The notes under the pieces: generated by a model | Databases searched by the model: none | What the model saw: only the letters and a program-made list of their open reading frames with translations | What the model was told of the DNA's origin: nothing | From: Burkholderiales bacterium | Lineage (GTDB): Bacteria > Pseudomonadota > Gammaproteobacteria > Burkholderiales > Ga0077523 | Direction of reading: 5' to 3' | Length of the DNA stretch: 64,000 nucleotides | NCBI GenBank assembly: GCA_046347985.1 | Contig: JAXMFE010000002.1 | Location: forward strand, 384,009 to 448,008 | Shown: piece after piece, positions 1 through 64,000 of the stretch | How positions within the stretch are numbered: the stretch's first letter is position 1 | How the letters are laid out: each line of letters begins with the position of its first letter | Position numbers and translations under genes: made by a program

Positions 1-2
1 GC

Positions 3-605
3 GAGCAGACCCATCTGGTCCGTGTCGGCCGGGATCTGCTGATGCAGGCCGGTGCCGCCGAACCCCGCGCCTTCCGGGCCGGCAACTTCCAGTTCAATCG
101 CGACACCCTGGCCGCGCTCGAGCACCACGGGATTCCGTTCGACAGCAGCTACAACGGGTCGCTGTGCGCGCGCGCCCGCGACGTCTTCTCGGGCACCATG
201 GTGCTGGACGTCACGGCATGCGGACCGCAACTCCACGAGTATCCGATCGCGGTGTTCGACGACGGCACGGGCACCCTGCGCCACGTGCAGATCGGTGCCT
301 GCTCGTTTACCGAGATCGAGAGCCTGCTGTGGCAAGCCGCCGGACAGAAGCGGCAGTCCTTCGTGATCCTCTGCCACAACTTCGAGTTGATGAATCCGGC
401 GCGCACGCGGCAGGACACGATCGTGATGAACCGGTTCCGCAAGCTGTGCCGCTTCCTGGACCGGCATCGCGATTCCTTCCGGACCTGCGGCTTCCGTGAG
501 CTGCAGGCCCCGCGCGCGGCGGCCGCCCCCCCGATGCTGCGTTCGCCGATCTGGAAGACCGGTGCACGCATGCTCGAACAGTTCTATCGGCGCCGCTATC
601 GGTAG
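3..605 (+). CDS. polysaccharide-deacetylase-like protein, C-terminal part (5' end lies outside the window)
   Basis: Frame 3 is open from the window edge to the stop at 603-605. The sequence looks like a real protein (...FVILCHNFELMNP...RFRKLCRFLD...). The family call is from memory only. Confidence 0.45.
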   Translation, partial: EQTHLVRVGRDLLMQAGAAEPRAFRAGNFQFNRDTLAALEHHGIPFDSSYNGSLCARARDVFSGTMVLDVTACGPQLHEYPIAVFDDGTGTLRHVQIGACSFTEIESLLWQAAGQKRQSFVILCHNFELMNPARTRQDTIVMNRFRKLCRFLDRHRDSFRTCGFRELQAPRAAAAPPMLRSPIWKTGARMLEQFYRRRYR

Positions 606-689
606 CTCGCCGGCCGGTCCTCCGCAGGACGGTCGCAGCGCCGGAGGATTTTCCGTATTCTCCGGGCGGTCCACCCCTCAGGAGCCAGC

Positions 690-1412
690 ATGACCGCATC
701 CTCCGCCCTGTCCGAGTCCGCCCGGGAACTCTTCTCCCGCGCCACCACGGCCAGCCTGACGGCGCAACTCATCAAGCGCGGCATGCGCACCCGCGCGATC
801 CCGAACATCCACCCCGTCAATCCGGCCACGCCGCGCGTGTTCGGTCCGGCATACACGCTCCGGTACATCCCGATGCGCGAGGATCTCGGCGTCGGCGCCG
901 CGATGGCCGATCCGAACAACCCGCAGCGCAAGTCCATCGAGGTCACCCCGGCGGGTCATGTGCTGATCGCCGACACGCACGGCATGGACGTGAGCGGCAC
1001 CTTCGGCGACATCCTCGTGGCGCGCCTGCGCGTGCGCGGCGTGGCCGGCATCGTCTCCGACGGACCGATGCGCGACATCGCGGAACTGCGCAAGATGGAC
1101 TTCCCCGTGTTCGCCTGCGGCAACGCGGCGCCGCCCAGCTACGGCAGCATGATCGCCGTAGATGCGCAGGTGCCGATCGGGTGCGGCGGCGTGGCCGTCT
1201 TCCCCGGCGACATCGTCATCGGCGACCCGGACGGCGTGGTGATCCTGCCATCGGCCATCGCCGAGGACGTGGCGCGCGATGCCGTCGAGCAGGACCGCAT
1301 CGAGGCCTACATCCGCCAGCGCATCGAGAACGGTGACAGCATCGTCGGCGTGTATCCGCCCAACGAGAAGACGCAGGCGGAATACCGGGAGTGGTTGCAG
1401 GGCAAGGGATAG
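690..1412 (+). CDS. RraA-family protein (RraA / 4-hydroxy-4-methyl-2-oxoglutarate aldolase-like)
   Basis: 240 aa. ATG at 690 is preceded by GGAG. RraA-like core motifs are present: GDILVARLRVRGVAGIVSDGPMRD and GDIVIGDPDGVVILP. Confidence 0.75.
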   Translation: MTASSALSESARELFSRATTASLTAQLIKRGMRTRAIPNIHPVNPATPRVFGPAYTLRYIPMREDLGVGAAMADPNNPQRKSIEVTPAGHVLIADTHGMDVSGTFGDILVARLRVRGVAGIVSDGPMRDIAELRKMDFPVFACGNAAPPSYGSMIAVDAQVPIGCGGVAVFPGDIVIGDPDGVVILPSAIAEDVARDAVEQDRIEAYIRQRIENGDSIVGVYPPNEKTQAEYREWLQGKG

Positions 1413-1526
1413 CGTGTCCGCGTTGGCGGAGCGAGGCGCGTCCGCGGATTCATCGCCGACCGGTCGCGGTGGTCGGATGCGCCTCGCGCACGAGTGAATC
1501 GACCACCGCGGCGCGTCGGGCGCACC

Positions 1527-2678
1527 CTACCGTCGTTGGAGAAACTCCAGCAGCAGCCGGCTCACCGCCTCCGGCTGCTCCTGCTGCACCCAATGACCGG
1601 CGCCCTCGACGAGGTGGCAGCCGACCATCTTCGTGAACACGCGCTCCTGCATCGCCTCGAAGTCGTGCGGGCGCTGGTAGACGCCCCAATCGCTCTTGCC
1701 CGCAATGAACATCGACGGGATGTCGACGGTCTTGCCGGAGAACAGCCGCAAGTGCGCGAGGCGGTCCGGATCGGTGCCGCACCGGTACCACTGCAGGCCG
1801 CCCTGGAAGCCGACGCGGCCGTACTCGATGCTGTAGACCTCGAGTTCGCGATCGGGGAGCCATTGGTTGGCTGAGATCTCTGCCGGCGACGGCATCTCCG
1901 GCGCGACGGTCTCGGCCATGTTCCGGTCGAGGTCCATGATGTAGTAGGTGGGCATCCGCGCGAGTTCTTCCGCGATCCAGCCCTTCAGCCGGTACGGCGT
2001 GTTCTGCTTCCAGTCGGCGCTCTTGTGGTGGTAGTAGGCGCGCATGAAGGCGTGCAGTCCCTGCGGACAGCGGCGCATGTCGTCGTCGGCGTGACGCTCG
2101 GAGTAGTACCACTGGTAGTGCTTGCGCGGCCGCGGCAGCGCGGCGAGCGCGGCATGGATGTCGGGCGGCGGCGGTGCCGCGGGTTTGCCGTCGGTATCGA
2201 ACGGGAAGGCGGGCGGTCCGCCGAAGGGCGCACTCATGATCACCACCGACTTGAAGAAATCCGGTCGCGCGAGCGTGCAGTTGGCCGACGCCGGTGCCCC
2301 GAAATCGTGGCCGATCAGCGCGTCCACCTGGCGGTAGCCGAGCGCCGACACCAGCGCGATCGTGTCGCGCACGATGTTGAGCATGTGGAACGACATCACG
2401 TCGCCGTCGTAGTCGGGATCCCAGCCCGTGGTGCGGCCGTAACCGCGCTGATCCGGGGCGACCACGTGATAGCCGGCCCCGGCGAGCGGCAGCATGACCT
2501 TGCGCCAGCTGTAGGCGAGTTCCGGAAAGCCGTGCAGCAGCAGCGCCAGCGGGCGGCCGGGCGTCTCGTACCCGGCCTCGAGGATGTGCATGCGCAGGCC
2601 GTTCACGTTCTCGACGAAGCGGGAACGGATCCCCGGCGGCAGGACGTCGGCGTAGTCGAAAGTCTTCGCGGTGCTCAT
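1527..2678 (-). CDS. alpha/beta-fold hydrolase, epoxide-hydrolase-like
   Basis: Track ORF 1527..2837 was trimmed to the internal ATG at 2678 (MSTAKTFDY...). It carries the HGFPELAYSWR (HGxP) motif and the LIGHDFGAP nucleophile elbow. Its start lies 7 nt downstream of the stop of the upstream enolase-family gene. Confidence 0.75.
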   Translation of the reverse strand: MSTAKTFDYADVLPPGIRSRFVENVNGLRMHILEAGYETPGRPLALLLHGFPELAYSWRKVMLPLAGAGYHVVAPDQRGYGRTTGWDPDYDGDVMSFHMLNIVRDTIALVSALGYRQVDALIGHDFGAPASANCTLARPDFFKSVVIMSAPFGGPPAFPFDTDGKPAAPPPPDIHAALAALPRPRKHYQWYYSERHADDDMRRCPQGLHAFMRAYYHHKSADWKQNTPYRLKGWIAEELARMPTYYIMDLDRNMAETVAPEMPSPAEISANQWLPDRELEVYSIEYGRVGFQGGLQWYRCGTDPDRLAHLRLFSGKTVDIPSMFIAGKSDWGVYQRPHDFEAMQERVFTKMVGCHLVEGAGHWVQQEQPEAVSRLLLEFLQRR

Positions 2679-2685
2679 CGTTCGC

Positions 2686-3894
2686 TCACTTCCTGGCACC
2701 GTAGCTGAGCAGCCCGGTCTGGCCTTTGGGGGGATGCGCGCGCAGTCCTTCCTCGCTCGGTTCCGTGCCCCAGCCCGGACGGTCGGGCAGCACGAGGTGA
2801 CCGTCGACGATCTCGGGCACGTGCGTGAAGATTTCATGGTCCCAGGCGATGCGGTCGATGTCGGTCTCCATGATGCGGAGGTTCGGCACCGCCGCGGAGA
2901 AATGCGCGTTCATCATCGTGCACAGATGTCCGTAGAAGTTGTGCGGCGCGACGTTGACTTCGTGGGCATCGGCCGCCGCCGCGATCTTCATCGACTGCCA
3001 GGCGCCGTTCCACGGCACGTCGATGATGGCGACGTCCATCGCCTGCTCGCGGAAGTAGGGCAGGAACTCCTGCAGCCCCAGCAGCGTCTCGCACGAGCTG
3101 ATCGGATGCGGGCTGTGGCGGCGGATGTGACCGAGCGCTTCCGGACTGCGCGTGTCGATCTCGATCCAGAACAGGTCCAGATCCGCGATGGCGCGGAGGA
3201 TCTTGAGGTAGCCCTCGGTCTTCGCGTTGAAGTTGAGGTCCAGCAGGATGTCGATGTCGGGGCCGGCGCCTTCGCGCAAAGCTTCCAGGTGGCGCACGAG
3301 ATTGCGCAGGAGCGTGCGCTCGACATTGAGTCCGGGCTCGAACGGCACGCCGAAGCCGGGCCGCCATCCGCGCACGCTCGTGCCGGCCGCGTCGTACAGG
3401 AACAGATTCGTCTTCAGCGCCGTGAATCCCTTGTCGCGCACTTCGCGGCCGATCGCCCTCACCCCGTCGATGCCGGTGATGGGGGGCGAGTAGTGCGTCG
3501 GATGATTGATGCGCCAGGTCGCGCAATGCGACCAGTAGACGCGGATCCGGTCGCGGACCTTGCCGCCGAGCAGTTCGTAGACCGGGACGCCGAGCCCCTT
3601 GGCCTTGGCATCGAGCAAGGCGTTCTCGATGGCGCCCTTCGCGAGCGCCACGACACCGCCGCTCGCCGGCCGCGTCGCGCCGAGCAGGTCGGCCTGGATG
3701 CGTTCATGCGAACCGACCTCCTGCCCCACGACCCGCGGCGCCAGACGCTCGATGACGGCGCCGACGCCCGGGGCACCGAAGCCCTCGTCGTATTCGCTCC
3801 ACCCCACGATCCCCCGATCGGTGCTGATCTTGACGAAGTGGTAGTTGCGCCAGCCCGCATCGGCGGCGAAGGTTTCGATCTTCGTGACTTTCAT
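2686..3894 (-). CDS. enolase-superfamily enzyme (mandelate racemase/muconate lactonizing family, acid-sugar-dehydratase-like)
   Basis: 402 aa. The N-terminus MKVTKIETF...YHFVKISTDRGIVGWSE and the segment GLGVPVYELLGGKVRD are typical of this family. Confidence 0.8.
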   Translation of the reverse strand: MKVTKIETFAADAGWRNYHFVKISTDRGIVGWSEYDEGFGAPGVGAVIERLAPRVVGQEVGSHERIQADLLGATRPASGGVVALAKGAIENALLDAKAKGLGVPVYELLGGKVRDRIRVYWSHCATWRINHPTHYSPPITGIDGVRAIGREVRDKGFTALKTNLFLYDAAGTSVRGWRPGFGVPFEPGLNVERTLLRNLVRHLEALREGAGPDIDILLDLNFNAKTEGYLKILRAIADLDLFWIEIDTRSPEALGHIRRHSPHPISSCETLLGLQEFLPYFREQAMDVAIIDVPWNGAWQSMKIAAAADAHEVNVAPHNFYGHLCTMMNAHFSAAVPNLRIMETDIDRIAWDHEIFTHVPEIVDGHLVLPDRPGWGTEPSEEGLRAHPPKGQTGLLSYGARK

Positions 3895-3977
3895 TGGAAC
3901 GTTCCTCCCAGGTCCGGTCCTGCGCCGGCCCCCGTATCATCGATCGACGGCATCCGATCCCGATCCGAGGCAAGGAG

Positions 3978-4763
3978 ATGAGTATGACGGCACCGGCATA
4001 CGACTGGAAGGCACTCGCGGCAACGCTGGAACAGCGGCTGCGGCTGCGCGCATTCCCGTTCGGCATGAAGCTCTATCGCTCGACGGCGGAGATGGAGGCC
4101 ATCCCGAAGATCCGACGGCCGGGCGGCGTCCATACGCTGGATCAGATCGTCGCGCAGGCGGCGCGGCTCGGCTGGACCGTGGGCGTCACCGCGGAGGACC
4201 TGGTGGGCGATCAGTGCCGGTCGGTGGTGGGACTCGGCGGCCAGACCGAGGCCTGGAAGTCCGGCCGCCACATGACGGGCGTCTGGTACGCGACCGTGGA
4301 GGATGCAACGAAGCATCAGGCCGCGATGCACGTCGTGCCGGTCGGCACCTGCGAGGCGCTGGCCGTGTCGCCACTGGCGAGCGGCCGGCTCGATCCGCCG
4401 GACATCGTGCTCTTCTACGCCACGCCGGGCGCGATGATGTACTTCATCAACGGCCTGCAGTGGTCGGGCTACCGGCGCTTCGACTGGAGCGTGGTCGGCG
4501 AATCGGCCTGCGCCGATTCCTGGGGTCGCGCCCTGACGACGCGCGAGCCGAGCCTGTCGATTCCATGCTTCGCGGAGCGCCGCTACGGGGGAGTGCTGGA
4601 CGACGAGATGCTGATGGCCCTGCCGCCGGAACATCTCGGCCGGGCCATCGCCGGCATGGACGCGCTCGCGAGGAACGGTTTCCGCTATCCCTTCCCGCAA
4701 TACGGCGTGCAGCAGGACGTCCGCGCGGGCATGGCGGCCAGCTACCCCGACCGCGCTCCCTGA
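3978..4763 (+). CDS. DUF169 domain protein
   Basis: Track ORF 3894..4763 was trimmed to the ATGs at 3978/3984, just after AAGGAG at 3972-3977. The sequence resembles DUF169 (FPFGMKLY..., GESACADSWG). It is divergent from the enolase-family gene. Confidence 0.6.
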   Translation: MSMTAPAYDWKALAATLEQRLRLRAFPFGMKLYRSTAEMEAIPKIRRPGGVHTLDQIVAQAARLGWTVGVTAEDLVGDQCRSVVGLGGQTEAWKSGRHMTGVWYATVEDATKHQAAMHVVPVGTCEALAVSPLASGRLDPPDIVLFYATPGAMMYFINGLQWSGYRRFDWSVVGESACADSWGRALTTREPSLSIPCFAERRYGGVLDDEMLMALPPEHLGRAIAGMDALARNGFRYPFPQYGVQQDVRAGMAASYPDRAP

Positions 4764-4782
4764 GCGGTCCCCTCACCGGATC

Positions 4783-5520
4783 TCACTTGACGGTGTAGCC
4801 CCGTCCATCCAGGCAGGCCCCGAGGGCACGCTGGTAGTCGCCGCGCTTCTGCACCGCGATGCTGTCGGACACACTCGTCGCGAAGCGGGGGTCGTAGCCG
4901 GTCTGCCCCGTGGCCCAATCGCCGCAGGCGTCCCGGTCCGCGTTCGTCTGCTGTTCGCTTTGCCCGTTGCGCGGGTACACGAAGACGCGCTCGGCGGACG
5001 CCTGGGCGACGGCGGGCGGCGGCTGGGCGATCACGGCATCGGCCGGCGGCGCCTCGACGACGGTGTATCCGCCGGGACCGCGCAGGTAGTAGGTCTGGTT
5101 GGCGTAGTAGTACGGCGTCGGACCGACCCACAGGGTCGAATAGAACGGCGGCAGCGTCGAGACCGTCACGCCGAGCGGCGGCGCCACGACCTCGAATCGG
5201 CCCGGCACCATCGAGCGGTACCAGAGGCCGCTGCCGAAGTAGAAGCGGACGCCCCGATGCAGCACGATCTCGACCCCCAGCGGCAGCGCGCCGAACACGT
5301 AGCCGCGCGGCGCGTAGTAGCGATCGTGGTGGAAGCGCGAATCGAAATAGGCCCGGTCGCGGAATTCGCGCTCGCGGAATTCGTGGTCACGAAAGCGGTA
5401 GTCGTGCCCGCCGCGTCCCTCGTGACGGCCATCGGCCAGGGCGAGCGCCGGAAAGGCCGAGGACAGGATGAGCGTCAATGCCGCCGCACGGCGGCCCGCT
5501 GTCGCGATGAATCGTTTCAT
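4783..5520 (-). CDS. secreted hypothetical protein (signal peptide, His/Arg/Phe-rich repeat, Tyr/Pro-rich core, Cys-containing C-terminal domain)
   Basis: This is the internal start of track ORF 4783..6681 (MKRFIATAGRRAAALTLILSSAFPALALA...). The upstream part of that ORF is antisense to gdh and Arg-rich, so it is spurious. Confidence 0.6.
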   Translation of the reverse strand: MKRFIATAGRRAAALTLILSSAFPALALADGRHEGRGGHDYRFRDHEFREREFRDRAYFDSRFHHDRYYAPRGYVFGALPLGVEIVLHRGVRFYFGSGLWYRSMVPGRFEVVAPPLGVTVSTLPPFYSTLWVGPTPYYYANQTYYLRGPGGYTVVEAPPADAVIAQPPPAVAQASAERVFVYPRNGQSEQQTNADRDACGDWATGQTGYDPRFATSVSDSIAVQKRGDYQRALGACLDGRGYTVK

Positions 5521-5696
5521 GAGAGGTCTCCTGAGTCGCAGCGTCGCGTCCGTCGCGCGGCAGGGCCGACGACGCCTCCGTTGAACGCCGGATCGGCCGA
5601 TCGCTCCACGAGGTGCGGGAAGCTGCACGTCTGCCACAACGCGCCCGCGCCGGGCGCCGCCGACGTCGCCGGAAGACGACGTGGACGCACTGGTCG

Positions 5697-6986
5697 CTAG
5701 GGGTAGAGCCCGCGCTGCTCCAGCGCGCGGAGCACCCGCTCGCACGCCACCACGTAGGCAGCGGTCCGCAGCGGAATCCGCAGGGCGTCGTGGGTATCCC
5801 AGATCTGCTTGAACGCACCGGTCATGATGCGTTCGAGACGCCCGTCGATCTCCTCCTCGGTCCAGAAGAAGCTCGAGAAATCCTGCACCCATTCGAAATA
5901 GGACACGGTGACCCCGCCCGCGTTGGCGATGACGTCGGGCACGACCGTGATGCCGCGCTCGCCGAGGATGAGATCCGCTTCCGGAACGGTGGGACCGTTC
6001 GCCCCCTCCAGCACGACCCGCGTGCGCACCCGCCGTGCCCGATCGGCGGTGAGTTGCCCTTCGAGCGCTGCCAGGACGAGGAAGTCGGACCCGACCGCCC
6101 AGAAATCCTCGTCGGGAATCCGCTCGCCGGCCGCGAGCCGCGAGACGGTGCCGTGCCCGGACGACAGGGCCATCAACTCGCGCACGGGCAGTCCGTCGGG
6201 ATCGTGCGTCGTGCCGCTCGCGTCCTGCAGCGCGACGATGCGCGCACCGCTGGCGGCGAACATCTCGACCGCCGCCGACCCCACGTTGCCGAAACCCTGC
6301 ACGGCGACGCGCGCGCCTTCGAGCGGGATCCCGAGACGGCGCGCGGCTTCGCGACACACGACGAACACGCCGCGTCCGGTGGCTTTCACGCGCCCCAGCG
6401 ATCCGCCGAGTTCGATCGGCTTGCCGGTCACCACGCCGGAGGCCGTGCGCCCGACGTTCATCGAGTAGGTGTCCATCATCCAGGCCATGATCTGCGCATC
6501 GGTATTCACGTCCGGTGCGGGGATGTCCTTGTCCGGGCCGATGAGCATCCCGATCTCGCTCGTGTAGCGCCGGGTGACGCGCTCCAGTTCCTGCCGCGAC
6601 AGGTGCGCGGGGTCGAGCCGGATGCCGCCCTTCGCGCCGCCGAACGGCAGGTTGACCGCCGCGTTCTTGATGGTCATCCATGCCGCGAGCGCCATGACCT
6701 CCTCGAGCGTCACGTCCGGGTGATAGCGCACGCCGCCCTTGCCGGGTCCGCGCGCCAGGTTGTGCTGCACGCGATAGCCCTCGTAGTGCACCACCGTTCC
6801 GTCGTCGAGCTCGATCGGCACGTCCACGACCAGGCAGCGTTTCGGATGACGCAGCGTCTCGGCCAGCCGTGCGAGCGGACCGAGGTGAGGCAGCGCGCGA
6901 TCCACCTGCGCCAGGTAGGTCGACCAGGGCCCGCCGGATCGGGGACTCAGGTAGGACAACGCGGACGGGGGCGGACGGACATCCAT
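5697..6986 (-). CDS. gdhA: glutamate dehydrogenase (Glu/Leu/Phe/Val dehydrogenase family)
   Basis: Catalytic-Lys region FGGAKGGIR and Rossmann motif [11 protein letters not shown] are present. ATG at 6986 has GGAG 7 nt upstream. The track start at 7013 is a GTG 9 codons further up. Confidence 0.9.
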
Positions 6987-7065
6987 GCGGCGACTCCGGC
7001 GGGCATCGATCACATCGATCGTTCTGGAGCCTACTACGACCGCAACGACGCGCCGCCGTTCCGCA

Positions 7066-8361
7066 TCAACGCCAAACGGACAAGGCGGCGACTCGCCGGT
7101 CGATCTCGTCCGTGAGGCGCCGGTAGGCCGGCGTGTCCACCCCGCCGAATCGCCGCTGGAACTCGGCCGCCGGCAGCGAGGCCGGCAGATCCCGCCAGTG
7201 CGGCATCAGGTCTGCCTCGCCCAGCCCGCCGGACACGCGGGACTGAAGCGTCGCGGCCGACTCGGATGCCGCCGCCCGTTCGCCGAAGCGCGTCCCGCTC
7301 CGATCGGCGGCGAGATCGTCGAACGAGAAGCCGCTGCCCGTGCGCGAATCCTCGAGTTCCTTGTAAACACCCACGGCGTCCGCGAGTGCGGTGTCGGCGT
7401 AGGCGGCGATCGCGGCCGAAACGAGAAAGTGCTGGGCGAGATCCGGACGTCCGTCGAGCGTGACGAACTGCCGCGGCGGACGCACCCAGTGCACGGCCTC
7501 GGGCACGACGAGCTTCAGGCTCTTGCGGAGCGCATGGAACATCGCGACGAGGATGGCCGCACGATTCTCGGCCACCGGGTCGCCCCCGACGGATCGTTCC
7601 GCAGCGTGCCGCATCAACGGCACCAGGATGTCCGGCAGCGACGCCTGCGTGCCCGCTCGCGAGGCGATGAGCACGTCGCGCAGGTGGGCCTGGGCGCGGC
7701 GCAGGCGTTCGCGATCCTCGACGTCCACCATCTGCGAGCGGATGTCGTCGGGCAGGCCGTCCCAGCGATACGTGATGTGCACGGCATCGCGAAACAGGCG
7801 GACGGTCCGGAGCGCATCGAGCCCGGCACGGACCTCGGGCGTCTGCCGCAGCAAAGCGAGCGCGGCGGGCAGGGCCGCTGCCGTGAGCCCGTCCGGAACG
7901 GCGATCCGCCCGAGCCCGAGGTTCCGGACCGCCGGCATGCCGCCGGTATCCACCAGGGTCGCCGACAGGTTGAGATGACGTCGCCCCCACCCGAGCGGAA
8001 CGCTCGCCCGCAGGTCGGCGCTGCCGTCGTCGAACGCGACCGTGGCGCTGCCCCGGAAGAAGCGATGCGCGACATAGTTGGCCAGCACGTCCGCGTCATC
8101 GGACCGCACGGTCAGCGACCCGACCGTGCCGCGCGCGACACGATACCGGTGGCGATCGACGATGTCCTTCACGCGCTCGACGTGATCCGGGGCGAGCGCC
8201 ACGGCGCGAACCACCGCGGGGTGATCGTCGGTCGCGAGCAGGAACACGGTCGCGACGAGGCCGACGAGGAACAGCACGAGGCCCGCGACGCCGCGGCGCC
8301 AGCGACGCCGCGTCACCGGCAACGCCTGCGGATGACCGGCCGGTGCGCGCGGGCCACGCAC
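7066..8361 (-). CDS. membrane-anchored hypothetical protein immediately downstream of the DegP-like gene
   Basis: 431 aa. GTG start lies 1 nt after the degP-like stop. One N-terminal TM helix ([20 protein letters not shown]). I recognised no family. Confidence 0.55.
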
Positions 8362-8362
8362 G

Positions 8363-9733
8363 CTACCCCTTGATGACCAGCGTGATCTCGAAGTCGCCCC
8401 GGAGGATGTTGAGGGCGAGCGGCCGCGGACTCGCCCGCATCTGCGAGACGAGTTCGTTGACGGTGGTGATCTTGCGGCGGTTCACGCCCACGATGAGGTC
8501 GCCGGGACGCAGGCCGTGATTCCACGCGGGACTGCCGCGATCGACCTCGACCACCGCGACGGCCTCGGGCCGGCCGCCGCGCTGCATGTTGCCGATGCGC
8601 GCGCCCCCCAGTTCGGCGACGGCCTGACGGTTGGACGCGTTGCCGGCCTGCGGGCTCTCGAGCGTCACCTTCGCGGTCTGCGCCTTGCCGTCGCGGAGGA
8701 ACTTGAGCTCCGCCACGTCGCCGTACGGAATCAGCCCGAGTTGATTGCGCAGGTCGGCCGAACCGCGCACCGGCCGGCCGTTGACCGACAGCACGACGTC
8801 GCCGCGCTTCAGTCCGCCCTTCTCGGCCGGTGCGCCGCCCGCCACCTCGACGATCACGGCGCCTTCGTTGGCCGACACCCCCAGCGCACGCGCGACGTCG
8901 GGGGTCGTGTCCTGGGCCGTGGCACCGAAGCGCCCGCGGCGCATCTCGCCGAAACGGATCAGTTGGGCGAGGACCTTCTGCGTCATCGCGCTCGGAATGG
9001 CGAAGCCGATGCCGACGTTGCCGCCCGTCGGACCGATGATCGCCGTGTTGATGCCGATCAGTTCCCCGCGCAGATTCACGAGCGCCCCCCCCGAGTTGCC
9101 GGGATTGATCGACGCGTCGGTCTGGATGAAGTCCTCGTACCCCTCGATGTTGAGACCGGTCCGGCCCAGTGCGCTGACGATGCCCGACGTGACCGTCTGG
9201 CCGATGCCGAACGGATTGCCGATGGCGAGCACGTAGTCGCCGACGTTGAGGGCGTCGGAGTCGCCGAACCTGAGCGCCGAGAGATTCTCCGGCTGGATCT
9301 GCAGCAGGGCGATGTCGGTGCCGGCGTCCGAGCCGACGACCTTCGCCTCGAACTGGCGACGATCCTTCAGCGTGACCATCACCTCGCGTGCGTTCTTGAC
9401 CACGTGGTGGTTGGTGACCACGTAGCCCTTCTGGGCGTCGATGATCACGCCGGATCCGGCCGCGGCCTGCGGCTGCTGGCGTTCGGGCAGGTCGAAGTAG
9501 CGCCGGAAGAACGGGTCGCGCAGCAACGGATTCTCGGACTCGCCCCCGCCGGCCAGCACGGCGATGTTCACGACCGCGGGCGTCACGTGCTGAAGGAGCG
9601 GCGCCAGCGAGGGCACCTGACCGCCGGCGGTCACCGGAGGTATGCCCGCTTCGGCGACCGGCAGGAATGCCAGGCACAGCCACAGGGCGAACAGGCGCCC
9701 GATCAGGGGACGAGCGATGGGGGGCATGCGCAT
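8363..9733 (-). CDS. DegP/DegQ (HtrA) family periplasmic serine endoprotease with two PDZ domains
   Basis: Signal peptide present. The catalytic triad context includes TDASINPGNSGGALVNLRGELIGINTAI. The C-terminal half is PDZ-like. Confidence 0.9.
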   Translation of the reverse strand: MRMPPIARPLIGRLFALWLCLAFLPVAEAGIPPVTAGGQVPSLAPLLQHVTPAVVNIAVLAGGGESENPLLRDPFFRRYFDLPERQQPQAAAGSGVIIDAQKGYVVTNHHVVKNAREVMVTLKDRRQFEAKVVGSDAGTDIALLQIQPENLSALRFGDSDALNVGDYVLAIGNPFGIGQTVTSGIVSALGRTGLNIEGYEDFIQTDASINPGNSGGALVNLRGELIGINTAIIGPTGGNVGIGFAIPSAMTQKVLAQLIRFGEMRRGRFGATAQDTTPDVARALGVSANEGAVIVEVAGGAPAEKGGLKRGDVVLSVNGRPVRGSADLRNQLGLIPYGDVAELKFLRDGKAQTAKVTLESPQAGNASNRQAVAELGGARIGNMQRGGRPEAVAVVEVDRGSPAWNHGLRPGDLIVGVNRRKITTVNELVSQMRASPRPLALNILRGDFEITLVIKG

Positions 9734-9756
9734 ATCGGGGAAAGGGAAATTGCCCC

Positions 9757-9784
9757 GAGGATGCGATCCCGACCCGCGAAGTTC
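9757..9784 (-). promoter_or_regulatory. candidate RpoE/ECF-type promoter upstream of the DegP-like gene
   Basis: The minus strand reads GAACTT-N17-TCCTC (perfect -35 GAACTT at 9784..9779). degP is a classic sigma-E target. The -10 matches only in its TC. Confidence 0.3.
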
Positions 9785-9915
9785 AAGAGCCGGACGGCGC
9801 CGGATGCGCCGACGGACGTCACGCGTTCGGGTGATGCGGGCATACGGGCGGGGCCGCTACCTTGCGTCTACCACCGACCGGTGGCCGATCGTTTCGTACA
9901 CAAGGAGAAACCCCG

Positions 9916-10383
9916 ATGAAGACCCTCCCCCGCCTCGCCCTCGCCCTCGCCGTCCTGACGTCGTCGGCCGTTTCGTTGTCAGCCGCCGCGGCCGACGTCG
10001 CCAGGGTGCAGCTGCGCGCCTGTCCCACCGGTGTCGCCATCGGTGAAGTCGGTTCCTGCGGCAAGATCTGGAAGCTCGCCAACGGCGACGCGTCGCTCGA
10101 CGGGTCCGGCAGCCTGAAGATGAACGTGAAGGGGCTCGTGCTGAACGATCCGACGACCGCGGACTACAACGGCACCCCCGACGGCGTCGCCCACGTGGTG
10201 GGCTCGGTGCTCTGCAATGGCAGCGTCGCGGCGCAGACGGAATGGGTGCCCATCTCGAAGGCGGGCGACGCGAAGATCCACGCGAAGCTGTCGCTGCCCG
10301 CGTCCTGCATCGCGCCGACGCTGCTCGTGCGCGAGGTGTGGGACGGCAAGGTCGGCGGCTGGCTCGCCGGCCCGGGGTTCTGA
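9916..10383 (+). CDS. small secreted hypothetical protein (4 Cys)
   Basis: Internal ATG at 9916 follows AAGGAG at 9902-9907. Signal peptide MKTLPRLALALAVLTSSAVSLSAAAA. Confidence 0.6.
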   Translation: MKTLPRLALALAVLTSSAVSLSAAAADVARVQLRACPTGVAIGEVGSCGKIWKLANGDASLDGSGSLKMNVKGLVLNDPTTADYNGTPDGVAHVVGSVLCNGSVAAQTEWVPISKAGDAKIHAKLSLPASCIAPTLLVREVWDGKVGGWLAGPGF

Positions 10384-10432
10384 CGGCGCACCGCACGCGG
10401 CGCAACGGAGGCGCGTCGGCGCACCTCCGCCC

Positions 10433-10945
10433 TCACGGCACGGCGAGTGTCGGCCAGACCTGCACCCCGAGGAGACGATCGGGTTCGAGAAAGATGAGGG
10501 TCTGGCGGGAAAGATCCCGCGCGGTGGGCGTGGCCCGGGCGCGGAGATAGCGGTCGAGGGCCTTGGCGGGTTCCTCGGTCAATGAGGCGTCCAGGCTGCG
10601 CCCCTGGACGTCCACTGCCCGGCCGACGAAGGTCTCGGGCAAGGTCGGATCCCGGCCGAACCGGGTCTTGCCCAGATCCTCGCGGCTGCGCCGCTGTGTC
10701 GGAAACGGCGCTTCCGGATGTTCCGCGAAGAAGTTCCACACCTCGAAGCCCCGGAATCCGGTCACGCCGTTGACGACGTGCGCCGCCGCGTCGCCGGCCA
10801 GCACCGAACAGAGGAAGCGCTTGGCGTAGAGCAACCCCCAGCCTGCATTGAGCCGCAGGAAATCCTCGCGGCTCTGTCGGACCAGAAAGGTCAGGCGCTT
10901 CAGATCGCGGGCCCCGATGGGGAGGAAGCAACGGGACGCGTCCAT
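10433..10945 (-). CDS. hypothetical protein
   Basis: 170 aa with high third-position GC and non-repetitive composition. I recognised no family. Confidence 0.45.
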   Translation of the reverse strand: MDASRCFLPIGARDLKRLTFLVRQSREDFLRLNAGWGLLYAKRFLCSVLAGDAAAHVVNGVTGFRGFEVWNFFAEHPEAPFPTQRRSREDLGKTRFGRDPTLPETFVGRAVDVQGRSLDASLTEEPAKALDRYLRARATPTARDLSRQTLIFLEPDRLLGVQVWPTLAVP

Positions 10946-10966
10946 GGCCCGGACTCCGGTCAGGCA

Positions 10967-12019
10967 CTACGCGTGGGCGCTCTGACGACGGGCGACCGCC
11001 TGCCGCTCTCGGAAGAACTGCCCGATGGCGTCCGCCACCGCGATCATGTCGTCGCGGGTCACGTCCAGATGCGTCACGAGCCGGATCACCGGACCCAGGG
11101 AGATCTGCATGCCGCGTTCGGCGAGCCATCCCTTGAGCGCGACCGCGCTGTCGTCCGGAATCGACAGGAACACCATGTTCGTCTGCACCAGGGCGGGGTC
11201 CACCTTCACCGAGGGGATCCCGGTGAGCCGCTCCGCCAGCAGGCGCGCGTTGTCGTGATCCTCTGCAAGCCGCGCGACGTGATTGTCGAGCGCGTAGATG
11301 CCGGCGGCCGCCATCAGACCTGCCTGGCGCATGCCGCCGCCCAGGACCTTGCGCCAGCGACGGGCGCGCTGGATCAGCGCCTGCGGCCCCACCAGCACCG
11401 AGCCGACCGGCGCGCCGAGGCCCTTCGACAGACAGACCGACACGGTATCGAAGTGGTCGGTGATCGTCCGGACATCCACGCCCAGCTTCACCACGGCGTT
11501 GAAGAGTCGGGCGCCGTCGAGGTGCATGCCGAGGCCGCGTGACCGGGCGAGCGTCTCGGCCTCCCGCAGATACGCGAGCGGCAGCACCTTGCCGCCCTGC
11601 GTGTTCTCCAGTGCCAGCAGACGCGTGCGTGCGAAATGCGAATCGTCCGGCTTGATCGCGGCCGCCACCTTGCCCAGATCGAGCGAGCCGTCGGCATCGT
11701 TGTCGATCGGCTGGGGCTGGATGCTGCCGAGCACCGCGGCGCCGCCGCCCTCGTACTTGTACGTGTGGGCCTGCTGGCCGACGATGTACTCGTCACCGCG
11801 TTCGCAGTGCGACATCAGTCCGACCAGATTGCTCTGTGTTCCCGTGGCAACGTACAGGGCGGCTTCCTTGCCGAGCAGACCCGCGGCCATCGCCTCGAGG
11901 CGGTTGACGGTCGGATCTTCACCGTAGACGTCGTCCCCCACGTCGGCCGCGGCCATGGCGGCGCGCATGCCTTCCGTGGGTCGGGTGACGGTGTCGCTTC
12001 GCAGGTCGATCACTCGCAT
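10967..12019 (-). CDS. ltaE: low-specificity L-threonine aldolase
   Basis: Trimmed to the ATG at 12019 ([15 protein letters not shown]..., [15 protein letters not shown]-Lys region [12 protein letters not shown]). Confidence 0.85.
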
Positions 12020-12326
12020 CGTGTGTCTCCGGATTCGGCGCCACCCCGCCACGGATCCGTGGCGACGGTCGCCGGATGGCACTGAGAGTCTTCAGGGTGG
12101 GTCGTGTCGCTTGGCCCGCACGCACCGACGTTCACCGTGCATGGATTCTACCCGTGACATGTGCCTTGCCCGAGCCGTCGCTGCAGGAAATCCCCGGCGC
12201 GTCCGATCCGGCTCACGCCGCCGCACCTGGCCCGCCAGCGCGTGTTTCCGCGATAATCCGCCGCGCTTCCCCGCGGCCCGCTGAGCCGCGGCCGGCGAAG
12301 CGCATCCCCTTCCGGCAATCGGCGCG

Positions 12327-13145
12327 ATGTCCTTTCATTCCAAGACTGCGAGCACGTTCCGTCTCCCGGCGCAAGCGGCGTTCGTCGTCGCGGCGCTCCT
12401 GACCGCCACGGCCTGCACGCCGACGGCGCCGTCGGTCGCGCTCGACGCCGCCGAATGCGACCACTCGCGGGCGTGCCCGCCGTCTCCGCCGGCAGCCGGC
12501 GCACGCACGTCGAAGCAGGCGCCGGAGGATTTCCCGCCGCCACCGCCCGAATCCTCCGGCGATCTCGCCATTCCGTCGACGGCAGACCTGCCGAGTCCCG
12601 TGCCGGGCGTCCCGCCTGCAGAGACCGATGCGATCGCCCCATCGTCGGGCACGTCGCTGCCGGAATCCGTACCGCTCGCTGCGCCGCCGGAGGCACCGGC
12701 CCGGACGACGGACACGCCCGCAACCTCATCGGACGGGACGCCGCCCCCGACCGCTGCGGTCCTGCCGGCACAGCACGAGTCGCTGCGCCTGACTGCCGAA
12801 GCGCTGTTCAGGCCGGGCGCCTACCGGCTCACACGTGCCGCGCGAGCGTCGCTCGACGACACGGTCCGCATCGTGCGGCGCGAAGCGTTCTCGCGCATCC
12901 TCATCAGCGGACATTCCGATCGGTCGGGCCTGCCCGGCGAGGATCAGCGCACGTCGCAACGCCGCGCGGAATCGGTCCGCGCGTACCTCGTGGCGAAGGG
13001 ACTGCCGGCAGACCGGATGCAGGTGGACGGACGGGGGACCGCGCAGGCCACGGTGAGTCCGTCAGGCTGCGCGCGTCGCAAGGGCGCAGCGCGCGCTGCG
13101 TGTTTCCAGCCGGACCGTCGAGTCCACATTCGCGTCGTCCGCTGA
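12327..13145 (+). CDS. OmpA-family lipoprotein (Pro-rich linker plus OmpA/MotB peptidoglycan-binding domain)
   Basis: Lipobox LLTATAC, a long Pro/Ala/Ser-rich linker, and a C-terminal ILISGHSDRSG...NQRRAESVRAYLVAKG domain. Confidence 0.8.
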   Translation: MSFHSKTASTFRLPAQAAFVVAALLTATACTPTAPSVALDAAECDHSRACPPSPPAAGARTSKQAPEDFPPPPPESSGDLAIPSTADLPSPVPGVPPAETDAIAPSSGTSLPESVPLAAPPEAPARTTDTPATSSDGTPPPTAAVLPAQHESLRLTAEALFRPGAYRLTRAARASLDDTVRIVRREAFSRILISGHSDRSGLPGEDQRTSQRRAESVRAYLVAKGLPADRMQVDGRGTAQATVSPSGCARRKGAARAACFQPDRRVHIRVVR

Positions 13146-13196
13146 GGCGCTCGCTGCCGCGCGGGGGGCGCGGAGGTCCCGGCGCACCGGACGTCC

Positions 13197-15971
13197 TCAG
13201 CCGCTGTTGCGGAGCCCGGCCGCAACGCCGTTGATGGTGAGGAGGATGGCCCGCTTCAACCGCTCGTCGTTCTCGCCGGCGCGCCATCGCCGCAGCAGTT
13301 CCACCTGCAGATGGTTGAGTGGATCGATGTAGGGCGAGCGATTGCGGAAGCTGCGGGCGAGTGCCGGATTGCCCTCGAGCAGTTCGGTCTGCCCGGTGAT
13401 CGCGAGCAGGGCGTCGACCGTGCGCTGCCATTCCCCGCGGATGCGATCGAAGATCCGGCTTCGGAGCCCGTCGTCGGCGACGAGTTCGGCATAGCGCGAC
13501 CCGATGCCGAGATCGCTCTTGCCCAGCACCATGTCCATGTTCGACAGCAGCGCGCGCAGGAACGGCCACTCCCGGTACATCTCGCGCAGCAACGTCATCG
13601 CGGACGGGCCTCTCGCCTCGACGAGCGCCTGCACGGCGGAGCCGAAGCCGTACCAGCCCGGCAGCATCATGCGGGCGAGCGACCACGAGAACACCCACGG
13701 GATGGCACGCAGGTCCTCGATGCGCTCCGAATTGCGGCGCGAGGCCGGGCGGCTGCCGATGTTCATCTCGGCGATCTCGGTGATGGGCGTCGCGGTGCGG
13801 AAGAACTGCACGAAGCCCGGCGTCTCGTAGACCAGCGACCGATAGGCGGCGAACGCCGCGCCGCTCATCGCATCGAGCGCCTCGTGCCAGACCGCGTGGT
13901 CTGCCGTGAGCCGGGCCGGACCGAGCAGCGTGGCCTCGAACGTCGCCGCCACGAGCGTCTCGAGATTGCGCGCCCCGATTTCCGGATCGGAGTATTTCGA
14001 CGCGATGACCTCGCCCTGCTCGGTGATGCGGATCCGTCCCGCGACGGCACCGGGCGGCTGGGCGAGGATGGCTTCGTAGCTCGGACCACCGCCGCGCCCG
14101 ACGGATCCGCCGCGCCCGTGGAACAACCGGAGCTTGATCCCGTGGCGCGCGAACACGGCCACGAGCGACAGTTCGGCCTTGTAGAGCTCCCAGTTCGACG
14201 TGAGGAAGCCGCCGTCCTTGTTGCTGTCGGAGTAGCCGAGCATCACTTCCTGCACGTTCCCGCGGCCCGACACGAGGTTGCGGTAGTCGGGCACGGAGAA
14301 CAGCTCCTCCATGATCTCGCCGCAGCCGCGCAGGTCGCCGATGGTCTCGAACAGCGGGACGATGTTGAAGTGCAACCGGCCGCGCACGCCCGGCTCGAGC
14401 ATGCCGGATTCCTTCGCCAGCAGCGCGACCTCGAGGATGTCGCTTACGCTGTTGGTGTTGGAAATGATGTAGTTCGGCAGAGCGTCGCGCCCGAAGCGCT
14501 GCTGGAGGGCTGCCGCGGTGTCCAGCACGGCGAGTTCGCCGCGGACGAGTTCGCTGTACTCGAGATACGGCGAACGCAGCAGACGCGGAATCTCGAGCTC
14601 GGCCAGCAGCCAGCGTCGGCGTTCCTCCTCGTCGATGCTCTGGTAGCCGCCCCGCCGCGCGCCGAGGCGAAAGAGTTCCGCGACCACCGCCTCGTGCGTT
14701 CCGCTGTGCTGCCGCATGTCGAGCGGACTCAGGTGGAAGCCGAAGATGCGCACGGCGTGGCGCAAGCGCCGGAGTCGTCCGCCGGTGGCGCGCGCATCGC
14801 CATGCGACACGAGCGAGGCATGCACGACGTCGAGGTCCGCGAGGAATTCCCCCGCATCGGCATACGGCGCCGCCTCCGCCAGCGCGCGGCGGTCCGGCGC
14901 GTGCTGATCCAGGTGCACCGACGTCGCCGCGAGCCGGCTGTAAACGCCGATCAGCGCGCGCCGGTAGGGCTCGTCGCGACGATGCCCCGAGACGTCCGGG
15001 ACGCGATCGGCCAGTGCGAGCAGTTCCGCCGTCGCCACGATGAAGCGCTCGGACTGCGACAGGTCGCTGCCCAGTTCGTGGACCTGCTCCAGGTAGTACG
15101 CCAGCGCCAGGGCGCTCTGACGGCGCAGTGCGCGCTGGGTCACCTCGGCAGTGACGAACGGATTGCCGTCGCGATCGCCCCCGATCCAGCTGCCCAGCGT
15201 GAGGCAGGCGTTGCGTGCCGGTTCCGCGTCCGGCCAACGGGCACGGATCTCGTCCTCGATGCGGCAATACAGCTTCGGCATTTCGTCGAGGAACGTGTAG
15301 CGGTAGTAGGACAGACCGTTCTCGATCTCGTCCGCCACCGTGAGCTTCAGCTCCCGCAGCATCCTCGTGTGCCACAGCGTGAGGACGACGCGGCGCAATT
15401 CCTCCTCGGTCTCGGCACGCTCCTGGGGCGTCAGCCGGATGCGGTCGCGCTGCGTGATGAGCCGGGCGATCGCGATCTGGCAGTCGAGGATGCTCTTGCG
15501 CTGGACCTCGGTGGGATGCGCTGTCAGCACCGGCGACACCATGCCCTCCGCAAAGAATTCCACTACGCGCCCGGACTCCAGCCCTGCTGCAACGGCGCGC
15601 GCGAGCGCAGCCGCCATCGATCCGCGCTCCGGCGGCGAGGCGGTCATGCGCTGCGTCCGGAGCGTTCGATTGTGGTGCTGGTCCTCGGCAATGTTGGCGA
15701 GCAGCGAGAAGAACGTGAAGGCCCGGGCGACCGCGGTGACCCGGTCGGGATCGAGGCGGTCGAGGCTGTCCTCCAGTTCGCGCTTCGCTTGCGGGTCGCG
15801 GTCCCGGCGGAAGCGGATGGCGGTCTGGCGGATGTGTTCGATCAATGCGAAGGCGGCTTCGCCTTCCTGCTCGCGCAGCGTATCGCCCAGCACCCGCCCG
15901 AGCAGCCGGATGTCTTCGCGCAGCGGGCGCTCCGGATCATCTGCCGCGTCGTGCGCAACGAATTCGTTCAT
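13197..15971 (-). CDS. ppc: phosphoenolpyruvate carboxylase
   Basis: 924 aa from the ATG at 15971. Motifs VLTAHPTE, GYSDSNKDGG and FHGRGGSVGRGGGP, and the C-terminus LRNSG (family consensus LRNTG). Confidence 0.95.
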   Translation of the reverse strand: MNEFVAHDAADDPERPLREDIRLLGRVLGDTLREQEGEAAFALIEHIRQTAIRFRRDRDPQAKRELEDSLDRLDPDRVTAVARAFTFFSLLANIAEDQHHNRTLRTQRMTASPPERGSMAAALARAVAAGLESGRVVEFFAEGMVSPVLTAHPTEVQRKSILDCQIAIARLITQRDRIRLTPQERAETEEELRRVVLTLWHTRMLRELKLTVADEIENGLSYYRYTFLDEMPKLYCRIEDEIRARWPDAEPARNACLTLGSWIGGDRDGNPFVTAEVTQRALRRQSALALAYYLEQVHELGSDLSQSERFIVATAELLALADRVPDVSGHRRDEPYRRALIGVYSRLAATSVHLDQHAPDRRALAEAAPYADAGEFLADLDVVHASLVSHGDARATGGRLRRLRHAVRIFGFHLSPLDMRQHSGTHEAVVAELFRLGARRGGYQSIDEEERRRWLLAELEIPRLLRSPYLEYSELVRGELAVLDTAAALQQRFGRDALPNYIISNTNSVSDILEVALLAKESGMLEPGVRGRLHFNIVPLFETIGDLRGCGEIMEELFSVPDYRNLVSGRGNVQEVMLGYSDSNKDGGFLTSNWELYKAELSLVAVFARHGIKLRLFHGRGGSVGRGGGPSYEAILAQPPGAVAGRIRITEQGEVIASKYSDPEIGARNLETLVAATFEATLLGPARLTADHAVWHEALDAMSGAAFAAYRSLVYETPGFVQFFRTATPITEIAEMNIGSRPASRRNSERIEDLRAIPWVFSWSLARMMLPGWYGFGSAVQALVEARGPSAMTLLREMYREWPFLRALLSNMDMVLGKSDLGIGSRYAELVADDGLRSRIFDRIRGEWQRTVDALLAITGQTELLEGNPALARSFRNRSPYIDPLNHLQVELLRRWRAGENDERLKRAILLTINGVAAGLRNSG

Positions 15972-16140
15972 GGTCAGGGTCCGTCCCCGGGGGGGACGCC
16001 TCATGCAATGACGGACGACCGGCGTCTCGCGGAACGCGATGAATGCCGGCGACGACGACCCTCGGTGACGGGAACGATGCCGGTCTGCGTTGCGACGGCA
16101 CCCGATTGTTATTCAGTGCGGCGACCGGGACCACCCCGGT

Positions 16141-17931
16141 TCAGGCGGGCGGCGGTTCCTGCCGCAGACGGCGCCACCAGATCCAGACGAGCTTCCGCGT
16201 GCCCACCTGGACTCGTCCGAGTCCCTGCATGCCGGGCTGGATCTGCGAACTCATCCGGAGCGCTTGAGCCTCTGCGCGGACCGGTTCGCCGTCGACGTCG
16301 CCGGGCACCAGGCGAAGGATCCGGAATTCGACCTCCTCGGCGCCGATGCGCGCCACCCCGATCTGCCCATCGCGCAGGGCCGCGAGGTCATCGCGGGCCG
16401 CCTGGACGCCGATGCGATAGCCGTCGACCTGGGCGATGGTGAAGAGCGGATCGTCGCCGTGCAGCGGCTGCTGCCGCACACCCGCCGTGACCGCGGCCTG
16501 CACCGTCCCGTCGATCGGACTGACGATCTGCAGGCGGGCGAGGCGATCGTCGATCAGCGTGAGACGGGTCTCGATCTCCTTGCGACGGGCCACCTGGGTT
16601 TCCGTCGGCTGGGGAGGCGGCTCGCCTTCCGCCGCCGGAGCGCGCAGTACCTGCGCCAGGCGATCACGCTCCGCGGCGAGCTTCACCTTCTCGATCTGGA
16701 GTTCGGCATCGTCGAAACGGGCCAGGACCTGACCACGCCTGACCCCATCGCCGACGCGGACCATGACTTCGGCCAGTTTGCCGTCGAAGGGCGCGGTGAT
16801 CCTGCGCGGCGCGTGCCCTTCGACGACGACGCCCACGGGTGCGTCGTACTCGCCGGTGGCCCCGAGGACGAACAGGACGACCGCCAGCAGGGCGATCAGG
16901 GCAAGCTTCCACTTGAGCCGCACCGGGCCGAACATCCCGGCAACGAACCGTCGCTCGCGGGACACCGTGGCGCCGCGCGTGACCGGCTTCAAGTCGATGA
17001 GCGGAGCAATCAGGCCGGCCGTGTTCTCCAGGACCTCCATCTCCAGCGCATCGAAACCGGGACCGTCCAACCGCTCGCAGAGCAGCACGCCGGCACAGTT
17101 GCCGAACATCTGGAGGGGGAAGGCGGCCGCGCGCACACCGTTCTCGGGCGCCACGCCCGCAGCCGCGGCGGCCTCGCTCTCGGGAAGCGCCCCCGCTACC
17201 ACCACGCTGCCTTGTGTGATCGCGAGCCGGACCAGGATCTCGCGCTTGGCGTCGTCTTCGGCATGCGTGGCAGACGACGTTCCGGCGCGCCCGGCCAGCG
17301 AGAGCACGTTGTGGCGAAACACCCCCAGGCTCACCAGCGTCCCGGGCATGGTCGCTGCCACTTCCGACACGACGGCACTCGACGCGCTGACGACATCGCG
17401 GGCACTCCCGGCCGCCCGGGCTGCGCGAACGGCCAGATCGAGGCGACGGACCGTCAGCTTGGCGTCCCGTCCGGCGACCTGCTCGACGGCGGCGACGAGC
17501 CAGCCGACGCCCCAGCGGATTTCCTCGAGGGCGGACTGCAGTTCCCCGGGCTGGACCGGAGCGCATTCGACGACGACGACCCAGTCCGGATAGCCGTCGG
17601 GTTGGCACACCAGATGGAAATCGCGCCCGATCGAGCGGACGAGCGTGACGGCACGGGAGAAGCCGCGCCGCGCCGACTGCTCGTACTCGGCAGCCGGGGT
17701 GGCACTCCCGCCGTCCCAGAGGCCCAGCAGCGCGAACGTGTCCTCGGACGAATGGTGTCGGTAGACGCGCGCAGCCCGCGCGGACGGGATGCGCAACACG
17801 ATCAGCGACAGCCAGTGGGAAATCCGTTCGGCGAACGGCTTCGCGGAAGAAAAAGCCGCCCATCGGGCGGCTTTTTCGGTCTGCGCTGGCGGCTCCGTGC
17901 CGGTCCCGGATTCGTCGACCTGCTGCGTCAT
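16141..17931 (-). CDS. fusion protein: cytoplasmic GAF-like region, one TM helix, HlyD-family periplasmic adaptor (true start uncertain)
   Basis: The C-terminal half has the barrel-sandwich/coiled-coil pattern of HlyD/MFP proteins (ITAPFDGKLAEVMVRVGDGVRRGQVLARFDD...IVSPIDGTV). TM helix is LKWKLALIALLAVVLFVLGATG. The N-terminal ~300 aa looks GAF-like. A terminator-like hairpin sits in codons 19-28, so the start may be further downstream. Confidence 0.7.
   Translation of the reverse strand: MTQQVDESGTGTEPPAQTEKAARWAAFSSAKPFAERISHWLSLIVLRIPSARAARVYRHHSSEDTFALLGLWDGGSATPAAEYEQSARRGFSRAVTLVRSIGRDFHLVCQPDGYPDWVVVVECAPVQPGELQSALEEIRWGVGWLVAAVEQVAGRDAKLTVRRLDLAVRAARAAGSARDVVSASSAVVSEVAATMPGTLVSLGVFRHNVLSLAGRAGTSSATHAEDDAKREILVRLAITQGSVVVAGALPESEAAAAAGVAPENGVRAAAFPLQMFGNCAGVLLCERLDGPGFDALEMEVLENTAGLIAPLIDLKPVTRGATVSRERRFVAGMFGPVRLKWKLALIALLAVVLFVLGATGEYDAPVGVVVEGHAPRRITAPFDGKLAEVMVRVGDGVRRGQVLARFDDAELQIEKVKLAAERDRLAQVLRAPAAEGEPPPQPTETQVARRKEIETRLTLIDDRLARLQIVSPIDGTVQAAVTAGVRQQPLHGDDPLFTIAQVDGYRIGVQAARDDLAALRDGQIGVARIGAEEVEFRILRLVPGDVDGEPVRAEAQALRMSSQIQPGMQGLGRVQVGTRKLVWIWWRRLRQEPPPA
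17850..17876 (-). terminator. rho-independent-terminator-like hairpin (bidirectional A5/T5 flanks) downstream of the DUF3467 gene
   Basis: AAAAAGCCGCCC-atc-GGGCGGCTTTTT: a 7-bp GC stem extended by A5:T5. It lies about 80 nt after the DUF3467 stop, and the minus-strand transcript ends in a U-run. Confidence 0.6.
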
Positions 17932-17957
17932 CCGTGCACCGAGGGAGTCATCGCGCC

Positions 17958-18251
17958 TTACTTGAGTTCGCCGTAGCGGTTCTCGTATTCCGCCATCAGC
18001 TTCTGCAGCAGATCGGTCAGGCGCTTGGCCGCGAACGGGCTGAGGATGATCCGGTGGCCGAGTTCGATCTCGACCTCGCCGGCCATCCGGTCCCAGTTCT
18101 GGTTGACGCCGAAGTTGAGCACCACTTCCTCACGGGTGCTGGTGGCATTCACGAAATTGCAGTACGTGCTCTTCAGACCTTGCGTGTCCCACTTCACCTT
18201 CGGCATCTGGGGTTCTGCGGGTTTGGCACTTTCTTCCGGGGCCTTGGCCAT
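17958..18251 (-). CDS. DUF3467 family protein
   Basis: 97 aa from the ATG at 18251, which has GAGAGGA upstream. The core STYCNFVNATSTREEVVLNFGVN...HRIILSPFAAKRL matches my memory of DUF3467. Confidence 0.7.
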   Translation of the reverse strand: MAKAPEESAKPAEPQMPKVKWDTQGLKSTYCNFVNATSTREEVVLNFGVNQNWDRMAGEVEIELGHRIILSPFAAKRLTDLLQKLMAEYENRYGELK

Positions 18252-18349
18252 TGTTGTCCTCTCGTGATGTTGACGGCGACGACGCGTGTACTGCGATACC
18301 GCTGATCGTGTCGGTGAATCGAGCGTACCGCAAAGCACTCCCGGTGTCG

Positions 18350-19000
18350 TTACGCCCGGCGACGGAGGCCGGCGACCGCCACGATGCCCAGGCCGGCCAG
18401 GAACAGCGCGTAAGTTTCCGGTTCCGGCACGGCCGTGATCGTGAGCGACGTGCCGGCGGGCAGCGAATCGGCGACGGCATCGAAGCCGTCGGGGTCGACC
18501 CCTTCGAGCGTCACGACGGCGGACAATGTCCAGGTCCCCACCTCGGCACCGGCGGGCGCTTTCACCCCGATGCGAGCGAGCGTCCCGAACGTCGGCCATG
18601 CGATCGACGCCCCGGTACCCGGGTCCATGTTCGGCTGGAAGCTGACGGCGACCGTCGTGCCCGACGGCCCCGCGGACAGGTAAGGTGTCCCCGGGAAAGC
18701 GTCGAAGTACGCCCCGGGGGTGATCGTCGCCTGGTCGATGATCCAGGGGATGGTGGCCGGACCGCCCGGGGTGGGCGAAATCGTCAGGGTCGCCGAAAGC
18801 GCCCCGAGTTCATCCAGCAGGATCGGCGTGAAATCGAGTCCGGTGATGGAGAGGTCGACGAAGCGCACCTGATCGGCGCCGTTCGTGACCGAGATCGACA
18901 CGGGATCGAGCGTGGCGGCGAACGTGCCGACCACGGCGTTGGCATGCATGGAAGGAAGTGCCGACGCGAACAGCGCGAGGGCGGCGATCGTTGTTTTCAT
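18350..19000 (-). CDS. PEP-CTERM sorting-domain protein (exosortase substrate)
   Basis: Signal peptide and AGGAGA SD. The C-terminus VPEPETYALFLAGLGIVAVAGLRRRA has the PEP motif, a TM helix and an Arg cluster. Confidence 0.85.
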   Translation of the reverse strand: MKTTIAALALFASALPSMHANAVVGTFAATLDPVSISVTNGADQVRFVDLSITGLDFTPILLDELGALSATLTISPTPGGPATIPWIIDQATITPGAYFDAFPGTPYLSAGPSGTTVAVSFQPNMDPGTGASIAWPTFGTLARIGVKAPAGAEVGTWTLSAVVTLEGVDPDGFDAVADSLPAGTSLTITAVPEPETYALFLAGLGIVAVAGLRRRA

Positions 19001-19334
19001 GGCAGGTCTCCTGGAAGTTCGTTCATGATCGGCCGGCCGTTGTCAGCCTGTCTTGCTGTCCGCTCCGGGGCGCACGACACGCTCCGGAGCGCAGCCATCC
19101 GCGGATGGCGGCCCGTCTCCCATGTGGATCCGAGGCTAACACAGGGGAGCAGGAATTGAAAACTTCCAAAACGATAGACTTGCCCCCTCTCTTTCGATAG
19201 GTTTCGGCTTAGACAGTGCGCCGGCGCCCGACTACACTTCGAGACTTCTCGAGCGGGCCCTGCCGCTCCGCGCCCGGTGCCGCGGAGGCCCGGCCGCCCG
19301 TGTGTCCCCCTAATCGAGACGGACTCCGAACCCC

Positions 19335-20336
19335 ATGAGGCTCCTGGTCAAATCCATCGACGACGACGGGCGACTCGCCCCCCTGCCGACGCTCGTCACC
19401 ACGGCCTGGGACATCGTCGTGGCCGATCCGTCGAAGCCGGTCGAATTCGCAGCCGCCCTCGCGACTGCCGACGCGATGGTGTCCATGAACTGGCCGCCGG
19501 ACATGCCTCCGGCCCCCCGGCTTCGGCTGCTGCAATTGCCCGGCGCCGGAACGGACGAGATCGCCTTCGACGCCCTGCCTGCGGCCACGACCGTCTGCAA
19601 CGCCTACGAGCACGAGATCGGCATCGCCGAATACGTTCTGGCCGCCATCCTGCGCCGAACCGTCGACCTCGACCGGATGGATCGCGAAATGCGCCAAGGC
19701 CGGTGGTGGGGTTCGCATCTGTGCGGACCTCGCCACGGCGACGTCTACGGCAAGACCCTCGCGATCATCGGCTACGGCCGGATCGGGCGGGAAGTCGCCA
19801 AACGGGCTGCCGCGTTCGGCATGCGCGTCATCGCCGCGAGCCGCACGCCCCGCGGCGCCGACGCGTGGTGCGAGGAGGTCGCCCCCATGTCCCGCGTGAC
19901 CGAGGTCGTGTCGCAGGCCGACTTCGTCCTGGCCGCCCTGCCGCTCGACGCGACCACCCGGGGCGTCGTCGATGCAAGCGTCCTGGGTGCGATGAAACCC
20001 GCGGGCGTCATCATCAACGTGGGCCGCGGCGCCACCGTCGACGAGGAAGCCCTGTACGTGGCGTTGCGCGACGGACGCATCGGCGGCGCCGTGATCGACA
20101 CGTGGTACTCGTACCCGCCCCAGGGTCCGGACCGGATCCCCGAACACGCTCCGTCGCGGTTTCCGTTCCATCGATTGCCGAACGTGATCATGACGCCCCA
20201 CGCCTCCGCGTGGACCGACGCCCTGCGCGAGCGGCGCTGCCGCGTGATCGCGACCAACCTGGACCGGTTGGCCCGGGGAGAACCGCAGATCAACGTGGTC
20301 CGTGCCGCCACCCTGCGATCGACCCAGACCGCCTGA
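19335..20336 (+). CDS. D-isomer-specific 2-hydroxyacid dehydrogenase family protein
   Basis: NAD-binding motif IIGYGRIGREVAKRAAAFGMRV. The ...NVGRG...D and TPH segments are typical of the family. Confidence 0.85.
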   Translation: MRLLVKSIDDDGRLAPLPTLVTTAWDIVVADPSKPVEFAAALATADAMVSMNWPPDMPPAPRLRLLQLPGAGTDEIAFDALPAATTVCNAYEHEIGIAEYVLAAILRRTVDLDRMDREMRQGRWWGSHLCGPRHGDVYGKTLAIIGYGRIGREVAKRAAAFGMRVIAASRTPRGADAWCEEVAPMSRVTEVVSQADFVLAALPLDATTRGVVDASVLGAMKPAGVIINVGRGATVDEEALYVALRDGRIGGAVIDTWYSYPPQGPDRIPEHAPSRFPFHRLPNVIMTPHASAWTDALRERRCRVIATNLDRLARGEPQINVVRAATLRSTQTA

Positions 20337-20381
20337 TGGGCGCCCCCCTCATTTCGAATCGACGAGTCAAAGGATGAAGAC

Positions 20382-21167
20382 ATGGATGCTCAGGTAGCGC
20401 GGCGCGCAGGCGAGTTCCTCTGGACGGCCTGGCAGGCCCGCGAGGTGGTCGAGGCGCTGCCGGCGGAGCTTCGCCCTCGAACCGATGCCGACGGCTTCGC
20501 CATCCAGCGGGCCATCAACGAGATCTCCGGCCAGGCGCGATTCGGCTGGAAGATCGCGGCCACCAGCGCGGCCGGCCAGCAGCACATCGGCGTGTCCGGG
20601 CCGCTCCCGGGAACGCTGCTGGCGGAGCGCGTGCGCCAGGCGCCCGCCACCTTCTCCCTCGACCGCAACGCGATGCGCGTGGCTGAAACCGAATTCGCCT
20701 TCCGGATGGGCCGCACGCTGGCGCCGCGAGCGCAGCCCTACGCTGTCGACGAAGTGCTGGATGCCGTCGCGGCCCTGCATCCCGCCATCGAGGTTCCCGA
20801 TTCGCGTTATCGCGACTTCGTCACAGCCGGCGGTCCCCAGATCATTGCGGACAACGCCTGTGCCTGCTGGTTCGCGCTCGGCGAAGCCACGACGGCGGAC
20901 TGGCGTTCGGTCGATCTGTCCAAGCATCCGGTCCGTGCCACGATCGGCGATCGGGTGGCGGGCGAAGGTACCGGCGCCAACGTCCTCGGTGACCCTCGGG
21001 TCGCGCTGACCTGGCTGGCCAACGCGCTCAGCCGTTTCGGCACGCCGCTTTCGGCGGGTGAGGTGGTCACCACGGGCACCTGCGTCGTCCCCGTGACGGT
21101 CCAGCCGGGCGAGACCGTCGTGGCCGATTTCGGCCCCTTCGGCCGGGTCGAGGTGTCGTTCGAATGA
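20382..21167 (+). CDS. 2-keto-4-pentenoate hydratase-like (FAH-fold hydratase/decarboxylase)
   Basis: 261 aa. MhpD/HpcG-like features include GWKIAATS and GEVVTTGT. Its stop overlaps the kinase start (ATGA at 21164-21167). Confidence 0.7.
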   Translation: MDAQVARRAGEFLWTAWQAREVVEALPAELRPRTDADGFAIQRAINEISGQARFGWKIAATSAAGQQHIGVSGPLPGTLLAERVRQAPATFSLDRNAMRVAETEFAFRMGRTLAPRAQPYAVDEVLDAVAALHPAIEVPDSRYRDFVTAGGPQIIADNACACWFALGEATTADWRSVDLSKHPVRATIGDRVAGEGTGANVLGDPRVALTWLANALSRFGTPLSAGEVVTTGTCVVPVTVQPGETVVADFGPFGRVEVSFE

Positions 21168-22666
21168 GCAACGGGGGGGAGCAGGCGATGCCGATGGGAC
21201 GCCCGCACAAGTGGCCGACCTACTACCCCCGTTCGTTCGTCAAGCTGATCGTCGTCGGGTTCATCCTGGTCGCCCTGCCGCTGATCCTCGCCATCGCCAA
21301 CAATGCCCTGTCGATCCATGACATCACCGAGCGCAGCCAGCGAACGGTGCACCAGGCGATGCTCGCCACGGAGTCGAGCCGCCTCCTGATCGAGCAGATC
21401 ACGGCGATGGAACGCAGCGTCCGGCAGACCAGCGCCCTGGGCGACACGTCGCTGCTCGAAAGCTACGCGCATGCGCGGGCGAAGTTCATCGAGAGCGCCG
21501 ACCGGATGCTCACCCTGCGCCTCGACGCCGAGCAGATGCGTCAGCTCACCCTGCTCCGCGATCGGGAAGCCAGACTTGCGGACGCGGTGCATGCCGCGGC
21601 TGCGGTGCCGGAAGCACTGGGCGCGCTCCTCAACGACTTCGAGGCGCTCGATACGCTCGCGCACTCGCTGTCCGATCTGGGCGCCGCGATCGTCGAACGC
21701 GAAGTCGCAGCACTGCAGTCCATGGCGGAAGGCGTCCAGCGGTTCGTGTTCTGGCAGCTGGTCGCCCTGGTGCCCGTGGCGCTGCTGCTCATCGTCGGCG
21801 CGATCATCCTGATCTCGCGGCCGATCCGGCAGATCGATGCCGCGATCCGCCGCCTCGGTGAAGGGCATTTCGACACGCGGGTCGAGGTGACCGGACCGCA
21901 GGACCTGCAGCATCTCGGGCGCCAGCTCGACTGGATGCGCCTCAAGCTCGTCGACCTGGAAGAGCAGAAACGCCTGTTCCTGCACCACGTGTCGCACGAG
22001 CTGAAGACGCCGCTGGCCGCCCTCAAGGAAGGCGCCGGACTGCTCCACGAACAACTGGTGGGGCCGCTGACGCCGAGCCAGAAGGAGGTCGCCCTGATCC
22101 TGAAGCAGAACACGCAGCGGCTGCAGGAGCTGATCGAACGCCTGCTCAACTATCACGCGGCGCAGTTCCAGCGGACGGCGGTCACCGTGAGCGAGGTCGC
22201 GCTGCCGGAACTCATCACGCGGATCGGGCGGCAGCACAAGCTGACGATGGCATCGAAGGGCCTACGCTTCCAGGTCGACTGTCCGCCCCTGTCCATCGAG
22301 GGCGACCGCGACAAGCTGGCCGCGATCCTGGGCAACCTGATTTCCAATGCCGTGAAGTACGCCCCCCGCGATGGCACGGTCGGCGTGAACGTGGCATCCG
22401 AGGCGGACATGGTCCGGATCGAGGTCACCGACGACGGTCCCGGCATTCCGTCGGACGAGCGCAGCCTCGTCTTCGAACCCTTCTACCACGGCACCACGCC
22501 GCACGATGGTTCGATGAAAGGCACCGGGCTCGGGCTCGCCATCGTGCGCGAATTCGTGCTGGCGCATCACGGCCGCATCGAGATCGCGCCCGACGACACC
22601 GGCACGCGGATGCGCGTCGAACTGCCGCGTCGTCAGACCCACCTGATCGAAGAGGCTGCAGCATGA
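21164..22666 (+). CDS. sensor histidine kinase, GlrK/QseE-like (2 TM, HAMP, HisKA, HATPase)
   Basis: H-box FLHHVSHELKTPLAAL, plus N and G boxes (NLISNAVKYAP, DDGPGI, GTGLGLAIV). It has two TM helices flanking a periplasmic segment. Confidence 0.85.
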   Translation: MSNGGEQAMPMGRPHKWPTYYPRSFVKLIVVGFILVALPLILAIANNALSIHDITERSQRTVHQAMLATESSRLLIEQITAMERSVRQTSALGDTSLLESYAHARAKFIESADRMLTLRLDAEQMRQLTLLRDREARLADAVHAAAAVPEALGALLNDFEALDTLAHSLSDLGAAIVEREVAALQSMAEGVQRFVFWQLVALVPVALLLIVGAIILISRPIRQIDAAIRRLGEGHFDTRVEVTGPQDLQHLGRQLDWMRLKLVDLEEQKRLFLHHVSHELKTPLAALKEGAGLLHEQLVGPLTPSQKEVALILKQNTQRLQELIERLLNYHAAQFQRTAVTVSEVALPELITRIGRQHKLTMASKGLRFQVDCPPLSIEGDRDKLAAILGNLISNAVKYAPRDGTVGVNVASEADMVRIEVTDDGPGIPSDERSLVFEPFYHGTTPHDGSMKGTGLGLAIVREFVLAHHGRIEIAPDDTGTRMRVELPRRQTHLIEEAAA

Positions 22667-22700
22667 ACACATCGGCCGGCGGCCCCAGGGAGACCGCCTC

Positions 22701-23327
22701 GTGACCGTCGTCGATCACCGACATTTTCGGCAGCGGGCGCGCGCCGGCGCGACGGCGCTGGCGGCCGCCGTCATACTGGCGGCATGCAAGCATCAGATCG
22801 CCCCGGTCGAGATGGAGGTACCGCCCGTCGAGGAACCGAAGGCGCAGGCCGCCGTCAAGCCCCCGACCTGCGAACCCAGGCGCATCGAAGTGCGAACCGA
22901 CGTCGACAACCTGATGTCCCTGTATGCAACGCTGCGCTCGATGACCGCGAACGCGCAGAAGCAGGAGTTCGAGACCGCGAAGCGCGAGTTCAACACGTAC
23001 GGGTCGGAGGTCTCGCGCCTGACCCTGGCGATGCTGTACCTTCTCCCGAGCGCGCCGTTCCGCAACGAGGCGCAGGCCGCGCAACTGCTGGAGCCCTACC
23101 AGCGGGAAAAAGGGGAGACGCGCGGCAAGAGCGAACTGCGCGGGTTCGGGCAGCTGCTCGCGAGCCAGATCGATGCGTGGCGCAGGAGCGAAGCCGTGGT
23201 CGCGGCCCAGAACGTCAAGTTGAAGGACGAACAGCGCAGGACCGAGGAACTGCAGCGAAAGCTCGATGCCCTGAAGGACGTCGAGCGCGCAATGATCCAG
23301 AAGGATCAAGGAGCCAAACCGAAATGA
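22701..23327 (+). CDS. lipoprotein in the QseG/YfhG position between kinase and regulator
   Basis: GTG start. Lipobox ILAAC. The C-terminal part is coiled-coil-like (KLKDEQRRTEELQRKLDALKDVERAM). Its stop overlaps the regulator start (ATGA). Confidence 0.6.
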   Translation: MTVVDHRHFRQRARAGATALAAAVILAACKHQIAPVEMEVPPVEEPKAQAAVKPPTCEPRRIEVRTDVDNLMSLYATLRSMTANAQKQEFETAKREFNTYGSEVSRLTLAMLYLLPSAPFRNEAQAAQLLEPYQREKGETRGKSELRGFGQLLASQIDAWRRSEAVVAAQNVKLKDEQRRTEELQRKLDALKDVERAMIQKDQGAKPK

Positions 23328-24682
23328 GCGAATCGACCGAACGAATCCTGGTGGTGGACGATGACGAGGATCTGCTGCGCCTCGTGTCGCTGCGACTCGG
23401 CGCCGCGGGCTTCGAGGTGACGGCGGCGCGCAGCGCCGAAGAAGCCCTCGCGCGGCTGTCGGCCGTGACGCCGCACGTACTCGTCACGGACCTCAAGATG
23501 GGCGCCATGGACGGCATGGCGCTGTTCGAGGAAGTCCGGCGCTCGCACCCGGCCCTGCCGGTGATCATTCTCACGGCCCACGGCTCGATCCCGGATGCCG
23601 TCGCCGCGATGCGCAAGGGCGTGTTCGACTATCTCACCAAGCCCTTCGACGGGCAGGAGCTGGTCGCCCTGATCGCGCGCGCCGCGAGACTCTCATCGAC
23701 GCCGGCGAAGACCGACGGCGACGATCAATGGCGGTCCGCCATCCTCACGCACAACGCGGAGTTCGAGGCGGTTCTCGCCCGCGCCAAGCTCGTCGCGGCC
23801 GGCGACGCCAGCGTGCTGATCCGCGGCGAGAGCGGCACGGGCAAGGAGCTGCTTGCGCAGGCCATCCATCGCGCCAGTCCGCGCCGCAACCGTCCGTTCA
23901 TGGCACTGAACTGCGGCGCCATTCCCGAGAATCTGCTCGAGTCGGAACTGTTCGGGCACACCCGCGGCGCCTTCACGGGCGCGGCCCGCGATCACGTCGG
24001 ACTGTTCCAGTCCGCCGAAGGCGGCACGGTCTTCCTGGACGAGATCGGCGACATGCCGCTGGCGCTCCAGGTGAAGCTCCTGCGCGTCCTGCAGGAGAAG
24101 ACGGTGCGTCCCGTGGGGGCGACCCGCCCGGTAGCGGTGGATGTCCGGATCGTCTCTGCAACCCACCGCGATCTCGAGGCCGGGATCCGCGAGGCACGCT
24201 TCCGCGAAGACCTGTACTACCGCCTCAACGTCGTGAGTTTCGTGTTGCCGCCGCTGCGGGAACGCCGTGAGGACATCACGCTGCTCGCGTCCCATTTCCT
24301 GTCGCAGCTGGCCCAGCGCTACGGCAAGACCGTGAATTCGTTCGGCGCCGACGCGCTCGCCTGCATGGTCGAATTCGACTGGCCCGGCAATGTGCGCGAA
24401 TTGCTGAACGTCGTCGAGCAGGCCGTTGCCCTGAGCACGGGACCCATCGTCAGCCTGTCACTCATCGAGAACGCGCTGCGCGGGCCGTCCACCGAACTCC
24501 AGCCCTTCGAGAAGGCCCGCGGCCAGTTCGAGCGCGACTACCTGGCGCGCCTGCTGAAGATGACGAACGGCAACGTGACGCACGCGGCGCGCCTCGCCAA
24601 GCGCAACCGCACCGAGTTCTACAAGCTGCTGCATCGACATCATCTGCAGCCCTCGCAGTTCAAGAGCACGACGCCGGCCTGA
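23324..24682 (+). CDS. sigma-54-dependent response regulator (GlrR/QseF/NtrC family)
   Basis: Track ORF trimmed to MSESTERILVVDDDEDLL. It has a receiver domain, the AAA+ motifs GESGTGKE and GAFTGA, and a C-terminal Fis-type HTH. Confidence 0.9.
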   Translation: MSESTERILVVDDDEDLLRLVSLRLGAAGFEVTAARSAEEALARLSAVTPHVLVTDLKMGAMDGMALFEEVRRSHPALPVIILTAHGSIPDAVAAMRKGVFDYLTKPFDGQELVALIARAARLSSTPAKTDGDDQWRSAILTHNAEFEAVLARAKLVAAGDASVLIRGESGTGKELLAQAIHRASPRRNRPFMALNCGAIPENLLESELFGHTRGAFTGAARDHVGLFQSAEGGTVFLDEIGDMPLALQVKLLRVLQEKTVRPVGATRPVAVDVRIVSATHRDLEAGIREARFREDLYYRLNVVSFVLPPLRERREDITLLASHFLSQLAQRYGKTVNSFGADALACMVEFDWPGNVRELLNVVEQAVALSTGPIVSLSLIENALRGPSTELQPFEKARGQFERDYLARLLKMTNGNVTHAARLAKRNRTEFYKLLHRHHLQPSQFKSTTPA

Positions 24683-24850
24683 TCGGCGCCCGCCGGGACG
24701 CATGCCCCGATGTCTCCGGATCCGATGACGCCGCCGACCCCGACGGGCGGGCACCGGACCGCGCGCATCGGACGGCGGCCGACCCGGTCGACGGTCGATT
24801 CATCCCGCCGTCATGAGTCCTTGCCCGTCCCCTTTCGACCAGGAATCCAG

Positions 24851-25240
24851 ATGCGCTTCCGCTTTCGCCGTGTCGTGACCGGCGTGCTCGTGCCCGCCGT
24901 TGTCGCCCTGTCCACCGCGGGACCGACCCGCGCTGCCATGATCGACACCCCGACGGCTTCCGGCCCGCCGACGACCGACGGCATCCCTGCCTCGCTCGCG
25001 CCGATGGTGGATCGCGACGTCGTCCGCACCCGCCTGATCGAGGCCGGCCTGCCCGCCGACGAAGCCGCGGCGCGTGCAGCCGCCTTGACCGCATCGGAAC
25101 TGGCATCGCTCGGAAGACTCGAATCGCAGCCAGCCGGGCGCGGCATCGTGGGCATCGCGGTGTTCGTGTTCGCCGTCCTGTTCATGACCGACGTGCTCGG
25201 CTACACGAAGATCTTCCCGTTCACGCGGACGCCGCGCTAG
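24851..25240 (+). CDS. PA2779-like small envelope protein, copy 1 (signal peptide, helical domain, C-terminal TM anchor)
   Basis: Internal ATG at 24851 has AGGAA upstream. 129 aa. It shares the motif GL.xDEA.AR.A.L...EL...PAG..., a TM helix and the tail TDVLGYTKIFPFTR with the next gene. Confidence 0.7.
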   Translation: MRFRFRRVVTGVLVPAVVALSTAGPTRAAMIDTPTASGPPTTDGIPASLAPMVDRDVVRTRLIEAGLPADEAAARAAALTASELASLGRLESQPAGRGIVGIAVFVFAVLFMTDVLGYTKIFPFTRTPR

Positions 25241-25286
25241 CGACGCGGGTGCGTCGCGTCATCGAAACTCACGGAGACTCCAACCC

Positions 25287-25697
25287 ATGAACATCCCCCT
25301 TCGCCGCTGGATCGCCCTCGCACTGGTGTGCACGATGTCGCATCTGACCATCGTCACCGCCGCCCAGGCCGCCTTGGTCGGCACCGAATCCGCCCGGACC
25401 TCGAGCCGCCCGTCGGCCGATGCGCGAATCCGCGTGGAAGCCTTCTTCGCCCGCACCGATGTCGCCGATCAACTGGCCCGTCTCGGTCTCTCCACGGACG
25501 AAGCCCGGGCGCGCGTCGCGACGCTGTCCGACGACGAGTTGTCGAAGGTCGCGGATCGCCTCGACCAGATGCCCGCGGGCGGCGACGCCCTCGGGACGCT
25601 CGTCGGCGCTGCCGTGCTCCTGTTCATCATCCTGCTCGTCACGGACATCCTCGGCCTCACGAAGGTGTTCTCGTTCACGCGGCCGATCCACCGATAG
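25287..25697 (+). CDS. PA2779-like small envelope protein, copy 2 (tandem paralog)
   Basis: 136 aa with GGAGA SD. Signal peptide ends ...TAAQA. It contains MPAGGDALG, a TM helix and the tail TDILGLTKVFSFTR. Confidence 0.7.
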   Translation: MNIPLRRWIALALVCTMSHLTIVTAAQAALVGTESARTSSRPSADARIRVEAFFARTDVADQLARLGLSTDEARARVATLSDDELSKVADRLDQMPAGGDALGTLVGAAVLLFIILLVTDILGLTKVFSFTRPIHR

Positions 25698-25764
25698 GCA
25701 CGGACCCGTACCGGGGCACGTGATCGACCGAAGCGCGCCGGCGCCTTCCGGGGCAGCGCGCCGG

Positions 25765-26694
25765 ATGCGCGGCGCGGGCGTCGTGTTCGCCGCCGTGCTC
25801 CTGATCGCGGGCTGCGCGCGTTCCCCGGTGCTCGCGCCGGATCGCCTGCTGAACGTGCCGTCGGCGGCAGAGCTGACCGAGACCCCGTTCTTCCCCCAGG
25901 CCGAGAATCACTGCGGTCCGGCCGCGCTGGCCACTGCGCTTTCGGCGCGAGGGATGCCGGCCGACCCCGAACCGTTGGCCGCCAGCGTCTACCTGCCTGC
26001 ACGCAAGGGGAGCCTGCCGCTCGACATGCTCGGCGGCGCGAGGCGCGCCGGCGCCGTGACGCTGCGGCTGGAGCCCCGCCTCGAAACGATCATGAGCTAT
26101 GTCGCGGCGGGCTATCCGGTCATCGTGCTGCAGAATCTCGGGCTGCGCTGGTATCCCCTGTACATGTACGTCGTCGGCTACGACGTCGCCGCGAAGGAAG
26201 TCATCCTGCGCTCGGGCGACCAGGCGCGAACGACGCCGACGACCGCGACCTTCGATGCCACCTGGGCACGGTCCGGCCGCTGGGCGATGGCGGCCAAGCC
26301 GGGCGATGTGCCGGCCCCCGTGGATCGGGTGACCTACACGGACGCCGTACTGGCGCTCGAACGCGTCCGCCGCGTGCGGGAAGCGCGCAGCGCCTACCAG
26401 GCCGGACTGGCGCGATGGCCGGGCGACCTGACCCTGATCATGGGCGCGGGCAATACGGCCTACGCTCTCGGCGACGTGGATTCCGCGGAAAGCGCATTCC
26501 GGCAGGCGGCCGGGGACCATCCCGACTCGGATGCCGCCCTGAACAATCTGGCACATGTGCTGGCGCAACGCGGTGCGCTGGAAGAGGCCGCGACCGTGGC
26601 GCGCCGTGCCGTTGCGCTGGTGGGGCCGAACGCGAGCGTGGCCCGCGCGACGCTGGACGAGATCACGGCCCGCATGACGAAAGAGCCGCGGTGA
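25765..26694 (+). CDS. PA2778-like C39-type cysteine peptidase lipoprotein with C-terminal TPR repeats
   Basis: Start chosen at MRGAGVVFAAVLLIAGC (lipobox); an alternative GTG lies at 25720. Gln/Cys motif FFPQAENHCGPAALATAL. The C-terminus has TPR-like repeats. Confidence 0.7.
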   Translation: MRGAGVVFAAVLLIAGCARSPVLAPDRLLNVPSAAELTETPFFPQAENHCGPAALATALSARGMPADPEPLAASVYLPARKGSLPLDMLGGARRAGAVTLRLEPRLETIMSYVAAGYPVIVLQNLGLRWYPLYMYVVGYDVAAKEVILRSGDQARTTPTTATFDATWARSGRWAMAAKPGDVPAPVDRVTYTDAVLALERVRRVREARSAYQAGLARWPGDLTLIMGAGNTAYALGDVDSAESAFRQAAGDHPDSDAALNNLAHVLAQRGALEEAATVARRAVALVGPNASVARATLDEITARMTKEPR

Positions 26695-26815
26695 CGCCAC
26701 GGGCCGGCGCTCGGCACCGAGGTCACCGGCTCCTGCGTCGGCGGCCCGCGGATTTCGACAGCGGCCCCGTCAGCGGATAGTCTCCGGCCACCGCACCCTC
26801 CCGGGAAAGCACGCG

Positions 26816-27313
26816 ATGGAAACTGCGCACGCCGGCGCCCCGAGCGCCGACGCCGCGGAGACGGTCTGCCGGAAGATCGCCTGGCGCATCGTCCCGCTCC
26901 TGTTCCTGCTGTACGTCATCGCCTGTCCCGACCGCGCGAACGTGCGCTGCGCCATGCGCCGGATGTCCGCGGCGCCGGGTTTCAGCGAAACGGTCAGCGG
27001 TCTCGCCGCGGGCCGGTTCTTGATCGGCAACGGTCTGCTCCGGATCCCGAGCAGTTTCGCCCTCGAGAAATTCGGCGCGCGCCTGCGGATCGCCCGCATC
27101 CCGCTGCTTGGGGGAATCCTCGCCGCGGTCTTCAGTCCGTTCGGCGCGCCCGGCGGCTGTGTGGGGCCTTCCCCGACGGCTCTCCTGCGAGGCTGGACCG
27201 GACCTCCGGTCCGAGCCCTCTACGGGTTGGTGCTGGTTTGCTTCGCTGCCATGGGGCGGGGACTCGTCGTGTCCCCTCCCGGGACGGGACACACTGCCGC
27301 GAACTCGCCATGA
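26816..27313 (+). pseudogene. degenerate N-terminal remnant of an ACS-type MFS transporter
   Basis: It aligns by eye with the intact MFS gene at 46223 (KIAWRIVPLLFLLYVIACPDRANV vs KVSWRLLPLIVAAYLMAYIDRTNV; ALEKFGARLRIARI vs LQRTSARLWIARI). Conserved motifs are corrupted, and the ORF ends after about 165 aa where the next gene starts. Confidence 0.5.
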
Positions 27314-27519
27314 AGCCGCTCTCGAACGATCGCTGCCCGCTATGCGGGGGCCCCAACGGCTGCGTTCCCGCCGCCACCGGTTCCTTCGAACAGCCTTGCT
27401 GGTGCACGACGATCCGGGTGGATCCGGCCGTTCTGCGCCGGATCCCGGAGGCCCGGCGAAACGTCGCGTGCCTGTGCCGGGCCTGCGCCGAGGCATCGGC
27501 GGCTCCCGACATGGCGTGA
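27310..27519 (+). CDS. cysteine-rich CWC family protein
   Basis: 69 aa from the ATG at 27310. Motifs CPLCGGPNGC...PCWC...CLCRAC. Confidence 0.7.
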   Translation: MKPLSNDRCPLCGGPNGCVPAATGSFEQPCWCTTIRVDPAVLRRIPEARRNVACLCRACAEASAAPDMA

Positions 27520-27756
27520 GTCGGCGGTCGCTCGGCGATGGCTGGCGCGCCCGGACGTGGGCAGGTCAGTACCGCCCAGGTAGCCGCGGGCCCGAAACGA
27601 ACGTCCCGCGTTTCGCGGCCGAGTCGGCCCCTTCGTCCTGATCGCGGAGGATCTCGTGGCTCGAGGATTGAACGGAGCAAGCGCGCCGGCGCACTCGACC
27701 AGAACCGATTGCCGAGCTTATGGTAAGCTAGACAACTAATAGAGCTGCCATGTGCC

Positions 27757-28239
27757 ATGTTCCAGGAAGACCTCTCCCGCAATTTCGGTTTCATCCTCAA
27801 CGACGTCGCCCGGCTCATGCGCACGACGTTCGATCGTCGCGTGCGCGCCCTCGGATTCACGCGCTCGCAGTGGTGGGTGCTCAACCACGTGTTCCGCAAC
27901 AACGGCGCCACCCAGTCGGAGCTGGCCGATGTCCTCGAGGTGGAAAAGGCCACGCTCGGGCGGCTGCTGGACCGGATGGAGCAGAAGCGCTGGATCCGCC
28001 GCGAGCCCGATGCCGCCGATCGCCGGGTGCGCCGCGTCTTCCTGACCGTGGAAGTCGAACCCGCCATCAAGGCCATGCGCGCCGCGGCCGCCGAACTCCG
28101 GCGCGAAGCGCTGACCGGCCTCACCGGGGAACAGCAGGAATCCTTCGTGGATGCGCTGCTCACCATCAAGAGCAATCTCGCCCGGCCCGATAGCGCTGCT
28201 GGGGCCCGCAACGGCCGAAAGACGGAACGCACGGCATGA
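27757..28239 (+). CDS. MarR family transcriptional regulator
   Basis: Winged-helix core GFTRSQWWVLNHV...TQSELADVLEVEKATLGRLLDRMEQKRWIRREPDAADRRV. Its stop overlaps the next start (ATGA). Confidence 0.9.
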   Translation: MFQEDLSRNFGFILNDVARLMRTTFDRRVRALGFTRSQWWVLNHVFRNNGATQSELADVLEVEKATLGRLLDRMEQKRWIRREPDAADRRVRRVFLTVEVEPAIKAMRAAAAELRREALTGLTGEQQESFVDALLTIKSNLARPDSAAGARNGRKTERTA

Positions 28240-29357
28240 TCCTGCGGTGGTTGAGAGCCTGGGCAACGTCGCGACGGGCATTGAGAGTTCTCCTCCTGGT
28301 GGTGATTCCGCTCGTGGGCGTGGCAGTGGGGATCCGCACCTATGCCCTGTCGGGCCGGTTCGTGGAGACCGAGAACGCCTACGTGAAGGCCGACATGGTC
28401 GCCGTGAGCAGCGAGGTGCCGGGTCCCGTCGCCGAGGTGCTGGTCAAGGATCACGAGCACGTGGCCGCCGGCGCCCTGCTCTTTCGCCTGACGCCGGCGC
28501 CCTACGAAGTCGCGGTGTCGAAGGCCCGCGCGCAGATGGAAGTGGTCCGCACCGACGTGCAGTCGTTGCGCGCCGAATACCGCGCGGCCCTGCGCGAGGC
28601 CGAGGAGACCGAGGAACAGATCGCGTTCCTCACCCGGCAGTTCGAGCGGCAGGAGAAGCTGCGCGAAAGCGGCATGAGCCGGGCGGATCAGTACGACGAG
28701 GCGCGCCACAATCTGGAACTCGCGCGGCGCCGGCTGGTGAGCGTGAAGGAGCGCACCAACCGCGTCATCGCCAGCCTCGCCGGCGATCCCGATCTGCCGG
28801 TGGAACGCTTCCCGCGCTACCTCGAAGCGAAAGCCGCACTCGACGCCGCCACCATCGAACTGGGCCGCACCACCGTTCGGGCGCCGGCCGCCGGGACGGT
28901 GAGCAACATGCGCCTGCAGGTGGGCGAGCACATCGACAAGGGCGTGGCGGTCTTCAGCATCATCAGCAGCCAGCCCGCGTGGATCGAGGCCAACTACAAG
29001 GAGACCCAGCTCACGTACATGCGGGTGGGTCAGCGGGCCCGCGTCACCGTGGATGCCTATCCGGAACTCGAATGGCCCGCCGTCGTGTCCTCGATCTCGC
29101 CCGCGACGGGTGCCGAGTTCGCCGTGCTGCCGCCCCAGAATGCCTCGGGCAACTGGGTCAAGGTCGTGCAGCGCGTCCCCGTGCGGATCGACGTGGAGCA
29201 ACCGCCGGGTCAACCGCCCCTGCGTGCCGGCATGACCGTGACCGTCACGGTGGATACCGGTCACAGCAACGGCCTGCCGCGATCCGTTCGCCGCCTGATC
29301 GAGGAAGGCTGGCTTCCCCGCTTCCTGCAGCCGTCCTCCGCGCTCGCCGGCAACTAG
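28236..29357 (+). CDS. emrA: HlyD/EmrA-type membrane fusion protein
   Basis: N-terminal TM helix, ETENAYVKADMVAVSSEVPG, a coiled-coil segment, and VRAPAAGTVSN...NWVKVVQRVPVRI. Confidence 0.85.
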   Translation: MILRWLRAWATSRRALRVLLLVVIPLVGVAVGIRTYALSGRFVETENAYVKADMVAVSSEVPGPVAEVLVKDHEHVAAGALLFRLTPAPYEVAVSKARAQMEVVRTDVQSLRAEYRAALREAEETEEQIAFLTRQFERQEKLRESGMSRADQYDEARHNLELARRRLVSVKERTNRVIASLAGDPDLPVERFPRYLEAKAALDAATIELGRTTVRAPAAGTVSNMRLQVGEHIDKGVAVFSIISSQPAWIEANYKETQLTYMRVGQRARVTVDAYPELEWPAVVSSISPATGAEFAVLPPQNASGNWVKVVQRVPVRIDVEQPPGQPPLRAGMTVTVTVDTGHSNGLPRSVRRLIEEGWLPRFLQPSSALAGN

Positions 29358-29386
29358 GGACGTTCGGACAAGGATCGCCCCCGCCC

Positions 29387-30916
29387 GTGTTTCAGGAGGC
29401 TCCGCGTCACCCGATCCTCGTCACTGCATCGGTGATGCTGGCGTCGCTGCTGTACTCGATCGACTGGACCATCGCGGCCGTCGCGCTGCCGCACATGCAG
29501 GGCACCTTTTCCGCGACGCAGGACCAGATCGGCTGGGTCATCACGTCCTACATCGTCGCTTCCGCCATCTCCATTCCGACGGCGGGCTGGCTCAGCACCC
29601 GGTTCGGCCGAAAGCGCGTCTTCGTGGCGGCACTGTCGGCGTTCACCGTGGCCTCGGTCTTCTGCGGTGCGGCGGAATCGCTCGCGGTGGAAGTGCCGGC
29701 CCGGGTGATCCAGGGCCTCGGCGGCGCGTTCCTGATCCCGTTGTCGCACGCGATCATCCTGGACAACTACCCGCCCGAACAGCACGCGAAGGCGATGGCG
29801 CTGTGGGGACTCGGGTCGGTCACGGGGTCGTTCATCGGCCCGACCCTCGGCGGCTACCTGACCGAATACCTGAGCTGGCACTACGTCTTCTACATCAACG
29901 TGCCGTTCGGTGTGCTCTCGCTGGTCGGCATCGTCCTGTTCGTGCCGGAGACGCGCCGCAATCCGTCGCACCCGCTCGACTGGACGGGATTCCTGACCCT
30001 GGCGCTCGCCATCGGATCGTTCCAGCTCATGCTCGATCGCGGTGGCCAGCTCGACTGGTTCGAATCGCCGGAGATCGTGATCGAAGCCTGCCTCTCGACG
30101 CTCGGCATGTACCTGTTCGTGGCGCACAGCATGACGAGCCGTGCGCCATTCCTCGACGTCAAGCTGATCGTCCAGCGGCACTTCTTCCTGGGCCTGTGCT
30201 TCGTGTTCCTGTACGGACTGCTGACGATCCCGCCGATCGTCCTCATGCCGCCGTTCCTGCAGGACATCCAGGGCTACCCGGTCGACACGATCGGCCTGCT
30301 CCAGGCGCCGCGCGGGCTCGGCATGATCGGCGCGATGATGCTGAGCGGGCGGCTGACCGAACGGCTCGATCCCCGTCTGATGATCGGTGCGGGGCTGCTT
30401 TGCCTCGCCTGGGCGGCCGCCGAGATGTCCACGTGGAATGCGGCGGTCGGCACGTGGCCGCTGGTCTGGACCAATCTGGTGCAAGGTATCGGCGGCGGCA
30501 TCATCATGGTCCCGATCCAGTCCATCGCCTTCCCCGGGGTACCGCCCGAACGCCGCACCGAGGCCGCCGCGGTCTTCAACCTCGTGCGCAGCATCGGCGC
30601 GAGCATCGGCGTGTCGACGGCCCTCGCCTTGTTCGTCCGGCAGAGCGGCGCGACGCGTTCACGGCTCGCGGAGCAGATCACGGACTACAACCAGGCCCTG
30701 CGTCTGGACGGACAGCACGGCGGCTGGAGTCTCCATACGCTGAAGGACATCGCGTCGCTCGATCGCATGGTGGACGTGGAGGCGGCCATGATCTCCTACA
30801 CGATGGATTTCCGGCTGCTTGCCTTCGCGGCCCTCGGCGGCCTCGTGTTCCTGCTGTTCGTCGGTCGGACCCGGCGGCCGGCGGGTGGCGCGATGGAGGC
30901 GACGGAGGCGGCCTGA
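29387..30916 (+). CDS. emrB: DHA2 (EmrB/QacA) family MFS efflux permease
   Basis: Track ORF trimmed to the in-frame GTG at 29387, after the emrA stop. Motifs LDWTIAAVALPHMQG and GWLSTRFGRKR. 14-TM-type length (509 aa). Confidence 0.85.
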   Translation: MFQEAPRHPILVTASVMLASLLYSIDWTIAAVALPHMQGTFSATQDQIGWVITSYIVASAISIPTAGWLSTRFGRKRVFVAALSAFTVASVFCGAAESLAVEVPARVIQGLGGAFLIPLSHAIILDNYPPEQHAKAMALWGLGSVTGSFIGPTLGGYLTEYLSWHYVFYINVPFGVLSLVGIVLFVPETRRNPSHPLDWTGFLTLALAIGSFQLMLDRGGQLDWFESPEIVIEACLSTLGMYLFVAHSMTSRAPFLDVKLIVQRHFFLGLCFVFLYGLLTIPPIVLMPPFLQDIQGYPVDTIGLLQAPRGLGMIGAMMLSGRLTERLDPRLMIGAGLLCLAWAAAEMSTWNAAVGTWPLVWTNLVQGIGGGIIMVPIQSIAFPGVPPERRTEAAAVFNLVRSIGASIGVSTALALFVRQSGATRSRLAEQITDYNQALRLDGQHGGWSLHTLKDIASLDRMVDVEAAMISYTMDFRLLAFAALGGLVFLLFVGRTRRPAGGAMEATEAA

Positions 30917-31046
30917 CAGGTCGGCGTCCGAGCCGTCAGGCCGCACGCGCGTGCCGCGTCCGCGGCGGAAATTCCGCTGAACGCATCGGCGTCGGCGCTG
31001 TCTCGAGGTGATACCCTGCCAGCCTCCTGCCGATCGAGGTCATCCC

Positions 31047-32036
31047 ATGACATTTCCCCCGGGCCGTCGCGTCCTGCCGCTGCTGTTCACCCTCTTGGTC
31101 GCCGTGGCCACCGTCATCGCCGATGACGCCGAAGCCCGCCGTCTCGGTGGCGGCCGCTCCATCGGACGCCAGTCGAGCAACGTCAGCCAGCGCGAAGCCC
31201 CTGCGCCGCAGAACAGCCCGTCCCAGGGCCAATCCGCATCGAATCCGTCGCAGGGCCAGCAAGCCGGCAATGCGCCCCAGCAGCCGCCGCGGAATCGCTG
31301 GCTGGGCCCGGTCGCCGGCTTGGCGGCCGGACTCGGCATTGCCGCGCTGATGTCGCATTTCGGGCTCGGCGGCGCGCTGGGCGAGATGATGGGGTCGTTC
31401 CTGCTCGTGGCCGTGCTCGTGATCGCCGGGATCTTCACCGTGCGGATGCTGAAGGGCGCCCGCGGGCCCTCGGGGACGCAGCCAGCGTATGCCGGCGGCT
31501 CGCCGCGCCCCCCGGTCGACGCCACGGTGACGCCCCTGCGCCGCGAAACCGCGGCGCCGGTGTTCGACGGACGCACCGCGTCCGGACCAGTCAGCGTGAC
31601 GGGCGAACCGCTCGCGCCGCTGCGGTCGGACGTTCCCGCCGGCGCGGCGACATGGACCATTCCCGCCGGATTCGACGTGGACGGCTTCGTCCGCAGTGCA
31701 AAGGTGTATTTCGTCCGGCTGCAAGCCGCGTGGGACGCGGGTGACCTGGCCGACATCCGCGAATTCACGACACCGGAAATGTTTGCCGAGATCAGGCTGG
31801 ATCTCGCCGACCGCGGGACCGCCCGCAATCAGACCGACGTGATCCACGTGGACGCACAGTTGCTGGGCCTCGAGGATCAAGGCACCCAGACCCTCGCCAG
31901 TGTCCGGTTCACCGGGACGCTCAAGGAAGATCCGGCTGCCGACGCCGCGCCCTTCCGCGAAGTCTGGAACCTCGTGAAGCCGGCTCGCGGACGGGATGGC
32001 TGGCTCCTCGCCGGCATCCAGCAGGAACCGGCTTGA
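31047..32036 (+). CDS. Tim44-like domain membrane protein
   Basis: ATG at 31047 follows GAGG. It has a signal/anchor, a Gln/Ser/Pro-rich segment, a Gly-rich TM pair and a C-terminal Tim44-like domain (FDVDGFVRSAKVYFVRLQAAWD...WLLAGIQQ). Confidence 0.8.
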   Translation: MTFPPGRRVLPLLFTLLVAVATVIADDAEARRLGGGRSIGRQSSNVSQREAPAPQNSPSQGQSASNPSQGQQAGNAPQQPPRNRWLGPVAGLAAGLGIAALMSHFGLGGALGEMMGSFLLVAVLVIAGIFTVRMLKGARGPSGTQPAYAGGSPRPPVDATVTPLRRETAAPVFDGRTASGPVSVTGEPLAPLRSDVPAGAATWTIPAGFDVDGFVRSAKVYFVRLQAAWDAGDLADIREFTTPEMFAEIRLDLADRGTARNQTDVIHVDAQLLGLEDQGTQTLASVRFTGTLKEDPAADAAPFREVWNLVKPARGRDGWLLAGIQQEPA

Positions 32037-32084
32037 CGTCGACCGGGCGGCCCGGCCGCCTGGAGCACCGACCACGCTGAAATC

Positions 32085-32116
32085 GCGACAAGGGCGCCCT
32101 GTGGCGCCCTTGTCGC
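32085..32116 (+). terminator. perfect 14-bp-stem hairpin downstream of the Tim44-like gene (no U-tract)
   Basis: GCGACAAGGGCGCC-ctgt-GGCGCCCTTGTCGC, 49 nt after the stop at 32036. Confidence 0.4.
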
Positions 32117-32446
32117 ATCCGAGGCCGCCGCGCCGCATGAACACAGTGCCCGGGCGTCGCCGCTGCGCCCTTCGCCACCCGCGTTCCTGTCGACGAGACC
32201 CGCCTGGATCTCGTCGCCTTCCGGGGTCGGACGGGCGGACCGGGATCGACCTCGGATCGTCCGGATCGGACGCGGCGTGCCTCCATCGACCGCGTTCGAC
32301 CCCGCCACACCGCCCCCTTGTCCGAGGCAACGACTCGCGTCCCGCGCCGGCGACCGGCGGACATTCCGGAATGCCCGTGCGCGCGGTATCGTCTCGCCCC
32401 GACCGACCGATTCGCGATCGGTGACGCCTTCGACCCCCGGTCTCCC

Positions 32447-33511
32447 ATGCCCCTGATCTCACTGCGACAACTGCTCGACCACGCCGCCGAACACGGTTAC
32501 GGCCTGCCCGCCTTCAATGTGAACAACATGGAGCAGATCCACGCCATCCTCCAGGCCGCGAACGAGTGCGACAGCCCCGTCATCCTGCAGGCATCGGCCG
32601 GCGCCCGTAAGTACGCGGGAGAGCCCTTCCTGCGCAAGCTGGTCGAGGCCGCGGTCGAGACCTATCCGCATCTGCCGATCTGCATGCACCAGGACCACGG
32701 CGGCTCGCCTGCCGTCTGCCAGCAATCGATCCGCAGCGGTTTCTCGAGCGTCATGATGGATGGGTCGCTGCGGGAGGACATGAAGACCCCGGCCCCCTAC
32801 GATTACAACGTCGACGTCACGCGCCGCGTCGTGGACATGGCGCACGCCGTGGGCGTGTCGGTGGAAGGTGAACTCGGTTGCCTCGGTTCATTGGAAACCG
32901 GCACCGCCGGCGAAGAGGACGGCGTCGGCGCGGCCGGCACCTTGAACCATTCGCAATTGCTGACCGACCCCGATCAAGCGGCCGACTTCGTGGCGCAGAC
33001 CGGCGTCGATGCGCTCGCCATCGCGATCGGCACCAGTCACGGTGCCTACAAGTTCTCGCGCAAGCCGACCGGCGACATCCTCGCGATCGATCGCGTGAAG
33101 GCGATCCACGCGCGCATCCCCGACACCCACCTGGTGATGCACGGGTCGTCGTCCGTACCGCAGGAATGGCTGGACGTGATCCGCCGTTTCGGCGGACGCA
33201 TCAAGGAAACCTACGGCGTCCCGATCGAGGAGATCCAGGAAGGCATACGCCACGGCGTGCGCAAGGTGAACATCGACACCGACATCCGGCTCGCGATGAC
33301 GGGCGCCATGCGCCGATCGATGGCGGAGCATCCGGAAGAATTCGATCCGCGCGCGTTCCTGAAGGCGGCCACCGCCGCGGCCCGCGCCATCTGCAAGGCG
33401 CGGTTCGAGGCGTTCGGTTCAGCCGGACGGGCGGCGCAGATCCGCACGATTCCACTCGAGCGGATGGCGCAGCGTTATGTGTCGGGGGAACTGCGCGCGA
33501 CGGTGCGCTGA
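32447..33511 (+). CDS. fba: class II fructose-bisphosphate aldolase (CbbA/Calvin-cycle subtype)
   Basis: Trimmed to [27 protein letters not shown]. Motifs [19 protein letters not shown] and VMHGSSSVP. 354 aa. Confidence 0.92.
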
Positions 33512-33534
33512 CCGCGTGCGCGATTCCGCACGAC

Positions 33535-35157
33535 TCAGGAGGCGTTCCCCTCGTACCAGCTGCGATAGGTGTCCCGCAACCGGGTCTTCAGGAACTTGCC
33601 CGTGGAAGTGCGGGGAATCGCGTCCACGAACGCGAAGGCGTCCGGCACCGCCCACTTCGCGAACCTGCCCGACAGGTAGTCGCGCAGCGCATCGGCGTTC
33701 AGCGTTCTGTCCTTCTTCGCCACGACGACGGCGAGCGGGCGCTCCGCCCACTTCGGATGCGGTACGGCGATGACGGCGGCTTCCGCGACGTCGGGGTGGC
33801 CCATGATCGCGTTCTCGAGATCGACCGAACTGATCCACTCGCCGCCGGACTTGATGAGGTCCTTCGTGCGGTCCGTGATCTTCACGTAGCCGAGCGCCGT
33901 CATCGACGCCACGTCACCGGTGCGCAGCCATCCGTCCGGGGCGAAGCTGTCCGTCGATTGCGGCAGGTCGTGATAGCTGCCCGTGATCCACGGGCCATGG
34001 ACCTGGATCTCGCCGACCGACTTGCCGTCCCAGGGCTGCTCACCCTCGTCGCCGATCAGGCGGATGTCCACGAGCGGCATCGGATAGCCCTGCAGTGCCA
34101 GCGTCGCGAAGCGTTCGTCCTCGGTCAGATCCCCCTGCAGCTGGTTGATCTTCGAGACCGTGGCGAGCGGCGAGGTCTCGGTCATGCCCCATCCCTGCAT
34201 GATCGTGATGCCGTGCCGCGCCATGCCGCGGATCAGCGATTCGGGCACGGCGGACCCGCCGACCGTGAGCCGCAGCCCGGCCGGAAGCCGGAACTTTCCC
34301 GGGTTCGCGTCCAGGATCTGCACCATGCCGAGCCAGATGGTCGGCACACCGCAGGAGACGGTGACGTGCTCGCTCTCGAACAGCGGGAGCAGATCGTCCG
34401 GATGCAGATGCGGGCCAGGGAACACCATCTTCGTGCCGATCATGGCGGCGGCATACGGCAGGCCCCAGGCATTGGCGTGGAACATGGGCACCACCGGCAG
34501 GACCACGTCGCGACCGGAGAGGTTCACGGCGTCCGGAATGCAGAAGGCGAGCGAGTGCAGGACCTGGGAGCGATGCGAATACACGACCCCCTTGGGTCGT
34601 CCGGTCGTCCCCGACGTGTAGCACATCGCGATCGGGTCGTCCTCGTGCATCTCGGGGTAGTCCCAGTCGCCGCTCGCCGAGGCGAGGAACTCCTCGTAGT
34701 CCACGTAGGGCGCAGGCACGGGCTTGCCGGTCAATGGAACCACGACGACCTTCTCGATCTTCGTGTGCGCCTTGAACTGCTCGTACAAGGGCAAGAGGAT
34801 GTCGTCGACGATGAGGATGCGGTCCTCGGCATGATGGGCGATGTAGCCGATCTCCTCGGGCGACAGCCGCAGGTTCAGCGTGTGGAGCACGGCGCCGGCC
34901 GCAATGATTCCGAAGTAGCTCTCGTAGTGGGCGTAGTGGTTCCACATCAGGGTGGCGACCCGGTCGCCCTTGCCGATCCCGGCCGCCTGGAGCGCCTCGG
35001 CGAGAAGCCGCGAACGGCGGTAGAACTCGGCGTAGGTGGTCCGATGCAGCGACTTGTCCGGCATGCGCGAGACGATCTCGACGCCCCCGAACAGCTTGCC
35101 GGCCCGCTCCAGGAAATGGGTCATGTTGAGCTCGACCCGCATCATCGTGGACTGCAT
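33535..35157 (-). CDS. AMP-dependent acyl-CoA synthetase/ligase
   Basis: ATG at 35157 follows AGGAGGAGG. AMP-binding motifs [27 protein letters not shown] and SGGEWISS. Confidence 0.85.
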
Positions 35158-35235
35158 TTCGACTCCTCCTCCTGCGCCCCTTGCACCTTCGAGGCTGTAT
35201 GGCATTGAAGCGGCGGGCACCGTGGCCCGCCGTCG

Positions 35236-36216
35236 TCACGCGCCGGTGACCAGCACCGCCTTGCCGCTCACGCGCTTGTTCAACATGTCGTTCAGTGCAT
35301 CCGCCGCCCGTTCCAGCGGATAGGTCGCGTGGATGTGCGGCTTCACCCTGCCCTGGACGAACAGGTCGAGCAGTTCCAGGTTGTTCTGCCGGTTGCGTTC
35401 CGGTTCGTTGCGCGTGAAGGCCCCCCAGAACACGCCGACGATCGCGCAACCCTTCAGCAGGGCGAGATTCAGCGGGATCTTCGGAATGTCGCCGGCCGCG
35501 AAACCGACCACGAGGAAGCGCCCGTTCCAGGCCATGTCGCGGATGGCGAGTTCGGAGAACGGTCCGCCCACCGGGTCGTAGACGACATCGATGCCCTTGC
35601 CGGCCGTGAGCTGCTTCACGCGGGCGCGCAGGTCCTCGGTGGCGTAGTTGATGACTTCGTCCGCGCCGTTCTCGCGGCAGATGCGCAGCTTCTCGTCGCT
35701 GGACGCCGCCGCGATCACGCGCGCGCCCATCGCCTTGCCGATCTGCACCGCGGAGAGCCCCACGCCGCCCGACGCGCCGAGCACGAGCAGTGTCTCGCCG
35801 GACCGGAGGTTCGCGCGGTCCTTGAGGGCGTGATAGGAAGTGCCGTACGTGAGGACGAAGGCCGACGCCGGGACGAAGTCCATGCTGTCGGGCATCGGGA
35901 TCAGGCGGTCGGCCTCGGCGATCATCTCCTGCGCGTATCCGCCCCACGTTGCGGCCGCGATGACGCGGTCGCCGGGCTTGCAGGAGGTCACGCCGTCGCC
36001 GACGGCCTTGACGACACCGGCCGCCTCGCCGCCCGGCGAGAACGGCGGCTCGGGCTTGAACTGGTACTTGCCCTGGATGATGAGCGTGTCGGGGAAATTC
36101 ACCCCCGCCGCCTTCACCGTGACCAGCACCTGGCCGGGGCCCGGCACGGGCGAAGGCACGTCTTCGACCACGAGATCCTCGGGGCCACCCAGCTTCTTGC
36201 ACAGTACGGCTTTCAT
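35236..36216 (-). CDS. NADPH:quinone oxidoreductase (MDR superfamily)
   Basis: Trimmed to MKAVLCKKLGGPEDLV. Motifs GVNFPD and LVLGASGGVGLSAVQIGKAMGARV. Confidence 0.85.
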   Translation of the reverse strand: MKAVLCKKLGGPEDLVVEDVPSPVPGPGQVLVTVKAAGVNFPDTLIIQGKYQFKPEPPFSPGGEAAGVVKAVGDGVTSCKPGDRVIAAATWGGYAQEMIAEADRLIPMPDSMDFVPASAFVLTYGTSYHALKDRANLRSGETLLVLGASGGVGLSAVQIGKAMGARVIAAASSDEKLRICRENGADEVINYATEDLRARVKQLTAGKGIDVVYDPVGGPFSELAIRDMAWNGRFLVVGFAAGDIPKIPLNLALLKGCAIVGVFWGAFTRNEPERNRQNNLELLDLFVQGRVKPHIHATYPLERAADALNDMLNKRVSGKAVLVTGA

Positions 36217-36308
36217 CGATGCTCCGACGTCATGTCCGGGAGGGCGCGGGCGCTTCCGGGGATGGAGGTTCACTCGGGCGCCGCGCGTCGGCAGCGCCCG
36301 TCCAGGGA

Positions 36309-37370
36309 TCAGGCCCGACCGAGGATCTTCTCGACCTGCCGCCAGCCGGCTTCCGCCATGGGGCGGGCGCGCTTGCCCGATTCGATGGCGTGCTGGCTGG
36401 ACGCCGTCCCTTCGACGACGCGTCCCATGATCCCCTGGAGGATGCCGGCCAGCCGGAACATGTTGTAGGCGAGATAGAAGTCCCAGTCCGGAATCCGCGC
36501 GCGCTTGGTGCGCCGGCAGTACATCTCGACGTATTCCGATTCGGCGGGGATGCCGAGCCCGGCGAAATCGAACCCCGACATGCCGCGGAATTCGGTCGGT
36601 GTCAGCCGCCACGTCATGCAGTGGTAGGCGAAGTCCGCGATCGGATGCCCGAGCGTGGAGAGCTCCCAGTCGAGCACCGCCAGGATGCGCGGCTCGGTCG
36701 GATGGAAGATCACGTTGTCGAGACGGTAGTCGCCATGCACGAGCGTGGTCTCGTCACCCGCGGGAATGTTGTCGGGCAGCCAGGCGATCAGGTTCTCCAT
36801 CGCCTCGATGCGTTCGGTTTCGGAGGCCCGGTACTGCTTGGTCCAGCGCGCGATCTGCCGCTGCAGGTAGTTGCCCGGCTTGCCGTAGTCACCCAGGCCC
36901 CGGGCCGTGTAGTCCACCGAGTGCAGCGCGGCGATCACCCGATTCATCTCATCGAAGATCGCCCGCCGACCGGCAGGTGTCTCGCCGGGCAGCGACGGAT
37001 CCCACAGGACGCGGCCCTCGACGAAATCCATCACGTAGAAGGCCGTCCCGATGATGGACTCGTCCTCGCACAGGACGTACTGCTTGGCCACCGGGACATC
37101 GGTCCCGTGCAGAGCACTCAAGACGCGGTACTCGCGGTCCACCGCGTGCGCGGAAGGGAGCAGCTTGCCGGGTGGCTTGCGGCGCAGGACGTAGCGGCCC
37201 TCGCCGGCCCGCAGCAGGAAGGTCGGGTTGGACTGCCCGCCCTTGAACTGCTCGACGCCGAGGGCGCCCGAGAATCCGGCCACGTGGTCGCGCAGGTAGC
37301 GCTCCAGGGCCGCCGTGTCGAACCGGTGCCTCTCCTGCACCGGCATGGTCCCGCTGAAATCTTCGCTCAT
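36309..37370 (-). CDS. phosphotransferase-family protein (APH/ChoK-like kinase fold)
   Basis: Motifs FKGGQSNPTFLL and LVHGDYRLDNVIF...VLDWELSTLGHP. Confidence 0.8.
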   Translation of the reverse strand: MSEDFSGTMPVQERHRFDTAALERYLRDHVAGFSGALGVEQFKGGQSNPTFLLRAGEGRYVLRRKPPGKLLPSAHAVDREYRVLSALHGTDVPVAKQYVLCEDESIIGTAFYVMDFVEGRVLWDPSLPGETPAGRRAIFDEMNRVIAALHSVDYTARGLGDYGKPGNYLQRQIARWTKQYRASETERIEAMENLIAWLPDNIPAGDETTLVHGDYRLDNVIFHPTEPRILAVLDWELSTLGHPIADFAYHCMTWRLTPTEFRGMSGFDFAGLGIPAESEYVEMYCRRTKRARIPDWDFYLAYNMFRLAGILQGIMGRVVEGTASSQHAIESGKRARPMAEAGWRQVEKILGRA

Positions 37371-37489
37371 GGCTGCTGGCTGAATGGGAGACGGCGAGGA
37401 TACACCCCGCGGAAATCACCCGGGAGGGGCTCGCATCCCCGGGACGAGGCGCGCTGCTAGACTCCGGCCACTCTCACGGGGGAACGCAC

Positions 37490-38344
37490 ATGAAGGCATT
37501 CAGCGGGAAGGTCGCCGTCATCACCGGCGGCGGCAGCGGGCTCGGCCTGGCCATGGCCCGGCGATTCGCGCAGGAAGGCATGAAGCTCGTGCTGGCGGAC
37601 GTCCAGCCCGACGCGCTGGACACGGCGGTGAAGTCCTTCGAGTCCGGGAACGTACCCGTGCTCGGGTTCCGGTGCGACGTCGCCGATCCGGCGTCCGTCG
37701 ACGCGCTCGCCGAGGCCGCGTATGCGCGCTTCGGTGCCGTGAACGTCCTGTGCAACAACGCCGGCGTCGCCCCGGGCGGACTCGTGTGGGAAAGTACGCT
37801 GGAGGACTGGAAGTGGTGCCTGGGCGTCAACGTCCACGGCGTGATCCACGGACTGCGTTCGTTCATCCCGCGCATGCTCGCCGGCGGGCAGGAAGGACAC
37901 ATCGTGAACACGGCATCGGTGGCGGGCCTGCTGTCGCCGCCCGGGATGGGGATCTACTGCGTGTCGAAGCACGCGGTCGTCACGATGACGGAGTGCCTGC
38001 ACCACGACCTCGCGACGAAGACCGACCGGGTCCATGCGTCGGTGCTCTGCCCGGCCTATGTCCCGACCGGCATCTCCGATTCCGAGCGCAACCGCCCGGC
38101 CGAACTCCGCAATGCGCCGCGCGCGATGTCCGCGGACGACCTGGCCCGCGAGGAGGCGCTCAAGCACGCGGTGAAGTCGGGCCGGATCACGGCGGACGAC
38201 GTGGCCGACCGGGTGTTCGCCGCGATCCGGGACGAGCAGTTCTACATCCTCACGCACCCGAAGATCAAAGGGGCCATCGAGACCCGGATGCAGGACATCC
38301 TGCTCGAGCGTTCTCCCACCGACACGTCGAAGCCGCGCAAGTAG
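37490..38344 (+). CDS. short-chain dehydrogenase/reductase (SDR)
   Basis: TGGGSGLG cofactor motif, NNAG, and the YCVSK active site. Confidence 0.85.
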   Translation: MKAFSGKVAVITGGGSGLGLAMARRFAQEGMKLVLADVQPDALDTAVKSFESGNVPVLGFRCDVADPASVDALAEAAYARFGAVNVLCNNAGVAPGGLVWESTLEDWKWCLGVNVHGVIHGLRSFIPRMLAGGQEGHIVNTASVAGLLSPPGMGIYCVSKHAVVTMTECLHHDLATKTDRVHASVLCPAYVPTGISDSERNRPAELRNAPRAMSADDLAREEALKHAVKSGRITADDVADRVFAAIRDEQFYILTHPKIKGAIETRMQDILLERSPTDTSKPRK

Positions 38345-38349
38345 CGGCG

Positions 38350-39012
38350 CTATCGCCGCAATCGCCCGGATCCGATACGGGTCCGGGCATGGCGGCGATG
38401 CCGCGATGCGCCCCAGAGCAGCAGCCCGAGACCGACGGCCACCAGCAGATAGGTGCGGGGCTCCGGCACCGGCGCCGCCGCCACGACGTCGATGTTGTCG
38501 AACTGGTGGGCCAGCACGCCGTCCTGCTCCCAGGACAGCGACGCGAGCGTCGAGAAGCCGCTCCCGAACGTGATCGACGATGGCGGCGACAGCGAAGGGC
38601 CGAACGAAAACGTCGCGGTCACCTCCGAGTCGTCGACGCGACGACCGACGAACGTGATCTGTCCTTCGAGATCCGGGGCGAGCGGCCCGACGTCGATCCG
38701 ATTCGCCGTGAACGGATCGCCCGAGATGGTCCGCAGCGTGGTGACGAATCCCGGATAGGCGTTGAACACCGCGGTGGACCCGTTGAAGTTCTCCGACGCG
38801 CTGCCCCACACGCCGAAGGCCTGGTCGGCGAACACCGGATCGATGTTGCTGGTGAGCCGGAATCCATCCTCCTCGAGGATTCCGACGGTGCTCGCATCGG
38901 CATCCGCATGGGCCAGCGCCTCGAAATCGAGGATCACGGCCACGGCCGGCCGCGCAGCCAGCATCGTGAACATCAGCACTGCGGCACCGCGCCGCCACGA
39001 GTGACACGTCAT
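38350..39012 (-). CDS. PEP-CTERM sorting-domain protein (second copy in the window, not a paralog of the first)
   Basis: Trimmed to the ATG at 39012 (MTCHSWRRGAAVLMFTMLAARPAVA). C-terminus FDNIDVVAAAPVPEPRTYLLVAVGLGLLLWGASRHRR. Confidence 0.8.
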   Translation of the reverse strand: MTCHSWRRGAAVLMFTMLAARPAVAVILDFEALAHADADASTVGILEEDGFRLTSNIDPVFADQAFGVWGSASENFNGSTAVFNAYPGFVTTLRTISGDPFTANRIDVGPLAPDLEGQITFVGRRVDDSEVTATFSFGPSLSPPSSITFGSGFSTLASLSWEQDGVLAHQFDNIDVVAAAPVPEPRTYLLVAVGLGLLLWGASRHRRHARTRIGSGRLRR

Positions 39013-39085
39013 CGCGGTCTGTCTCCTTGGATTGAGGGGGTCTCCTCCCCGCACCGGGGTCCCGGGGGAAAGTGTCATTGCGCCA

Positions 39086-40306
39086 TCACAGCAGCAGCGG
39101 CAGGGGTTCGAACGAGGCGCCCAGCACGCTCGCGGCATTCAATCCGAGCCAGCCCGACAGCAGGGTCGCGTACAGGCGCCGGAAGTCGACCTGCATGGGC
39201 AGGTTGCCGTCGTCCACCCATTGGTCTGGCGTCATGGCCGGCGGATTGCCGACGACGCCGGCGCGCACGCCGCTGCCGATCAGCAGCATGGCCTGCGCGG
39301 CGCCGTGGTCGGTGCCGAGGGACGCATTGGGTTCCACGCGCCGCGCGAACTCGCTCCAGAGCAGGATGACCACGCGATCGGCGAGTCCGTGCAGATCCAG
39401 ATCCGCGACGAACGCGCCGAGCCCGCCATCGAGTTCCGCGAGGGACTCGGCCTGCTGCGGCAGCTGGTTCTCGTGCGTGTCGTAGGAGCCCTGCTCCAGC
39501 GTCGCGATCCGGACGTTGCCGTCCTGTCGCAGCAACTGGGCGACGAACTTCAGGCTGTTGGCGAAATAGGTGTCGGGGTAGGCCGCGCTCGTGGCCAGCG
39601 CGCCGGCCGCCTGCACGGTCGCGTGCGCATTCACCGCGGCGCGGGTGTTGCGCAGGAACGCGTCGTAGAACAGGTTCGTGGTCGTGGCCGGCTGCGAGAG
39701 GATCGCCTTCAGGGCCGCACGCTGACGGTCGTCCCAGGTGTAGAAGTCGAACCAGTCGGCCTGTCCCGGCAGTTGCGGGGCGGTGAATCGGCGGCCGATC
39801 AGGCTGGGCGGCAATCCCGACCCCACCGCGGCGCCCGTGAGCACATCGGGCGACGCCTGCGCACCGGTGATCGCGTCGAGGCTCCGACCGAGCCAGCCGG
39901 TGCTGGCCGAACGTTTCGGATCCGCAGTCCAGTAGATCTCCATCGCCTGGAAATGCGAGTAGTCGAACTCGGGATAGCCGACCCCGTGCACGACGGCGAC
40001 CCGACGTCGGTCCCAGAGCGCCTTCAGCTTGACGAGCGCGGGGTGGAACGCGTTGCGGGCGTCGAGCTTCAACGACTGATCGCGCGCGATCGCCAGCGGG
40101 CCGCGCACCGTGTAGTACGCGGGAGTCGCGTAGGGAATGACGGTGTTGACCGTGTCGTTGCCGCCGCTGAGGTGGATCGTCACGAGCACCGTGCCGGGAC
40201 CGGCGCCCTGCGCGGACCGGAGCACCGACACGCCCGGCAGCGCATGCAGGGCACCGATGCCCGCCGCGCCCTGAAGCCAACGCCGTCTGTTGAAATCGGT
40301 TCCCAT
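39086..40306 (-). CDS. DUF1501 domain protein (sulfatase/phosphatase-like fold) with Tat signal
   Basis: Twin-arginine N-terminus MGTDFNRRRWLQGAAGIGAL. Motifs GGNDTVNTVIP and TDHGAA are typical of DUF1501. Confidence 0.85.
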   Translation of the reverse strand: MGTDFNRRRWLQGAAGIGALHALPGVSVLRSAQGAGPGTVLVTIHLSGGNDTVNTVIPYATPAYYTVRGPLAIARDQSLKLDARNAFHPALVKLKALWDRRRVAVVHGVGYPEFDYSHFQAMEIYWTADPKRSASTGWLGRSLDAITGAQASPDVLTGAAVGSGLPPSLIGRRFTAPQLPGQADWFDFYTWDDRQRAALKAILSQPATTTNLFYDAFLRNTRAAVNAHATVQAAGALATSAAYPDTYFANSLKFVAQLLRQDGNVRIATLEQGSYDTHENQLPQQAESLAELDGGLGAFVADLDLHGLADRVVILLWSEFARRVEPNASLGTDHGAAQAMLLIGSGVRAGVVGNPPAMTPDQWVDDGNLPMQVDFRRLYATLLSGWLGLNAASVLGASFEPLPLLL

Positions 40307-40315
40307 GCCGCGCCC

Positions 40316-41626
40316 TCACATGACCTGGTATTCGGGACTGATCGCCACGAGATAGCCCACGCCGCGTGTGCGCTCCGGGAGATCGATCCGGGGAATCGAC
40401 TGCGGACCGAGCCAGCCGAGGATGGCGCTGCGAGTGTTGGCCGTGAGCGCCGGCACGCCGAGACGCGCCGCGACCGTGGTGACCAGCACGTCGGGGGCGA
40501 CCGGCGCCGTGAGACCGCTGTTGAGGATGCGGATCGCGGCGTCGTCCGCCCAGTCGTACAACAGCCACCAGGCGACCTGCGTCCGCTGCAACAGCATGCT
40601 GGCCCCGGTAAGACGCAATCCGGTGGCGTAACCTGCCGGATTCGGCGGCTCGAACAGGTCCTGTCCCATCTGCGAGGCGCCCCAGCCGACGGCGCGCATG
40701 CGGTCGAGATCGAGCGTGAGCTTCAGCCGCTGCACCAGGCCGAAGACGAAATCGAGACTGTCCTTGAACACGAACCCGCGATTGCGGGGGTCCCAGAAGG
40801 ACGGCAGCGTGAACATCGTGCGCAGGATGGCCTTCACATTGCCGCCGGTCGCATTCCAGGTCTGCACCATGCGGCTCACGTCGATCAGGTTCACGCGCTC
40901 GCTGACGAAGAAGCGATACAGCTTCGAGCAGACGCGGCGCGCCGTCTCGGGGCGCCGGGCAAGGAGCGCCATCACGCCCTCGCCGTCGAAATTGCCGCTC
41001 TGGCCGAGGATCGTCTTCGTGCCGGCGTCGTGGCGGTCCGGATCGAACACCACCTGCTCCTCGGGCCACGTCACGTCCCAGCCGGTGAGGGCGCGCGCGG
41101 CCTCCCGCACGTCGGTCTCGCGATACGGACCGGTGCCGGTCGTGTACAGCTCCATGACCTCGCGGGCGAAGTTCTCGTTCGGATGTTCCTTGTCGCTCCC
41201 GGCGCCGTTGAGGTAGCGAAGCATCGCGCCGTCCTTGTACACGGCCGACAGGAACGCCGCGAAGCTGCCGTTCGCATGCGTCCGCCACGTGGCCATCTGG
41301 GTCCGGAACAGCGCATTCCCGCCCGTGGAGACGGGCGTCGTGAAGTGCCCGTGCCAGAACCACAGCAGCTTCGCCTGCAGCGGGCGGCGCGAGTTGAGGA
41401 TCTGCCACAGCAGCGCGTTCTTCACGCCGTCCCATTCGTCCAGCACGTTGGGAAGGCCGAACGGATTGTCGTTGGTCCAGACCGGATCGACCGTGCGTTC
41501 GTACTCGACGATCGCGTCGATCGCCGCCGTCTGCCCGAGATTGAAGCTCTGGTCCACCGCCTCGAGCGAGCCGCCGTAGCCGGCTCGTCGCAGCAGGTGG
41601 GCCGCATCTTCCCGCGTCCACGCCAT
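40316..41626 (-). CDS. DUF1800 family protein
   Basis: Trimmed to MAWTREDAAHLLRRAGYGG. Motifs WFWHGHF, NENFAREVMELYT and DVREAARALTGW. It lies 9 nt upstream of the DUF1501 gene. Confidence 0.85.
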   Translation of the reverse strand: MAWTREDAAHLLRRAGYGGSLEAVDQSFNLGQTAAIDAIVEYERTVDPVWTNDNPFGLPNVLDEWDGVKNALLWQILNSRRPLQAKLLWFWHGHFTTPVSTGGNALFRTQMATWRTHANGSFAAFLSAVYKDGAMLRYLNGAGSDKEHPNENFAREVMELYTTGTGPYRETDVREAARALTGWDVTWPEEQVVFDPDRHDAGTKTILGQSGNFDGEGVMALLARRPETARRVCSKLYRFFVSERVNLIDVSRMVQTWNATGGNVKAILRTMFTLPSFWDPRNRGFVFKDSLDFVFGLVQRLKLTLDLDRMRAVGWGASQMGQDLFEPPNPAGYATGLRLTGASMLLQRTQVAWWLLYDWADDAAIRILNSGLTAPVAPDVLVTTVAARLGVPALTANTRSAILGWLGPQSIPRIDLPERTRGVGYLVAISPEYQVM

Positions 41627-42086
41627 GCCCGCTCTCCCCTCCGCGCTGGCCTCGGCATCGCAACGTGCGCTGCCGAATCCGCGGCCGCCATCGCAAGAGC
41701 GCGGCCAGCCCGGCCGTGAGCCTTCCAAATCATGGGGTTGATGCCGTCATGCGCGACGCCGGGCAGCGCGTTCGTCTCCGACTGGCGACTTTGCGGCACG
41801 AATCCGGGGGCCGGCGCCGCGCGTCCGATGTAGCGCGGGTTCGACCTCACCCCTTTCAATACCGCGGTGATCCATCGACTCAGAGGGCCGAGGCCCATGT
41901 CCGGCGGTCGCACACCAGCCGTGCGCAGAACGTCGCCGCGTCCCGACAACGCCGCACATGCATGCGCCGGCGAGCGCCCCCGGGGCACCTCGCGCAGACG
42001 CTTCGCTGATGAAGACGGGCGCCGCAGAACGCGTCGCCCGCAATGACTTTCCGGGTCCGCCGTTGCAGCGGACGCTCAGCCCGGGA

Positions 42087-42713
42087 TCAGAACCGGTAGC
42101 CGATTCCGACGCCGATCGCGAGAGGATTCAGCTTCACTTCGCTGACCTTGGTGCCGCCCGCCTTGACGTCCGAGTTGATGTAGATCTTCTTGATGTCGAC
42201 GTTCAGGAACAGGTTGTCCGCGATCTTCACATCCACGCCGATCTGCGCGGCCGGTCCGATGCTGCTCTTGTCCAGATCGAGCGCGCCGACGCCGGGCACG
42301 TTCAGGGACACGGACGAGATGCGCGTGTAGTTGAAGCCCACGCCCACGTAGGGTCGGACCATGCCGTCCGGCAGGAAGTGGTACTGCGCCGTGAGGGTCG
42401 GCGGCAGGTGCTTGAACGTGCCGATCTTCGTCCCGCTGAGCGTCACCTCCTGCTTCTGCGGATACGTGAGGATCAGTTCCGCGGCGATGTTCTTCGTGAA
42501 GAAGTAGGTGATGTCGACTTCCGGAATCGTCTTGTCGTTCACCTCGATGGCGTCGGCAGGTACCGAGAGCGACGGGATCGCCTCGGACGTGTTCGTCATC
42601 TGCAGATTCACGATGCGTGCACGGACGAGCAACGCTCCCTCGTCTGCCCGGACTGCACCCACGGTTCCGGCCATTGCCATTCCCGCCAAAGCCAAACTCA
42701 CTGCGCGTTTCAT
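42087..42713 (-). CDS. ompW: OmpW family outer-membrane protein
   Basis: Signal peptide, PYVGVGFNYT, and the C-terminal beta-signal IGVGIGYRF. AAGGAAG SD. Confidence 0.9.
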   Translation of the reverse strand: MKRAVSLALAGMAMAGTVGAVRADEGALLVRARIVNLQMTNTSEAIPSLSVPADAIEVNDKTIPEVDITYFFTKNIAAELILTYPQKQEVTLSGTKIGTFKHLPPTLTAQYHFLPDGMVRPYVGVGFNYTRISSVSLNVPGVGALDLDKSSIGPAAQIGVDVKIADNLFLNVDIKKIYINSDVKAGGTKVSEVKLNPLAIGVGIGYRF

Positions 42714-42778
42714 GATCGCTTCCTTTCGGGTCGCTGTTGATACCTATGTCATTGTCCGCGACAGGGTCAAATGCGGAT

Positions 42779-42792
42779 TTGACACATATCAA
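42779..42792 (-). promoter_or_regulatory. FNR/CRP-family box upstream of ompW
   Basis: TTGACACATATCAA matches TTGAT-N4-ATCAA at 9 of 10 positions. It is centred about 72 nt upstream of the ompW ATG, in a locally AT-rich stretch. Confidence 0.4.
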
Positions 42793-42954
42793 TGCAGTGC
42801 ACAAATCACGTCTTAGGCAGGCTCTGGCTGACAGGGGCCCGGGTCTGCAGAGGGAGGAAGGGCATCCGATCGGAGGTGACACAGCCCGCCCGACGCGCTG
42901 CAATGGTGCATTGCAGGATCGACCATGACGTGCCCGACGAGACGGCAGGAAGGA

Positions 42955-43296
42955 TCAGGTCGACGCGGAATCGTCCAGGGACGCCTGCAGCGCCCGGATC
43001 TCGCCCACGAGTCCGGCGAATCGAGTCCCGAACGTGGTCAGGTGATACTCCACGCGGGGCGGCACCTCAGGAAACGTGCGTTTCTCCAGCACGCCATAGC
43101 GGACCAGCTTGCGCAGGCGCTCGTTCAGCACCTTTGCCGACAAGCCCGGCACCGTGTGCTCCATAGCGCCCGGACGACGGATGCCGTCGACGACCAGACC
43201 CAGCACGGTCATCGACCACTTGCAGCCGACCACGTCCTCCACCATGCCGGCGACGGAGGGACGTGTCGAACGCGAAATGTTTTCCGGCTTACCCAT
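42955..43296 (-). CDS. HxlR family transcriptional regulator
   Basis: Motifs VGCKWSMTVL..., LSAKVLNERLRKLVRYGVLEKR and PPRVEYHLT. ATG at 43296; the track start at 43302 is a TTG. Confidence 0.85.
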   Translation of the reverse strand: MGKPENISRSTRPSVAGMVEDVVGCKWSMTVLGLVVDGIRRPGAMEHTVPGLSAKVLNERLRKLVRYGVLEKRTFPEVPPRVEYHLTTFGTRFAGLVGEIRALQASLDDSAST

Positions 43297-43433
43297 CCAC
43301 AAGTTGCACCGTCCGGTGCCTACCTCACCGTTTCGTGCCCGCTGTTCCGGCGCCGGTCATCGGCAGACGATGGCACCTCGTCGCGCCGGAAGGAGCCGGC
43401 CGATTTGAGCATGAGCAACCCACGGAGACAACG

Positions 43434-43907
43434 ATGAGACGAGTCATTTTCCTGCTGGCGTCCTGCCTGGTCGCGTCGCACGCACCGGCGGCCGATCCCG
43501 TGCCCTACCCGAACGGCTATCGCCATTGGCATCACGTGAAGACCATGGTGATCCGTCCCGGCCATCCCCTGCACGAGGCCTTCGGCGGCATCCACCACCT
43601 CTACGCAAACGACAAGGCCCGGCAAGGCTACGAACGCGGCCGCTTCCCCGACGGCTCGGTCATCGTGTTCGACCTGCTCGACGCCCGCGATGCCGACGCG
43701 GCCCTGACCGAAGGTCCGCGCAAGGTGCTCGGCGTCATGATGAAGGACGCCAAGCGGTACGCGTCCACCGGCGGCTGGGGGTTCGAAGGCTTCAAGGGCG
43801 ACTCTTCATCCGAGCGCGTCGTCGGGGACAACGCGGCGGGCGCCTGCTTCCAATGCCACACGTCGCGCGCGGACCACGACTTCGTATTCAGTGCGCTGCG
43901 CCGATGA
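43434..43907 (+). CDS. cytochrome P460 family protein (periplasmic c-type haem)
   Basis: Trimmed to MRRVIFLLASCLVASHAPAA (signal peptide, GGAGA SD). It has a C-terminal CFQCH haem motif and P460-like segments (YPNGYRHWHHVKT, GGWGFEGF). Confidence 0.8.
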   Translation: MRRVIFLLASCLVASHAPAADPVPYPNGYRHWHHVKTMVIRPGHPLHEAFGGIHHLYANDKARQGYERGRFPDGSVIVFDLLDARDADAALTEGPRKVLGVMMKDAKRYASTGGWGFEGFKGDSSSERVVGDNAAGACFQCHTSRADHDFVFSALRR

Positions 43908-44120
43908 CGTTTCGTCGCTGAACATGCGCGGAGGGAGGCGGCCAGGGACGCGGGAGACGGCCGCCGACGGCCGCGCCGTTGCGGCTGCATGTGGGGGAGG
44001 GACCGACGGAGAGTTTCACGCACGTTTGAGCTAGGTCATGTCGAGGGCGGCCGCGCGGGCCGTACCATCCCTGCCGTCTGCCGGACCCGGTGGACATCCT
44101 CCACCGCCGCGTTCCATTGC

Positions 44121-45575
44121 ATGAGCCGCTCATCCGTCTACGTCGTCGGCATCGATCAGGGCACCGCCGCCACGCGGGCGACTCAGCTTCACGGCGACGG
44201 CGAGGTCGTCGCACTCTGTTCCCTCGAACATCGTCAGTTCTATCCCCAGGCCGGGTGGGTGGAGCACGATGCCCGCGAACTGCTGTCGTCGGTCGAGCAA
44301 TGTCTCGACTACGCCGTCGGCGCTGCGGCGGTCGGGCTGGATTCGCAAGGCGAGACCGTGGTGGCATGGAACGCGGACACGGGCGAACCCATCTGCCGCG
44401 CAATCGTCTGGCAGGACAACCGGACCCATGCGACGCTCGACAATCTGCGCAACGACGGCGCGGAGATCCTCACGCTCGCGCGCGCCGGACTGCCGCTGGA
44501 CACGTACTTCTCCGCCAGCAAGCTGCGATGGATCCTCGAGCACGTGCCGGAGGCGCGGTCGCTCGCATCGAAACGCAGGCTGCGGCTCGGCACCACCGAC
44601 GCGTTCTTCCTCGATCGCCTGTGCGGCGTCTATGCGACGGATGTCACCGCGGCGTCGCGCACGAGCCTGATGAATCTCGCGACGCGCAACTGGGATCCGG
44701 AACTGTGCCGACTGTTCGGCGTCCCGATCGACCTGCTGCCCCCCATCCGCCCCACGGTCGGGGAGTTCGGCATCCTGAAGCGTCTGAAGATCCCGCTCGT
44801 CGCCAGCGTCAGCGATCAGCAGGCGGCGCTGTTCGGTCATGGCTGCCATGCGCCCGGGCAGGTGAAGATCACCTTCGGCAGCGGGGCGCTCGCGCTGGCC
44901 GTGACAGGCGTGGAACCGAAAGGACGCGGCGGGCGCGGCATGCTGTCGACGGTCGCGTGGCAGATCGGCGACGCACCCACGTACGCGCTCGACGGCGGCG
45001 TCTACAACGCCACCTCGGCCATGCACTGGGTGCGCGGCCTCGGGTTGTACCAGACCGACCGCGAACTGGCCCGCTTCGACGGGCCGTCCGCGCTGGAACG
45101 GGGACTCGTGTTCGTTCCCGCCCTGTCCGGACTCGCCTCCCCGTACTGGGACCACTCCGCCGCCGGCATGTGGCTCGGGATGGGACTGCACACGGAACCG
45201 CGCGACCTCGTGCGCGCGGCGCTGGAGGGCGTGGCGCTTCGAAGTGCCCAGGCGCTCGCCGCGATGTCGACCCACATTCCGCTGTCGACGGCCGTTTCCA
45301 TCGACGGTCCGCTGGCCCGCAGCGAGTACTTCTGCGACTTCCTCGCTCGCGCGCTCGACCGGACCGTCCTCGTGCCTGCGAGCCCCGACCTCACGAGCCT
45401 CGGCTGCGCGCAGCTTGCATACATCGGGGCCGGGCTTGCGCCGATCGATGCGCTGCCCGCGGCCGGTCTGCCGGGCCGATGCGCGTCACCGGTGGCACCG
45501 CTCTCGGCCGACCATCTGGCCCGGTTCGATGACGCCGTCTCCCGCGCGCGGGGATGGCGCTCCGCCTCTCACTGA
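44121..45575 (+). CDS. glpK: glycerol-kinase-like FGGY carbohydrate kinase
   Basis: Trimmed to MSRSSVYVVGIDQGTAATR. Motifs GWVEHDARE, IVWQDNRT, LDTYFSASKLRWILEHV and DQQAALFG. Confidence 0.7.
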   Translation: MSRSSVYVVGIDQGTAATRATQLHGDGEVVALCSLEHRQFYPQAGWVEHDARELLSSVEQCLDYAVGAAAVGLDSQGETVVAWNADTGEPICRAIVWQDNRTHATLDNLRNDGAEILTLARAGLPLDTYFSASKLRWILEHVPEARSLASKRRLRLGTTDAFFLDRLCGVYATDVTAASRTSLMNLATRNWDPELCRLFGVPIDLLPPIRPTVGEFGILKRLKIPLVASVSDQQAALFGHGCHAPGQVKITFGSGALALAVTGVEPKGRGGRGMLSTVAWQIGDAPTYALDGGVYNATSAMHWVRGLGLYQTDRELARFDGPSALERGLVFVPALSGLASPYWDHSAAGMWLGMGLHTEPRDLVRAALEGVALRSAQALAAMSTHIPLSTAVSIDGPLARSEYFCDFLARALDRTVLVPASPDLTSLGCAQLAYIGAGLAPIDALPAAGLPGRCASPVAPLSADHLARFDDAVSRARGWRSASH

Positions 45576-45720
45576 GCCGCGGGCTCGGCGTTGACGGCGG
45601 GCGTTGCGCACGGGTAAAACCCGGAGCGGCGCGAACACGGCGCGCGGCGTACCGGACCGGCCGAACCCACGTCCCGGCGCCTCCATCCATCCACCCGACC
45701 GACCCCGAGGGAGTGACCCC

Positions 45721-46017
45721 ATGGCCTATGCCATCCAGACCGTCGACAAGCCCGGCAGCGCGGAGATTCGCGCGGCCACCCGTCCCGCCCATCTCGACTA
45801 CCTCAAGGCGCATCAGCATCTGCTGCTGGCTGCCGGCGCGCTGATCGACGACGACGGCACCGGGGGCAACGGCGGCATCCTGCTCGTGGACACCGACGAC
45901 CGCGCCGCGGCGGAGCGCTTCATCGCGGAAGATCCGTTCACGAAGGCGGGCCTGTTCCAGACGGTCACCGTGACGCGGTGGCGCAAGGCGTTCTTCGACG
46001 GGAAGTGCCTCGTGTGA
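45721..46017 (+). CDS. YciI family protein
   Basis: 98 aa from the ATG at 45721. Motifs RPAHLDYL and FIAEDPFTKAGLF. Confidence 0.85.
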   Translation: MAYAIQTVDKPGSAEIRAATRPAHLDYLKAHQHLLLAAGALIDDDGTGGNGGILLVDTDDRAAAERFIAEDPFTKAGLFQTVTVTRWRKAFFDGKCLV

Positions 46018-46037
46018 CCGGTCACCCTGCCTCGACG

Positions 46038-46066
46038 AAACCGGCATGCACGCGTGCCGGTTTTTC
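46038..46066 (+). terminator. rho-independent terminator after the YciI-family gene
   Basis: AAACCGGCA-tgcacgcg-TGCCGGTTT followed by TTCTT, 20 nt after the stop. Confidence 0.65.
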
Positions 46067-46222
46067 TTGCCCGGACCTCGCGGGCGTTGTCGCAGCGCAC
46101 ATTGAGACACCCCACCGGGCGTGATACGGTGCCCGGGCGCCGGCATCCCCCGGGGATGGTCCGATCGAGGCCCGAACGGCGACCCGCCATCCGTTGTGCC
46201 ACGTGAGGGAGTGATCCACGCC

Positions 46223-47551
46223 ATGCCGTCGTCGTTCTCGCCGGAACGCCAGAAGCGCATCGTCGCGAAGGTGTCGTGGCGGCTGCTGCCGCTGATCGTC
46301 GCGGCCTATCTCATGGCGTACATCGATCGCACGAACGTCTCGTTCGCGGCGCTGACGATGAACCAGGACCTGGGGCTCACCCCCTACCTGTACGGCTGGG
46401 GCGCCGGCATCTTCTTCATCGGTTATGCGGTGTTCGAGGTGCCGAGCAACATGATCCTGCAGCGCACCAGCGCGCGCCTGTGGATTGCCCGGATCATGAT
46501 CACGTGGGGCATCATCTCGGGGCTGATGGCGACGACCACCGGCCCCACGAGCTTCCTCGTGCTGAGATTCCTCCTCGGCGTCGCCGAGGCGGGGTTCTTC
46601 CCCGGCATCATCTTCTACCTGACGTTCTGGTTTCCCGCGGCCTACCGGGCACGTGCGATCTCCATCCTCTACCTGGCCGTTCCGGTCTCGAACGCCATCG
46701 CATCGATGCTCTCCGGCGTGATCCTCCAGATGGACGGCACCCTCGGGTTGCGGGGCTGGCAGTGGATCTTCATCCTGGAAGCGATCCCGGCCGTGCTGCT
46801 CGCCTTCGCGGTGCTGAAGTACATGACGGACCGTCCCTCGAAGGCGCAGTGGCTCGACCCCGACGAGCGCGACTGGCTCGAGCAGCAACTCGAGGCCGAA
46901 CGGTCGCACGTCGAGCGGCACGGCGCCATGAGCATGCTGCAAGCGCTCGTGGATCCGCGCGTGCTGGCGCTGTCGCTCATCTATCTCACGAGCGTGACGG
47001 CCAGCTACGGCATCGTGTTCTTCATGCCCCAGATCGTGAAGGGGCTCGGCCTGTCCAACCTCGCGACCGGTTTCGTCACGGCCATCCCGTACACCATCGG
47101 CGTGATCGGGCTGATCGCCTGGGGCTGGTCGTCCGACCGTCGCAGCGAACGACGCTGGCACCTGATCGTGTCCACGCTGCTTGCCGCGGCGGGTTTCGTT
47201 GCGACCGGCTGGCTGACCGGCTCGCTCGTCGCGGTCGCGGCGATGTCCGTCGTGACCGTGGGCATCTACGGATCCCGGCCTTCGTTCTGGCCGATGCCGT
47301 CGCTGTTCCTCACGGGCGGGGCCGCCGCGGTGGGCATGGCGCTCATCAATTCCATCGGCAACCTCGGCGGCTATGCCGGCCCGTTCGTCGTGGGCTGGAT
47401 CAAGGACAGCACCAGGAGCTTCGAGATGGCGCTGTACTTCCTGGCGGCCTGCGCGCTGCTGTCGGCGATCATCACGTTCTTCGCCACGCGCGCCACGCGC
47501 CCGCCGCAGGCGGCAGCGCCCGCGGTCGGTTCCACACAAGGCGCCGTGTAG
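46223..47551 (+). CDS. MFS transporter, anion:cation symporter (ACS)-type
   Basis: Trimmed to MPSSFSPERQKRIVAKVSWRLLPL. Motifs YIDRTNVSFA, GIFFIGYAVFEVPSN and ARIMITWG. 12-TM length. Confidence 0.85.
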   Translation: MPSSFSPERQKRIVAKVSWRLLPLIVAAYLMAYIDRTNVSFAALTMNQDLGLTPYLYGWGAGIFFIGYAVFEVPSNMILQRTSARLWIARIMITWGIISGLMATTTGPTSFLVLRFLLGVAEAGFFPGIIFYLTFWFPAAYRARAISILYLAVPVSNAIASMLSGVILQMDGTLGLRGWQWIFILEAIPAVLLAFAVLKYMTDRPSKAQWLDPDERDWLEQQLEAERSHVERHGAMSMLQALVDPRVLALSLIYLTSVTASYGIVFFMPQIVKGLGLSNLATGFVTAIPYTIGVIGLIAWGWSSDRRSERRWHLIVSTLLAAAGFVATGWLTGSLVAVAAMSVVTVGIYGSRPSFWPMPSLFLTGGAAAVGMALINSIGNLGGYAGPFVVGWIKDSTRSFEMALYFLAACALLSAIITFFATRATRPPQAAAPAVGSTQGAV

Positions 47552-47579
47552 TCACCCATGCCCCTTTCGCGACGGGCGG

Positions 47580-48449
47580 TCACGCGCCGATCGGCAGATC
47601 CAGGGTCGTGACGCGCCGCAGTTCGCGGCGGTGCTTCGTGTCCGCGAAAGGACGCGCGCGATGCATCGTCGAGAGGTTGTCCCAGATCACGAGATCGTCC
47701 GGCCGCCACGCATGCCGGTAGAGGAAGCGCGTGCGGGTCGCGTGCTCCGTCAGGTCGTGCAGCAACAGGCGCGCTTCGGGCAGGGGCCAGTCGACGATGC
47801 TGGCCGCGTGCGAAGCCAGGTACAGCGACCGGCGTCCCGTCCTCGGGTTGGTCCGCACGAGCGGATGGACCGCCCCCGTCAGCTTCGCCTGCTCCTCCGG
47901 CGTGAAATCGAATCCGAGCACGTGACGCGAATGCAGGATCGTGTGATGCACGCGCAGCGCCTCGATCGAATCGCGCGTCGCCGGATCCAGTTCGTCGTAG
48001 GCCGCCCGCATGTCCGCGAACTCCGTGTCCGCGGCCACGGGCGGAATGACGCGCGCGGAGAGCATGGAATAGCGGCCGGGCGGATCCTGGAACGATGCGT
48101 CGGTGTGCCAGAGCCGATTGCCCATGGCATACATGCGTCGCCGATCCTGCGATGCGAGGATCTCGCCGCTCTCGTCGACGTTGGAGATGTCCGCGATCGC
48201 CTCAGTGCCGAGGCGGCTCCTGCCCAGTGCCGCGGCCCCGGTCTTGGCATGCAGTTCACCGTCGAACCGCTGGGCGAAGTCCATCTGCTCCGCGTCCGTG
48301 AACGGCTGATCGCGGAACACGAGCACCGCGTAGCGGTCCATGGCGGCGCGGATCTCGTCGAAGGTCGACCGGTCGCGCACCGCATTGAGATCGACCGGGC
48401 TGACCTCGGCAACGAAGGTCGGATGCAGCGGGCTGAAGGTGAGTCCCAT
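47580..48449 (-). CDS. TauD/TfdA family Fe(II)/2-oxoglutarate dioxygenase
   Basis: Trimmed to MGLTFSPLHPTFVAEV. The WHTDASF (HxD) motif and the ...MHRARPF tail are present. Confidence 0.85.
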   Translation of the reverse strand: MGLTFSPLHPTFVAEVSPVDLNAVRDRSTFDEIRAAMDRYAVLVFRDQPFTDAEQMDFAQRFDGELHAKTGAAALGRSRLGTEAIADISNVDESGEILASQDRRRMYAMGNRLWHTDASFQDPPGRYSMLSARVIPPVAADTEFADMRAAYDELDPATRDSIEALRVHHTILHSRHVLGFDFTPEEQAKLTGAVHPLVRTNPRTGRRSLYLASHAASIVDWPLPEARLLLHDLTEHATRTRFLYRHAWRPDDLVIWDNLSTMHRARPFADTKHRRELRRVTTLDLPIGA

Positions 48450-48544
48450 GGGGGTGGACCGGCGCGATTGGCGGAGCCCCGATTCTCTCGCAGGTGGGAC
48501 GTGTCCGGCCAGCGCGATCGTCATCCTGCCGCGAGGATGTCAGT

Positions 48545-50053
48545 TCAGGGACGCCACTCGCGAAAGCCGTCGATGCGACCTGCCGCATCGAGGGATTCGA
48601 GCCGCACGGGGAAGCCCCACAGGCGCCCGAGGTGGCGCAGCACCTCGCTCGATTCGTCGCCGTCCAGCGGCCGCCCCCGATAGAGCTGATGCCGCAGGGT
48701 GAGCGACCGATCGGAATCCCGGTCGTAGCGCGTGACCTGGATGTCCGGCAAGCGGTTCTCGCGCTTGTGCTGGTCGGCCAGCATCCGCCGGACGCGGCGA
48801 TAGCCCGCATCGTCGTGGATGCTGTCGATCAGCAATTCCGCTTCCGTCGATCGATCCGCGACCACGAACAGCCGGAAGTCGCGGATGAGCCGCGGCGACA
48901 GGTACTGCGCGATGAACGATTCGTCCTTGAAATTGCGCATCGCGAAATCCAGCGCCGGCAGCCAGGGCGTCCCGGCGATGTCGGGAAACCACTCGCGGTC
49001 CTCGCCGGTGGGCGCCTCGCAGATGCGGCGGATGTCCTGCATCATCGCGAAGCCCAGGGCGTAGGGGTTCACGCCGTGGTAGCCCTTCTGATCGAACCCC
49101 CGCTGCGCGACCACGTTCGTGTGGTTGTGCAGGAACTCGATCATGAACGCATCGTCCACGCGGCCCTTGTCGTACAACCGGTTCACCAGCGTGTAGTGCC
49201 AGAACGTCGCCCAGCCCTCGTTCATCACCTTGGTCTGGGTCTGGGGATAAAAATACTGCGACAGCTTGCGCACGATGCGCACCAGCTCGCGCTGCCACGG
49301 CGCAAGCCGCGGCGAATACTTCTCCACGAAATAGAGGATGTTCTCCTCGGGCTCGTCGGGAAATCCCCGGCGCTCGTCCGATGCCGCGGCGGCGGCTTCC
49401 GTCTGCGGCAGCGTCCGCCACAGATCGTTGAACTGACGCCGCTGGTGCTCCTCGATCTCGTTGCGGCGAGCCTCCTGGACGCGGGGCGAGATCGGTTGCG
49501 GCCGCCGGTAGCGGTCGACGCCGTAGTCCATCAGCGCGTGGCAGGAGTCGATCGTCTCCTCCACCTCCGCGGCCCCGTGGCGCTGTTCGCATTCCATCAC
49601 GTAGCGGCGCGCGAACACGAGGTAGTCGAGGATCGCGTCCGCCTGCGTGAACTGCCGGAAGAGATAGTTCCCCTTGAAGAACGAGTTGTGCCCGTAGCTC
49701 GCGTGCGCGATGACCAGCGCCTGCATCATCAGGGAGTTCTCCTCCATGAGGTAGGCGATGCACGGGTCGGAGTTGATGACGATCTCGTACGCGAGACCCT
49801 GGTATCCCTTCCGGTAGGCCTGATCGTGCTGGATGAAGGACTTGCCGTAGGACCAGTGGGGATAGCCGATCGGCAGGCCGCTCGACGCATAGGCGTCGAG
49901 CATCTGCTCCGAACTGATGATCTCGATCTGGTTCGGGTAGGTGTCGAGCCGGAATTCCGCCGCTGTCTCGGCGATCTCGCGCTCGTACTGCTCGAGCAGT
50001 TCGAAGTCCCACTCGGGACCGTGCGGCAGCGGGGTGCGGGCGCGGGCGTTCAT
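48545..50053 (-). CDS. ycgB: SpoVR/YcgB family protein
   Basis: Trimmed to MNARARTPLPHGPEWDFELLE... The start overlaps the yeaH stop (ATGA). The start coordinate follows the ORF-track frame and may be off by 1 nt. Confidence 0.9.
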   Translation of the reverse strand: MNARARTPLPHGPEWDFELLEQYEREIAETAAEFRLDTYPNQIEIISSEQMLDAYASSGLPIGYPHWSYGKSFIQHDQAYRKGYQGLAYEIVINSDPCIAYLMEENSLMMQALVIAHASYGHNSFFKGNYLFRQFTQADAILDYLVFARRYVMECEQRHGAAEVEETIDSCHALMDYGVDRYRRPQPISPRVQEARRNEIEEHQRRQFNDLWRTLPQTEAAAAASDERRGFPDEPEENILYFVEKYSPRLAPWQRELVRIVRKLSQYFYPQTQTKVMNEGWATFWHYTLVNRLYDKGRVDDAFMIEFLHNHTNVVAQRGFDQKGYHGVNPYALGFAMMQDIRRICEAPTGEDREWFPDIAGTPWLPALDFAMRNFKDESFIAQYLSPRLIRDFRLFVVADRSTEAELLIDSIHDDAGYRRVRRMLADQHKRENRLPDIQVTRYDRDSDRSLTLRHQLYRGRPLDGDESSEVLRHLGRLWGFPVRLESLDAAGRIDGFREWRP

Positions 50054-51318
50054 GCCGTCTCCTTGCGGAACAGTTCGCGGAACACCGGATAGATCTCCGC
50101 GGGACTGAAGACGCGCCGCATCGCGAAGTTGAGACCCGGGCGTTCCAGTTCCTCGTACTCGATCCACAGACTGCTGATGTTCCGGTAGTTCTCGTCCGGA
50201 CACTCGATGTACGCGAAGTAGCGTGTCATCGGCAGCAGCGTCTCCCGCAGGAACCGCGCACTCTTGCCGGGATCGGCGCCGAAGGCATCGCCGTCGGAGG
50301 CCTGCGCGCCATAGACGTTCCACTCCGACGCGGGATAGCGGGCGTCGCAGATCTGCTTCATCAACTCGAGCGCCGAGTACACCACCGTCCCGCCGCTCTG
50401 CGGATCGTGGAAGAACGCCTCCTCGTCCACCTCCTGGGCTTCATCGGTGTGACGGATGAACACGATCTCCACCCGCTCGTACTTGCGCGTGAGGAACAGG
50501 TACAGCAGCGTGAAGAAGCGCTTCGCGAGATCCTTCTTGCGCTCGTCCATGGAGGCGGACACATCCATGAGGCAGAACATGACCGCCCGCGCTGCGGGCC
50601 GCGGCACCGCAACGCGATGGCGATAGCGCAGATCGACATCGTCGAGAAACGGCAGGCCGCGGGCGCGAGCCTCGAGTTCGGCGATCTGCGCATCGAGGCG
50701 CTCGATCTCGTCTGCCGGCCGGCCGTCGCGCAGCGCCGTCTCCCGCTCGGCCATGACCGCGGCCAGTTCGTTGCGGATCGGCCCGCCGAGTGCGATGCGC
50801 CGGGCCAGCGCGGTCTTCATCGTGCGCACGACGGACAGGTTGGAGGGTGTCCCTTCCTTCACGTAGCCGGCGCGGACATACTTCTTCTGGTCGGTCTCGG
50901 CGAGCGTCGTGCGCATCAGGTTGGGCAGTTCGAGATCCTCGAAGAAGATGTTGAGGAACTCGTCGCGCGATAGCGTGAAGACGAAGTCGTCGACGCCGTC
51001 GCCGTCACCGGACTCCCCGCCCGAGCCCTTTCCGCCCCCGCCCTCCGGGCGCGGAATGCGATCACCGCGGATGAACTCCCGGTTGCCGGGATGCACACCT
51101 TCCCAGTCGCCGCCGCTGCCGTACCGGAACCCCGGCTCCGACAGATCCTTCGACGGGACCGTCACCTCGCCACCCTTCGCCATGTCGGTGATGGAGCGCT
51201 CGGCGATCATGCCCTTCACCGATCGCCGGATGTGCTCCTTGTAGCGGCGGATGAAGCGTTCGCGGTTGACCGCACTCTTGTTGCGGCCGTTGAGACGACG
51301 ATCGATGAGCCGATTCAT
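50050..51318 (-). CDS. yeaH: YeaH/YhbH (DUF444) family protein
   Basis: Trimmed to MNRLIDRRLNGRNKSAVNRERFIRRYK. It has a Gly/Asp-rich linker and a vWA-like C-terminus (FCLMDVSASM). Confidence 0.9.
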   Translation of the reverse strand: MNRLIDRRLNGRNKSAVNRERFIRRYKEHIRRSVKGMIAERSITDMAKGGEVTVPSKDLSEPGFRYGSGGDWEGVHPGNREFIRGDRIPRPEGGGGKGSGGESGDGDGVDDFVFTLSRDEFLNIFFEDLELPNLMRTTLAETDQKKYVRAGYVKEGTPSNLSVVRTMKTALARRIALGGPIRNELAAVMAERETALRDGRPADEIERLDAQIAELEARARGLPFLDDVDLRYRHRVAVPRPAARAVMFCLMDVSASMDERKKDLAKRFFTLLYLFLTRKYERVEIVFIRHTDEAQEVDEEAFFHDPQSGGTVVYSALELMKQICDARYPASEWNVYGAQASDGDAFGADPGKSARFLRETLLPMTRYFAYIECPDENYRNISSLWIEYEELERPGLNFAMRRVFSPAEIYPVFRELFRKETA

Positions 51319-51370
51319 GGCAACTCCGGCGAGCGGGTCCCCGGGCGGCGGCACCGCCCGGGGACTCCCG

Positions 51371-53296
51371 TCACGACGACTTCTGCACGCGCAGGTACCA
51401 CTCGGACAGCAGGCGAACCTGCTTCTCCGTGTAGCCCTTGGCGACCATCCGGTCGACGAAGTTCTGGTGCTTCTTCTGGTCCTCCGTGGAGGCCTTGGCG
51501 TTGAACGAGATCACCGGCAGCAGATCCTCGGTGCTCGAGAACATCTTCTTCTCGATCACTTCGCGCAGCTTCTCGTAGCTGCTCCAGACCGGATTCTTGC
51601 CCGCGTTGTTGGCGCGCGCGCGCAACACGAAGTTGACGATCTCGTTGCGGAAGTCCTTCGGATTCGCGATGCCGGCCGGCTTCTCGATCTTCTCCAGTTC
51701 GGTGTTGAGCGCCGCGCGATCGAAGAACTCGCCGGTGTCGGGATCGCGGAAGTCCTCGTCCTGTATCCAGCAGTCGGCGTAGGTCACGTAACGGTCGAAG
51801 ATGTTCTGGCCGTATTCGGAGTAGGACTCCAGATACGCCGTCTGGATCTCCTTGCCGATGAACTCCGCATAGCGCGGCGCCAGATGGCCCTTGATGAATT
51901 CCAGGTAGCGGCGGCGCGTCTCGTCCGGGTAGTCCTCCCGTGCGATGCGCTGTTCGAGGACGTACATCAGGTGGACCGGGTTCGCGGCCACCTCGGTCTG
52001 GTCATAGTTGAAGACGGTGGACAGGATCTTGTAGGCGAAGCGCGTGGAGATGCCGGACATGCCCTCGTCCGCTCCGGCGTAGTCGCGGTACTCCTGGTAG
52101 GACTTGGCCTTCGGATCCGTGTCCTTGAGGCTCTCGCCGTCGTACACGCGCATCTTGGAATAGAGGCTGGAGTTCTCCGGCTCCTTCAGGCGGGACAGCA
52201 CCGAGAACTGCGCCATCATCTCCAGCGTGCCGGGCGCGCACGAAGCCTCGGACAGCGCGCTGTTCCGAAGCAGCTTGCGGTAGATGCGGACCTCCTCCGT
52301 CACCTGCAGGCAGTAGGGCACCTTCACGATGTAGATGCGGTCGAGGAAGGCCTCGTTCGTGCGGTTGTTGCGGAATGACTGCCACTCGGATTCGTTGCTG
52401 TGCGCCAGGATGATCCCGTTGAAGGGGATCGCCGAGAAGCCTTCGGTCCCCTTGAAATTGCCTTCCTGCGTGGCGGTCAGCAGCGGATGCAGCATCTTGA
52501 TGGGGGCCTTGAACATCTCGACGAACTCGAGCAGGCCCTGGTTGGCCAGGCACAGGCCCCCGGAATAGCTGTACGCATCGGGATCGTCCTGCGAATACCG
52601 GTCGAGCTTGCGGATGTCGACCTTGCCCACGAGCGACGAGATGTCCTGGTTGTTCTCGTCGCCGGGTTCGGTCTTGGCGATCGCGATCTGCCGCAGCACC
52701 GAGGGCTGCAGACGCACGACGCGGAAGCGCGAGATGTCGCCCTCGAATTCCTGGAGCCGCTTGACGGCCCACGGCGACATGATGCCGGTGAGGTAGCGGC
52801 GCGGGATGCCGTAGTCGGATTCCAGCACCTCCGCGTAGTCCTCGGGCGCAAACAGGCCCAGCGGCGATTCATTGACCGGCGAGTCCTTGAGGGCATAGAC
52901 GGGCCGGTGTTCCATGAGCTGCTTCAGGCGCTCGGCGATGGACGACTTCCCGCCACCGACCGGACCGAGCAGATAGAGGATCTGCTTGCGTTCCTCCAGC
53001 CCCTGTGCGGCGTGCTTGAAGAAGGCGACGATCTGGGCGACCGCGTCCTCCATGCCGTAGAACTCGGCGAACGCGGGGTAACGCTTGATGACTCGATTGG
53101 CGAACAGGCGCGACAATCTCGGATCGAGCCGGGTGTCGACGACCTCGGGCTCCCCGATGGCGGCAAGCATTCGCTCCGCCGCCGTCGCATAGACCGCGGG
53201 ATCCTTCCGGCAGAGTTCCAGGTAGTCCTCCAGGGACATCTCGTCAGCCTGGCTGGCCGAATACCTGGCCTTGTAACCCTCAGCAATCTTCAGCAT
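51371..53296 (-). CDS. yeaG: PrkA/YeaG family serine protein kinase
   Basis: Trimmed to MLKIAEGYKARYSAS... Walker A GPVGGGKSS. 641 aa with strongly conserved PrkA blocks throughout. Confidence 0.92.
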   Translation of the reverse strand: MLKIAEGYKARYSASQADEMSLEDYLELCRKDPAVYATAAERMLAAIGEPEVVDTRLDPRLSRLFANRVIKRYPAFAEFYGMEDAVAQIVAFFKHAAQGLEERKQILYLLGPVGGGKSSIAERLKQLMEHRPVYALKDSPVNESPLGLFAPEDYAEVLESDYGIPRRYLTGIMSPWAVKRLQEFEGDISRFRVVRLQPSVLRQIAIAKTEPGDENNQDISSLVGKVDIRKLDRYSQDDPDAYSYSGGLCLANQGLLEFVEMFKAPIKMLHPLLTATQEGNFKGTEGFSAIPFNGIILAHSNESEWQSFRNNRTNEAFLDRIYIVKVPYCLQVTEEVRIYRKLLRNSALSEASCAPGTLEMMAQFSVLSRLKEPENSSLYSKMRVYDGESLKDTDPKAKSYQEYRDYAGADEGMSGISTRFAYKILSTVFNYDQTEVAANPVHLMYVLEQRIAREDYPDETRRRYLEFIKGHLAPRYAEFIGKEIQTAYLESYSEYGQNIFDRYVTYADCWIQDEDFRDPDTGEFFDRAALNTELEKIEKPAGIANPKDFRNEIVNFVLRARANNAGKNPVWSSYEKLREVIEKKMFSSTEDLLPVISFNAKASTEDQKKHQNFVDRMVAKGYTEKQVRLLSEWYLRVQKSS

Positions 53297-53542
53297 CGCA
53301 CGCCTCCTACAGGGTCTGCTGCACCGTAATCCGACTCCCCCGCACCGCCGCGGCATGTTGTTGATCGCTTGCCTGCGACGGGTTCAACGACATTTGCATG
53401 CGGACCTTGAGACCGGTCTCCCAGGTTTCCGCAACGCGCCAGAAAGGGACACCGTGCACATCGGCGGCCTTCGATTTCGGCGTCCGCCGCGCGACGCGCC
53501 GTCTATCCTCCGGGCACCGCACGTCACCCCACGGGCTCCGGC

Positions 53543-53557
53543 GCGAGTAACGTGCCA
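53543..53557 (-). promoter_or_regulatory. candidate sigma-54 (-24/-12) promoter in the prkA/yeaG leader
   Basis: The minus strand reads TGGCACG-TTAC-TCGC. The -24 element is perfect, the GG-to-GC spacing is correct, and the -12 is TCGC versus TTGC. It lies about 250 nt upstream of the ATG. Confidence 0.35.
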
Positions 53558-53957
53558 GCGGCGAGTCGCACCTCGGTTGCGATTCGGATGCATGCATGTC
53601 GGACGTCACGGACGGTGTCGCCGAACCGGTGCCACTGCGCCGGGCGGTGGAGCGGCGTCTCGAGCGAGAACCGTCACGCCACGGAGACGACCGGCGGCAC
53701 GGACCCGCACCGAACCGAAGCAACCGGACGCGTGGTGGGGCCAAAGCGGTGCGCGCGAGGCACGCGACGGCGTGCCTCGCGGGAGGGAGAGTCGACCCGA
53801 GACGAATCACCATCGTCAGGGACGAACGCGGAAGTGTCGTGACACGTCGGTTTGACGCGCGCGATTCGACAGAGTTCGACGTGAGTGATTCACGTCGACG
53901 ACAGGTGCGCGCCTGTCGAAAACGCAAACGGCATCGACAGGGAAACGCGGCGCCCCG

Positions 53958-55301
53958 TCAGCGCATCGCGTCCATCAGCTCGAGATTGGTCCTGGCCTTG
54001 ACGTCGCCCGGGTCCAGTGCGAGCGCGCGCCGGTAGGCGACACGCGCGCCCTCCGTCCGACCGGCGCGCTCGAGCGAATAGCCCAGGTTGTTCCAGACAC
54101 GCGCCTTCGCGGGGGATGCGCGCGCCGTGGCGGTCCAGAGGGCGACCTCCGATCGGTAGTCCCGGTTCCGCAACGTGGTGGCAGCGAGCAGCGCAACCAC
54201 GACCACGCTGCCAAGCACGAGCGCCGGCCGCGGCCGCAGCGATGTCTCGACGAGCGCGACGAGCGACCAGGCCACGCCCACCAGGGGAACATATAGCGCA
54301 CGGTCGTTGGCGATGTCGATACGTGGCAGCACGGAGTTGGTGGCCGCGAGCGCGGATCCGAACCAGAGCAGCCCGAGTCGCAGCCAGGGCCGGGAGCGCC
54401 CGGCGTACCACACGCCTCCGACGGCTGCGAGCATCGCGCATGCCTTCGCCATGCCGCCTGCACCGAGGACGGGCGATACGCGCAGATCCGGATCGATGTT
54501 GAGCGCCGTGCCTGTCAGCGGTCCCGACACCAGGTACCACAGGCCGTCGACCTGAGCCAGCAGGTTCCGCCCCAGCGTGCGCGTCGCGAGACTGGCGTCG
54601 AGCAACCGCCCATAGCCCGGGACGATCAGGACCGCGAGGCCGAGCAGGACCAGCACCGACCACAGGGCGGCGGTCCGCGTGAACGTCTCGCGCCAATCGG
54701 CTCGGCCCGCGATGCGCTCGCATGCCGCGACGATCAGTGGCAAGGACCACGCGCTCTCCTTCGCGGCGAGCGCGGCCAGGAAAGCGACCGCTCCCAGCAG
54801 ACGCCAGCGCTTCGGTGCAGTCGATTCCCAGGCGTGCGCGTGCGCGAGCACCGCCGCAAAGAGGAAGAGCGCCATCAGCGCATTCGAACGGCCGGAAAGA
54901 TAGGTCACGACTTCCGTCTGGGCGGGATGCACCGCGAACAGAATGGCACTCCACAACGCCGAGTGCCGACAACGCCCGGCGACCATCCCCGTCCCGAGCA
55001 GCAGGCGCTCGACGATGCGTCGGACCAGCAATGCGTTGACGAGATGCAGGCCGCCGTTGACGAGATGGAACCCCGGGAGAGAACCGCCGAGAGTCACGTT
55101 GAACGTGTAACTCGCTTTCAGCAGCGGCCGGATGCCGGGCATCGAGGCCCACCAGGCAGCCCACGAATGCACCGCCGGATTGTCGACGATCACATTGAAG
55201 TCGTCGAACTGGAAGACGCCATCGATGCCGCTCACCCACGCCAGCAGCGCGGCGGCGGCCACGAGGACGTCAGCGGGGATGCGCAGCGCGCTCGAACGCA
55301 C
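53958..55301 (-). CDS. polytopic membrane protein with C-terminal TPR repeats (PMT/TMTC-like architecture)
   Basis: 447 aa with about 9 predicted TM helices. FQFDDFNVIVDNP near TM1. C-terminal TPR (AKARVWNNLGYSLERAGRTEGARVAYRRALALDP). Confidence 0.6.
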   Translation of the reverse strand: MRSSALRIPADVLVAAAALLAWVSGIDGVFQFDDFNVIVDNPAVHSWAAWWASMPGIRPLLKASYTFNVTLGGSLPGFHLVNGGLHLVNALLVRRIVERLLLGTGMVAGRCRHSALWSAILFAVHPAQTEVVTYLSGRSNALMALFLFAAVLAHAHAWESTAPKRWRLLGAVAFLAALAAKESAWSLPLIVAACERIAGRADWRETFTRTAALWSVLVLLGLAVLIVPGYGRLLDASLATRTLGRNLLAQVDGLWYLVSGPLTGTALNIDPDLRVSPVLGAGGMAKACAMLAAVGGVWYAGRSRPWLRLGLLWFGSALAATNSVLPRIDIANDRALYVPLVGVAWSLVALVETSLRPRPALVLGSVVVVALLAATTLRNRDYRSEVALWTATARASPAKARVWNNLGYSLERAGRTEGARVAYRRALALDPGDVKARTNLELMDAMR

Positions 55302-56079
55302 GATCGAGCATCCGGTGCGCGTCCCACCAGCGCTCCCGTCCGTTCAGCATCACGAGCAGCACCTGCACGTCATGGCGTTCGGCGAGCACGATCAGGCAGG
55401 GACCGGCGAGGGCGGTGAAGCCCGACTTGACGCCGATCGCGCCGTCGTACCGGCCGATGAGTGCGTTCCGGTTGGACAGGGGAAACCGCCGACGCCCGTC
55501 GACGGTGGAGACGACGGCATCCACCCTGCGGACCAGCGCCGCGATGTCGGGACGAGCCATCGCCGCGCGGGCGAGCGTCGCGAGATCCGAAGCAGTGGAT
55601 CGGTGCCCCGGTGCATCGTGGCCGCAGGCATTCCGGAAGCGTGTCCGCACCAATCCCAGCGCCGCCGCCCGGGCATTCATCCGTCCGACGAACCGTTCCT
55701 CATCACCATCGCGCCATTCGGCAAGCGCGCGGCATGCGTCGTTGGCCGAAGCGATGAGTGCGGCAGCGAGCAGGTCCGGGACACGCATCCGGTCGCCCGC
55801 CTTCAGGCCGAGGCGCGAGCCCGTCGCCGATGCCGTGCGTGCACTCACGGTGGCGACGGCCTGGGGGCTGCCATCGGCCTCCGACACGAGCAGCGCCGTC
55901 ATGAGCTTGGTGAGACTGGCGGGCGCGCGCGGCGCGTCGGCCTCACGCGACCAGAGCGGCTTGCCGTCGACCTCGACGAGATAGGCGGAGGCGGCACCCG
56001 GAAACGCGTCGACGGCCGCTCCGACGGCCAGGGGCAGGGTCGCTGCGAGCAGGGCAGCGGCCCCCGTCAAACGGCGCAC
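55270..56079 (-). CDS. D-alanyl-D-alanine carboxypeptidase (peptidase S11), short form
   Basis: GTG start and signal peptide. SxxK (ASLTK), SxN (SAND) and K(T/S)G (KSGFT) motifs are present. It is only 269 aa, with no PBP5-type C-terminal domain. Confidence 0.85.
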   Translation of the reverse strand: MRRLTGAAALLAATLPLAVGAAVDAFPGAASAYLVEVDGKPLWSREADAPRAPASLTKLMTALLVSEADGSPQAVATVSARTASATGSRLGLKAGDRMRVPDLLAAALIASANDACRALAEWRDGDEERFVGRMNARAAALGLVRTRFRNACGHDAPGHRSTASDLATLARAAMARPDIAALVRRVDAVVSTVDGRRRFPLSNRNALIGRYDGAIGVKSGFTALAGPCLIVLAERHDVQVLLVMLNGRERWWDAHRMLDRAFERAAHPR

Positions 56080-56082
56080 GGA

Positions 56083-57057
56083 TCAGAACTTCAGGAACTT
56101 CTTCAGCCGGCCGGCCCCTTCCTTCAGCTTGTCGGTGATCCCGGGTTTGTCCCCGGGCACGGGCTGAGCCTTGCCGGCATCCGCCGGTGTCGCGGTGTAG
56201 GACAGGCCGCCGAGGCGCGAACACAGTTCGCGGTTCGCGGCATCGACGGTCGTGTACGTCCGGCCGGCGCACCGTTCCTTTCGCAATGCCGCCGATTCGT
56301 CCTTGCACTGTCCGACGACTAAGTCCCAGTCCTGCTTGGATACGGCGCTCCTGCAGACGTCCCGCGTCAGGGCGGCCGCATCGATCCCGCACGCGGCCAG
56401 TCCTTCGCTCCAGCCCCGCACCCGACCCGAGACGGCCCGGTAGCCGACGGGGTCCTTCATCTCCTGCGACAGACGCGTCGCGCGCGAGCAGAAATCCGCC
56501 TTGCGCTCCGCGCACAGGGGTTGCGGCATGTTCGCACTCGGGAACACGAGCACGGCCGCAAGCTCGTCGACCGCCTGATCGCAGACCTGCTTCACCTGCG
56601 CCTGCGATTGCGCGATGGCCTTGCGTGCCGGGTCGTCGGCCGGATTGCAGGCGCCGAGCCGGCGAGCGCTGTAGGTCTGCGTGGCGTCGAACTTGCGGCC
56701 TTCGGCAGTGCCGGTCATCCGCATCCGACCGCGGTAGGCGTCCTTGCCCTGCCATTCCATCTCGCCGGTGCCGGTGAACTTGCCCCGCTCTCCGTCGCAC
56801 TGGATCGTGTAGGTCGTCCTTGATCCGCTGCGCTTGAAATCCAGGACCTTGCAGTCCTTTTCCGTGGGAATGTCGTCCCGCTCGTTCTTCGCAGGGGGCC
56901 TGCAGACGCGCTGCGTGGTGGGCGGTAGATTCATGCCCTCCATTTGCATCTCCATCGTGAGTTCCCACTGCTCATCGCCCGACTGGGCCGCCACGGGGCC
57001 CGCCGCGATTGCCACCAGCGCTGCGGCCGCGATCCATCCCGACTGTGCCATTGCCAT
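56083..57057 (-). CDS. secreted DUF3617-like protein with Cys-rich C-terminal extension
   Basis: Trimmed to MAMAQSGWIAAAALVAIAAGPVAA (GAGGGGA SD). It shows the DUF3617-like pattern WELTMEM...QRVC...DCKVLDFKRSGSRTTYTIQC. Confidence 0.6.
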   Translation of the reverse strand: MAMAQSGWIAAAALVAIAAGPVAAQSGDEQWELTMEMQMEGMNLPPTTQRVCRPPAKNERDDIPTEKDCKVLDFKRSGSRTTYTIQCDGERGKFTGTGEMEWQGKDAYRGRMRMTGTAEGRKFDATQTYSARRLGACNPADDPARKAIAQSQAQVKQVCDQAVDELAAVLVFPSANMPQPLCAERKADFCSRATRLSQEMKDPVGYRAVSGRVRGWSEGLAACGIDAAALTRDVCRSAVSKQDWDLVVGQCKDESAALRKERCAGRTYTTVDAANRELCSRLGGLSYTATPADAGKAQPVPGDKPGITDKLKEGAGRLKKFLKF

Positions 57058-57142
57058 CCGATTCCCCTCATCGTCGGCCGGGTGCCGTCGCGGGCCCCGG
57101 CCGGTCCGTCGAACGCGCCGGGGCGGTCGCCCCGGCACTGCC

Positions 57143-57466
57143 TCAGCGCGAGATCGGGAAGAACGGCACCGGCGTCATCAGCCGGTTCTCCTGCTGTTCG
57201 AGCGCCCCCAGCTTCGCGCTCTCCTCGGTGTAGGCGAGCCACTCCGGATCGGCCCACATGGCCTGGCGGCGGCGCGCGCGGTCGGCCGCATCCTCGTAGG
57301 CCCAGATGTGGATGTACTGATTGACGTTGCCGGTTTCGGTCACGAGATAGGCGAAGGGCTGGCCCAGATGCCGCGTCTGCGGCCCCTTGCCCATCTTCTC
57401 GTAGAGGGCGAGGTGCTTCTTGATGGTTCCGGGACGGCAGGTATAGGTACGGACGTCGAGCAGCAT
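57143..57466 (-). CDS. NIPSNAP family protein
   Basis: 107 aa with a strong AGGAGG SD. Sequence [14 protein letters not shown]...[12 protein letters not shown]. Confidence 0.85.
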
Positions 57467-57624
57467 GTTTCCTCCTGGCGGTTGATGGCGGGACGCACGA
57501 AGGCGGCGTCCCGACGCGGCTGACCCTCAAGTTTAGGGGCGCGACGCCCGCGTTGGACAGACCCGGCGCGTCCCTTTGCACCCCTCCCCGATTCGGAGAC
57601 AATCCCCGATTCGCCGGAGCGGCC

Positions 57625-58818
57625 ATGATCATCCCGTCCCTTCTCGACACCGACCTCTACAAGTTCTCGATGATGCAGGTGGTCCTGCACCAGTTTCCCG
57701 GTGCGCAGGTCGAGTACCGCTTCAAGTGCCGCAGCCGCAACGTCGACCTGTCGCCGCACCTCGACGAGGTCCGGGCCGAAGTCGCGCACCTGTGCAGCCT
57801 GCGGTTCTCGCGGGACGAACTCGAGTACCTGCGCACGCTGCGGTTCCTGAAGAGCGACTACATCGACCTGCTGCGGCTGTTCCAGCTGGACGAGAGCTTC
57901 ATCCGGATCGAACGCGCGCCCGAGGCGCAGGGCGGCATCGACATCACGATCCGCGGACCGTGGCTGCACACGATCCTGTTCGAAGTCCCGGTCCTGGCGA
58001 TCGTCAGCGAGGTGTGGTTCCGCAATGCGCATCCGGATTTCGCGATGGCCGAGGGACAGCGCCGCCTGTCCGAGAAGATCGCCCGGGTGAAGTCCTATCC
58101 CGACGACGAATTCAAGATCTCCGACTTCGGCACCCGCCGACGCTTCTCGCACGGGTGGCAGCGGCACGTGATCGAGACCCTGCAACGCGAACTCGGCTCC
58201 CGCATGACGGGGACGAGCAATGTCTACTTCGCACGGCAGCACGGGATGATTCCGCTGGGCACCATGGCCCACGAGTATCTGCAGGCGTGCCAGGCCGTCG
58301 GCCCCCGCTTGCGTGATTCCCAGCGCTTCGCGTTCGACAAGTGGGCGGAGGAATACCGCGGCGATCTCGGCATCGCCCTCACGGACGTCTGCGGCATGGA
58401 CGCCTTCCTGCGCGACTTCGACCTGTTCTTCTGCAAGCTGTTCGACGGCGTCCGCCACGATTCCGGCGACCCCTTCGAATGGGGCGAGAAGATGATCGCC
58501 CACTACCAGCGCATGCGGGTGGACCCGATGCACAAGACGTTCGTCTTCAGCGACAGCCTGAACGTGCCGCTCTGCATCGAGCTGTACGAGCGCTTCGGCC
58601 GGCGCTGCATCACGCGCTTCGGGCTGGGTACCAACCTCACGAACGATCTCGGCGTCGAGGCGCTGCAGATCGTCATCAAGATGACCCGCTGCAACGGTCA
58701 GCCGGTGGCGAAGATCAGCGACACCCCGGAGAAGACCATGGACTACGACCCGTCGTACGTGGCCTATCTGCGCGAGGTCTTCAACGTCCCGGCCGTCACG
58801 CCGGAACCCGCCGATTGA
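57625..58818 (+). CDS. pncB: nicotinate phosphoribosyltransferase
   Basis: Trimmed to [18 protein letters not shown]. Motifs FGTRRR, GTMAHE and RHDSGDP. Confidence 0.92.
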
Positions 58819-58865
58819 CCGTCCGGCTCTCGCCGCGGGCGATCCGCGCCGCCCTCGCGAGGGCG

Positions 58866-59336
58866 ATGCTCGCGATCGCGATCCTCGGCGGCATCGGACC
58901 GGTCCACGCCCGCACGCTGGACGCCCGGGTGATCCGCGTGGTGGACGGCGACACGCTCGTCGTGCAGTCGGGCCGCGAGGCGCTCACGATCCGCATGCTC
59001 TACATCGACGCCCCGGAGCACGATCAGCCTTACGGGCGCGAGGCGAGGCGCAGCCTCGAACAGCTGGTGCGCCTCGACCGCGTCCGCGTGGACACCAAAG
59101 GTCGCGACAAGTACGGGCGAACGCTGGCGCGCGTGATCCGTGCGGCGGACGGGCTGGACGTCAATCTCGCCCAGGTGGAGCGGGGCCTTGCGTGGTGCTA
59201 CTCGCGCAGCGATGCGCGGGCAGACATCGAAGCGGCCGAGGGCGGTGCGCGGCGGGCCCGCCGCGGACTCTGGGCCGATGCCCGACCGATATCACCGCGC
59301 ACCTGGCGGCGCACTCACGGGCCTTCGCGCCCGTGA
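58866..59336 (+). CDS. secreted thermonuclease (SNase-like)
   Basis: Motifs VVDGDTLVV, IDAPE and DKYGRTLA. An alternative TTG start at 58815 overlaps the pncB stop and would give a longer, better signal peptide. Confidence 0.8.
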   Translation: MLAIAILGGIGPVHARTLDARVIRVVDGDTLVVQSGREALTIRMLYIDAPEHDQPYGREARRSLEQLVRLDRVRVDTKGRDKYGRTLARVIRAADGLDVNLAQVERGLAWCYSRSDARADIEAAEGGARRARRGLWADARPISPRTWRRTHGPSRP

Positions 59337-59355
59337 GGCCGGCACGGGCGCGACG

Positions 59356-59766
59356 TCACACCGGCATGTCGCAGGCCTTGTCGATCCACTGACGCTCGAC
59401 GGACGCGCCGTCGGGATGCACGAAGTCCCAGCCGCCCGGGGGCACCCCGAAACTCTTGACGATGCGGCGGCTCGTGTCGAACACGGCCACGCCCGAGACC
59501 GCGATCTCCTTGGTCTCGCAGCGGGCCAGGTAGCGGACGATGCGCAGCGGCGCCTCCGTCTCCGGACGTTCGTCGGGCGTCCGCCATCCCACCTTCACGT
59601 CGAAGCGGATCCAGTCGCCGGACCGGGAGACGCTGTCGCGCTCGAATCGGGTCTCGTGCTGCGCGGTGATGTGCGACGCGGCCTCGATGTTGTCGTAGTA
59701 CTGCATCTCGGCAAGGGCGGGCAGCGCCAGGATCAGGCCGCTCGGGACGAATGCAAGGACTTTCAT
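59356..59766 (-). CDS. small secreted hypothetical protein
   Basis: Internal ATG at 59766 (MKVLAFVPSGLILALPALA...). 136 aa. I recognised no family. Confidence 0.5.
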   Translation of the reverse strand: MKVLAFVPSGLILALPALAEMQYYDNIEAASHITAQHETRFERDSVSRSGDWIRFDVKVGWRTPDERPETEAPLRIVRYLARCETKEIAVSGVAVFDTSRRIVKSFGVPPGGWDFVHPDGASVERQWIDKACDMPV

Positions 59767-59827
59767 GCGTTGGCTCCGGGTTGAAGGGACGTCGGTGCGC
59801 CGGCCCCCTCCCTGCCCGAGCTGCGAT

Positions 59828-60502
59828 TCACCCGCGCGGATCGTGACGGCGGCCGTGCCGCGATATCTCCATGCGCTCCGACCCGGATGCGCGCGGAGGG
59901 TTCCCGTCGGCACACCCGTCGAGACCGAGGGCCGCGCGCACGATGTCGTCGGGCGGCACTCGGAGGGCAAGGAGCGACTGGGTGAAGGCCGCCGCGCCGA
60001 TCTCCGCGAGACTCGGCAGGCCGGTGGTCCAATTCAGCGGACCGATCGACAGGAGCCGGACCGGCCAGCGCCGGGCGATCGGCACCGACTCGCCGCTCAC
60101 ATCGAAATGGTGAAACAGCTCGTGCGCAATGAACATCTGTCCGGCCGATACCGTGCCCACCCGGTGCCGGGCATCCGGCGTGGCGAGCCATGCCGCCACC
60201 GTCGCGATGGCTCCGCGATACAGAACGATGCGAGCGGGTCGCGTCCCGTACTCCGCAAAGACCCGCACGGACCCGTAGTCGGCCGAGTCGTCGTCGTTGA
60301 TCACCGGGACGCCGCAGGCGGCCGCGATCCTCTCCGGATCTTCCCCCCAGCGGGCGCGCACCCGATCCGCCATCGCGATGCCGGCAGCCAGTGCCCGTCT
60401 CGCTCGCGAGGCTCGTTGCGACGCGGTCAACCGGCCGGCCGACGCATCGCCGTCGAGGGACCGCCGGGCCGCGCGGAGCGCCTCACCGCCCGGAGCCGTC
60501 AC
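59828..60502 (-). CDS. hypothetical HExxH-motif protein (possible ImmA/IrrE-like metallopeptidase fold)
   Basis: A GTG at 60502 overlaps the hydantoinase-like stop (GTGA). An alternative ATG is at 60373. It contains QMFIAHELFHHFD. The rest of the track ORF upstream is Arg-rich and spurious. Confidence 0.45.
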   Translation of the reverse strand: MTAPGGEALRAARRSLDGDASAGRLTASQRASRARRALAAGIAMADRVRARWGEDPERIAAACGVPVINDDDSADYGSVRVFAEYGTRPARIVLYRGAIATVAAWLATPDARHRVGTVSAGQMFIAHELFHHFDVSGESVPIARRWPVRLLSIGPLNWTTGLPSLAEIGAAAFTQSLLALRVPPDDIVRAALGLDGCADGNPPRASGSERMEISRHGRRHDPRG

Positions 60503-62676
60503 AGCCCGCGCGCTCCCTGAACGCCGACCAGCGCCACCGGCGCCGTGTCGGGCACCCCCTCGAGTTCCGTCCGGGCAATCGCGAGTGCCTGATCGAGCGC
60601 CCCGACGCCCGACAGATCCACCACCCGCCGTCCCACGATCAGATAGACGTCCGGGGTGATCACGCTGTCGCCGTTGTACAGCGTCACCTGCTCCCACATC
60701 CGCCGCAGTTCGGCCGCGGCCGCCTGTGCGACGCCCGACGCCACGACGGCATCGCCGCGCTGGATGCGGATCACGCCTTCGCGATCGACGGCGCGCACGG
60801 GATGCCGACGCTTGCGGAACAGGCGCCACTTGCGCTCCTCCACCTCACCCTGGAAGACGCGCACGAGATCGGTCTCGGCGACCAGCGTCACCGCTCTCGC
60901 GTCGGGTCCCATCGATGCCGCGGCAATGGCCTGCGCCTCCGCGGCCGAGACGGCGGCACGGCGATCCTGCGCGCGCATCTCGGAAGCCCCGATGCCCGTG
61001 GCCCGCACCCGCTGCGTCTGGGGATCGACCTCGACGACGACCTCCACCTGTTCCGGGGCGGCACCGAGTCTGACCACGGCGTCGAACGCTTCCCGCTTGA
61101 TCCGCTGCAGATCCTCCGGTGTCGCATTGGGGATGACCCGTTCGATCGTTTCGCGGACGAGCGCGAGCGCCACCCCGATCGAGGAGATCACTTCCGCGTC
61201 CGGCGAGATCTGGAAACCGAGTCCCATGCGGCGCGCGACGAAAGGAATCAGCGCCCCGGCGCCTCCCCCCTCGCCCACCAGTTGCGCCTGATCGCGATCG
61301 AGCCCGTACTCCGAAACGAGCGCCTCCACCACCGGAATGACCTTGGCCGCGGCCTTTTCCAGCACCTGTTCCGCCGCCGACTCGACGGAGACCCCCAGAC
61401 ACTCGGCCAGGGGCGTGAACGCCCGCCGCGCCGCCTCGGGATTGCCGAAGGCGTGCATGCCGGGCAGTGCGAGCCCGAGAACGTTGGCGGCGCACGTATT
61501 CGTCAGCGCAAGGCGGGCGCCGCTTGCCACGCGGATCGCCACATAGTCGTCGGGATCGCCCTCGCGCGGACGGAAGGTCTCGAGCACCGGCGACACGATC
61601 TCGTCGGGATCGGCAAACGCGGCGTAGGGCAGCCCGGCGATGTGGGCACTCCTCGGGCCGACATCGGAGAGCTTGCCGCCGCTGACGCGGACCATGCTGC
61701 CACCGGCGATACCGATGACACGGACGTCCAGCGAGTTCACGTAGGTGTCGTGCCCGCCGACCCGCGCGTGCTTCACCGTGGGCAGGCCATTGCGGATCAC
61801 GCCGATGTTGGTGCTCGTCCCCCCGACTTCGAAATAGAGGCCGTCCGACACGCGCAGATGCATGAGGGCACCGGCCACGCTCGCCGCCGGGCCCGAGAGC
61901 ATGGTGACGACGGGACGCCGGCGCATCTCCTGCACGTCCATCACGCCGCCATCGCCTCGCATGATCATCAGCGGCGCGGCAATGCCGGCCTCGCGGACGG
62001 CGGCCTCCGTCATGTCGGCGGTGCCGATCATCTTGGGCAGGATGCTCGCGTTGATGACCGCCGTGCGCGTGCGCGTGGTCAGCCCGTAGAGCTTCGTGAT
62101 CTCGTGACCGCCGCAGGCGGCCAGGCCGAGTGCCGCCGCGGTGCGCATCACGAGTTCCTCGCCGCTCTGATCGTCGACGCCGAACGCGCTCGTCGCCACG
62201 ACGACCTGCACCCCTTCGTCACGCATCTGCAACAGGGCGGCCTGTACGGTGGTCTCGCCGAGTTCCTCGGTGGTCACGAAGCGGTGCGCGGGTCGCAGAT
62301 GCCGTCCCGGGGCAAGTTCGATCTCGCGCACGTGGCTCTGGCCCTTCGCCAGCAGCGACTCGACCCGGCTTGCCATGCCGAGGATGCCGACGGGCGCGAC
62401 GTCTCCTTCGAGCAATGCATTGGTGGCCTGCGTCGTGCTGTGCGCGATGAAGACGACGTCCGTCGGCGCGACGCTCGAACGTTCGAGCACCTGGCGGAAC
62501 ACTTCGATGACACCCGCCGCGACGCCCCGGGCATCGGCATGTGTCGTCTTCACGGAGTAGCGGCCGATCACGCTGAAGTCCCCATTGTCGATCAGCACCG
62601 CCTTCGTGAACGTCCCCCCCACATCGATGCCGATGCGGTAGGTGCGGCGCCCGCCGCCGTCAGCCGAAGAAGGCAT
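60499..62676 (-). CDS. hydantoinase/oxoprolinase-family (ASKHA ATPase) protein with a ~170-aa C-terminal extension
   Basis: Motifs YRIGIDVGGTFTKAV, HSTTQATNALLEG, GPAASVAGA and EVGGTSTN. 725 aa. Confidence 0.85.
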   Translation of the reverse strand: MPSSADGGGRRTYRIGIDVGGTFTKAVLIDNGDFSVIGRYSVKTTHADARGVAAGVIEVFRQVLERSSVAPTDVVFIAHSTTQATNALLEGDVAPVGILGMASRVESLLAKGQSHVREIELAPGRHLRPAHRFVTTEELGETTVQAALLQMRDEGVQVVVATSAFGVDDQSGEELVMRTAAALGLAACGGHEITKLYGLTTRTRTAVINASILPKMIGTADMTEAAVREAGIAAPLMIMRGDGGVMDVQEMRRRPVVTMLSGPAASVAGALMHLRVSDGLYFEVGGTSTNIGVIRNGLPTVKHARVGGHDTYVNSLDVRVIGIAGGSMVRVSGGKLSDVGPRSAHIAGLPYAAFADPDEIVSPVLETFRPREGDPDDYVAIRVASGARLALTNTCAANVLGLALPGMHAFGNPEAARRAFTPLAECLGVSVESAAEQVLEKAAAKVIPVVEALVSEYGLDRDQAQLVGEGGGAGALIPFVARRMGLGFQISPDAEVISSIGVALALVRETIERVIPNATPEDLQRIKREAFDAVVRLGAAPEQVEVVVEVDPQTQRVRATGIGASEMRAQDRRAAVSAAEAQAIAAASMGPDARAVTLVAETDLVRVFQGEVEERKWRLFRKRRHPVRAVDREGVIRIQRGDAVVASGVAQAAAAELRRMWEQVTLYNGDSVITPDVYLIVGRRVVDLSGVGALDQALAIARTELEGVPDTAPVALVGVQGARGL

Positions 62677-63937
62677 AGCAGAGCCCCGAGGTGATGGCCA
62701 CCATCAGGCAGCCGAAGGGCATGGCCGTCTTCAGGAACTGTCCGTGCGGCACCTTCGTGTAGCCGATGGTCCACAGCGTCCACGAATTGGTGGGATCGCA
62801 ACTGCCCTGCATCACCGTCGGCCCCAGCCACAGGGCGTAGAGATAGGGCACCGGGATCTCGTTGTTCGTGAGCAGGATCGCCAGCAGCGCGGCCCCCGTG
62901 CCGATCACGACGAGCGGCCCCCGATAGATGCTCCCGAGGCCGCCGAGAATGCCGAAGAACAATGCCGCCTGCCCGGTCGTGTGCGGCAGGATGGGCGAGA
63001 AGATGGGCTTCAGCGCTGCGGAGATCTGCGGCATCTGCCCCGCCGCGATGATCATCCCGCAGATGGTCCACAACGCCGCGATGGTGGCGATGTCGGGGAA
63101 GGCATCGAAGAAGGTCTTGTTGAACAGGTTGAGGTGCCCTTGCAGCGTCCGGTCCTTCCACGTGAGCGCGAGCGCGACGACGATCGACAGGAGGAAGGTC
63201 GGGATGATCTGCCACTTGAAGATCATGATCATCGCCACCGGGAACACGGGCACGATGTACGTGTAGTAGGGCGTGCGCTTGCGCGGCGCGGGCGCCGTGT
63301 CGACCGAGGCGGCGTGCCGCACGCCGAGCCGGCGCAGGTGGATGAAGATCATGAGCCACGCACAGGCGATGTAGACGGCCATGCCGATCCACCAGTAGCC
63401 GAGCCACGGCGCCTCGTACTTGATGCCGGGGAACAGCTTCTCGAAGGTGCCGAACTGCACGAGGTTCACGAAGGCGCCCGCCCCGACCCCCATCGTGAAC
63501 ACCGGGGCCGCGACGCGAGCCGGGATTCCCTGGCTCAGCATGATGGGCAGCGCGATGACGCCGATCGCGATCGCCGCGCCGACGCCGTACATCGACGTGA
63601 ACAACAGCGCGGTCACGAGATTGACCGTCATCGCGGTGACCATCGGACGATCTCCCGCGAGTTCCACGGCGGAGCGGATCACGCTTTCCGCGATGCCCGT
63701 CTGTATCAGGATCTGCGCGAACCACGCGCCGAACACGATGATGATGACGGCGCTGGCGTATTGTACGCCGCCGCCCTGCAGGATCTTCGCCTGGATGTCG
63801 TTGACGCCGATGCCCGCGAGCAGGGCCCAGACGATGGCGAGCAGCAACAGCATGATGATCGGACTCTGGCCCCGCACGATCAGGGCCACCACGATCAGGA
63901 AAGCGACGAGCAGCGCGACGCCGGTGAAGACTTCCAT
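62660..63937 (-). CDS. polytopic permease (ion-transporter-superfamily, GntP/CitMHS-like)
   Basis: 425 aa, hydrophobic throughout, with a GGGAGGA SD. Its stop overlaps the hydantoinase-like start by 17 nt. Confidence 0.7.
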   Translation of the reverse strand: MEVFTGVALLVAFLIVVALIVRGQSPIIMLLLLAIVWALLAGIGVNDIQAKILQGGGVQYASAVIIIVFGAWFAQILIQTGIAESVIRSAVELAGDRPMVTAMTVNLVTALLFTSMYGVGAAIAIGVIALPIMLSQGIPARVAAPVFTMGVGAGAFVNLVQFGTFEKLFPGIKYEAPWLGYWWIGMAVYIACAWLMIFIHLRRLGVRHAASVDTAPAPRKRTPYYTYIVPVFPVAMIMIFKWQIIPTFLLSIVVALALTWKDRTLQGHLNLFNKTFFDAFPDIATIAALWTICGMIIAAGQMPQISAALKPIFSPILPHTTGQAALFFGILGGLGSIYRGPLVVIGTGAALLAILLTNNEIPVPYLYALWLGPTVMQGSCDPTNSWTLWTIGYTKVPHGQFLKTAMPFGCLMVAITSGLCYAFFG

Positions 63938-64000
63938 CGATTCCTCCCAGGGATCGGTCGCCCCCTCGGCGCCGGAGTTTCCCGGCGATCGGACGCCGGT

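Follow-up and report, generated by a model that had tools for sequence, protein, structure and literature searches.

The two small genes and the peptidase gene analyzed here are, by HMM score, members of a known and already correctly named family pair, PA2779 and PA2778, whose genes stand together in 1:1 synteny across genomes. Our best reading, a tentative one with slightly less than an even chance of being right, is that the PA2779 protein is the substrate of the neighboring PA2778 peptidase, which would cut it in an invariant Pro-Ala-Gly loop. The genes lie in a 64,000-nucleotide stretch of a Burkholderiales genome (the window, meaning the whole stretch analyzed) in the typical order of small gene, then peptidase (Table 1).

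The pair is widespread, and includes PA2779 and PA2778 of P. aeruginosa. At least 594 stretches in GTDB species-representative genomes encode a relative of the peptidase, and the small protein forms 3,634 representative clusters at 50% identity. The sequence-only reading had described both families as named only after Pseudomonas locus tags and lacking an assigned function; in agreement, the literature we searched held no experimental study of either family and no recorded function for a gene pair that the databases nonetheless catalog. If the small protein is indeed cut at the Pro-Ala-Gly loop, only FapD would precede PA2778 among periplasmic C39-type peptidases with a role, and no earlier one would have had its substrate and cleavage site defined. 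The pair would then provide a simple and testable model for the regulated release of a protein from the inner membrane.

Table 1. Coordinates of the features of the gene pair and its upstream neighbors, as positions in the window
Feature	Position	Strand	Basis or remark
Two-component module upstream of the pair	21164..24682	+	Pfam domains
HAMP histidine kinase	21164-22666	+	
Lipoprotein-like ORF, 208 aa	22701-23327	+	No family
Sigma54-dependent response regulator	23324-24682	+	
Copy 1 ribosome-binding site, AGGA	9 nt upstream of gene		
Small protein copy 1, 129 aa, divergent PA2779-family paralog	24851..25240	+	NF033919 and DUF6627 scores
Copy 1 predicted signal peptide, aa 1-28	24851-24934	+	Conserved A-x-A
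Copy 1 motif GL[PS]xDEAxARxAxLxxxEL	25046-25102		Common to both copies
Copy 1 PAGR	25130-25141	+	Follows helical domain after signal peptide
Copy 1 membrane helix	~25142-25204	+	
Copy 1 tail TDVLGYTKIFPFTR	25187-25228	+	
Small protein copy 2, 136 aa, canonical PA2779-family member	25287..25697	+	NF033919 and DUF6627 scores
Copy 2 predicted signal peptide, aa 1-28	25287-25370	+	Conserved A-x-A
Copy 2 motif GL[PS]xDEAxARxAxLxxxEL	25485-25541		Common to both copies
Copy 2 PAGG	25572-25583	+	Follows four-helix periplasmic domain after signal peptide
Copy 2 membrane helix	~25590-25658	+	
Copy 2 tail TDILGLTKVFSFTR	25641-25682	+	
PA2778-family C39-type cysteine peptidase with TPR repeats, 309 aa	25765..26694	+	ATG at 25765; NF033920
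Peptidase lipobox LIAGC	25801-25815	+	
Peptidase FFPQAENHCGPAAL	25888-25929	+	
Peptidase Gln45	25897-25899	+	
Peptidase Cys50	25912-25914	+	
Three clustered in-frame lesions in peptidase gene	26155..26304	+	Alignment with L081-L084
Lesion 1, WHYAV to YMY	26155-26184		6-nt deletion and 3 substitutions; catalytic His gone
Lesion 2, Leu to Pro	26237		
Lesion 3, Val codon deleted	~26292		
Peptidase TPR domain	~26320 to gene end	+	

The sequence-only reading had described two tandem paralogs with one architecture, and both the sequence and the family scores bear this out. In the HMM searches that it had proposed, all three proteins scored well above the curated cut-offs: the small proteins reached 77.6 bits (copy 1) and 110.9 bits (copy 2) against NCBIfam NF033919 PA2779_fam (cut-off 40) and 66.3 and 86.8 bits against Pfam DUF6627 (cut-off 27). 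The copies share 35% identity, and each aligns to the family over its full length and keeps the invariants R, G, R, PAG, F, TD, G, T, and F. An identical copy of the second protein occurs in five other assemblies, and counterparts of the first are found in loci L001 and L089/L090 (44%–47% identity). In the window clade the tandem arrangement of the small gene is an old one. Such tandems are rare: a survey of copy number, also suggested by the earlier reading, found one or two copies per locus, with two tandem copies in four of 81 loci, the window counted. The signal peptides were assigned from the conserved A-x-A only (A26 in 110 and A28 in 145 of 150 representatives), and a Tat signal was ruled out for PA2779-family proteins because the paired arginine is not conserved.

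That reading had staked its case beforehand on conserved synteny between the two families, and synteny is what the genomes display. In 76 of 80 peptidase-seeded loci, the gene immediately before that of the peptidase, and in the same orientation, is a PA2779 gene, often with an overlap of a few bases. Of the four exceptions, two fall at contig edges; two deltaproteobacterial MAGs carry the peptidase without an adjacent small gene. In the reverse direction, all three small-gene-seeded contigs have the peptidase downstream. The 80 peptidase-seeded loci revealed no third conserved partner or neighbor. The two-component arrangement that precedes the pair in the window was seen upstream of the small gene elsewhere only in L001, L051, L073, and L089; being adjacent in only five lineages, the two-component system was ruled out as a general partner. 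A search of positions 24,683–24,850 for a sigma54 promoter (TGGCAC-N5-TTGC, at most three mismatches, GG/GC core required) found none, the sigma70 and terminator scan was uninformative, and PADLOC, Rfam, and tRNA scans were empty.

Conservation within the small protein was counted over 150 representatives at ≤50% identity, the best-scoring 150 of the 3,634 clusters. Among these, P-A-G is nearly invariant (P in 146, A in 146, and G in 149 of 150; 97%–99%), and the position that follows is G in 107 (71%), Q in 17 (11%), and A in 16 (11%). The earlier claim of a conserved PAG(G/R) motif thus held for P-A-G but not for a Gly-Gly pair, and on this alignment the invariant unit is P-A-G rather than G-G, not a classical double-glycine site. 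The AF2 model of copy 2 comprises helices 43–54, 57–65, 70–78, and 82–94 and a membrane helix at 99–122. P-A-G falls in the predicted loop 95–98, the sole non-helical stretch from helix 82–94 to the membrane helix, which agrees with the suggestion that the motif sits at the periplasmic face of the anchor. The model had no significant Foldseek match (best E-value 1.8), and a sequence profile of the small protein against the PDB gave a chance-level match to the RseA periplasmic region alone (E = 0.1).

The membrane segment and the T-D...T tail outscore even this motif, with T118, D119, and T124 present in 150 of the same 150 representatives. The anchor is therefore the most conserved part of the protein and, judged by its conservation, is not a throw-away anchor. 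Both window copies are of type A, with an additional conserved tail of 14–18 residues in which TDILGxTKVFPF is very highly conserved. In a type-B variant subfamily (11 loci) the motif is kept and the rest of the C-terminus is unrelated: after PAG(G/A) come ∼20 hydrophobic residues rich in Trp and Tyr, and then one or two basic ones.

The third gene proved to encode the lipoprotein that the sequence-only reading had proposed, with a LIAGC lipobox, a Gln-x4-Cys signature, and TPR repeats; it scored 267.5 bits against NF033920 C39_PA2778_fam (cut-off 150). A Pfam scan returned Peptidase_C39_2 and TPR families only, with PF13529 barely above its threshold (24.4 bits, cut-off 24) and no PF03412 match. 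An intact homolog at 72% identity scored 51.1 bits for PF13529 and 22.5 bits for PF03412 (cut-off 22), and all 19 N-terminal domains tested matched both. The AF2 model of the peptidase had a mean pLDDT of 90.4. Foldseek with the full model against the PDB returned TPR proteins only and so gave no information on the catalytic domain, for which we turned to a profile built from N-terminal domain sequences. This profile matched 3ERV (4e-6), LahT (6MPZ, 0.0055), and ComA (3K8U, 0.68), and the family Gln, Cys, and His align with ComA Q11, C17, and H96. At the third catalytic position the PA2778 family has an invariant Arg-Ser-Gly, versus Arg-Asp-Pro in 3ERV. Across 81 loci, the 6 kb around the peptidase gene contain no conserved ABC transporter.

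The catalytic histidine is missing from the window's own peptidase, which the first reading had overlooked. Gln45 and Cys50 are present, and the protein has PLYMYVVGYD in place of the P-x-W-H-Y-A-V-V-V-G-Y-D found in 199 of 201 family members; these 199 have the histidine, and the only exceptions are the window and its identical NCBI record. Four near-identical, independent assemblies (L081–L084) carry the gene intact, with the histidine, and outside the lesions they are 99.5%–100% identical to the window. The protein cluster likewise has one His-less member of 309 aa and one intact member of 312 aa. A metagenome scan with a pattern covering both alleles returned no match. Without the histidine, the window module as sequenced could not be expected to cut anything; its peptidase is predicted to be inactive, and the weak Peptidase_C39_2 score is consistent with this absence. 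Since the deposited peptidase is probably dead or mis-assembled, functional inference should use the intact 312-residue version. A separate loss is seen in P. aeruginosa clone CHA, in which PA2778 lacks its start codon.

We propose the following scheme for the intact pair. The PA2779 protein would be exported by Sec, lose its signal peptide after the conserved A-x-A, and be held in the inner membrane by one C-terminal helix, displaying a periplasmic four-helix domain of ∼65 residues. PA2778, a predicted lipoprotein, combines a papain-fold peptidase domain of C39 type (Gln/Cys/His) with a TPR domain; its TPR surface and peptidase groove would probably mediate recognition of the helical domain. 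The enzyme would then cut in the Pro-Ala-Gly loop that connects the membrane helix to the preceding periplasmic helix. The most parsimonious position for the cut is after Ala-Gly, and the products would be a soluble periplasmic domain and a conserved membrane stub of ∼38 residues. In the window clade the module lies behind the histidine kinase and sigma54 regulator.

Several observations favor a dedicated substrate. All three proteins are above curated cut-offs, the small gene adjoins the peptidase gene in nearly all loci surveyed, and the nearly invariant P-A-G lies in the predicted loop before the membrane helix. P-A-G is also retained where the C-terminus is otherwise unrelated, in the layout of motif, helix, and basic tail that would be expected of a processed anchor signal. 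The catalytic residues align with those of ComA, and LahT, a double-glycine protease, was matched as well. That C39 enzymes cut after Ala-Gly, Gly-Gly, and Gly-Ala pairs is general knowledge of the family. The same pairs are given as C39 cut sites in a study of FapD, which sets a precedent as a C39 peptidase that is exported by Sec and has proven activity in the periplasm (PMC5557850). Other observations weigh against it. Cleavage of a PA2779-family protein is not reported in the literature we searched, the membrane helix and tail are conserved above the motif, a minority of family members have Gln or Arg at position 4 rather than a classical double glycine, the third catalytic position differs from that of 3ERV, C39_2-type domains also act as cell-wall hydrolases in phage endolysins, the two deltaproteobacterial MAGs lack an adjacent small gene, and the window allele lacks its histidine. 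The predicted location of the enzyme is also awkward. Ala follows the lipobox Cys at +2 in 143 of 171 family members scored, and there is no inner-membrane retention signal in the PA2778-family lipoprotein; by the E. coli +2 rule, which is not universal, the enzyme would therefore sit on the outer membrane. With a tether of only ∼18 residues in most members, its reach would fall short of a site at the very surface of the inner membrane.

Location and conservation together bear on a different account, in which the peptidase acts on something else, for example peptidoglycan peptides or other envelope proteins, and the small protein is its partner. Anchored in the inner membrane, the small protein would serve as a regulator, adaptor, or pseudosubstrate inhibitor, bound to the TPR domain or lodged in the active site. 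We consider this unlikely, though it is the likeliest of the alternatives. A highly conserved membrane helix and tail would fit a permanent membrane resident, and the +2 Ala suggests an outer-membrane lipoprotein. The arrangement resembles that of NlpI, a TPR lipoprotein that organizes the papain-fold hydrolase MepS. The top PDB match, 3ERV, has also been reported as the match of the cysteine-protease domain in mycobacteriophage endolysins. Scaffolding of envelope hydrolases by TPR lipoproteins is known (PMC11211486, PMC5686067). The His-less window allele and the loss in clone CHA further suggest that loss of the enzyme need not entail loss of the small gene. On the other hand, the invariant P-A-G loop would have no obvious role in a pure adaptor, and it is kept even where the whole C-terminus is replaced. 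The proteins have no peptidoglycan-binding domains, no cell-wall genes are conserved near the pair, and Gln, Cys, and His align best with C39 domains that cleave leader peptides.

Returning to the dedicated substrate, its furthest extension would make the P-A-G loop and membrane helix a new Gram-negative C-terminal anchor-processing signal, read by a periplasmic C39-type lipoprotein in place of a sortase-like enzyme embedded in the membrane. Once freed, the four-helix domain, for which the PDB offers no fold match, would be passed covalently to an envelope acceptor or serve as a periplasmic signal, sensed in the window clade by the adjacent histidine kinase and sigma54 regulator, and the membrane stub would have a separate function. 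We regard this full scheme as improbable.

Less probable again is a sortase-like reaction, with an acyl-enzyme formed at P-A-G and the helical domain not simply set free but transferred to an envelope acceptor, for example peptidoglycan, a lipid, or another protein. Papain-fold cysteine enzymes do form a thioester intermediate that an amine can resolve, and type-B C-termini have the three-part layout of motif, hydrophobic helix, and basic tail. One type-B protein even matched a family of small sortase-dependent surface proteins, although below threshold (24.3 bits, cut-off 47) and probably driven by composition. Known sorting enzymes, however, serve many cargoes, whereas here there is one dedicated cargo of 125–145 residues; added domains occur in none of the 150 best-scoring of 3,634 clusters, all single-domain proteins of 125–192 residues. 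Moreover, the enzyme is not membrane-embedded and no acceptor-related gene lies nearby.

We give almost no credence to a secreted anti-bacterial toxin with a neighboring immunity gene, linked to the T6SS: a transposon-sequencing preprint (10.1101/733030) lists PA2778 among putative enzymatic genes upstream of genes depleted of insertions with H1-T6SS active, without following it up, but T6SS-toxin identity was ruled out because the lipoprotein signal peptide implies Sec export to the producer's own periplasm and the surrounding 6 kb are free of T6SS genes in all 80 loci, and there were no PADLOC or toxin-family matches.

Set against what is already cataloged, the window proteins are straightforward members of NF033919, NF033920, and DUF6627 by score, and NCBI already names them so in this MAG; the window differs from the NF033919 and NF033920 families in its two tandem small genes and in a peptidase without the catalytic histidine. 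The C39 domains of ComA, LahT, and PCAT1 share with the family a papain-like fold and the aligned Gln/Cys/His, and the candidate cut site of the pair resembles theirs in following a helix and being made of small residues. Located in the cytoplasm and fused to an ABC exporter, those domains trim off an N-terminal leader, whereas the enzyme of the window type is a predicted periplasmic lipoprotein with TPR repeats and no ABC transporter nearby, its candidate site lies near the C-terminus, immediately ahead of a membrane helix, and the motif is P-A-G-x rather than G-G.

FapD of the Pseudomonas fap operon is closer in setting, as a Sec-exported, periplasmically active, C39-type enzyme encoded beside its presumed targets, for which GG/GA sites have been suggested (PMC5557850). 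It differs in having no lipobox and no TPR, in belonging to a six-gene amyloid secretion operon, and in that its substrate is not yet identified; no fap genes occur in the window. LapG and LapA offer another parallel, in which a periplasmic cysteine protease frees an anchored protein at a short motif of small residues (di-alanine). LapA is anchored in an outer-membrane pore, and its release is governed by LapD and c-di-GMP. LapG is of a different papain-clan family, whose domain the Pfam scan of the window peptidase did not find, and neither the window nor the surveyed loci had LapD/LapA-type neighbors. The signals of sortases, exosortases, and rhombosortases are matched in layout by type-B members, with their motif, hydrophobic helix, and short basic tail. 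Unlike those systems, the pair described here has a single dedicated cargo and an enzyme that is soluble or lipid-tethered, not polytopic, and type-A members, both window copies included, carry the extra, very highly conserved tail.

The window carries two tandem small membrane-anchored proteins (copies 1 and 2, 35% identical in alignment), followed by a C39-type lipoprotein peptidase. Both small proteins belong to the PA2779 family (NCBIfam NF033919; 77.6 bits for copy 1 and 110.9 bits for copy 2, cut-off 40) and pass the curated Pfam cut-off for DUF6627. The peptidase, which also has TPR repeats, is a member of the PA2778 family of cysteine peptidases (NF033920; 267.5 bits, cut-off 150). All motifs listed in the sequence-only reading lie where that reading had placed them, so its observation is confirmed. 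The three genes belong squarely to two curated, functionally empty families; identical proteins in public collections, of Burkholderiales MAG source, already bear the PA2779/PA2778 family names. The literature we searched contains no experiments on these genes, just brief mentions: as bswR neighbours, as a T6SS toxin candidate (a proposal only; preprint 10.1101/733030), for strong expression in P. stutzeri, and for a start codon lost in P. aeruginosa clone CHA.

Features of the PA2779/PA2778 locus and its surroundings (window coordinates)
Feature	Position	Strand	Remark
208-aa lipoprotein-like ORF (…AVILAAC…)	22701-23327	+	between histidine kinase and sigma54 regulator
Small protein copy 1	24851-25240	+	129 aa
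Small protein copy 2	25287-25697	+	136 aa
PA2778-family peptidase	25765 (ATG)-26694	+	309 aa
Lesion 1	His codon	+	6-nt deletion and three substitutions
Lesion 2	26237	+	Leu-to-Pro
Lesion 3	~26292	+	3-nt deletion
165-aa ORF	26816-27313	+	
CWC-family protein	27310-27519	+	small, cysteine-rich
MarR regulator	27757-28239	+	EmrAB-like efflux operon
HlyD-type membrane fusion protein	28236-29357	+	EmrAB-like efflux operon
MFS permease	about 29354-30916	+	EmrAB-like efflux operon

Relatives of the peptidase are encoded on at least 594 stretches of GTDB species-representative genomes. We examined the best 80: in 76, the gene immediately 5' of the peptidase, in the same orientation, belongs to the PA2779 family, and it often runs into the peptidase start. 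Of the remaining four loci, two lie at contig edges; the only true exceptions are two deltaproteobacterial MAGs (L055 and L056), which lack a PA2779-family gene within 6 kb. There, an intact PA2778-family gene (about 5800-6930) is preceded by a glycerate-kinase-like gene. The peptidase was also downstream in all three long contigs seeded with the small protein, and clustering all neighbouring ORFs of the examined loci yielded no third conserved gene. Contigs L088 (760 kb; 3544-4549) and L089 (451 kb; 3620-4991) have the PA2778-family gene split over two or three frames; since it is intact in L090, a short-read assembly of the L089 organism, the splits are probably long-read indel errors and not pseudogenes.

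We aligned 34 homologues, 89 copies from genome loci and 150 representatives sharing ≤50% identity. The N-terminal signal peptide closes with a conserved A-x-A (A26 in 110/150 and A28 in 145/150 representatives), and the mature protein has a conserved N-terminus, A-[LM]-[VI]-G-T-[ED]. The helical domain, with invariant R55, G66 and R75 and a near-invariant D81-x-E83, is followed by [IL]-D-x-L-P-A-G-x, a hydrophobic helix and, in most proteins, the tail T-D-I-L-G-x-T-[KD]-V-F-P-F. The Gly-Gly-like motif proposed before the anchor helix is thus conserved and is predicted to lie in a loop, but its invariant unit is P-A-G (Pro and Ala in 146/150 each, Gly in 149/150); the fourth position is most often Gly (107 representatives), then Gln (17) and Ala (16). 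An AlphaFold model (mean pLDDT 72) predicts four short helices (43-54, 57-65, 70-78 and 82-94), puts the motif in loop 95-98 and has a long helix at 99-122; a PDB search with this fold gave no significant match.

Both window copies have the TDILG-type tail (type A). Eleven of the 80 loci encode a quite different C-terminus (type B), which lacks the TDILG tail: P-A-G-[GA] leads into ∼20 hydrophobic Trp/Tyr-rich residues, followed by one or two basic ones. Because type B proteins still exceed the PA2779 family cut-off, P-A-G followed by a membrane helix is, judging from the alignments, the common core of the family. One type B protein (L038, 1627-1989) had a sub-threshold match (24.3 bits, cut-off 47, E = 3.4e-5) to NF053819, small sortase-dependent LPXTG surface proteins of Enterococcus, probably because both combine a signal peptide, a small domain and an anchor.

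Comparisons across the family support a C39-type assignment: both Pfam C39 models were matched by 19/19 tested N-terminal domains, and ComA Q11, C17 and H96 line up with the Gln, Cys and His of the PA2778 family, whose lipobox Cys, Gln45 and Cys50 do not vary. Searched against the PDB, the N-terminal-domain profile matched 3ERV, a Bacillus anthracis C39-like peptidase (E = 4e-6), the LahT double-glycine protease domain (E = 0.0055) and ComA (E = 0.68). The full model (pLDDT 90.4) has an alpha/beta domain and then seven TPR-type helices; Foldseek matched the TPR part alone.

The window peptidase lacks the catalytic His, as P-L-Y-M-Y-V-V-G-Y-D replaces the family P-x-W-H-Y-A-V-V-V-G-Y-D, and is predicted to be inactive as sequenced. 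Among 201 family sequences, the His is absent only from the window and its identical NCBI record. Two ENA and two Logan assemblies, made independently from other samples, carry the same locus, and the peptidase of these sibling assemblies is intact (312 aa). Over 4.1 and 5.7 kb, two of the four share 100% identity with the window apart from its three in-frame lesions, which fall inside one 135-nt stretch of the peptidase gene (26155-26304). The first gives rise to the palindrome GTACATGTAC. A metagenome scan found neither the His-less nor the intact allele; the window allele may be either a genuine loss-of-function variant or the product of a local misassembly.

Downstream, the 165-aa ORF looks like a degraded transporter fragment, with a weak match to an MFS transporter N-terminus (16.3 bits, below cut-off); in the sibling assemblies it is called as a gene and matches no Pfam family. 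The CWC-family protein (PF14375, 53 bits) separates the peptidase from an EmrAB-like operon (27757-30916) that is unrelated to the PA2779/PA2778 module.

Tandem small genes are rare. Copy 1 in the window, in locus L001 and in L089/L090 is of an old, divergent type (44%-47% identical to one another) with PAGR, PAGG or PAGA and no spacer before the helix; the tandem at locus L009 is a recent duplicate. A HAMP histidine kinase and a sigma54-dependent regulator lie directly upstream in this lineage and in loci L051 and L073, and the two-component link of the pair is confined to one clade. In L001, the 38 nt between the regulator end and copy 1 suggest co-transcription; a promoter scan found no sigma54 promoter 5' of copy 1. 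The 208-aa ORF overlaps the regulator start by 4 nt and scores below every NCBIfam and Pfam family cut-off; it has counterparts in L001 (54% identical) and L089 (a 158-aa gene in the same position, no Pfam match). L051 (4931-5485) and L073 (4885-5493) have a different ∼185-200-aa membrane protein in the copy-1 position, with the motif …YRVTVRMDDGS[YF]RTVSL…GDKVRVVEG….

The best-supported reading, which we find plausible but short of probable, is the one first proposed from sequence: a dedicated protease would cut its substrate, the small protein, in the loop joining the periplasmic domain to the membrane helix. As Ala-Gly and not Gly-Gly is invariant, the scissile bond would likely lie just after Ala-Gly. 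This reading draws on the 1:1 gene coupling, on a near-invariant loop that is kept where the rest of the C-terminus is replaced, on the predicted position of the motif in the sole exposed non-helical stretch, and on the C39-type catalytic centre. C39 enzymes cleave after small-residue pairs. They can also work in the periplasm, as FapD does (PMC5557850).

Against simple anchor release, the membrane helix and tail are the most strictly conserved parts (T118, D119 and T124 in 150/150 representatives), so the stub probably has its own function, or else the small protein is intended to remain membrane-bound. In most PA2778-family members, Ala occupies position +2 relative to the lipidated Cys, and the tether is short. 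In E. coli, Ala at +2 directs lipoproteins to the outer membrane; by that rule the peptidase would be too far away to act on a site at the inner-membrane face. The small protein could instead be a non-substrate partner or regulator of the peptidase, although we consider this rather unlikely. A cell-wall substrate for the peptidase is conceivable, since 3ERV, its closest solved relative, is also the reported match of a mycobacteriophage endolysin domain.

Beyond the database labels, our analysis adds the invariant P-A-G core, the two C-terminal types, the lack of a third partner, the restriction of the two-component link to one clade and the missing catalytic His in this MAG's peptidase. The substrate hypothesis is cheaply testable in P. 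aeruginosa. Having no ABC exporter, the module is not a transporter-linked C39 domain. LapG-type release is alike in concept, but the module has no LapG-family domain. A sortase-type anchor signal is likewise similar in concept, but the module has one dedicated cargo, not many, and sortase-like transfer seems highly improbable. In its proposed action the module comes closest to a leader peptidase of the C39 type relocated to the periplasm; FapD is another such relocated enzyme.
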